From Botryllus schlosseri (Eukaryota): a stretch of 64,000 nt of DNA. A program made the position numbers and the translations under genes. Under the pieces are notes generated by a model. It did no database searches. It saw nothing but the letters and a program-made list of their open reading frames with translations, and was not told the origin of the DNA. The stretch is from contig CM119376.1 of the NCBI GenBank assembly GCA_051294905.1, positions 14,136,001 to 14,200,000 on the forward strand, read 5' to 3'. Positions 1 to 64,000 of the stretch are shown here, one piece after another; position 1 is the first letter of the stretch; every line of letters starts with the position of its first letter.

Positions 1-416
1 AGGTAGTGTGATCAATGGTCAAGTGGACATGTACACATGGATTTTCAAGGCAAATTGAAAACCAAACTGGGTTATGTCCAAATTATGGACATAAACCTCT
101 TTGACCTTCCACTTGACTAAGGTTTTATGTACGCCTGTGAGGCTCTATGTCCATCATTGCATGTAAGTAAAGTGGCGGGAAGATCCTGCCATGTGTCATT
201 CAAGTGTTCTATAGTATCTCTCAGGATGTAATTACCTTTTTAGTTAGGTTAATGCATGTTCTCGAATATGCTCTGCCAAAATTCAGAGATGAACAGTGTG
301 AGATGCCAGAATTCAAAGTATTGGTAGATTAACAGTGAGAGATGAGATAATAATACTTGTGTTGAAATTTAGATGTTACTCATGTCTTGATGTTTTTACT
401 GGATTCCTATTAAAAT

Positions 417-1425
417 TTGTTGATTACAGGGATATATTATGGTAATTCCCAGTACTTGTGGTTTAAAAGTGGCAGAATGAATCGAATTAGAATAAATTCA
501 AGGGTGTCAACGGATGCCTGGCAATTCGATGAGAAAAACCAGTTGGACACTGACAGATCGTCTTATATGCATTTTGGAGATAATTGGAGGGATGCAAGAA
601 TACAAGGAACAGTTATAAAAGCTTTAGGATCTAAATGGCAAGTGAAAAGTTGTTTCTAGAAGGAATCGCAGATAGACAAGGAAGAGTTGCAGTTGAGCCA
701 TCTTGTTCTGGTGGTGCTGTAAACAGAGGCAGTGACTCTGACTCTGAGGAGATTGAATTAAGTGACTCTGCAGCGGGAAGTGGGGGGTGGTTCAAAATAA
801 TAACAGAACGGTTGTTGTAATGCTATGCCATGCCTCTACTGTTTTTGAATTTGAGGAGATAACTTTAAATTTCATGGTAATTTGACATTCACAAAGTGAA
901 TATGACAATGCACACTCTGTCATTGAAAACGCCACCAGAGGAAAGTGCATATTTACCACAAAACAATGGGAAATGGCAATAAAAATGGCATTTAAGAAGA
1001 ATTCTCCTGAAGTCAATGCCTTTATTACAATGACGTGATTGACTTCAAGTCACAACAGGGTTTTCCGCAGTATGCCTCAATTTGGCGGAGCAAATCCATC
1101 ATTGATGCTGGGAAAAATGCCGGTGAAAAAATTTACTGGTCAAAAGTGATGCAAATGAAATTTTTGAAGGGTTCCAATTCAACAGTTTTTTTCAAGTATA
1201 GTTACAGTGAGCCCTCGTTCCAAAATTTGCAGCTGTCCAGTTCAAGACCAGCAACTAGGTCAAATGCCACAGTTCTACCGCTGCTGTATCAGGAGAGACC
1301 AGGGATTCCGGCAGACAAATACAAAGACTTGTCTAAACTCTTGTGATAAAAATTTGGTTCCTCCACACCTGCATTCCTTTTACAAAACCCTTCCGGTGGC
1401 ATGCACTAGTGAAGGGAGTGACTGA
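417..1425 (+). pseudogene. Degenerate, internally deleted DDD/E transposase, Sola1/2-like
   Basis: Frame from 793 reads QNNNRTVVVML...FMVI*HSQSEYDNAHSVIE...IFTTKQWEMAIKMA, with a stop at 883-885 replacing the G of a GH(S/T)xxExDxxHSxIE motif. A frameshift near 1020 leads into VIDFK...YWSKV...FFKYSY...LYQERPGIPADKYKDL; a second frameshift leads into CDKNLVPPHLHSFYKTL. These motifs recall Sola-type transposases (from memory, not searched). Confidence 0.55.
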
Positions 1426-3135
1426 GTTATTCAGTTTCTTTCATCCGTTTCATTAATTGTGTTCCTGTTTCTTAGTTTGAAATTATTTAGTCTCACTCAT
1501 TCGTTTCATTTGTTACCGGTATGTTCCTGTTTCTTACTTTGACATTATTATGCCATAAAATGCTGATAAAGTACATTATTGACGCATTGATTGGTAATTT
1601 GAAGAGGAATTATGTCCAAGAAAATGCTACTTAGTGGAGGACTATTTGAGAACCAAACCGGCCTATGTCCAAAATGGGGGCTGAAAATAGGGGTTGGTCT
1701 TATTTTGAGAAGCAAAAAATTATGCGATATGCCAGCTATATGCATATATATCAGTATCCCAGGAGCTCACTGCTGGCGTGTGGAGAGTGTGAGCATGATA
1801 ACTCTGGGAAATCTTCTTTTTCGATTATCTCAGCTCGCTGTTTTGTGACATAGCGCAGTTTGGTTTTCCAGCGACGATATATTATGCATCCTGTAAGACT
1901 GTAACCATAGTTTAAAAGCGTTTGAAATCTTCCCTTGTGTATATTCTGTTTGTTATTTATGTTCCGGTTGATGAAGAAATGAAATCTCTCTCTCTGTCTC
2001 ATTTGACGTTGTGACTTAATTTTTGGTTTTCCAATCGAATTTGTTGCAATTGGCCGCCACTCATTCCTAAATCACTTCAGGGTATTTCCGATTTGAGTAA
2101 TTTTTTATGTTTCCTTGATGTTATGCCTGGGGGCTTCAAGCTGAAGCCAATATTGTAAATTGCCCGCCATTATTGTTTAACAAAATTCACATCAGACCGT
2201 CTGTTATCTGATTTTTGTCATTCAGTTGCTCTTTACTAAATTCATGCCCATTTGGATCAGTGTTAGAGATGCTGAAGATTTATCATAGTAATATCGCTTA
2301 GAAATTGTGAAAGATACATTTGCTGTAGCCTGTAGAGATTCATGTTTTATGATGAAAAAATTGAATTGTCCATTGATGAGAATAACCAATGAGATTATGT
2401 TAATGCCAATAATGAAAACAGCAATCAGTGTCGCATGGGGCATACATGCTACATGCTCTTTCAAGCCTCGCAAATCTTCATGGTTCATCGATCTCTCGTA
2501 GTATTGAATTATGCTGTAGAAGTATTTGTGGAATTTCACTGTAGAGTTTGGAATGTGATTATATCTCTTATATCGTGTTTCTAAGAATCATACCCAGCTC
2601 TGGACAAACTGTTTACTCTGGTCTGCATATAGCAGGCAATGTTCTGAATTTGCTACTTCGTTGGGTTGTCTGAAGATGCTAACCACTGAGTTTGATTTTA
2701 GCTTGATGATGACCTGACGTCGAGTACAGACGGTACTGCGAGAGAGCTGTCCGCTTTATTGTCAAAACACCACATCAAAGTAAGCAGTATTTTACAGTGT
2801 ACTGCTGTATTAGATGCTTCAGATCCAATGTAACCGGATAGTGTTGTTGCAACTTGCATTCTATGTTTCTGCGGATTACAGAATCATAGATTTTCTGAAA
2901 ATACACAGCCGATTAATTTGTGCTCGTAACAGCTGTTTGTTCATGCTGAAATCGGGTCTACTTCTGTTGGATACAACTTGATAGATGACCCAAAATAGCG
3001 ATGTATGTCAAAAATGAACACAAATCTTATAAATAAGGACGATATGACAACCCTTATATCCCATGGTTTCATGTCCTACAGTGCTAGTATTAATGTAATA
3101 AGTCGTAATCGTAATGAGTCTTCGTTTATCGGCAG

Positions 3136-3432
3136 GGCCTTCTTCAATCGCACGACGGCGTGGCAGAATTCGCGTATGTGCCCCCACCTCACCCGAACAT
3201 CCCGTCCGCCGTTATGAACCCCGAAGACAAAGTTCTGCTGCAAAACGCGGCCAAATATACCACAAAACCAGCCAAAGTAGTGACTGTTACCAAAAATAAC
3301 GCTCCGTTAGGAGCGACTGTCCGTGTTGAAGAAGACGGCAACGTCATCATTAGCCGCGTTGTCGTCGGTGGGGCCGCGGAAAAGTCTGGATTACTTCAAG
3401 AGGGAGACGAGATACTCGAAGTAAACGGCAGG
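3136..3432 (+). CDS. PALS1: PALS1 exon: end of L27C and most of PDZ
   Basis: cag|GGC...AGG|gtatgt; [11 protein letters not shown]...LEVNGR. Confidence 0.88.
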
Positions 3433-6400
3433 GTATGTAAACATTCCGCAAATTCCGTTTTGTCGCGTCATAGTATGTATCATTTTGATGTCATCTGGCA
3501 CAAAGAAACAGCCGTGTGTTGTTTGGCTGGAGATATCATGTCCCAATTTTTGTGATGTAGAAATGTATCGTGGTAGTGAGCTGTGTTAGGGCTGTGTTTC
3601 TTTGTGATTTTTGCACTTTGTGCTTCTCTTTCAGACCATGAGAGGTTTCGATGTGAACGAAGTGGGCGACGCAATAGGCGCTATGTCTGGAACGCTCAAG
3701 TTTCTCATCATACCCGCCGACGGTAACGTTACTCGAAACGGGGGACATCCGGTTTTTGATATGAGTAAAGAGCCAGTCGTAAGTTTCCTTGGAGGTTGTT
3801 TTTCTTGTATTGTGCATCAGTTCCCAGATCTCTTCATTTTAATTTTGCCCGGTAGCCTACACTGCGCGTTGTGCCATGTGGATGTTGTAATGGGGCACGA
3901 GAGAAGTGTTGAAAATCATTTATTTTATTCAATTTTTCATTGGTTTAAGGTTTTTGCTCGTATCAACTTCCAAGCAAAATAACTCGGTCACTATCATTTA
4001 TTGGTAGGGCTCGACACAACGATTTGAGTACCGGTATGAATTACAATGAAAATATAGGTCTTCACATCAAGGCTTAATATCCATCGCTGTCGTCTCTAAA
4101 TCTCGGCTAGTCGTATCCAAGCTTCAGAAAACACGTAGCACAAGTCTATGAATGTACATGTACATTGTACAATGTGCATGGAATGACATTCTGTCAAGTT
4201 ATTGATCAAGCCTCACACTAGTCACAAAAGGCCACAAAATCGTTCTGTTCCCGAAAGAGTAAATCGTTTTGGATGACTTGAAACTGGCGATATTTTCTTT
4301 GTGGTGGCAAAAACTGGGCGTATCTGAACTTTTTCAGGTCATTATTTCTATTATTAGTACTAATAGGTGGTGCTCAATTACTCAATTCAACATGAAGCTT
4401 AATACTCGAATCTGAATCGAATCACCCAGGTACTCGATATTGCCCATCGCTACTTATTAGATATGCTATCTCAACTCCACACAGTTTTAACGAGTGCGTT
4501 TCTGCCAGCTAGAAAGGCTCTGAAAGAATTCTGACTTCAAGTGGATCCTTTGTTTAATTAGTCTGACCTGATCTTGCTATGGTAAGAGGATTTGATAAGA
4601 GTAGCGCTCTAGTTTTATTTTTCGTTACCATTAAGGATTGAGGTTATATTTGTTTGACTTTGAATTGATGAGATTTTATAATCACCTGGTGCAGGCCACA
4701 CTGTGGTGGTATTCACTGATCGACGGAAGTTACCGTCAGATCGATCTAATCCCGAACTCGAGACAAATTGACAGCGATAAAACACAGAAAAAGTTACGTC
4801 CCTAATCATTGGATTTGGATGTAACCGGAGGTTGTCAAAGTAGCCAGCGTTGTGTAAGAGGAAGTAGAAATTCTTATAATTTACAATTTGTACTTTATAA
4901 TTACAAGTAGAAATAGCAATTATATTATAACTACTTCAATTGGATGTAGAATATGAAAAGTACTCAATTAGGTAATTGCATGAAGTGAATTTGGCAAGGG
5001 TGACATATTTATAGCAGTTAATCCAAGGTGGCTACTTTCAAAATAACATGATTCTTCTTCACGAGTGATACAAAATGACTAATCACACTAAAAGGTACAA
5101 TCTTGGAATTTTTAGAATTTTAATGTTTTCAGTTACAGTGATACAGGAGGTATTTATGATATTTTCGCCCGTAACTGGGATGCTATCTTGTCCTAAACTA
5201 CCTTTTACTTTTCAAAATCCAAAGTAAAAGAGTAGGCAGTTTTTCCCAGAAACTGCTTCGGTCGAAGTGGACTTTAAAACAGTGGTTGTCAACCGCTGGT
5301 CCGTGGCAAGATATATTAGAATTTTATATCTCAATTTCAAAATACAGGGAGCTGGGCACTTCTCAATATTATAGAAATGAAACATCAAATTTTAAACTGA
5401 TTTAGAAGTGTGGGACGTAATTTTTGGATGGTGTCATTATAGAAAGTGCATGGTCTACTTCGGACGTTCATCACGATGGTACCAGCGTTATTAGAAACTG
5501 CTCAATAGTAGCCTACAACTCGCTTCAAAAAGGTTGAGAACCTCTGCTCTAAAAAGAGAACCGCTCCTTCTGTTTCAGACGCACGTCCGAGCGCTTTTCG
5601 ATTACGACGCGTACGACGACATGTTTCTCCCTTGCCGGGAGCTGGGCCTCTCTTTTCAAAAGGGCGACATACTGCACATCATGTCCCAAGACGACAGGGA
5701 CTGGTGGCAGGCTTATAGGGAGGGAGACCAGGACAACCTCACCCTGCCGGGCATGATACCCGCTCAGGACTTCTGGCATCAGTACGTTTTATATGTTCAA
5801 TACGTCAGAATTCGGTTGGAAAATATTCAGAATCAGAATTGTCAAGATTGGTCACATTATACACAAGAATGCGATGTATTGACCTCTGATCAAAACACAG
5901 ACTTGATGTCTTGTATGTTCTTGCTTTTGACGCTTCAGTGTGCTATCAAGCCTTCATTCATGATCTGAAAATCAACAACTGAATCAAAGAGCTTGCTGGG
6001 AATGATTGTTGGAGACATAGTATCAATGTAAATCGTTGACTTTTAGCTTACTCTGATGTCATATCTGAATTGATGGTCATTGTTGGAGTATTTGGTTGTG
6101 GTAAGGTGGTGTTCGTGAAGTATTGCATCACATTACATGTAAATAAAAATAAATCCAAGGAAACTTGTGGTACTGATCCTATTTGTAACCTGATTTGTTT
6201 TGCCTGAGTTCGCATTACTGATATTGTTAGCACTGCAAGGGGAGGCAGGCACTAGCCTACTAAGAAAGCTAAACGATATTCTCGTCAGTATTTTGGGATG
6301 ATATGAATAGGATTTCATGTTTGCTGCAGGCTCGAAGCGATCCGGATATCTCTGGAGAAGAAGGAGGAGGCGCCGGAGGAGAGGAAGAGCTTGATGTGCG

Positions 6401-9400
6401 GGAGGGGACGGAAGAAGAAGAACAAGAAGAAGAAAGGAAAGAAAAAGGACGTCGACACTGTCAGCGAAGGTAAGCTGCCTCTGTATCGAGTGATAGCTAT
6501 GCTTAGCGTATGTCCTCTCTTTAAAAGTAAACGGTCCTCCGAAGACGCTCACAAATGCCCACGCCCAAATGTCCTTTTTTCTGCATTTGAGTTTGTTGCT
6601 AATGCTTTGAACGAGACTTTTAGGTGATACGTTATAATCTTTATATTCATTTCCCAAAAAATTACTGTAGCCATGCAACGATGCTGAATTGTTTGTTTAA
6701 AAAATTACCCACAACTTTTCTGACGGAAGTTCGTACTTTATGATATTTCACGATGTTGTTTAAAAGGATGATTCTTTATTTGCTTTTAGCTGAGTATGGG
6801 AACCGCAAAGTATTAATGAATTTAATTTGTGTATTTTGTTTCTAATTTTTGCTTTGCTTTGTAACTGTAACTTTTGCCTTCAACTCCCAAGGAGATGTAA
6901 AACATCATCAAACTCAAACGTAACAACTCAATTTTTGGTATACTTGCCGGCAAAAAAATGTCTATTTTAGGGTGCTGAAAATATGGTAGGACTGTTGATA
7001 GCTTAATTCGAAATTTGTGTGATGTTCGCTTACGTGACGGTAATTTGGAAAGGGCATTGCGACAGGCATAGGCGCCGACTTTTTTTTTTACGAGGTGGCG
7101 AAGTCTTGTGACGTCATAATTGTTCCGTGTCGATGACGTCATCGTCGCACTAAAACGCACTTTCCTACATGCCGCTGGTGTACGTGCAGAGTACCAATCA
7201 CTGATTGATTGATTGATCAGCGTTAACCATTTGCGTTTTACGTTACGTTTTAATACCGACTCTGCACTCATTATTATCAAACCATGCTGTCGAGTGATTA
7301 AGTGGAATCTTCAAACGGTACGATCATTCGTCCGACGATGTATGCGGGCAATACCGACGATGTATACGGGCCTGTGCATTCCATCATCGAACAAAAATCA
7401 GAATTTACGTCGCCGAGAATTTGAAGTTGCATCAATGTTATCAACGCGCAATGCGTCTTGTGAGTAACGAAATACACCACGCACTGGGCTGGCAAGTTCG
7501 CAAGTAACACACGACAACTCTCGAATATGAGGTTTCAAACCGACAATAATGATGATTACAAACGTGAAATCACGCAGCTAATCAGCAATTGTCTCGTGCG
7601 GTTTCTGGCTTCGCATCGAGGAGCTCGCATCGCGGCAATTGTTTGCAGATTAAAACAGGGATTTTGGCGGCATTGGTGCATTTCCCGATTTATGTTCGCT
7701 AAGCATTTTTGGAGTACATCCAGGCGCGAAGCCAGGGGGTTTCGGGGGTCGAAAGCCCCTCCTTTGAAAGCGCGAATCCGCCACCTTAAACGCGAAACCC
7801 CGCCCTTTTCAAATGAGCGCTCTGACGCTAATACTCGGTTGCAATCAGACATGGGGTGATTACTTCACGAATGTAATCGATTGCGATTACGATTACTTGT
7901 GAATCCCGCGATTACGATTACGATTACAGCAAAATCAGAAAGTAGTCGATTACGATTACGATTACATTTCAAAAGTAATCACGATTACGCACGATTACAT
8001 TTGTTTTGCTTCTTGGAACTAATTTCAGAAGAGATATTGGAAGACAATACAAGGCTTGCGATGAAAAGGTCTAATGAGTTAACAACTTTCTTTATAAATC
8101 ATACGTCATTTGCTTGTTTCGTCATAATGAACCCATTGCCCAACTCTACGCAGGACTATTCGTCGCACCCAACGATTTGCATTGCCAGGTCCGTAATTGC
8201 CAGGCATTGCCAGGTCCGTAATTGCCACACCCCAAACTTCCCAATAGGACCGGGAGCGAGCTCTAAGGGGACTCAAAAGTATTTCGTAAATCAACATAAA
8301 TTATTATAGAGTATTTTCAAGAGAGTTAATTACCTTGAAAATTTTCTTCGAGCTTCGGGATTTAATGTCTCTAAATAGCTTGATTTTGAAATTCTTACCT
8401 CTCCCCCCAAGAAAAAAAGCAAGCATAATTTATAGGAATAGGCATTTCGGTGGCGGTTATTGCTCCGCCACGACACACCAAAAGACGTATGCAATTTCGG
8501 CCAACATACAACCCCACAAAGTGTGGTACCAAAGAATGACCTTCGTGCCAAAACTTTTGATATGTGTCCGTTGCCAGTAGCCGCGCTCTGTGGGCATGAC
8601 GAATAGTCCGTTCCTTCCAATCTGAGCCCCAATAATGCCAATGCCACCCGGGGTACCCACAGAGGAATGAAGACATGACTGTTTGTGTGTGCGTCTCACG
8701 AAAGTTTTTATTTAGTCTGCTACGTTTGGGCGACTACAGTATCTTTTGATTATATAAAAAACGGGAGGTCACGAATCAACAACATAAAATAAAGTAATTA
8801 TAACAACTTACCAGATGCTATAATTATGAATTACGTGCCCCCCAGCTCTACCGGTAAGTCTGAATTAATAGCAATATAATGTAATTACCAATATTATTGA
8901 CGAAATTCAGTCATCGACTTGAAAACTGACCACCCTATGGGGCCCCAATACCCAGGATTGTAATGACTCGAGTCATGACTCGACTCGAGTCGCGATGTTT
9001 TGGTGACTAGACTTGACCCGAGTCATTTTTTCAAATGCGTAAATTGACTCGACTTGTACTAGAGTCATTTTGCATGACTCGAGCCAAGTCATATGACTCG
9101 AGACTAGAACGGCCAAGACAGACATTCCACGTAACTTCGAAGAATAGTAAAGTTACCACATTATTTGTATTTCGTCTATCGGTCCTGATACTTGGAAATA
9201 GGGCCCATAAAAAGTGAAAACTGATGAAAATTACGATATTATGTATACGAGCCATTCTATATCACTCGAGCATAGTTGAAAAAGGGGGGTTGAACCGGAT
9301 TGATCTGAAAACTGATCTGTGAACATAACGACTTGAGGCATCGCACACGAGCCAAACACCATGACTCCGACTCGTCCATATACTAGCTGACTTGGACTCG

Positions 9401-12400
9401 GACTTGACTGGAGGTGAATTGAAAATGACTCGACTTGACTCGAGTCAAAACTATAAAATTGCGATTGACTTGTGACTCGGAACATTGTGACTTGGTTACA
9501 ACCCTACCAATACCAACGTTGGGAGTGGGGCACGAATTGCTGTTTTGGTCCTTATTGTACCTACAACCCACGCTAACATGGTGTATAAGCGGATGGCCGT
9601 GGCGACAGGTATAAATCTCGAGTGAAGAACTATGAAATAACGATCGGCGCCCGTTTCAAGTGGAGTCATATGAGAATAAGATAAAGTGAACCTAAAATTC
9701 TACTTTACACTTAATACAGATACTTAAACCTGCCGTTACGAGAAACAGCAAAGAACGGGTCGGTTATGATATATATCACCAGCTGTTGATTTTAACCATC
9801 GTAATGTTTTATTTGAGTACAAAATTTCAAATCTTTGTCCGGTGTACGTACAATACATACGTATACTACGTAGATAGGCCTACTGCTCGCCAAGCAGCAA
9901 CGGTCAAACTGCGTTTAACTAAGCATAACCAAACATCAATACATAAGCTACTATTTGAAACTAGGCAGAGTGGTGATTATTATCTTGCTGCGAGGTAGTG
10001 GCGTCTGGAGTGTATTGATAACCTGATATACAGCATGGCTCACACTGTTCTAACAATAACACAACAATGTACATCGAATATATATTTAACTACGTGTGGA
10101 TACTTCTTACGGAAGGACGGGCAAAGCTAATACTTATGACGTAATAATGAGCCGTGGCGTTTGAAAATCAACCGTTCGCGCTATCAATAAGCCCATTTAC
10201 ATGGTCAAGTCGTCTTGAAGCCAAGTCGTCTTGGAGTGACGTCATGAGACGGCTTGCCAAAGTGATCGCGTTTACATGGTCATGTTTATCGCAGCTCGAG
10301 TGATACACAGCACTGTGGGATTCAGCTCGGGAATGTGCTACGGCAGTTGATATATCCAGAAATACTTCAACACAATTCTAGAATGACCAAATACACCGTG
10401 TATATATTCTTTCTGATAGTGAGTTGGGCAAGTTATATTGCTGGCTGTACTCGCTTCATAAGTTGTGTTGCTGAACAAATAAGACCACGTGCATATTATA
10501 AAAGCAGTATCATGTACTGATAGAGCTTTCATATTAACCCAGTTGAAAAAAAGTTGTTCAACTGGGTGAATGTGAAAGCTCTATCAGTACATGGTACTGC
10601 TTTTATAATATGCACGTGGTCTTATTTGTTCACCGTCACAACTTATGAAGCGAGTACAACCAACAATATAACTTGCCCAACTCACAATCAGAAAGAATAT
10701 ATACACGGCGTATTTGGTCATTCTAGAATTGTGTTGAAGTATTTCTGGGTTTCTCAACTGCCGTAGCATATTCCCGAGCTGAATCCCAAAGTGCTGTGTA
10801 TCACTCGAGATGCGATAAACATGACCATGTAAACTCGATCACTTTGGCAAGCCGTCTCATGACGTCACTCCAAGACGACTTGGCTTCAAGACGACTTGAC
10901 CATGTAAATGGGCTTAATAACCTGGTATAACATCTCTTCCTTGTTCACGAATGTTCGGTAATGTCATATTCATTGTACAAATAAAAAGTAATCGTTCTTT
11001 CACAAAGAAATCGATTAGATATGTGAAGTAGTCGATTACGATTACGATTACTTTTGATTTTTTTCGAATGTAATCGATTGCGATTACGATTACTTGAAAA
11101 TGCTGTAATCGTCGTAATCGATTACGATTACTAATCGCGATTACCCCATATCTGGTTGCAATTCAGTCGTATTATCAGTGTTACGCGCGGCCAATTAACG
11201 AAAGGCGTGTCGACAATAAGCGAGATTCGTCCGTACGCATTGCACTGCACAATGTAACGCGACACGATCTCCCGCTGAGAGAATTGCAAAATTAGGTCAT
11301 TCATTGCCCCGCGCTCGGCAATTGCTGGTAGCCTCATTTATCGCGTCACCTACAAGCCTAATTCCACTGGCTTGAATAATCGCATCTGCAATAGGCCGGG
11401 TGCGCACGATATCATCGTTGGCTTACAAAATCGCATCTGCATTGGCTTGGTGCACACGAGATCATCACTGGCCTACACAATCGCATCTGCAATAGGCCTA
11501 GTACGAAAGATGTCGCTAGCCTAACTACCGCGTCTCGGGCCTACCATGCTTTGGCTCCTACTTCCCGATGGCGATAGCTTGGATAAAATGCCGTTAAGTG
11601 TATGCTGATTAGCGATTGTGGTTAAAGAGTGACTTCGCGAAACTGAATGACATCGAATGTCCGCAAACATGTGCGACGCGTGCGTACATGCGTAATTGAT
11701 TCCCGCTAATACTTGAGCATAACCATCAGAAGCTGTGATAAGGCTTGAGTTATAAAAGAAGAAAGGTTTGAACCACCTGAAATCGGCGTCATTGTAGCAC
11801 ATATTCCAAATAAACTGGTACATTTTGACTTGCGCAAATCGTCGCCAAGGCTACATAAGACGTAGGACGCATTGATAAGCGCGCGTATTTAATTGTTCAC
11901 GACCGATCAGGTAGTCGCTAATTAACAGCACTTCCGGACTAGTCGACAAGCTTATCATACGAGTATGCCGTATAATCATCAACACGATGATATCGTGCAC
12001 AACAGGCAGAAGCCGCCAATGCAGATGCGATTGCGTAGACAAGCGATGATATAGTTTGAACTGGGCCTATTGCAGATGCGATAAATCAGGCTGGCGACAA
12101 TTGCCACGCGCAAGACAATGACTGACCTAATTTCGCGACCATCTCAGCGGGATATCATCACAGACTCTTCGCGCTGATTGAAAACTTGCCTGTCGCAAAT
12201 TGGGCGCACGAACACTGATAATACAATTATTGAATTGCAACTGAATATATGATTTAATATTGTCATTTCAAAATGACGGGGTTTCGCGTTTCAAACAGGG
12301 GGATTCGAACCTCCTGGCTACGAGCATGGTACACACGCGTATAAATAACTAAGACGTCTCTAAGGATGTCGCATCGATTCGCCTGATTACTAATTACTGG

Positions 12401-15400
12401 TTACAAACAACTTATGCGTTTTGAGCATTTCGTACGAGGTGGCCGCCACCTCGGAATGTTCAATGAGAAGCTTAAGAGTTCATTTTTTTGGTGATTATGC
12501 TGACAAAGTTGTACCTCCTGAACTGCAAATATGCTTGTTGGGCCGTAGAAAGTACTAGTTTCTTACTCAACTGGTGTTGCAGTATAAATAAATGAAGATT
12601 ATAATCAAATAGATTTTTCAAATTGTTGTATCGGTATCGACTCATTATTTCAATTGTGATCATGCTCCAATTGTGACAATTTGCCTGTCATTTCAAGCAT
12701 TTTCAAGGGAATTGTGGTTTGGCCAACCTGGGCTAGTTCTATGTTGATGGGCGAAATGGGCTTTCAGACCTTGTTTCGAGTTTTTAGTCATCCTTCCCGT
12801 AGTAGTAAGTGGTACCGGTAGGCCTATCTTTGTTTCGTTATCATTTGGTGCGATGTGCAGACCGGCGGTATTATGAAAATTTCAGAAGGAGACGAAATCG
12901 AAGTGTACGAAGAGATGGCTTTGTACCATCAGCCGGAAACGAAGAAGAGGCCGGTCGTGCTTATCGCGTTGCCGAATGTCGGCCGACATGAACTGCGTCA
13001 GCGGTTGGTGGAAAACGATCGCGACCGGTTTTCATTTGCCGTGCCACGTAAGTCTTTACTTAGGCTTTGCTTGTCCTGGATGATGTGCAACGTTTTTGTA
13101 AAATCTGCCAAACGAAATGGAGTAAGCCAAGGCACTGGCACATATAATGTCTTTCCTTTGGCGTTAATGCCGTGTCTCTGTTATACGTACTCCCTGTTGC
13201 AATTAAGGCTGAGCGCACCAATTCGATTACTCTAATCCGATTTGAGTATCAATTGTAATGATTCGATTCGATTTTTCTCAATCAGTATAAATATACGCCT
13301 TTTGCATTTAAGAGTTATTTTGTCAACAAAAAAACACTGAACTCCTTCCCGTCGTTGGGAGCATTCAAACCTCGATTGGCGGTATCACACTGTCCAACAC
13401 ACGTAGCCTGTTATCGGAAACGGTGTTTTTGGGTAATGCCGATCTAAGCACAGCATTGTCACAAAGCGCTGTGGAATAGTTTTGGTTAAGAAACACAAAA
13501 ATATTTTTGATGTGACGTAAGGTTGGTGTTATTTTCTTTGTGGTAGCGAAACGGTAGCCTGCGCATTTAGACTTACGAAGTCGTCTATTCCGCCTTGATG
13601 TCACGCTAGGTGATGCTCAAATGCTCGAGAGCGGAATCGAATCATCCAGTGCTCAATATTCTCCAGCCCTTAATTGCGATGCCATTTTTTGCGATTTTTA
13701 CATTTTCCGTCAGCACGCACAAATAACGTAATTCAATTCAGACACAACGCGGGCAAGACACGCCAACGAGGTCGAAGGCGAAGATTATCACTACGTCCCG
13801 GTCCACGAATTCGAAGAGATGATCACCAACGACGAGTTTCTCGAGCACGGGTCTTTCGAAAAGAATCTCTACGGCACCACGATACAGGCGGTCCAAACGG
13901 TCATCGACTCTGGGAAGATCTGCATTCTCAATCTCCACGCCGAGGTGCGTTGTGATCATATACAAAATCTACTGCCCATCATCAGAATTACAGGCTGATC
14001 ATTTGAGGACATGCCCAAATTTCAACGTTGTCTGTTACCCAGGGTTGCCACACCCTCCTCATTTAATTGATTTTGTCCTGTTGCTGAAGTGTGATGTGTC
14101 GTAGAACACCACCATCTTTCATAAGCACTGATATTTATTTGTTTCCTGGCTGGTACTCAAGACCCGTTTATAGACACTCATATGTTAACACAGGAATTGA
14201 GGGGATGATAAAAAGATATTAATGATTCAGGGCTACCAACAAAGAAAAGTTTCTTGCGCGTTGCCTTTTGTATCATTAAAATATCTAAACTTCCCTTCTT
14301 TGGAGATATCACGGATTGGCTATGGAAATGCTCTGGTTTTCAGGATAAATCAGAAGTATATCTAAGCTACGCAAGATCCAAAACATAAGATCTAGTGTAC
14401 ATGCACAACTCAACTTATCAATAAAGCATTGCTGTATGCCGAGCTTTATAAATTATTATATTATTGGTATGCTCGTCATATCATATGACCGCATATTATG
14501 GTGTATTGATTTAATAACGTATTCTTATAATAGCAACAAGCATTTTCACAGTGGAATTTGTCGATTTCAGTCTGGTTTAGTCTTGCCATTACCATTTCAT
14601 TGTAAGTTACGTACATCCTGTAGTGTGTGCCAAGCATGCGTGAAATTGAATCAATTATCCTGGCACCCTTCACCATCACTTCCAGGGTGAGAATAATCTC
14701 ATAATAACCCGTTCCAGAACTATTGGATAGAGAGTTGCTGGAATACAACACATTATGAAGTGGAACTGGTGATTCTATCACTTGTTATTATCTATCCATT
14801 TCCCAAGTAGAGACTGCCATTTGCTAACATTCTTTAGCTGGTAACACACTTACCCGAATACGCTGCAAGCAAACCGTTTGATTTTGAAAGAACTGTCGTC
14901 GCATTGCTCTTTATTTTACAGTCTTTCATAGTGGGCTCATGCTTGAGAAATTAGATTACTTGATGCGTCAGCACCGAATAATCAGCGCCAACCTTGGACA
15001 TCAATATCGCTCTGGCATCACTTTACTTATAAGAAAGAGTCGTAGTGCCAGCCGACAATATTCGGGTTCATTTCCATATGAATATACTATTTGATTGTGT
15101 ATTGAAGTTCTGTACCTCCAAGAAGCTCTTCATGTCATTCTATGCATCCTTAATTCCTTTGGCATTTCATCAGGGTTGTAACCAAGTCAGAAGGCTCCGA
15201 GTCACAAGTCAATCTCACTTTTATAGTAAGTCGAGTCGTTTTCCATTCACCACCGAGTCCAAGTCATCGATCAGAGGTTCGAGTCCGAGTCATGGTTTTA
15301 TGACTCGAGTCCGAGTCATTGTAGTGACTGCTCAGTTTCCAGTTAAAGTCTTGTTAACCCACTTTTTATAACTCTGTTATGTGTGATATCGAATGGTTCG

Positions 15401-16208
15401 CATTCAACATATACTAATTTTCCTCACTTTTAGCAGTTTCTTGTCGCATTTCAAACACAAGTACTAATAGACGAAATCCCAATAGTCTTTATACTATTCT
15501 TCGAAATTCAAATGAAATGTAGGTTCAAGTCGAGTCCAAGTCGAGTCAATAGACAGATTGACTCGAGTCGAGTCATTTCTGAATTTTGCGAAAATGACTC
15601 GAGTCATTACAACTCTGCATTTCATGCGCAGAGCGCCGCATCTACTAATAAGATGAATTTCAGATTCAAATCCGGAGTTCATTCATTCCAAAACCTGATT
15701 GTTTTGTGGTAAAGACTGAAATTTTATGCGCAAATTGGCAAAATCATAAATCTGAATCTGGCACACAATCTCCAAATCCAGATTTCCCAAACCTCGACAC
15801 ATGTCCATCTCTGTTAGAAAATATATTGGCGATGCAAATTTTTGAAGCTCTCTCAGCATGTCGCCCCCGAAGCACATCCACTTCACATTGGCATTTACTC
15901 GAGGTTTCAACTCTTTTCAGTCGCTGAGGCGCTTGAAAAGCACGTCGCTGAAACCGTACATCATCTTTATCGCACCGCCTCCGCTGGAAAGGCTACGCCA
16001 AAATGTCTCGAAAGAAGGCAAGCAGATGAAGGAGGAGGAACTGCGTAAGATCATCGAGAGCGCTCGCATTGTCGAGTCCAAGTACGCCCACCACTTCGAC
16101 GAGATCATACGCAACACGGACCTCAGCCGATCGTACGCCGAGCTGCTGCGGCTCATCAACAAACTGGATACTGAACCGCAGTGGGTGCCTGCTGCATGGC
16201 TGGATTGA
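3136..16208 (+). CDS. PALS1: PALS1/MPP5 (stardust-like) MAGUK, 5'-partial (upstream L27 exons not identified in the window)
   Basis: join(<3136..3432,3635..3778,5579..5781,6330..6469,12886..13047,13742..13944,15921..16208) = 1437 nt. All introns GT-AG, phases consistent. PDZ PLGATVR...[23 protein letters not shown]3 [16 protein letters not shown]...WWQAYREGD and C-terminus [17 protein letters not shown] closely match vertebrate MPP5. Confidence 0.92.
3635..3778 (+). CDS. PALS1: PALS1 exon: PDZ C-terminal half
   Basis: tttcag|ACC...GTC|gtaagt; [10 protein letters not shown]...GTLKFLIIP. Confidence 0.88.
4005..4452. mobile_element. hAT-type MITE, family TAGGGCTG / GAGTAC-TACTCG
   Basis: Termini tagggctc...catcgcta; degenerate 8-bp TSD tttattgg/cttattag. 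Right end (aatcgaatcacccaggtactcgatattgccc) is shared with 13204-13672 and, inverted, with 35020. Confidence 0.55.
4826..5250 (+). mobile_element. AGTA-rich MITE remnant (CAGAGGTGGTCAAAGTAG family)
   Basis: Start ccggaggttgtcaaagtag resembles 21709 and 35966; dense AGTA/TACT motifs; right end unclear. Confidence 0.4.
5280..5546. mobile_element. Charlie/Buster-like hAT MITE
   Basis: TIRs cagtggttgtcaacc / ggttgagaacctctg; TSD ctttaaaa/ctctaaaa. Confidence 0.75.
5579..5781 (+). CDS. PALS1: PALS1 exon: SH3 domain
   Basis: tttcag|ACG...CA|gtacgt; [10 protein letters not shown]...GMIP. Confidence 0.9.
6330..6469 (+). CDS. PALS1: PALS1 exon: Lys-rich HOOK region
   Basis: ctgcag|G...G|gtaagc; LEAIR...[18 protein letters not shown]; phases 2 in, 1 out fit the neighbours. 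Confidence 0.85.
8953..9506 (+). mobile_element. hAT MITE, GACTCGAGTC family (copy 1)
   Basis: TIRs caggattgtaa / ttacaacccta; perfect TSD CCAATACC (8945-8952, 9507-9514). Confidence 0.88.
10189..10915. mobile_element. 727-bp near-perfect palindromic (foldback) MITE
   Basis: Arms of ~359 bp with about 17 mismatches by manual count and a 9-nt loop (10548-10556). Termini aagcccatttacatg / catgtaaatgggctt. TSD is ambiguous: AAT, or TA if the ends are trimmed by one base. Confidence 0.9.
12886..13047 (+). CDS. PALS1: PALS1 exon: start of guanylate kinase-like domain
   Basis: tttcag|AA...C|gtaagt; [21 protein letters not shown]...ELRQRL...DRFSFAVP. Confidence 0.88.
13204..13672. mobile_element. 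hAT-type MITE, same family as 4005-4452
   Basis: Termini taaggctgag / ctccagccctta; degenerate TSD gttgcaat/attgcgat. Confidence 0.65.
13742..13944 (+). CDS. PALS1: PALS1 exon: GuK core
   Basis: attcag|AC...GAG|gtgcgt; [19 protein letters not shown]...[12 protein letters not shown]...SGKICILNL. Confidence 0.9.
15171..15617 (-). mobile_element. hAT MITE, GACTCGAGTC family (copy 2, inverted)
   Basis: TIRs cagggttgtaa / ttacaactctg; perfect TSD CATTTCAT (15163-15170, 15618-15625). Confidence 0.88.
15921..16208 (+). CDS. PALS1: PALS1 last coding exon
   Basis: tttcag|TCG...TGA; [11 protein letters not shown]...[22 protein letters not shown]. Confidence 0.92.
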
Positions 16209-17906
16209 ATTCTCAAATTCGTGCAAACTTTGCGACCTTCAAAGCAAAACTCGGCTTTCGAATGCGAATCTACTTACAACTGCCTTAATCTATTTTGTTG
16301 CATTGTCGTATGGAGCGTCGTTGGTCGGTTGACTTTTTGTATGGAAATTTTCAGGTAAGCGCCTGTCGGCGTTCTTTGTGCGTTCGGCCAATGTCGTCCC
16401 GTTGCCGATATTTGATGCTTGGTCATTGTGACTCCTATTTTAGCGGTTGCGTTTGTCACATTTTTATGAGATGAATTTGTTGCAATGTGATGAAATGTGC
16501 TAGGAACGTGTTCGCGGGTCGCGTACCGAGCCTCCTTTTTTATGAAACTGGTTGAATATGTCCAGCGTGGCGCTAATCCGTGTTTACACCTACTACTTTA
16601 TGAACTTTACTATCATCTTACGCCATCCATGTGTTGATTACTCTGTATTTTGCGTTGTCGGTGGAAGTTTGTCATGCTACTGTTACAGTTTCAACATCAG
16701 CTTTTTCAGACTTAGTTCTGCGTATTCACTTGAGGCTGACTCGAGCCGGTGTGGAAATAGGCCTTCAACTAGATTCAATCCCTGATTTTGTGTATACTCA
16801 GCATTTGCCACCGAATAGTTATGATTCTATCTGACTTGCTTTGGCTTGTGATGGCAGCCATTTCAGTATGACTTTCCTTAATATCTTGACTAATGGAAGT
16901 GGTTGCGATAATGCACCCGCGTGTGACCGTGTTTATGTCACACCAGTAACCCCATCTGATTGAAAACTAGGTCATTGGCTTCATTCTTGTGTTGCTCACA
17001 TTCCCTTGTATGTAACAATCTTTTTGATACTAGGTTGTTGTCGGGAAAAGCGGCAATGTTCTTGCCGTTCAAATGTGCTTGAGCAGGTATTTATTAGCCA
17101 CTAGGTGCCATAAGACAGGCTTGTTAAGGCTGTTAATGCGTCGCTCATTTTGAGTATCAGTTGCTGTAGTACGCGGGTCATTGTAATACATGAAATGTTC
17201 TTCAAATATTGATCGGTGAACACAGAACAGGGTTACTCTGGTGTGTCGATGCTGCAATATGCAGCATCCCTGTGCACAGCGCTATACAGCGAGCTTCGGC
17301 CGTGGTTCACTATTCTTTAATCCTTTTCTGACGAATTTCAACGTTTCTCATCCCGTTTGACTGGCGATCAAATAGTCATTGTATATTTGTGTTAATTGCA
17401 GTAAAAGTATATTTATGCATTGTTTTAACGGTACCGAAACTTTGGGGCGTTACAGTCTTACAATTTCCGTGTCGCAAGCAACGGTAGGTTATACTGTTAT
17501 TTCATTCTCTAGTGTACTAGCAATTTCTCAGATCACCAACTTTTGTACAAATGTTATATATAACCTATTATCTTACATCCCTTTGAAACTATTATATCCG
17601 ACAATGCTATTAATAAATCTTGATTGTTTATGATACACATGCGTCGAATTCTCTGCAGAAAGAATATTTCTTTATAATTGTGTTATTGGTTATGTGTTTA
17701 CTTGCATTGTTGCTGACAGGAGTACATACCAGAAATGGTGTCTCGCGTGGCTACTGGTTATAAAGCCTTGAAGGACACTATTCCTGAAAAGGTCGAGTTT
17801 CAATATCCGTTCAGGTGCAGTGGAGTTTTTAGCTGACTTCCGGAGTGGTACCGTCCGCCCCCATTTAGCCATGGTGATAATACGCTCACAAGCTGGATGA
17901 TAACTC

Positions 17907-18013
17907 CTTCCTTGTCCAGCGGCATATGCAGTACATAGATCGTGTGCATGTAGATCATGAATCGGTGAATGTGCCGCAAAAACATCAAAGACAAAAATAA
18001 CTACATCCTTTCC
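17907..18013 (+). mobile_element. 3' fragment of the SINE at 23570
   Basis: cttccttgtccagcggcatatgca...gccgcaaaaacatcaaagacaaaaataa...cctttcc aligns with 23720-23860. Confidence 0.7.
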
Positions 18014-19562
18014 TGTTCGAAAACCTGTCCCGCTTTCGGTCTGCTGCACAGATTCGTAGCCTGGTGTCAAGAGAAGGACGGCGTTGAACTTACAAATTAC
18101 ACTGTCCTTACTGTTGATTTATGTCGATTTTTTGCAGGTACTGTCCAACCAGTAATCAGGACTCGGCGACGGTGATCTTATTAGTACGGCAATTTTTTTA
18201 ACCTAAATAACGGAAGATTTTGACCTAAAAAAAATCTAAATTTTAACCTTAAAAATCTTAATTTTGACCAAATTTTACCTAATGTATGCAAATTAGGCGT
18301 TTTCCCGCATAATATTAGAATTGTACTACTTATTTTCATTTATGGTTGGAACTGTCTGGTTGAAACTTTTTTTCTTCAGAAACTGACAAATTTTTACACG
18401 AAAAAACTTTATCTTAACGAAATCTGGTCCTATGAAAAATTCCAGTAGTTATAAATTACGCATTATGGTAGAAATAATTGAAAATTTTTGTAGTACAACG
18501 AAAGATACTTTCCTACATTCTCAGGTAGAAATAAGTGTCTTTCCTTACTATTTAGTATTAGTAGCTTGCCAAAAATGGAGAAAGAACGTTCAACGCAGCA
18601 GTTGTTGGTGACAAACCGTGTTGCTTCATTGTGTCTACATCACAATTTTTATCCTGCGCAGTTCGCATCTTGATATTAGAACCATGCAATGCCCACACAG
18701 TCTTGCTTCAGTTGAGATATTGAGAGAGAGTTACATTCAAAAATAAAATACATGTTGCAGCGATACGATCCTTAGAGACCATGGTAGTCAGCTGCATCAA
18801 TGGAGTATAAAATCGTCTTTAAATAGAGTCTTGCGTCAAGAATAAATTAAAAACAGGTAGAACAGGAACAACAGAAAACAAAAAATAAATAGAAGATGCA
18901 TAACACCATGTCATCCTATTTGTTTCATTTGAATGTTTATGTTTGTTTATGTCTACAGCAGTAGGCCTATAAAGTAAGCTACAAGCTGTCAAATGTCAAG
19001 TTCACCGACAGTGCACAATCTACGATACAAACGAAATGCAGGTTGACCTAACGCTATAATTTTGACATGTCATCAGTTCCCCAAATTTTGCGCGTAGATC
19101 CTGCAGCTGCCCAAAAGTCTCGGGGATAGGCCACAAGGCCTTCACGCCCTTCACGCATAATAGGCCTACCGCAAACTAGTGCTGGAAGCTGCGCAATGCG
19201 CATGGTAATTGGTAACCCTCTGCAATGTTCTGCAATCCTCTGCTATGCTCGTCCTTTACTTCATTCCGTTGGTAATCTTTCATAATTTACAAACTTTCTG
19301 AGGTTGTGATGTGATGCTGTGAACAGGGGGTATGTGATGTGGTCGTAAATGAACATGACTGATAGGCTATTCGACATCGTCATCTGGAATCTAGATATCA
19401 TCTACCTACCAGAAAAATTGTCCTACGTGTCGAAATATCAGTGCATTTATATGTCATAATTCCTGTATGATAATGCCTTGTGCAAACATAATCACCTCGA
19501 GTCCGACAAATTAGCCGAGGCCTAGAGATTACGTAAGTTTGTCAGTACTCTGTCGACTTTTC

Positions 19563-20966
19563 ATGATGGATAGGTCTATGCAAAATCTTAGAAAGCGGCT
19601 GCAGTCGATCAAAGTTAGAGATGCAGTGTTATGTTTAGGACTGCTGTGGTTGTTACGAACAATTTACGGTCGCACCTACACGGAAAAGAAGCACAAGTTC
19701 GAGGAACTCGGCGAAGACAACGTGGAAAATCAGTGGGATAATATCGAGACTGTTCTCGTAGCATCAAGACATCATCGAGTTCCGTTACTTTTGTTTGACA
19801 TCGACATACTGCCAGAAATCTTCGTCGAGAGAGAATCGAGTTGGAACGATAAACTACATAGGTGCAAGGTGGTATGTAAACATCATCCAGAGGAGAAGAA
19901 TGTCATTACATTCGCAGCGCTGGCCTGGAAATTTCAAAAATCAAAAGATGAATTTATGGACGCACTGACTGACTTGGGTTTTGTGGTATCCCTGTCGGAA
20001 GTGGTAGACCCAAGGATTCCGAAGGACGGTAGCGAATTGGCAATGACACCATCGTATCTGTGGATGGCTAGAAACGACCACATCATTCACATTACGTTCT
20101 TGCACGAACGAGGGGAAGAAATCAAATATCTTTGGGTTGCACCGGTTTCGGATAGAGAATGGAAACGCACCGTGCGGACTTTGGCACCGATGCTGAGCGA
20201 TGGTTGGCATTCGCTAGATGCTGTGGGCGCAAAGTTTCCCAGATACGCCCAGGCTTACGATTTGTCCCATCGCTTTACAGGCCTGCCTGTTCATTTGGAC
20301 GGCCATCGTATTTCAGTACCGTATCACATCAAATCGTTTTTGAACGAATATAGACACTCGCGCTTCATTGAATGTGGACGCCCTGGCGCGCTGGAAAGAC
20401 GAAGCGATACCATCGTACAGCAGAAAAGCGACCTTCACCGATCCCGTTTAGCCATAACGATGTTAACTGGAATTAAAAAGGCATTCGAAATGGCGAGAAA
20501 GCCGTTCTGGATCACTGGCGGAACCTTGCTCGGATGGTATCGTCAATGCGCACTCATAAGTCACGATTCCGAGTTGGATATCGCCATGTGGACCAGGGAC
20601 TTGGATGAAAAGGTCATTAGCGACATGGAATATAGAAATTTTACGGCCAAATTTGACATGAACGCTGCACGCGCGGGGGGAGACGCGTATTTTCTCAACA
20701 AGAAAGGAAACCGAGTGAATTTGCTGTTGTTCGACCAGGAGGGCGACATAACTCGTAACATCAGAACTCGGACTGAAGACGGGCAAAAATTTCTCTTGAC
20801 TTACCCGACCTTTCAACTTTGCTGGAGTGAACTCGTGGGGATGAAGCTGCGAGTACCGTGCGACTCTTTGGAGTATCTTGAGAGTTATTTTGGAGATGGG
20901 TGGCGTACGCCAAACTTGGAATGGGTCTGGCACATCAATGCCGCTAATGCAGCCGAAATACGATAG
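19563..20966 (+). CDS. FKTN: Fukutin-like protein (type II membrane, LicD/nucleotidyltransferase fold), single coding exon, 467 aa
   Basis: N-terminal signal-anchor (DAVLCLGLLWLL). Fukutin-like motifs VPLLLFD, DPR, FLHER..YLW, HSRFIEC, PFWITGGTLLGWYRQC, FQLCWSELVGMKLRVPCDSLEYLE.YFG.GW.TP..EWVW. AATAAA at 21192-21197. Strict orthology to FKTN is unproven. Confidence 0.88.
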   Translation: MMDRSMQNLRKRLQSIKVRDAVLCLGLLWLLRTIYGRTYTEKKHKFEELGEDNVENQWDNIETVLVASRHHRVPLLLFDIDILPEIFVERESSWNDKLHRCKVVCKHHPEEKNVITFAALAWKFQKSKDEFMDALTDLGFVVSLSEVVDPRIPKDGSELAMTPSYLWMARNDHIIHITFLHERGEEIKYLWVAPVSDREWKRTVRTLAPMLSDGWHSLDAVGAKFPRYAQAYDLSHRFTGLPVHLDGHRISVPYHIKSFLNEYRHSRFIECGRPGALERRSDTIVQQKSDLHRSRLAITMLTGIKKAFEMARKPFWITGGTLLGWYRQCALISHDSELDIAMWTRDLDEKVISDMEYRNFTAKFDMNAARAGGDAYFLNKKGNRVNLLLFDQEGDITRNIRTRTEDGQKFLLTYPTFQLCWSELVGMKLRVPCDSLEYLESYFGDGWRTPNLEWVWHINAANAAEIR

Positions 20967-21708
20967 CTGGCATGTTCGTTAGGAAATCTGTAAACCAGTG
21001 ATGTTCCGCTGTACTACTTTTCAAGGCTCAGACGAATTTCGTCACGAAGCAGATTTTGCGTCGTTTTTAGCAGTGCCGTGGTAGGCCTATAACAGCACTG
21101 CCCGTGATGATGTTTTCAATGTGTGAACCAGATTTTTTTCCTATTCTGTTTGCGTTGCGTACAATTAAGTTACGTTAAACACGTTGTGAACAATAAACCA
21201 TTTGTCAACTGTGTAAGTGCGGCGTGGGAAAATATTTTAACGAACGCATTTCGTCCGTCGTCATGTTCATGACTCCCTAATAACACTCCCACATCTTTCA
21301 TCTCGTATGGTTTTATCGGGATTACAAGAAAAATTCTTGAAACCATCGATAGCAACTGATAATAACTCTGAGCTGGTAATGGACTCATCCAGGTCGCGAC
21401 TATAAGGGTGGTTAACTGGATGTAGGCCTGGATCTCTGGTATCTGTGGATGGACAGTGGACTCCTGAATCATGAAGCAGGGATGGGTAAAGGCAACAGCA
21501 CGAAGGTCGAATTCAACCCCCGAAGTCCGGGATTAAGCCGTCCACTTGATTATATCAGTGATTCTCAACCGGTGTGCCGATCGGACTGTTCAGTGCTCAG
21601 GTGTGCCGCGAGAAAATGAGGTAAAGACGGTCGACGTGTACCAAAAATTAAGGAATCCAAATTACGAGTGTGACATAATCGGGGGCTATGTTTTTACCCA
21701 CTCATTAC

Positions 21709-22947
21709 CAGAGGTGGTCAAAGTAGTCAAGAAAGCTACTAAAGTAGAATTAAAAATAGCGACGAAAAAAATTTACTCAAGTTCGAGCAGAAGTACTTCT
21801 TTCATAAGCAACCTAAGACTACTAGAAGTAGAATTTACTGACTTTAAATCTACTCAAGTAAGTAAGTAGGCCTAGTTGTGAAAACGATCGCAAGTTGTTC
21901 GCAATTGTCAAAAGCTGCGCTATGCGGAAGGTGTAGAGAGCTTGATTCGTATTTATGCATCCCAGGAGGCGTCAATTTTTGACAGAATAAGCAGTCGTCC
22001 ACATGGAAATGCGATACTAATCCTTTGTTTTCTCGAACACCCGGTTTTAAAGAATATCATGGCATGGCGCCCTCCCATATATTATACGACCCTTGGTTCA
22101 GTCGAAGAGCAATACGGAGAAATTGTGTCGGATACTTTAACACTTTGCGCGAATAGTATACGTTAATTAAAAAAAAGTGCAGATCGTAAAATGCCATGTA
22201 ATAGTGTATAGCTTTATTTTCGGAAAATATAAGGCATAACTGCACTTGCTTTTATACTTCATCATGCATGTTCTCCAGACAAAAGAACTGATACTATATT
22301 TAGAACTAAACGTTCGTGATTGAAAGAAATATACACAAGCGGGAAATATATTTCATGTCTTTTGTCCAGAAAGTTTCAACGGTGGTCTGCTAAAACAGGT
22401 CGAACAATAAAAAAAGTCAAAGTCCACTTTTCCAGATTAGGACACGTCATGGGCTGCAAGGTATAATAGGTGATTGCTAGATTGCGAAACGGTAGTTTCA
22501 AACGTTATGGGGGCCATACCTATTGTGATGAAATATTTTATATATAGGCGACAATGCGGTGTGAACGGAACCACGCAACCCGGTATCTAAATTATATTCA
22601 GCAATACTTTCGTCAAAACATAGGAGACGGACTTTCAGCATTTCCGTGGCCACCAACTGGCCACGGATTTTAACGTGGCCGGCCATGAGATATCTGTGGC
22701 CAGTAAGTGACCACGGAAAAGCTTAAACCCCTACTGAAACATAGTTGTCACTCTATATCTACTGTGCGCGAAGCGCAACGACAATTCTGGGTATTACATG
22801 ACTTTTACGAAAATTATATGTTGGTACTACGTGAAAAAGAAAAAAGAAGTAGCGAAAAAAAGATCTACTTGAGTAAGTACCAGAAGTAGATGAAAACTAC
22901 TTGAGTACTTCGAAAAAGTAGAAGTACTCCGTTACTGACCCCCTCTC
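21709..22947 (+). mobile_element. AGTA-rich hAT-type element
   Basis: Termini cagaggtggtcaaagta / tactgaccccctctc; TSD ctcattac/ctcaatac. Confidence 0.7.
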
Positions 22948-23569
22948 CTCAATACACACAATATATGTATCTTGTACAATGCGATAAAATGAACAGATGG
23001 GAGAATATCGAAACAACCATAGGTAGGCCTACGTCTATGAATTTGGCATCCCCTCACAGGGCCGAAACAGTACTTCGTCAGCCCCCCCCCCAATCGTTGG
23101 CCTTGGCCCCCCATATGATCATTGACAGAACTTCTGGGGGGTTCGCCACCCAGACCCCCTTTCACGTTGTTTTTTTTTACCGGCCACTAACAGTGAATCA
23201 CGTTTTATTGTTAGCGGACACATGACCACACGTAAAAAAATTATCTAATTTTCTCTTTAATATTGGTAATTGCATATATTGCATTGCTAATAATTTGTCA
23301 TCGTTTCCCAGTCGACGCGCTAAGATTTGCTGGTAAAGCTGAGCGAGGTGGTGACTTCAGATAGCAATCGCAGGACTATTCCGCTCCTATATGGTCCATG
23401 CTGCGTCCTACAATATAGTGATATTGTGTGATCGTGGGCGGGCAAAGCTCACAGCAGAGAGTCACTAAAGATTTACAAACGTAAAGATGAATATTCCGAG
23501 CGAACTTTCGGGCAAATATTTTTTTGAAATTGGCATGGTGCATGTTCGTTTAGTGCTGAGTTTCTTTTC

Positions 23570-23860
23570 ATGGTGAAGCGTCCGGCTTCTTGATCGGTAG
23601 GTCGTGGGTTCGATCCCTGGCCGGGTCAGACCAAAGATCTGATTAGTAACACTGGTATCCATGAACTCCCTGCTTGGCGCTCATGCGTTACTGGGATAGC
23701 ATGGAGGGGTGGTGCATGACTTCCTTGTCCGCGGCATATGCACATCATGCACTCATGGTATGCATAGCCTATGCACAGATCGTGTGTATGTGTATAATGA
23801 GTCGGTGTATATGCCGCAAAAAACATCAAGGACAAAAATAAACCACGTCCTTTCCTTTCC
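23570..23860 (+). mobile_element. tRNA-derived SINE
   Basis: B-box GGTTCGATCCC at 23607-23617 with a decayed A-box. Core gggtcagaccaaaga...ctccctgcttggcgctca; (CCTTT)n tail; second partial copy at 17907. Confidence 0.78.
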
Positions 23861-25787
23861 ATGCTGTCAATCCCCTTGCGGAGAGTGGTCCGAAGTTGAA
23901 AAGCCAATAATTTCAACCAAAGACACGTTATGGCGACTTTAAAAATTTTAATACATGAAAAAGGTTCTCAGTGCAGAACCTACCAAGGTTCGTTTGTGAA
24001 CGCGAACCTCAAAATTCCTGAGGTTCACACACACAGATCGCGAACGTGAATCTCACGTTCACACTATCTCTACAGCGACGCTACTCGCCACTCAGGGAAC
24101 CCGAAGTGCTATAGGGTGCCGCGAACTATTTTTTTCCCTTTGAGAGGGTGCCGCGAGATAGCAGAAGGTTGAGAACCACTTATATGGCCGCTGTATAATG
24201 TAATCAGAGTAGCATATATCATTTTTTTTTCAAATTTTCATTTCTCAAATAATGAGAAAACCAAGTTCTTTTTTCGAATTAACATTTTTTTCGGCCATAT
24301 CGTGGACATGATTTTGTGTGTCTTGCTGTTTCAAAGTTAACCATGACCAAATATGGCCGAAAGAAAATGAAAACTTAACAAAACCACTGGAAATGTGTAA
24401 AATGGACATAAGCTATATACTGTAATCCCATAGCGACGATATAGCGAAGACACGAAAAGCGATTATGACATCACGAGAAAGTGCCAACAAGCACAGAGAT
24501 TGGGTGGTTGATCAATTAATGGATCCCACATGATCGTTTCAACATCCTCCTATATCTGTACATTACATCGCAGTATGGCTTGTGCAAGTTGTTTGTCTTA
24601 GCCGAATTAAAATAATAGAACCACTGTGTATTATTATTGGGAAAACACACGCACACGCATTCGTAGATGAAGTTTGTCATTTAATATGGAATACATATAT
24701 GTGTCAAGTGTCATAAACTTGTAGTAATTCTAATTAATCAATTATGATGATGCCGAGTAGTCCAATACCATCCATCCCCTAATATGGTTGATGGCTAATT
24801 CATTCATATACTTGTAATTCCATTATTATGGCGGTGATCAAATTACGTGTCCGAATACATGTGTCCAATAGAGAGCTTTGACAGGCTATATTGATGTAAT
24901 GTGGAACCAGCATTCAGGTTGATCAATTTTTGTATGCAGTATGTCATGCTGTGTAGTACTTCGTACCATGTAAATTCGGAGCTAACGTTTCGCTTCGTAA
25001 CCGTATAATATATGTATAAATACGTAATGCACTATATCGGGCCCGCGTAGTTTTGCTAAACATAAACTCCTCTTTACAAGAGATTAGATATAGAATGTTA
25101 TCGTCAGAAAGAAGCAGGCTGTATAGTCTGTCGATGAGCAAAGCGAGGAAGTAATTTCGAAAACGATGCTTTGTATTTTGCGTATATCGTATTCATGTAT
25201 GAGCCTATTGCTTGCCGATAGTAACTGTGATCTTATGTACCAGAAATAAAATAAAATCTCAACTCAACTGAAGAGGAGTTCGTTTTAGCAAAGGATAAAC
25301 TTGAAATGAAAGTGGAAAGGGACTGTTGTTATCATACCGACGTGATTTTCAGATTGCCAAATCATAAAAGTCAATATGAATTATAATATCGTTACGTCGA
25401 ATATTTGATATACTGCTACAGCTATAATATGAAATAGCTGCAATTTATACAACTTATAGTCATATATAGCCAGTCGCCTGTTGATCGCCTACATTTCATG
25501 TAGCATCGACTTGGTTTTCTGCGTGTATGACGAACTAGATTACAAAGAAGCCTTTCGCTAAGAGAATCGAATCTGTAAACAATCTCCCTTCAAAATTAAG
25601 CCGTTGATATTACCTTTACTTCATTACTTGTATCGTTGCCACACGGCCAGCTATCGTAGGAGAGAATAATGTATAGTTAATTCAGAGTTGAAGATGGAAG
25701 CGAAGGAGTATAAGCTATATTGCTATGAACGAGGCAGGGATGTCTTGAGCCGCCTGGTATAGTATTAGACTGTGGCATGGCATATAT

Positions 25788-27264
25788 TAGCGTTGGGACC
25801 CCGGGAAATCCCGATCCCGGGCTTTGAAGCAATCCCGATCCCGGGATTAATCGCAATGAAATCCCGGGATTTGTAAACAGCATCTACCAAGGCTTACGTA
25901 GCGTCATGTCTCTTATTTTGGTAATAAAGCAGTGTTACAAACTCGGCTGATTGTCTAAAACAATTCATAATTAGATGATATTAAAACCAACTATGGCATA
26001 AAATGAACTGCACAATCACTTCCGTCGTAGTGTACGGATCGCAGCAGTGTAACTCAGTATCGGATCGTTGCAGAGACGGTGCCGTGGAGGTGAAATACAG
26101 GCCGGGATAGTAGCGAATTTTGAAGATGTCAGTGCGACGAAAAAATCAGTTGTGTGGCAAAACTTTTTGTTTTGTAAATCTACAGAAAAAGCCAAATGTA
26201 ACTTGTGTCAAGACGTTTTGAAAGCTTCAGGGTCTAGCACAGCGGTTCCCAACGTGGGCGATATCGCCCCATAGTGGGCGATTTTGAAAAATAAGGGGGC
26301 GGTAGGGGAGCGAAAATCTTAGGACGTTCAGTGAGATATATTTAATCAACACGGCCAAAAAATGCACGTGAACATGGCTTATTCTGCATACGACGCCAAA
26401 GTTGACTAAAAAAATGGTCAACGTAACGGCGGAAACCGGTTTTTGGAGCACTTACTCGGAAAATTTACCTTTTTATTTACTCAATTCTTTGGCGATCAAA
26501 GTATTTAGGTGAATGAATTTCCCGTTTATATGTCCTCTTCTTCGGATCCTTAAATATGGAGCGATAGGGGATGGGGGGGGGGGGGGGGGGAATTTGTGTC
26601 GAGGTTGATAAGGGAGCGATGAGTCGAAAAAGGTTGTGATTCACTGGTATAACACAAAGGGATTGGTAACGCATTTAAGGTCCGTATACACATGATAGTA
26701 ATTAAATCAACCCGCATGATTCAATCGGGCACGTCAAAGAAATATCATTCCTTTTATAAATCGCATAATCCTCGGTTCGATGAACTTCCTAGCCAGTTAA
26801 CTGCCGTGGACGGGCTAGCATTTAAACAAATTGCTACAAAGTGAGCGAATTCGTCGGGCCTTCAAGGCTGACGGCTATAACTTGCCAAGATGTCACAAAC
26901 GGGTTCGGGACTTCGTGATCGAGCACAGAAAAATATCCGCAAGTGCGTGGAAGAAGAGCTTATGGCAATGTAACGGAATGATAGACGTTTTTCGATCACG
27001 TTGGACAAATCAACTCCTAGAAGGAAGCGGTCGGTACATGAATTTAAACGCTCATTATCCGGGTGGCTTTCGATCGCTGCGTTTCATTCGTATTCACGGG
27101 AGCATGTTTTTGCGTCAATATTACAAGGAATAAATGTTGTTTGTGTAGCTTGTATGTGCATTTTGCTACTTTGCCAATCCCGGGAAATCCCGGGATTGAG
27201 GAGCGAAAATCCCGGGAAATCCGGATCCCGGGATCTGAAATTTGATCCCGAAGTCCCAACCCTA
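25788..27264 (+). mobile_element. Internally deleted hAT transposon with BED-finger and transposase remnants
   Basis: TIRs tagcgttgggac / gtcccaacccta; TSD gcatatat/gcagatat; ATCCCGGG subterminal arrays. BED remnant KSVVWQNF...AKCNLCQDVLKASGSST|KGLVTHLRSV. Frameshifted core AVDGLAFKQI, IRRAFKADGYNLP, FSITLD, RYMNLNAH. Confidence 0.88.
26240..26646. mobile_element. Charlie-like MITE inserted in the BED-finger coding sequence
   Basis: Termini cagcggttcccaac / ggttgtgattcactg; TSD gtctagca/gtataaca. Removing it restores GSSTKGLVTHL. Confidence 0.8.
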
Positions 27265-27485
27265 GCAGATATATAGGAAATGATTCGAAATATTTAGCTA
27301 TCATAGAGGTTTCGTTTTCTTGCTACATGATAGCTATGCCTATGGTTAAGTATTCTGATTTTCAGGTCAACTTTTTAATCGACTTGACATCTGAACTATA
27401 TATACTGTACTATAAAATGATTAGGAACTTTATCTTCTCGGCTTTCACATGACAATCGTTGATCAGAGTCATAACGGTCGTTGAA

Positions 27486-52816
<25,331 letters not shown>

Positions 52817-53814
52817 AACGCCTCATCGCTGATGCAGTATCCCGTCCTGAATATCTTAACTTTTTAGCGCTTCCCGGGCTGCAGTCGGCCGTCATCGATT
52901 GAAACGGATGCAGTTTTATGTTTGTGCGCCCGATTCGTGGGTTGTTTTTACTGTTGTGTATTTTCCTGCCATATTGCTGCGCTGTACTTGACTGTGTAGA
53001 GCAGCGTGTATTTTTGACTTGCAAATATTTCACGCCAACTAGTCACTAAATTGCCGCCACTTTTTCCACACGATTACATCAGTATCTTTGGCGCGAGTTG
53101 AACCATGAAAGAAATCTTGAGTTATTGTATTGTGTTTATGTTTCCGTTTGGTGCTGCTTTGCTATGACGATTTTTGACGCGGTGTCATGACAAGGTATGA
53201 AATACATAATCATATTTTTTGAATTGCCTTATTCAACTCAAGTATATTTGTCTTCAACATGTTTTTGCCATTCTGTAGCGGTTCTAATAAATACATGTGT
53301 TTTTATTGATTTGAATTCTTCTTTGTCACAAGAAAAGACGAGGTGTCAAAATGGTAAGTTTTTACATCGATATAGTCGCTGTGGAATCAAAGTAGATTAT
53401 TTCTATTTTACACATTTTTAGACAATTTACCTAATATTATGTTTCGGCCATATCCTGGATCAACTTTAATATAATGTGATAAACACCTCGATACCACCGT
53501 GACGATATGTAGCACAGCTTTCTGTGTCCCTTCTAGCTGCCCCAAATCTGCGGTGTTGCAGGTACGGTCCTGGTAGATCCTGGACACTGTTCCACCTGTT
53601 GGGTCCGGCATATTTGTTAAAAGCGATGATCTTTCGCGATCATGTGATGTTTGAACGACGTGGACGCGCGTGTGTATTAGGCCAACTTGTGCGCTTTTGA
53701 TTCCGAGGTGAAGAAGTCATTGAAATATTCGGGGTAATGACCGCAGTGGAACTGCATGATAGCCTGCATAAACTAGGCGATTTCTAGTTTCCGCATATAT
53801 CTTCTATGTTTAGG

Positions 53815-54149
53815 TAGGGTTACCATACGTCCTCTTTTTTGACAGTGTCGTCGGAGGACGCCCTTTTTTCCTCTTTTTTGAGATTTTGTCCTCTTTTTTG
53901 AAAATTTAGGTCAGATTTAGAGCAAATTGCGAGTGATATGCCGTAAATTATCACAGAAATGATCGACGCTCAGGCGGGTATTTCGAAGTGAAAAACGGTT
54001 ATTTTAGCTCTGGGCGGAAAGATGACCTTTTTTTAGTCAACCGATCACAAAGAAATTTACCGGTTTTTGAGAATTCTTCTCCGGTTTTGCAAGTCTCAAA
54101 TTTCTGAATAAGTGTCCTCTTTTTAGATCTTCAAAATATGGTAAGCCTA
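53815..54149. mobile_element. hAT MITE with GTCCTCTTTT repeats
   Basis: TIRs tagggttaccata / atggtaagccta; perfect TSD TGTTTAGG (53807-53814, 54150-54157). A related left end lies at ~55541. Confidence 0.85.
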
Positions 54150-54189
54150 TGTTTAGGACACCGAATCTCTTCAGCGGCGACTAGTTGAT

Positions 54190-54520
54190 GGACATTGGAC
54201 ACCCAGACTTCCTTGCGGCCCTAGCTATGATACGGAGTACGTTATGTTGTAGTTTTCGCAGTGTCTCGAGTGCAGTTTTACTTGGAGCCCCCTACAGACA
54301 ATGCCATATTGTAACTTCGATTGGATTACGGATTTAAAGAGTATCAAAAGATCCCAGGCCGCACTTCGGTGATAATTTAGGGTTTAGGGACTGCATATGA
54401 CTCTTCCAGGACATGTCCGAGTCCAGTGAAACCCCGAGATATTTGGCATTTTTTGCGTTGGAAATGGGCTGACCAGCGATGTTAACGGTTCGGAAATTTT
54501 TTATAAGAGACCGCAATAGG
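54190..54520 (-). mobile_element. CR1/L2-like LINE reverse-transcriptase C-terminal fragment
   Basis: AKYLGVSLDSDMSWKSHMQSL..KL, then after a frameshift SVIQSKLQYGIVC*G...LRKLQHNVLRII. Confidence 0.7.
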
Positions 54521-55082
54521 CCTTACTTATTAGATCTTAAATGTAACTTGGAAGCATAGACTATCAGAAACGCTACCGAGAAATACTGGTCAGCCCTCAC
54601 TATTTACAGGACCACGATCTAACATATCGATCTCGCCTTCCGTCACTTGTCCCCTAATTTTATCGCTTGCCATTTTATATTATATTCTTTTACTTTCATT
54701 CAATGTGCATGCCTCCTCTTTACATCGCCTAGGCCCAGGTGGGTGTCTGATCTCAATGACTACTGCTAGTCGTTTCGGCATCTTTCTATTATTCATTGTG
54801 TTGCAGTCTTGTGATGTTTTGAAGTGATGAAATTTTATGAATTTACTTGAACGTGAAATCCAAGTGACAAATCTCAACTGTATTCCAATATCTAGCCAAA
54901 CTGACCTTTGGATTTTGTATTGATAAAACCAAATGCTGTGCAGACGCGAAATTAACGGAAAACTGTCGATTTTCAAAATGACGGAACTTTTGTCCCCAAA
55001 GTCCAATTTTCATAAAATGAAGCTCATCCTGTTTGGAATTAGCTCATCTATGCGTGTACCAAATGTCAGGAGATTTGAAGAG

Positions 55083-55118
55083 GTCAGTCAGTCAGTCAGT
55101 CAGTCAGTCAGTCAGTCA
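55083..55118. repeat. (GTCA)9 microsatellite
   Basis: Direct reading. Confidence 0.9.
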
Positions 55119-55968
55119 GGTAGTGGTGTCAACATCGGAAGTCTAGATAAGGAATGGCCTAACTGCAACCGCAACTGGTCTTTCGGCATCCTCCTCATTA
55201 CATCGCATTGCGCATTGTGTGTGTGTGTCGTTCAAATAAAAAAATATAATCTGACGATTATTATTATAAAATCCCGTAAAAATTCTAGAATCAGCATTTT
55301 TCTCGTCTGGTTATCGAACTTTTGTGGTTTGTTAAAGGTGCTCTACTTTCCGGATCCCAAATAAGGAAACCCTATCCAAACCCATGTAAGCTATGCCTTT
55401 GCTCTTCCCGTGTCTTTACGAAAAAGACCCGGTGAAGGAATAAGATATGAAAAGAGCAAGGAAAGCGTCAATAGATCCCAATCGAACACTACACCGCGAA
55501 CACCGCGAATTTGATACTACAGATTCTAATAGGCTATTACGTAGGGTTACCACATGTCCTCCTTTAGGAGGATTTGTCCTCCTTTTTCAGGAAATCGAAA
55601 ATATCCTCCTTTATGGCTTTCACAGCCAGGCTAACTGGAAAAACGTACCCGGGAGGATTGGTGTCTTTCCCAAACCTACTGTTGGGTCAGGATCCCGCTA
55701 GTGACGTTTGCAGATTCATTTCAATGTTATATCGCCAGAAGATATAGCGTTCGAGGTACGGTTATTGCTTCTTTACGGTGGACACTGGACAGTTCATATT
55801 ACTGTTCGCGGATGAATATTAAGTTGGGTCACGGTTGATTACCGTTTCAGTCGGTCAGCCATCTTGTTGGAATCTTTGTCACATGATTTTGTTTGTTCCC
55901 GTGACCTAGACTCGTGATTAGTTTTCGCGAAATTTAAATGCCCAGCACGTCTGATAGTTTTGTGGCAC

Positions 55969-56003
55969 ATGGATGTGAGTCTCAGTCAAGTGATCGAAGT
56001 CAG
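55969..56003 (+). CDS. USF: USF candidate first coding exon
   Basis: ATG GAT GTG...AG|gtcagt; phase 2 fits 58223. A YY1-like GCCATCTTG motif lies at ~55858. Confidence 0.45.
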
Positions 56004-59000
56004 GTCAGTGCAATTTCGTTTGTGGGTTAGCTGAGGCGAAACTCAGCGCCGCAATGACATAATCACGCTACTCTTTGACGTACGTTTAGTACCGGTTGTT
56101 GTGACATGCCTGCTGCGTGTAATGCTGTGTTTGTATTTTTACAATAACGCGTCATGATTGACGTCTTACAGCCTTTTCGAATTTGACTTGCAGTGCTTCA
56201 CCCTCTGCCACAGTGCAATAGTTATTTTATTGCTGCTCAGTGCTGAAATGTGCTGGAAATTTGTTTCTATCGATTCCACTGTTATATAGTTGCATCATTG
56301 CAATAGGTCCAGTGTGGAATCTGTAACATATCATACCACCTTTTTCGAGTGACGTCTAATTTTACTTGAGATTGGGATGAACAGCAATATGATTACTTGA
56401 TTGGTAGTATCTTCCCATACCCACCGTAATACAACTAACCACCTGTTTGGTAGAAAGCAGAATCCCGCTTGGATTGTATGTGCTGAGATCATTCCTGGCC
56501 TAATGAGTCCGTGTTGTTCCGAGGCTATGATCATCTCATTAACAGCGATGTAGTCACAATATACTTATGGTCCTTGTGTGTTTTAGACTGAACAGGCCAT
56601 GTAAATGCGATGCGACTTTCAATTATGTCACAAAATAGCTGATTGATAATGATTATCCACTTGCATTAATGTTTTTCTCTGCTTTTCTCACCCCTGTCAA
56701 GAATCTTGCTTTCTTTATCCCATGCCCCAGGAAATTATAACCTCTCTCACAAGTGTGCAGCTCATGCATTGTAAATGTGATGTACGACTAACCAAAGTTG
56801 TTTCTGATACGTTATACAGACATCAAGTGATATGAATATCTGAGGGCAGTTACAAAATAAACTTGCACGGCCTGCGTGTCAAAACTCATTTTCATCATGG
56901 ACCAAATCAGCATAATGGGTTAAAGGTTACCTTCAAACAGCATGGACAATGTGCCTTATTAACAGCATCCATAGTGCACCAAATGATTATCTTCATGTTT
57001 TGTTTGATTGCGTGATGACACAATTGCAAGTTAGATAAACTCTGTGGGCTGTGTCATGATGAATCATCTTCAGAGTTGCTTAAGTTGGTTTCTCATTTTC
57101 CTATAGTATGATGCATAACGAGAATTGTGTAAGCTTTGATTTGTAATCGTTACTAAAGTTTGTTGCACATGAATTTCTTTTTCAATTTGACTAGTTTTAT
57201 GAAATCCAATTCTGAGAAGCATCATCTAATGCCATGTTGTGACGGACGTGGTAAACACCAATCAAACTTCATAAGCACAATTCCTACATCCTGTACTGCC
57301 GCATTGCCGTTGCCGCAATAACTTGGTCATGTGATGATGCGATCACTGCATGGTGTTTGTCCAAACTGGACTTTGGCTAGCTTTGTATGGAATGTGCAAT
57401 TGAATGCTACTAAATGGTCACGTTACTGTTCATTTCATCTGTAATTTGGCTGAGTCATGTGTGGAATCATGTGATGAATTAAATAATGAGTGGTATTTTC
57501 AATCGAGGTGTCCTCTGCTGCATTATGATCATATATTGCTAGCTCTCTATTTGATCACCTATCAAGGAGTGCAGTTGAATGCTAGACTTGAAAATTAACG
57601 ACTCTTATTGTCGTACAAATTCGTTAGCAAAACAGAATTGAGAGCACTAGACCTGCTGTCAGTGCTGTATGAATCAAGTTCCCAGAAAATTGACTTACTT
57701 CCTGTTTCAGTGCATGAATGTGACAACCATACATCCTTGCATTGCTGATTTCACCGAATATGATCATAATCTCCTCACATGCAAAACCTGAGTACATGGG
57801 CGTACTGAGCATTAAACAATAGTGGCAGCTACCTGTTGTTTGGATCCCCATGTCTCTACGGTTGAACCTCGTGTAGGGTTTGGTTCGATCGTAGCCCCAG
57901 TACAAATAATCTGTTATCAAACGCGTTTTCCAATCATTTCGAGATTTTCTTTGTATCTGCTGTAAATTAATGTCCCAGGCATGTTCTGTATCGCTATAAT
58001 GGCCGTCCCGGTATCCTGCCTTTGGAGACCAATGTACTGTTCCACTCGAGAATTGTTCTTTCAAAGTGTTTGTGGTCATAATATTTTAAATGTTGACAGA
58101 ATTCTGTTGTTCAAAAGTTAAATGATAACACCAGTGTCAATATGATATCACAATGGTAGTCCAAAGCTCCGCATTCTGTATCTTGGTGACTGTGCGTAAA
58201 CTATTCTTTCCTTTGTTTTTAGAGAAAAGCAGGCAGGGGATATTGAAGAGAGCCACCAGGGTCGGTCTCCTGATATCAACGGTAAGTCTGTCTGGTAGAA
58301 ATTCTATACATGGTCTGACTCAGTCATGTGGTTGTTAACCAGTGAGGTGATTGGTTGCATGTCATGAATTTTGTTGGCGATTTGGTCCAGGGCGCTAGAA
58401 TTGTATCACAACATGTCGTAATGTGGCCCAGACCAATCCTATTCTGTCATATTCATGTGTTTTCATTTTATAGATAACGAGGACGAGGGACAAATAGCTG
58501 AAGGCGATACTTCGTCGCAACAGGATGAAGGATTTCACTACCAGATACGTAACACGTCAGACAATGGTCAGGTAAGATAACTGGTTAACCCATGAAATTG
58601 TTACGTTGTCTACAAAAACGATGCAAAACAAATTTGACTCTATTCCAACTCGTAGATGCAAAGTTATTTCAGTTTTCATTAATAATTCTGGGATCACCCA
58701 CCTTCCGATGCTCTTTTTTCAAACTTCAAACTGCAATGACTTTGCTTCTACCGGTTGAAGAACCCTAACCGTACATGTCGCGAGATTATGCAATTTTCAT
58801 TATCATGGAAAAATAGCTTCAAATTGTACATTTTTTCGGAGCATTCGCCTGCACTTTTCCATCATAATCCTTGAATGCGTCCTTCACGGTGTATTTGATG
58901 AATTGTTATCAAGTGTTGCCCGACAACCAAGCTTGTCGCTCTGTAACCTCAAAACAAGCGCTAACTTCAACCCAATACTGAATGCTCATATGTTTGTGGA

Positions 59001-61567
59001 CCATTTTCGAGCTTTTCAAGGTTTCACAATATCGGAAACAAAGCTTATTTCTGCCGCTTCTTGTCAGGTGACGTACCGCGTGGTGCAAGTAGGAGGCGAC
59101 GACAACAATCAACAAGCGACCTTGAGCATCGTGACTACGAACGGGATATTTAATCAGCTGTCGCAAGACGAAAACGGCGGGGGCGGTTCACCTCAGGTAG
59201 CTGTTGTGATTGTGTCGAGATGACGGCACCGCGAAAATGAGTTGATGCTACGCAGATTTTCAATCTTGCCGTCTAACGTGTTGGCGCTGAGTCAGTATGA
59301 TGTCATTCATGCACGTGCCCGATTCTTTATCTAGGTCGCAATCGTCGGGAATCCGTTCAATAGTGACACGGGCGGCGATAGTTCGGCAGGTAATTTGCTC
59401 GTTCTCATCTTGTTAGCGCTGTCGTAAGAATTTAGTGGCGATTAGTAATGAACTATCATACAATGTCTACAGCTGCCGCTTCCGCTGCCCAGGATCCGTC
59501 ATTGCTGTCTGGTGGTGAGTGAATGTTGTATCGTGTTATTGGTTGTGTTTTCATGGTAAAAGCTCTGTTCGCGTTTATCGATTTTGCTGGCACATGTAGT
59601 TCGGTGATACGTCGTGTATTGATCATTGGTCACTAATTCCATAATGATGCGTGCTTTTGTCGGTTGATTTGTGTTGTGATGTATTGACTTACTGTTGTGG
59701 CAAGGACCAAACAGCTGATAAGCGACATGCCTCAAATGGAAATTTTCAAACGACAACCAACACATTACCAAACATGTCATGACGTTTATTAGTTACAACA
59801 TCAACAACGCAGTCCTTGCCACAACAGTAACTAATAAACATGACATGTTTGGTAATGTGTTGGTTTTCGTTTGAAAATTTCCATTTAAGGCATGTCGCTT
59901 ATCAGCTGTTTGGTCATGTGACGCTGTATGTGAATTACAGTATTGAATGTGCTTGCATTTTGCATAAAATGTAGCTCTTTCATATTATACCTGCGATGGT
60001 TCGCGGCATTATAGGTTGAAAACTATATTCTCTATTGCAAAAGCGAAGTTGGCACGGTGTTTTATGTTGACAATACTTCATTTCTGGTTAATTCAGATTA
60101 GTAGTTGATCCATTTTTTGCGAAATAGATGACCTTCCATAGTAATAACAATTATATGTTAGTACTCAAGGTTCGTGAATAATGCCAGAGAGTAATTTTGC
60201 CACCTCTTTCCAACTTGATTAACCCCTACCTAACTTGCCCGATTTCATGTATGTGCATGTGCACCGTAGTGGAGGGTTTACATGAATATGTATGACTTTC
60301 AAATTTGATCTGCTTCTTATTGGGATCCTTAATTTTTATTCATGAAATCCCGATTACAGCAGGGCAGTTCTATGTGATGATGCATCCACAAGAAGTGCTA
60401 CAAAGCGGCACAGGGACCGGTGAACGGACGATACTCAGTAGAGCTTCATTTCAGACGTATGCAAAATGGCTGTTGGTGCATTATTTTCAATGGCATTTCA
60501 TTACATTATTTTTCATAGGCGGGACGAACCAGGCAAAACCGGACGAGACGACAATAGGCGAGTACAGCATAACGAAGGTGGGTATTGGGTACATTGCATG
60601 ATTAATGTGACTCTAATGAAAAACGCGCTCGATGGAAACCATTTTTTATCTTGTTGCCAAGCCCCTGTACGCTTACCCTTTCTCACATAAGTGCGTATAA
60701 TCCACAGGTAGTCAGAAATGAAGCTACTGGTAACTGTTTTGTAGCATTCAAGGATTTTCCTGCTTGCATTTCTCACTCAGTGGCTGTGTCTTCAGATAGA
60801 TACTTCCACTCATACTTGGTTTTTGAAGCAAAACCACATATTTCTTTGGATTTTATAAAGTAGAAAGTAGAACTGGTTCGCATCACTTTTATTGGTATTG
60901 CTGTTGGTGAGTTTATATCTCAGTTGTGAAGATGCATCCTAATTCCCAAAATAGACCACTTATAATTAACTGGTAAAATCGTGTCACACCTAGACAAAAT
61001 CCACATTTTGAAGCTATTAATTTGAGTAGTTTTCATTTTCCCCCATGTCATTTCCATTGATTACCAAGGATTGATAAGGATTAACCAATTGTTTCTACAG
61101 TTGAGCGGCGTCGCCGAGATAAGATCAACAGCTGGATTATGAAGCTGGCGAATTTGATCCCCGACTGTGCAAATGACCACACGAAGCAGGGCCAAGTATG
61201 TAAATTTTCTCAGAAGTAGCCGAATTACAGTTATGCGAGTCGGCACGCCAGATCGGTGCACGTGAATTGGATGTGCACATACCAAGTGTCCCGTTTCATG
61301 TTTTACTCCGGGCGCCGAACTCTCCCATTTATCCGGTCGAACTTATTTCAGAGCAAGGGAGGCATCCTAGCCAAGGCCTGTGACTACATCGGAGAGCTGC
61401 AATCGGCGAACTCTCACTTGTCCGATAACCTCAAAGACTACGAGTCGCTACAGTTGGATTACGAAGTCTGCAGGCAGCAGCTTGAAGACGCCAACCGTCA
61501 GATTCAGCTGCTGTCTCAAAAACTACAATCACATCAGATTGAGTCCCCGATCCAACAAACGCAGTAA
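55969..61567 (+). CDS. USF: Upstream stimulatory factor (USF1/2-like bHLH-zip), 294 aa model
   Basis: join(55969..56003,58223..58281,58474..58571,59068..59196,59335..59389,59473..59514,60360..60456,60519..60577,61101..61195,61352..61567) = 885 nt, phase-consistent. Motifs YQIR..NGQVTYRVVQV, USR GQFYVMM.PQEVLQ, bHLH RRVQHNEVERRRRDKINSWIMKL..IPDC...QSKGGILAKACDYI.EL and a leucine zipper. AATAAA at 61734-61739. First exon is inferred. Confidence 0.9.
57690..58080 (-). mobile_element. L1/Tx1-like LINE C-terminal (zinc-finger) remnant in USF intron 1
   Basis: Minus strand W..NL.....KSRNDWK......LYWG...N......GSCHYC....TPMY..FAC resembles the zf-RVT CCHC region. Confidence 0.45.
58223..58281 (+). 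CDS. USF: USF exon 2
   Basis: tttag|A...G|gtaagt. Confidence 0.65.
58474..58571 (+). CDS. USF: USF exon 3
   Basis: tatag|AT...CAG|gtaaga; FHYQIRNTSDNGQ. Confidence 0.8.
59068..59196 (+). CDS. USF: USF exon 4
   Basis: gtcag|GTG...CAG|gtagct; VTYRVVQV. Confidence 0.85.
59335..59389 (+). CDS. USF: USF exon 5
   Basis: tctag|GTC...G|gtaatt; VAIVGNPFNS. Confidence 0.8.
59473..59514 (+). CDS. USF: USF exon 6 (42 nt, symmetric phase 1)
   Basis: tacag|CT...G|gtgagt. Confidence 0.6.
59691..59915. repeat. Compound inverted repeat X-Y-loop-X'-Y' in a USF intron
   Basis: Y 59705-59796 pairs with Y' 59827-59915 (~90 bp, near perfect). X 59691-59707 pairs perfectly with X' 59812-59828. Confidence 0.9.
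60360..60456 (+). CDS. USF: USF exon 7 (USF-specific region)
   Basis: tacag|CAG|GG tandem acceptor; GQFYVMMHPQEVLQ; donor AC|gtatgc. Confidence 0.85.
60519..60577 (+). CDS. USF: USF exon 8 (basic region)
   Basis: catag|G...G|gtgggt; RDDNRRVQHNE. Confidence 0.9.
61101..61195 (+). CDS. USF: USF exon 9 (helix 1 and loop)
   Basis: tacag|TT...CAA|gtatgt; ERRRRDKINSWIMKLANLIPDC. Confidence 0.93.
61352..61567 (+). CDS. USF: USF last exon (helix 2 and leucine zipper)
   Basis: tttcag|AGC...TAA; SKGGILAKACDYIGELQSAN. Confidence 0.93.
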   Translation, partial: SKGGILAKACDYIGELQSANSHLSDNLKDYESLQLDYEVCRQQLEDANRQIQLLSQKLQSHQIESPIQQTQ

Positions 61568-63401
61568 AACTAGACTGTTGTCTTTGTGCGAAGAGACTGA
61601 AGGATCCTGTGCTAGCCGCAAACAGAGCGCGAGATGAGAGTGTTGGAGTCGGTGAGACGGGAATGGATGTGTCTGCCCCATTATTGACACACAGAACAGC
61701 AATTTAAAATGTTGGAAACATTTTTATTTTCCAAATAAACATCCTTTACGATGATTGGCTTGGTGTTAGCCAATGCTGCGAGGTAAGGTTATCGATATCT
61801 TACAATGGGGTACATCAAACTGCGCGGCGATCAGTAGTGAGAGTAGGATTTACAATTTTTTCCACGAGTAGTTTTGGTGGGTAGATAGCCCAGCTTCCTG
61901 TCATCTGCGGGGAAGATTCTTTGCCCATGTTGCAAGTGCCTTTGCTCTTTCTTCTTCATCAAAATACCAAATGGTCACTGCAAACCTGCAGTACACAATT
62001 AGAATTTAGAAATGTGGTAGTAGGCAAGGATTCTTCAGAAGCAGCTAAGGATACGTAATCTGCATCCGTTTTGCAGGATATGACATGGCCTACCGTATAT
62101 TATTAATTCTAGATTGAACTGACCGCTACAAACAGCTGTTTGTGGAAAGTTCAAATAGTTACCTTTTATGTGACCAGAACGATTATAATGCCGACTATAT
62201 AACATATGTTATTTGGTGAAATTTACCTTTTGTGACAATGTTGCGACGACCTCACATGTCTGACGTGTATAGCTTTGTAGTACATGATGTCTTGGATGCT
62301 TATACTCTTGGATACAGCTTTCCACAGTGGAATATAGTATCGGAATCATTTTTTCAATCAAATTCTTAGTTGATTTATCAACCAACTGTGGCAATCTCAC
62401 TACTGGACTCGACCATTTTACCCAGCCCTCATTGCTGAGCATGCCTAGATTTGATTATGAACCTTCGTTAGGGACTCTTTGATTTAAGTATACCTCTTCG
62501 CCACATTTACGTGCGATCTTTGTGGTGCGACTAATAAGCACAAAGATGAAGTGTATGCAAATCAGCTTGATTGGCAGTTGCGTCTAGTTCTACATCAAGG
62601 CCTTGCCCGAGGTGACGATATTTACGCAAATATATTTAATCGGGATCAGAATCTGAAATAGCGTTGCCGGCTTGGCAAATTGAAGCATGCGATGCTCATG
62701 ATTGAAAACAGTTATCTTCAAACAAAATATCTGTAACACAGAATTTAACAGAGCACTGGCCATACTATGCAATGAAGACTCCCATAATCGAATTTCAAAT
62801 TGGAACTGTTCAAGACAATCGCTGCACAGTGCAACAATGGGTACCAATAAGTGTCGGTTTTAGTTGGTAAGAATGCGCACTTGAACAGAGATCAGAAACA
62901 TGCATATGTTGGTAATATTAGAGCATTGAAAGGAACAGATCACAGTCATTCTACTATTGCCTGAAGACTATTAGTTCATTGCATATGGTCGATAAGATTT
63001 ACTAAGTGCATTCGGGACTACTTTAGACACCGCTATAGGAGGGTTTTTCTATGATAATCATGACGCAAAATATGAGAGCCACTCGTGTAGTGCAGGCCAG
63101 GGACTGGCAGCATACGACCCATGGGATTCTGATCGGAAGCAGACTATTCACTATTATGTTTTGTGGACTAAAAATGTTAGAAGCCTGAAAATTTTATATA
63201 GGTATCCTTGAACAAGTCCAAGTTTGCCCACCTCAAAAATTATTATTGTCATGAATTCACCGACTAAACTAACGTATGCATACATTTCCAAAATAAATTC
63301 ATGATTAATGTATTCAGGAATCCAGCTCGCCAAATACTTGATCTACCTATATCAGTATAGAAAAGTTTCCCAACCCTGACATAGTAGGCTATGTTAATAT
63401 C

Positions 63402-63914
63402 CAGGGTTGTAATGACTCGACTCAAGTCAGGATTTTCTGTTGACTCGAGTCATTTTCTCAAAATACGGAAATGACTCGACTCGAGTCCATCCGTGTATTG
63501 ACTCGACTTGGACTCGAGTCATTGCGCATGACTCGAGACGCAGACGGCCAAGACCGATATTTCATTGTAATTTCGAAGAATAGTAAAGTAATTAAACTAT
63601 AGGGATTTCTTCTATTGGTACTGGTACTTGAAAATACGACCAGAAACTGCTAAAAGTGAGGAAAATTAGTATATTATAAATGCGAACCATTCGATATCAC
63701 CAAACAGAGTTGTAAAAGGCGGGTTTAACAATACTTTAACAGGAAACTGAGCAGTCAACACAATGACTTTGACTCTACTCGAGTCATAATACTGTGACTC
63801 GGACTCGACCCTCTTTTCGCTGACTTGGACTCGGTGGTGATTTAAAAATGACTCGACTTGACTCGAGTCAAAACTATAAAACTGAGATTGACTTGTGACT
63901 TGGTTACAACCCTG
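63402..63914 (+). mobile_element. hAT MITE, GACTCGAGTC family (copy 3)
   Basis: Perfect 11-bp TIRs cagggttgtaa / ttacaaccctg; perfect TSD TTAATATC (63394-63401, 63915-63922). Confidence 0.92.
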
Positions 63915-64000
63915 TTAATATCACAAATAAAGCTCTCACCGCTCTGCAAATGCAGGAAGTACTTCGTGTGGATTTCTGCTGTCGGAATAAAACAATAAAA

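What the first reader, a model, noticed from the sequence alone, without database searches (positions are those of the whole stretch)
7721..12328. Four-level nested transposon stack filling a PALS1 intron, with insertion order readable from TSDs
Seen: (1) an outer hAT-like MITE, 7721-12328; (2) a TA-flanked foldback element, 7834-12245, inside it; (3) a 3.3-kb hAT element, 7846-11154, inserted 12 bp inside the left TIR of (2) with perfect TSD GTTGCAAT; (4) two further elements inside (3): a GACTCGAGTC MITE (8953-9506, TSD CCAATACC) and a 727-bp palindrome (10189-10915). Five different families occupy 4.6 kb of a 6.4-kb intron. Inference: this gives a relative activity order for the families and suggests a targeted or tolerated insertion hotspot. 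Insertion into a TIR would also immobilise element (2).
Basis: seen in the sequence. Interest (0 to 1): 0.72.

Follow-up and report, generated by a model that had tools for sequence, protein, structure and literature searches.

The report
Transposon nest, mostly inherited pre-assembled
The transposon stack in this PALS1/MPP5 intron is real, but three of its five layers were already built into two composite non-autonomous elements that spread genome-wide as units, so the intron took at most three insertions and is an ordinary nest, not a hotspot.

Summary
The reading of five stacked local insertions does not hold.

- **True outermost element.** It is an unreported ~2.13-kb non-autonomous element with 8-bp TSDs, at 7067-7845 plus 11163-~12456. 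Its terminal inverted repeats (TIRs) are CATAGGCGCCGAC/GTCGGCGCCTATG. The window copy has lost about 55 bp, including the right TIR.
- **Layers 1 and 2.** Ten fetched genomic copies contain both layers as internal sequence. The layer 1/layer 2 junction is spanned in all 40 best genomic matches, down to 85% identity.
- **Element 3 (7846-11154).** This is a true insertion. The other copies of the outer element show the exact empty site with one GTTGCAAT. Element 3 belongs to a 2.58-kb family, and every copy checked already carries the GACTCGAGTC MITE with its TSD CCAATACC.
- **Palindrome (10189-10915).** It is the only other insertion private to this copy. The empty site GCTATCAATAACCTGG occurs in 8 copies, and the TSD is AAT. 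It is a one-off inverted dimer of the left 360 bp of a 587-bp MITE.

So one to three events happened here. Divergences (about 2-3% each) do not contradict the order but do not resolve it. Public read data were swamped by paralogues.

The scan has already described a similar ordinary hAT nest elsewhere in this genome. This is known biology and of low interest.

The parts
5573..5779 (+). SH3-domain exon of the host gene (MPP5/PALS1-like MAGUK)
   Evidence: phmmer against PDB: MAGUK p55 subfamily member 5, E 2e-27
6330..6469 (+). Likely basic 'hook' exon. AG acceptor before 6330 and GT donor at 6470, which starts the intron holding the nest
   Evidence: Read from the sequence. The exon limits are inferred, not tested
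7067..7845 (.). Left part of the true outermost element ('layer 0'): a ~2.13-kb non-autonomous element with 8-bp TSDs and left TIR CATAGGCGCCGAC
   Evidence: Ten other genomic copies start at exactly this base with unrelated flanks. Eight show the matching right TIR, with 8-bp TSDs that are perfect in six and 1 base off in two
11163..12456 (.). Right part of layer 0. Homology stops at about 12456-12459. The last ~55 bp, including the right TIR and the TSD copy, are missing
   Evidence: Other copies run on to ...GTCGGCGCCTATG. The window has no second copy of that terminus and no nearby second GCGACAGG
7721..7833 (.). Inherited internal sequence of layer 0 with MITE-like inverted-repeat anatomy
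   Evidence: Present at the same place in all ten fetched layer-0 copies. Inverted repeat with 12248-12328 scores 23.5 against 4.3 +/- 1.9 for shuffles
12248..12328 (.).
7834..7845 (.).
   Evidence: Contiguous with 11163 onward in all other layer-0 copies
11163..12245 (.). About 280-bp inverted arms, TA on both sides. Inherited with layer 0
   Evidence: The layer 1/layer 2 junction is spanned in all 40 best genomic matches down to 85% identity. Arm alignment. Divergent layer-2-like copies lie in other contexts: L035 518-1040 and window 51078-51535
7846..11154 (.). Element 3: a copy of a 2.58-kb non-autonomous hAT-like family (TIR CAGACATGGGGTGATTAC) plus the palindrome. TSD GTTGCAAT at 7838-7845 and 11155-11162
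   Evidence: Exact empty site in ten layer-0 copies. Seven other copies of element 3 have their own perfect 8-bp TSDs. No Pfam match in its ORFs
8953..9506 (.). GACTCGAGTC MITE (TIR CAGGATTGTAA / TTACAACCCTA, TSD CCAATACC). Inherited internal part of the element-3 family
   Evidence: Present in all nine aligned copies of element 3; the right-hand CCAATACC is intact in all nine, the left-hand one in five and 1 base off in four. Solo members of the MITE family have their own 8-bp TSDs
10189..10915 (.). 727-bp inverted dimer of the left ~360 bp of a 587-bp MITE (TIR AAGCCCATTTACATGG). 3-bp TSD AAT at 10186-10188 and 10916-10918
   Evidence: Empty site GCTATCAATAACCTGG in 8 copies of element 3. 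Canonical 587-bp copies with 3-bp TSDs. The centre junction is unique among 40 scored loci. The arms differ at 18 sites
12870..13034 (+). First guanylate-kinase-domain exon of the host gene, downstream of the intron
   Evidence: phmmer against PDB: MPP5 residues 179-226, directly following the SH3 match, E 1.4e-13

Best explanation
The intron of an MPP5/PALS1-like gene holds an ordinary nest of non-coding cut-and-paste DNA transposons. Most of its apparent depth was inherited, not made here.

**Shown**
- A 2.58-kb hAT-like non-autonomous element (element 3) carries the GACTCGAGTC MITE, with that MITE's own TSD, in every copy examined.
- Element 3 interrupts layer 0 only in this copy.
- A rearranged MITE (the palindrome) interrupts element 3 only in this copy.

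**Inferred**
- The old nests formed once, in the founder copies of the two composite families. A transposase supplied in trans then copied them as units, recognising only the outer TIRs.
- In this intron, layer 0 arrived first, element 3 landed in it, and the palindromic MITE derivative landed in element 3. A deletion also removed layer 0's right end.
- Both arms of the palindrome break at the same position of the canonical 587-bp element (within about one base). It therefore most likely arose in a single fold-back (snap-back or template-switch) event on one element, and the arms later diverged by 5%.
- Later insertions fell into transposon DNA because, once layer 0 arrived, that was most of the intron and it is free of selection. 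No targeting is needed.
For: **Layer 0**
- Ten copies share the limits 7062/7067 to 12456 with element 3 absent.
- The left end is sharp, with unrelated flanks. Full copies end in the inverted TIR, with 8-bp TSDs such as TATACAGT, TGCATGAT, GAACAGAC, TGTATAGG, TATAGGCC and ATATGAAA.

**Layers 1 and 2**
- The layer 1/layer 2 junction is spanned in all 40 best matches, from 100% down to 85% identity.

**Element 3**
- More than 30 loci match query 1-2345 followed directly by 3071-3309, that is, with the MITE and without the palindrome.
- Seven other copies have perfect private 8-bp TSDs.
- The MITE's CCAATACC is kept in those copies: intact on the right in all nine aligned copies, and intact (five) or 1 base off (four) on the left.

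**Palindrome**
- Empty site in 8 copies.
- Canonical 587-bp family with a 3-bp AWT TSD.
- No other locus spans the centre.
- Arms have 7 and 11 private changes and no shared derived changes.

**General**
- Substitution divergence from the family majority is 2.9% for layer 0 and 2.35% for element 3. The palindrome arms are at 1.9% and 3.1%.
- No Pfam domain in any ORF of the block.
- Precedent for a nested element spreading inside a MITE: MER6 (PMC6887750).
Against: - Only the 40 best of hundreds to thousands of candidate loci are scored per search, so founder copies lacking the cargo could exist unseen.
- No solo copy of layer 1 and no clean TSD for it were found. Its status as a former transposon rests on inverted-repeat anatomy alone.
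- Cut-and-paste elements leave no donor copy. 'Private to this copy' therefore does not prove that element 3 or the palindrome inserted at this locus. A composite could have moved here whole.
- The divergence figures overlap and come from small samples biased toward the copies nearest the window.
- The palindrome centre was not verified in reads.
Confidence: 0.8

Rival explanations
1. One reading: five families inserted one after another at this spot, marking a targeted or tolerated insertion hotspot in the intron.
For: All five sets of inverted repeats, and the TSDs of four of them, are present at the stated coordinates.
Against: - Layers 1 and 2 occur in the same arrangement, inside the same larger unit, at 10 or more other loci. 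Their junction is spanned in 40 of 40 best matches.
- The MITE occurs with the same TSD in every copy of element 3 examined.
Confidence: 0.03
2. Fewer local events than three. The composite layer 0 + element 3 (+ palindrome), or element 3 + palindrome, was assembled at another locus and moved here whole by cut-and-paste, leaving no donor copy.
For: - These are cut-and-paste elements.
- The private junctions have no second copy that would fix where they formed.
- The divergences of all three layers are about equal, at 2-3%.
Against: - It is less parsimonious, since larger non-autonomous elements usually move less well.
- Layer 0's right end is missing here, so its arrival as an intact 5.4-kb unit cannot be checked.
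Confidence: 0.15
3. Layer 1, and less likely layer 2, was never a separate transposon. The inverted repeats are internal structure of layer 0 that arose some other way.
For: - No solo copy of layer 1 in held sequence or by an exact hairpin-pattern search.
- No founder copy of layer 0 without it.
- No clean TSD.
- Layer 1 is always joined to layer 2.
Against: - The two halves of layer 1 are inverted repeats over their full length, with 20-bp termini matching 17/20 in the family majority. Layer 2 sits between them at a TA.
- Layer-2-like sequence occurs in unrelated contexts, with about 2,500 first-look candidates against about 330 for layer 1.
Confidence: 0.2
4. The 727-bp palindrome is an assembly artefact (a fold-back chimeric long read), not real DNA.
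For: - Near-perfect palindromes with a tiny loop are a known long-read artefact (general knowledge).
- No read or contig bridging the centre was shown.
- The junction is unique in the genome.
Against: - The arms differ at 18 of 360 positions. Each difference is private to one arm against the family majority.
- The whole palindrome is bounded by a clean 3-bp TSD of the type the family makes. An artefact would give identical arms and no TSD.
Confidence: 0.06

Closest known systems
Non-autonomous hAT elements and hAT-type MITEs (maize Ds-like, mammalian Charlie/MER-type)
   Same: - 8-bp TSDs in every copy checked.
- Short TIRs of 13-18 bp and subterminal short repeats (GATTACGATTAC in element 3).
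- No coding capacity.
- Many dispersed copies with private TSDs.
   Different: - Only the GACTCGAGTC MITE has the usual hAT terminus (CAGGG...). Layer 0 starts CATAGG and element 3 starts CAGAC.
- No autonomous partner or transposase was sought or found, so the superfamily call rests on TSD length. P-type and Merlin-type elements also make about 8-bp TSDs.
Composite MITEs that spread a nested foreign element, such as human MER6 (mariner MITE carrying a V-SINE domain; PMC6887750)
   Same: An element that once inserted into a non-autonomous DNA transposon is afterwards amplified only as its cargo. All copies therefore show the same fossil junctions.
   Different: - Here the cargo is itself DNA-transposon/MITE-like (two layers deep in layer 0).
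- The MITE's original TSD is still readable inside the element-3 family.
Nested transposon insertions used for relative dating (as in maize intergenic nests)
   Same: - An inner element interrupts an outer one and has its own TSD.
- Removing it restores the outer element exactly.
   Different: - Here these are DNA transposons, not LTR retrotransposons, so there is no internal LTR clock.
- The order holds per element, not per locus, because composites move as units.
Foldback-type and 'double Ds'-type inverted derivatives of DNA transposons
   Same: - Two copies of one transposon end in head-to-head orientation with almost no spacer.
- Outer termini intact, flanked by a normal TSD.
   Different: - It is a single instance derived from a non-foldback 587-bp MITE with a 3-bp AWT TSD.
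- It is not one element inserted into another, because both arms break at the same internal position.
- No family of such dimers was found.

Membership tests
hAT superfamily (element 3, GACTCGAGTC MITE, layer 0) | 8-bp target-site duplication at independent insertions | tested here: met
   - Layer 0: eight copies with both flanks visible, six with perfect and two with 1-base-off 8-bp TSDs.
- Element 3: window plus 7 copies, all perfect.
- MITE family: window 63402-63914 (TTAATATC) and L016 (TGTATATC).
hAT superfamily (element 3, GACTCGAGTC MITE, layer 0) | Short TIRs with the usual 5'-YARNG start | tested here: inconclusive
   Short TIRs are present in all three. CAGGG (MITE) fits. CAGAC (element 3) and CATAG (layer 0) each depart at one position.
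hAT superfamily (element 3, GACTCGAGTC MITE, layer 0) | Autonomous relative with the same termini that encodes a hAT transposase (BED finger / DDE / hAT dimerisation domain) | not tested
   No ORF in the block has a Pfam match.
Tc1/mariner-type (Stowaway-like) MITE, for layer 2 | TA target-site duplication at independent insertions, plus TIRs | tested here: inconclusive
   TA flanks and long TIRs are seen, but it is one inherited insertion shared by all copies. The divergent copy in L035 has a terminus too decayed to read a TSD.
PIF/Harbinger-type (Tourist-like) MITE, for the palindrome's 587-bp family | 3-bp TSD, typically TWA (TAA/TTA) | tested here: not met
   The TSD is 3 bp, but it reads AAT or ATT (AWT) in 6 of 9 clean copies, within a CAWTG-like target. 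The superfamily is left open (the length would also fit CACTA or Zator types).
Foldback element family, for the 727-bp palindrome | A family of mobile copies that all have long inverted arms | tested here: not met
   All other scored loci are canonical non-palindromic copies that stop at the breakpoint. None spans the centre.
Transposon insertion hotspot | More independent local insertions than neutral expectation, or repeated use of one target | tested here: not met
   At most three local events. Two of them fell in pre-existing transposon DNA, which made up about 2.1 kb of a ~3.1-kb intron after the first event.

The most novel reading that the evidence does not exclude
The 727-bp palindrome records the birth of a foldback-type element from an ordinary MITE. 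A single snap-back or template-switch event at position ~360 of a 587-bp element produced a symmetric dimer with two functional left ends, which then transposed (3-bp TSD AAT) into element 3. If so, aberrant repair of MITEs would be a source of long-hairpin, potentially small-RNA-producing loci inside introns in this genome.
Probability: 0.2. Interest if true: 0.3.

Novelty: new member of a known kind. Interest (0 to 1): 0.13.

Why it matters
The main value is a caution for reading transposon nests. TSD-bounded layers give the order in which elements entered one another. They do not show that each event happened at the locus in view, because non-autonomous composites carry fossil nests wherever they go.

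For annotating this genome, the work yields:
- limits, TIRs and TSDs for three repeat families (the 2.13-kb composite, the 2.58-kb composite and the 587-bp MITE with a 3-bp TSD);
- one unusual inverted-dimer derivative.

It has no evident bearing on the function of the MPP5/PALS1 gene, apart from enlarging one intron from about 1 kb to 6.4 kb.

Tried and rejected
- **Public reads and contigs.** Four runs from three organism labels were laid on 6900-12700 to look for empty-site alleles. Only 100-200-bp contigs from paralogous copies were laid. The joints 7845>11165 and 10186>10917 simply reflect other genomic copies, so nothing locus-specific could be read.
- **Solo copy of layer 1.** An exact hairpin-pattern search found 0 hits.
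- **Founder of layer 0 without layers 1 and 2.** An exact pattern search found 0 hits. Both this and the previous search are exact-match only, so they are inconclusive.
- **Right half of layer 1.** The search found no solo copy: its full-length hits lie in layer-0 copies and the rest are partial matches. The 85%-identity copies of the left half (one checked, further 85-88% loci) proved to carry layer 2 as well.
- **Rfam scan of the window.** No hits.
- **Pfam scan of the eight longest ORFs in the block.** No hits.
- **Second copy of layer 0's terminus or TSD downstream.** None found, so the right end is deleted rather than displaced.
- **Earlier notes of the scan.** Nothing on this stretch.
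- **Divergence as a clock.** The values overlap at 2-3%, so I rejected using them to date the layers.
Full report
**What is in the sequence**

- **Element 3** (7846-11154) has TIRs CAGACATGGGGTGATTAC / GATTACCCCATATCTG and a perfect GTTGCAAT on both sides.
- **Layer 2** (7834-12245) is TA-flanked and has inverted arms of about 280 bp.
- **The GACTCGAGTC MITE** (8953-9506) is flanked by CCAATACC.
- **The palindrome** has arms at 10188-10550 and 10554-10916 that are 95% complementary with a 3-nt gap.
- **Layer 1** has halves at 7721-7833 and 12248-12328 that are inverted repeats over their whole length. The alignment score is 23.5, against 4.3 +/- 1.9 (maximum 11) in 300 shuffles. Its flanks give no convincing 8-bp duplication, at best 6/8, even in the majority sequence of nine aligned copies.

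**Gene context**

The gene context holds.
- The ORF piece 5573-5779 matches the SH3 domain of MAGUK p55 member 5 (MPP5/PALS1) at E 2e-27.
- The piece 12870-13034 matches the residues that follow directly in the same PDB chains, at E 1.4e-13.
- A likely small basic exon ends at a GT donor at 6470. An AG acceptor lies at about 12850 or 12874. This gives an intron of about 6.4 kb on the + strand.

**The outer limits are wrong, and layers 1 and 2 are inherited**

The window's own assembly is 495.5 Mb, and the window lies on contig C6.
- I searched it with the 113-bp left half of layer 1. This gave 334 first-look candidates and 40 scored matches.
- In ten fetched copies, homology to the window does not stop at 7721/12328. 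It runs from 7062/7067 through 7845 and straight on from 11154 to 12456, with 7846-11154 missing.
- The left end is sharp at 7067 (CATAGGCGCCGAC...), with unrelated flanks in every copy.
- Full copies end about 55 bp beyond the window's last homologous base, in ...GTCGGCGCCTATG.
- Their 8-bp TSDs include TATACAGT, TGCATGAT, GAACAGAC, TGTATAGG, TATAGGCC and ATATGAAA. Two more copies have TSDs one base off.

This is therefore a ~2.13-kb non-autonomous element of the 8-bp-TSD (hAT-like) kind, which I call layer 0. The window copy has lost its right TIR and the second TSD copy.

All ten copies contain layers 1 and 2 in the same arrangement. I then used an uninterrupted copy (L011) as a query spanning the layer 1/layer 2 junction. 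All 40 best genomic matches, from 100% down to 85% identity, cross that junction.
- I found no solo copy of layer 1.
- I found no layer-0 copy without the cargo. Both of these pattern searches were exact-match only.
- Layer-2-like sequence does occur in unrelated contexts, at L035 518-1040 (78% identity) and window 51078-51535. It has about 2,500 first-look candidates.

Layer 2 is therefore plausibly a former transposon. Layer 1 remains an inference from its anatomy.

**Element 3 is a true insertion, but it brought the MITE with it**

The ten layer-0 copies show the exact empty site with one GTTGCAAT.
- Searching the genome with 7846-11154 gave more than 30 loci that match query 1-2345 followed directly by 3071-3309.
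- These are ~2.58-kb units that include the GACTCGAGTC MITE and lack the palindrome.
- Seven of them have perfect private 8-bp TSDs: ACATGCAC, ATCGAGAA, ATCGTTAT, CTCGAGTC, ACGACGAC, GTCCACGC and ATCAGTAT.
- Nine aligned copies keep the MITE: the right-hand CCAATACC is intact in all nine, the left-hand copy in five and one base off in four.

The MITE therefore entered the founder of this family once.

The MITE family itself is real and abundant, with 6,521 first-look candidates. Solo members carry their own TSDs:
- window 63402-63914, TTAATATC;
- L016, TGTATATC.

No ORF in the whole block has a Pfam match. Rfam finds nothing in the window.

**The palindrome**

Eight copies of element 3 read GCTATCAATAACCTGG where the window has the palindrome. 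This fits a 727-bp insert, AAGCCC...GGGCTT, with a 3-bp TSD AAT.

One arm used as a query finds 171 candidates at 94-98% identity. Those loci are not palindromes.
- They are 586-588-bp elements with TIRs AAGCCCATTTACATGG / CCATGTAAATGGGCTT.
- Their 3-bp TSDs read AAT or ATT.
- Their first ~360 bp equal the window's arm. They then continue with sequence that the window lacks.

A query across the palindrome's centre finds no other locus that spans it. All 39 other scored loci stop at the breakpoint.

Against the majority of nine canonical copies, the arms carry 7 and 11 private changes and no shared derived change.
- Both arms break at the same canonical position, within about one base. This points to a single fold-back event on one element rather than two independent truncated copies.
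- The 18 differences and the clean TSD argue against an assembly artefact. I could not confirm the centre in reads.

**Order, age and 'hotspot'**

Substitution divergence from the family majority:

| Layer | Divergence |
|---|---|
| Layer 0 | 2.9% |
| Element 3 | 2.35% |
| Palindrome arm 1 | 1.9% |
| Palindrome arm 2 | 3.1% |

These values do not contradict the nesting order and do not resolve it. The samples are small and biased toward the copies nearest the window.

The transposon block (7067 to ~12459) is 5.4 kb, or 84% of the intron. Without it the intron would be about 1 kb.
- After layer 0 arrived, about two thirds of the intron was transposon DNA.
- Two further hits inside that DNA therefore need no targeting.
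- These are cut-and-paste elements, so a private junction has no surviving donor copy. Composites could have arrived whole, which puts the number of events at this locus between one and three, not five.

**Reads**

Contigs from four public runs under three organism labels were laid on 6900-12700.
- Coverage came from tens of thousands of short paralogous contigs.
- Joints that skip 7846-11164 and 10187-10916 were seen, but these are what the other genomic copies give.
- No contig reached the unique flanks, so no empty allele at this locus can be claimed or excluded.
- The same families are present in runs under all three organism labels.

**Comparison with what is known**

- Nested DNA-transposon insertions, and composite non-autonomous elements that amplify a captured element as cargo, are well known. 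MER6, a mariner-derived MITE carrying a V-SINE domain, is a documented case (PMC6887750).
- Inverted 'double' derivatives are known from Ac/Ds, and foldback elements are also known (general knowledge).
- The scan's own notes describe another ordinary hAT nest elsewhere in this genome (s1-268367).

The finding is a correct anatomical observation with an over-reading of its history. The only mildly unusual item is the one-off inverted-dimer MITE.

**Limits of this work**

- Only the 40 best candidates are scored per genome search.
- No repeat database (Repbase or Dfam) could be queried, so I cannot say whether these families already have names.

Noticed in passing
window 63402-63914: Solo member of the GACTCGAGTC MITE family (about 72% identical to 8953-9506). 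Canonical termini CAGGGTTGTAA / TTACAACCCTG and a perfect 8-bp TSD TTAATATC at 63394-63401 and 63915-63922.
   Followed up: partly
window 15171-15618: Another diverged copy (about 69-76%) of the same MITE family, on the minus strand. Its limits were not worked out.
   Followed up: no
   Followed up: partly
L036 (G000:C8:14752366-14755725), about 911-2090 on the minus strand: Two canonical 587-bp MITEs of the palindrome's family in direct tandem, sharing a single ATT between them.
   Followed up: partly
L027 (G000:C11:18650659-18655993): A copy of element 3 inserted into a GACTCGAGTC-family MITE (TSD CTCGAGTC), the reverse of the nesting inside element 3. The two families have therefore hit each other more than once.
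   Followed up: no
L018, L019, L020 (layer-0 copies): These copies are 2.5-3.0 kb instead of 2.13 kb because of further private insertions at other internal positions. L012 and L018 carry deletions across the right end of layer 1.
   Followed up: no
window 8974-9426, seen in read joints: Many contigs in all four runs skip about 433-451 bp inside the GACTCGAGTC MITE. This points to an abundant short (~100-bp) deletion derivative of that family.
   Followed up: no
window 19563-20966: Another first-stage note on this window reports an intronless fukutin-like gene there. I did not examine it.
   Followed up: no
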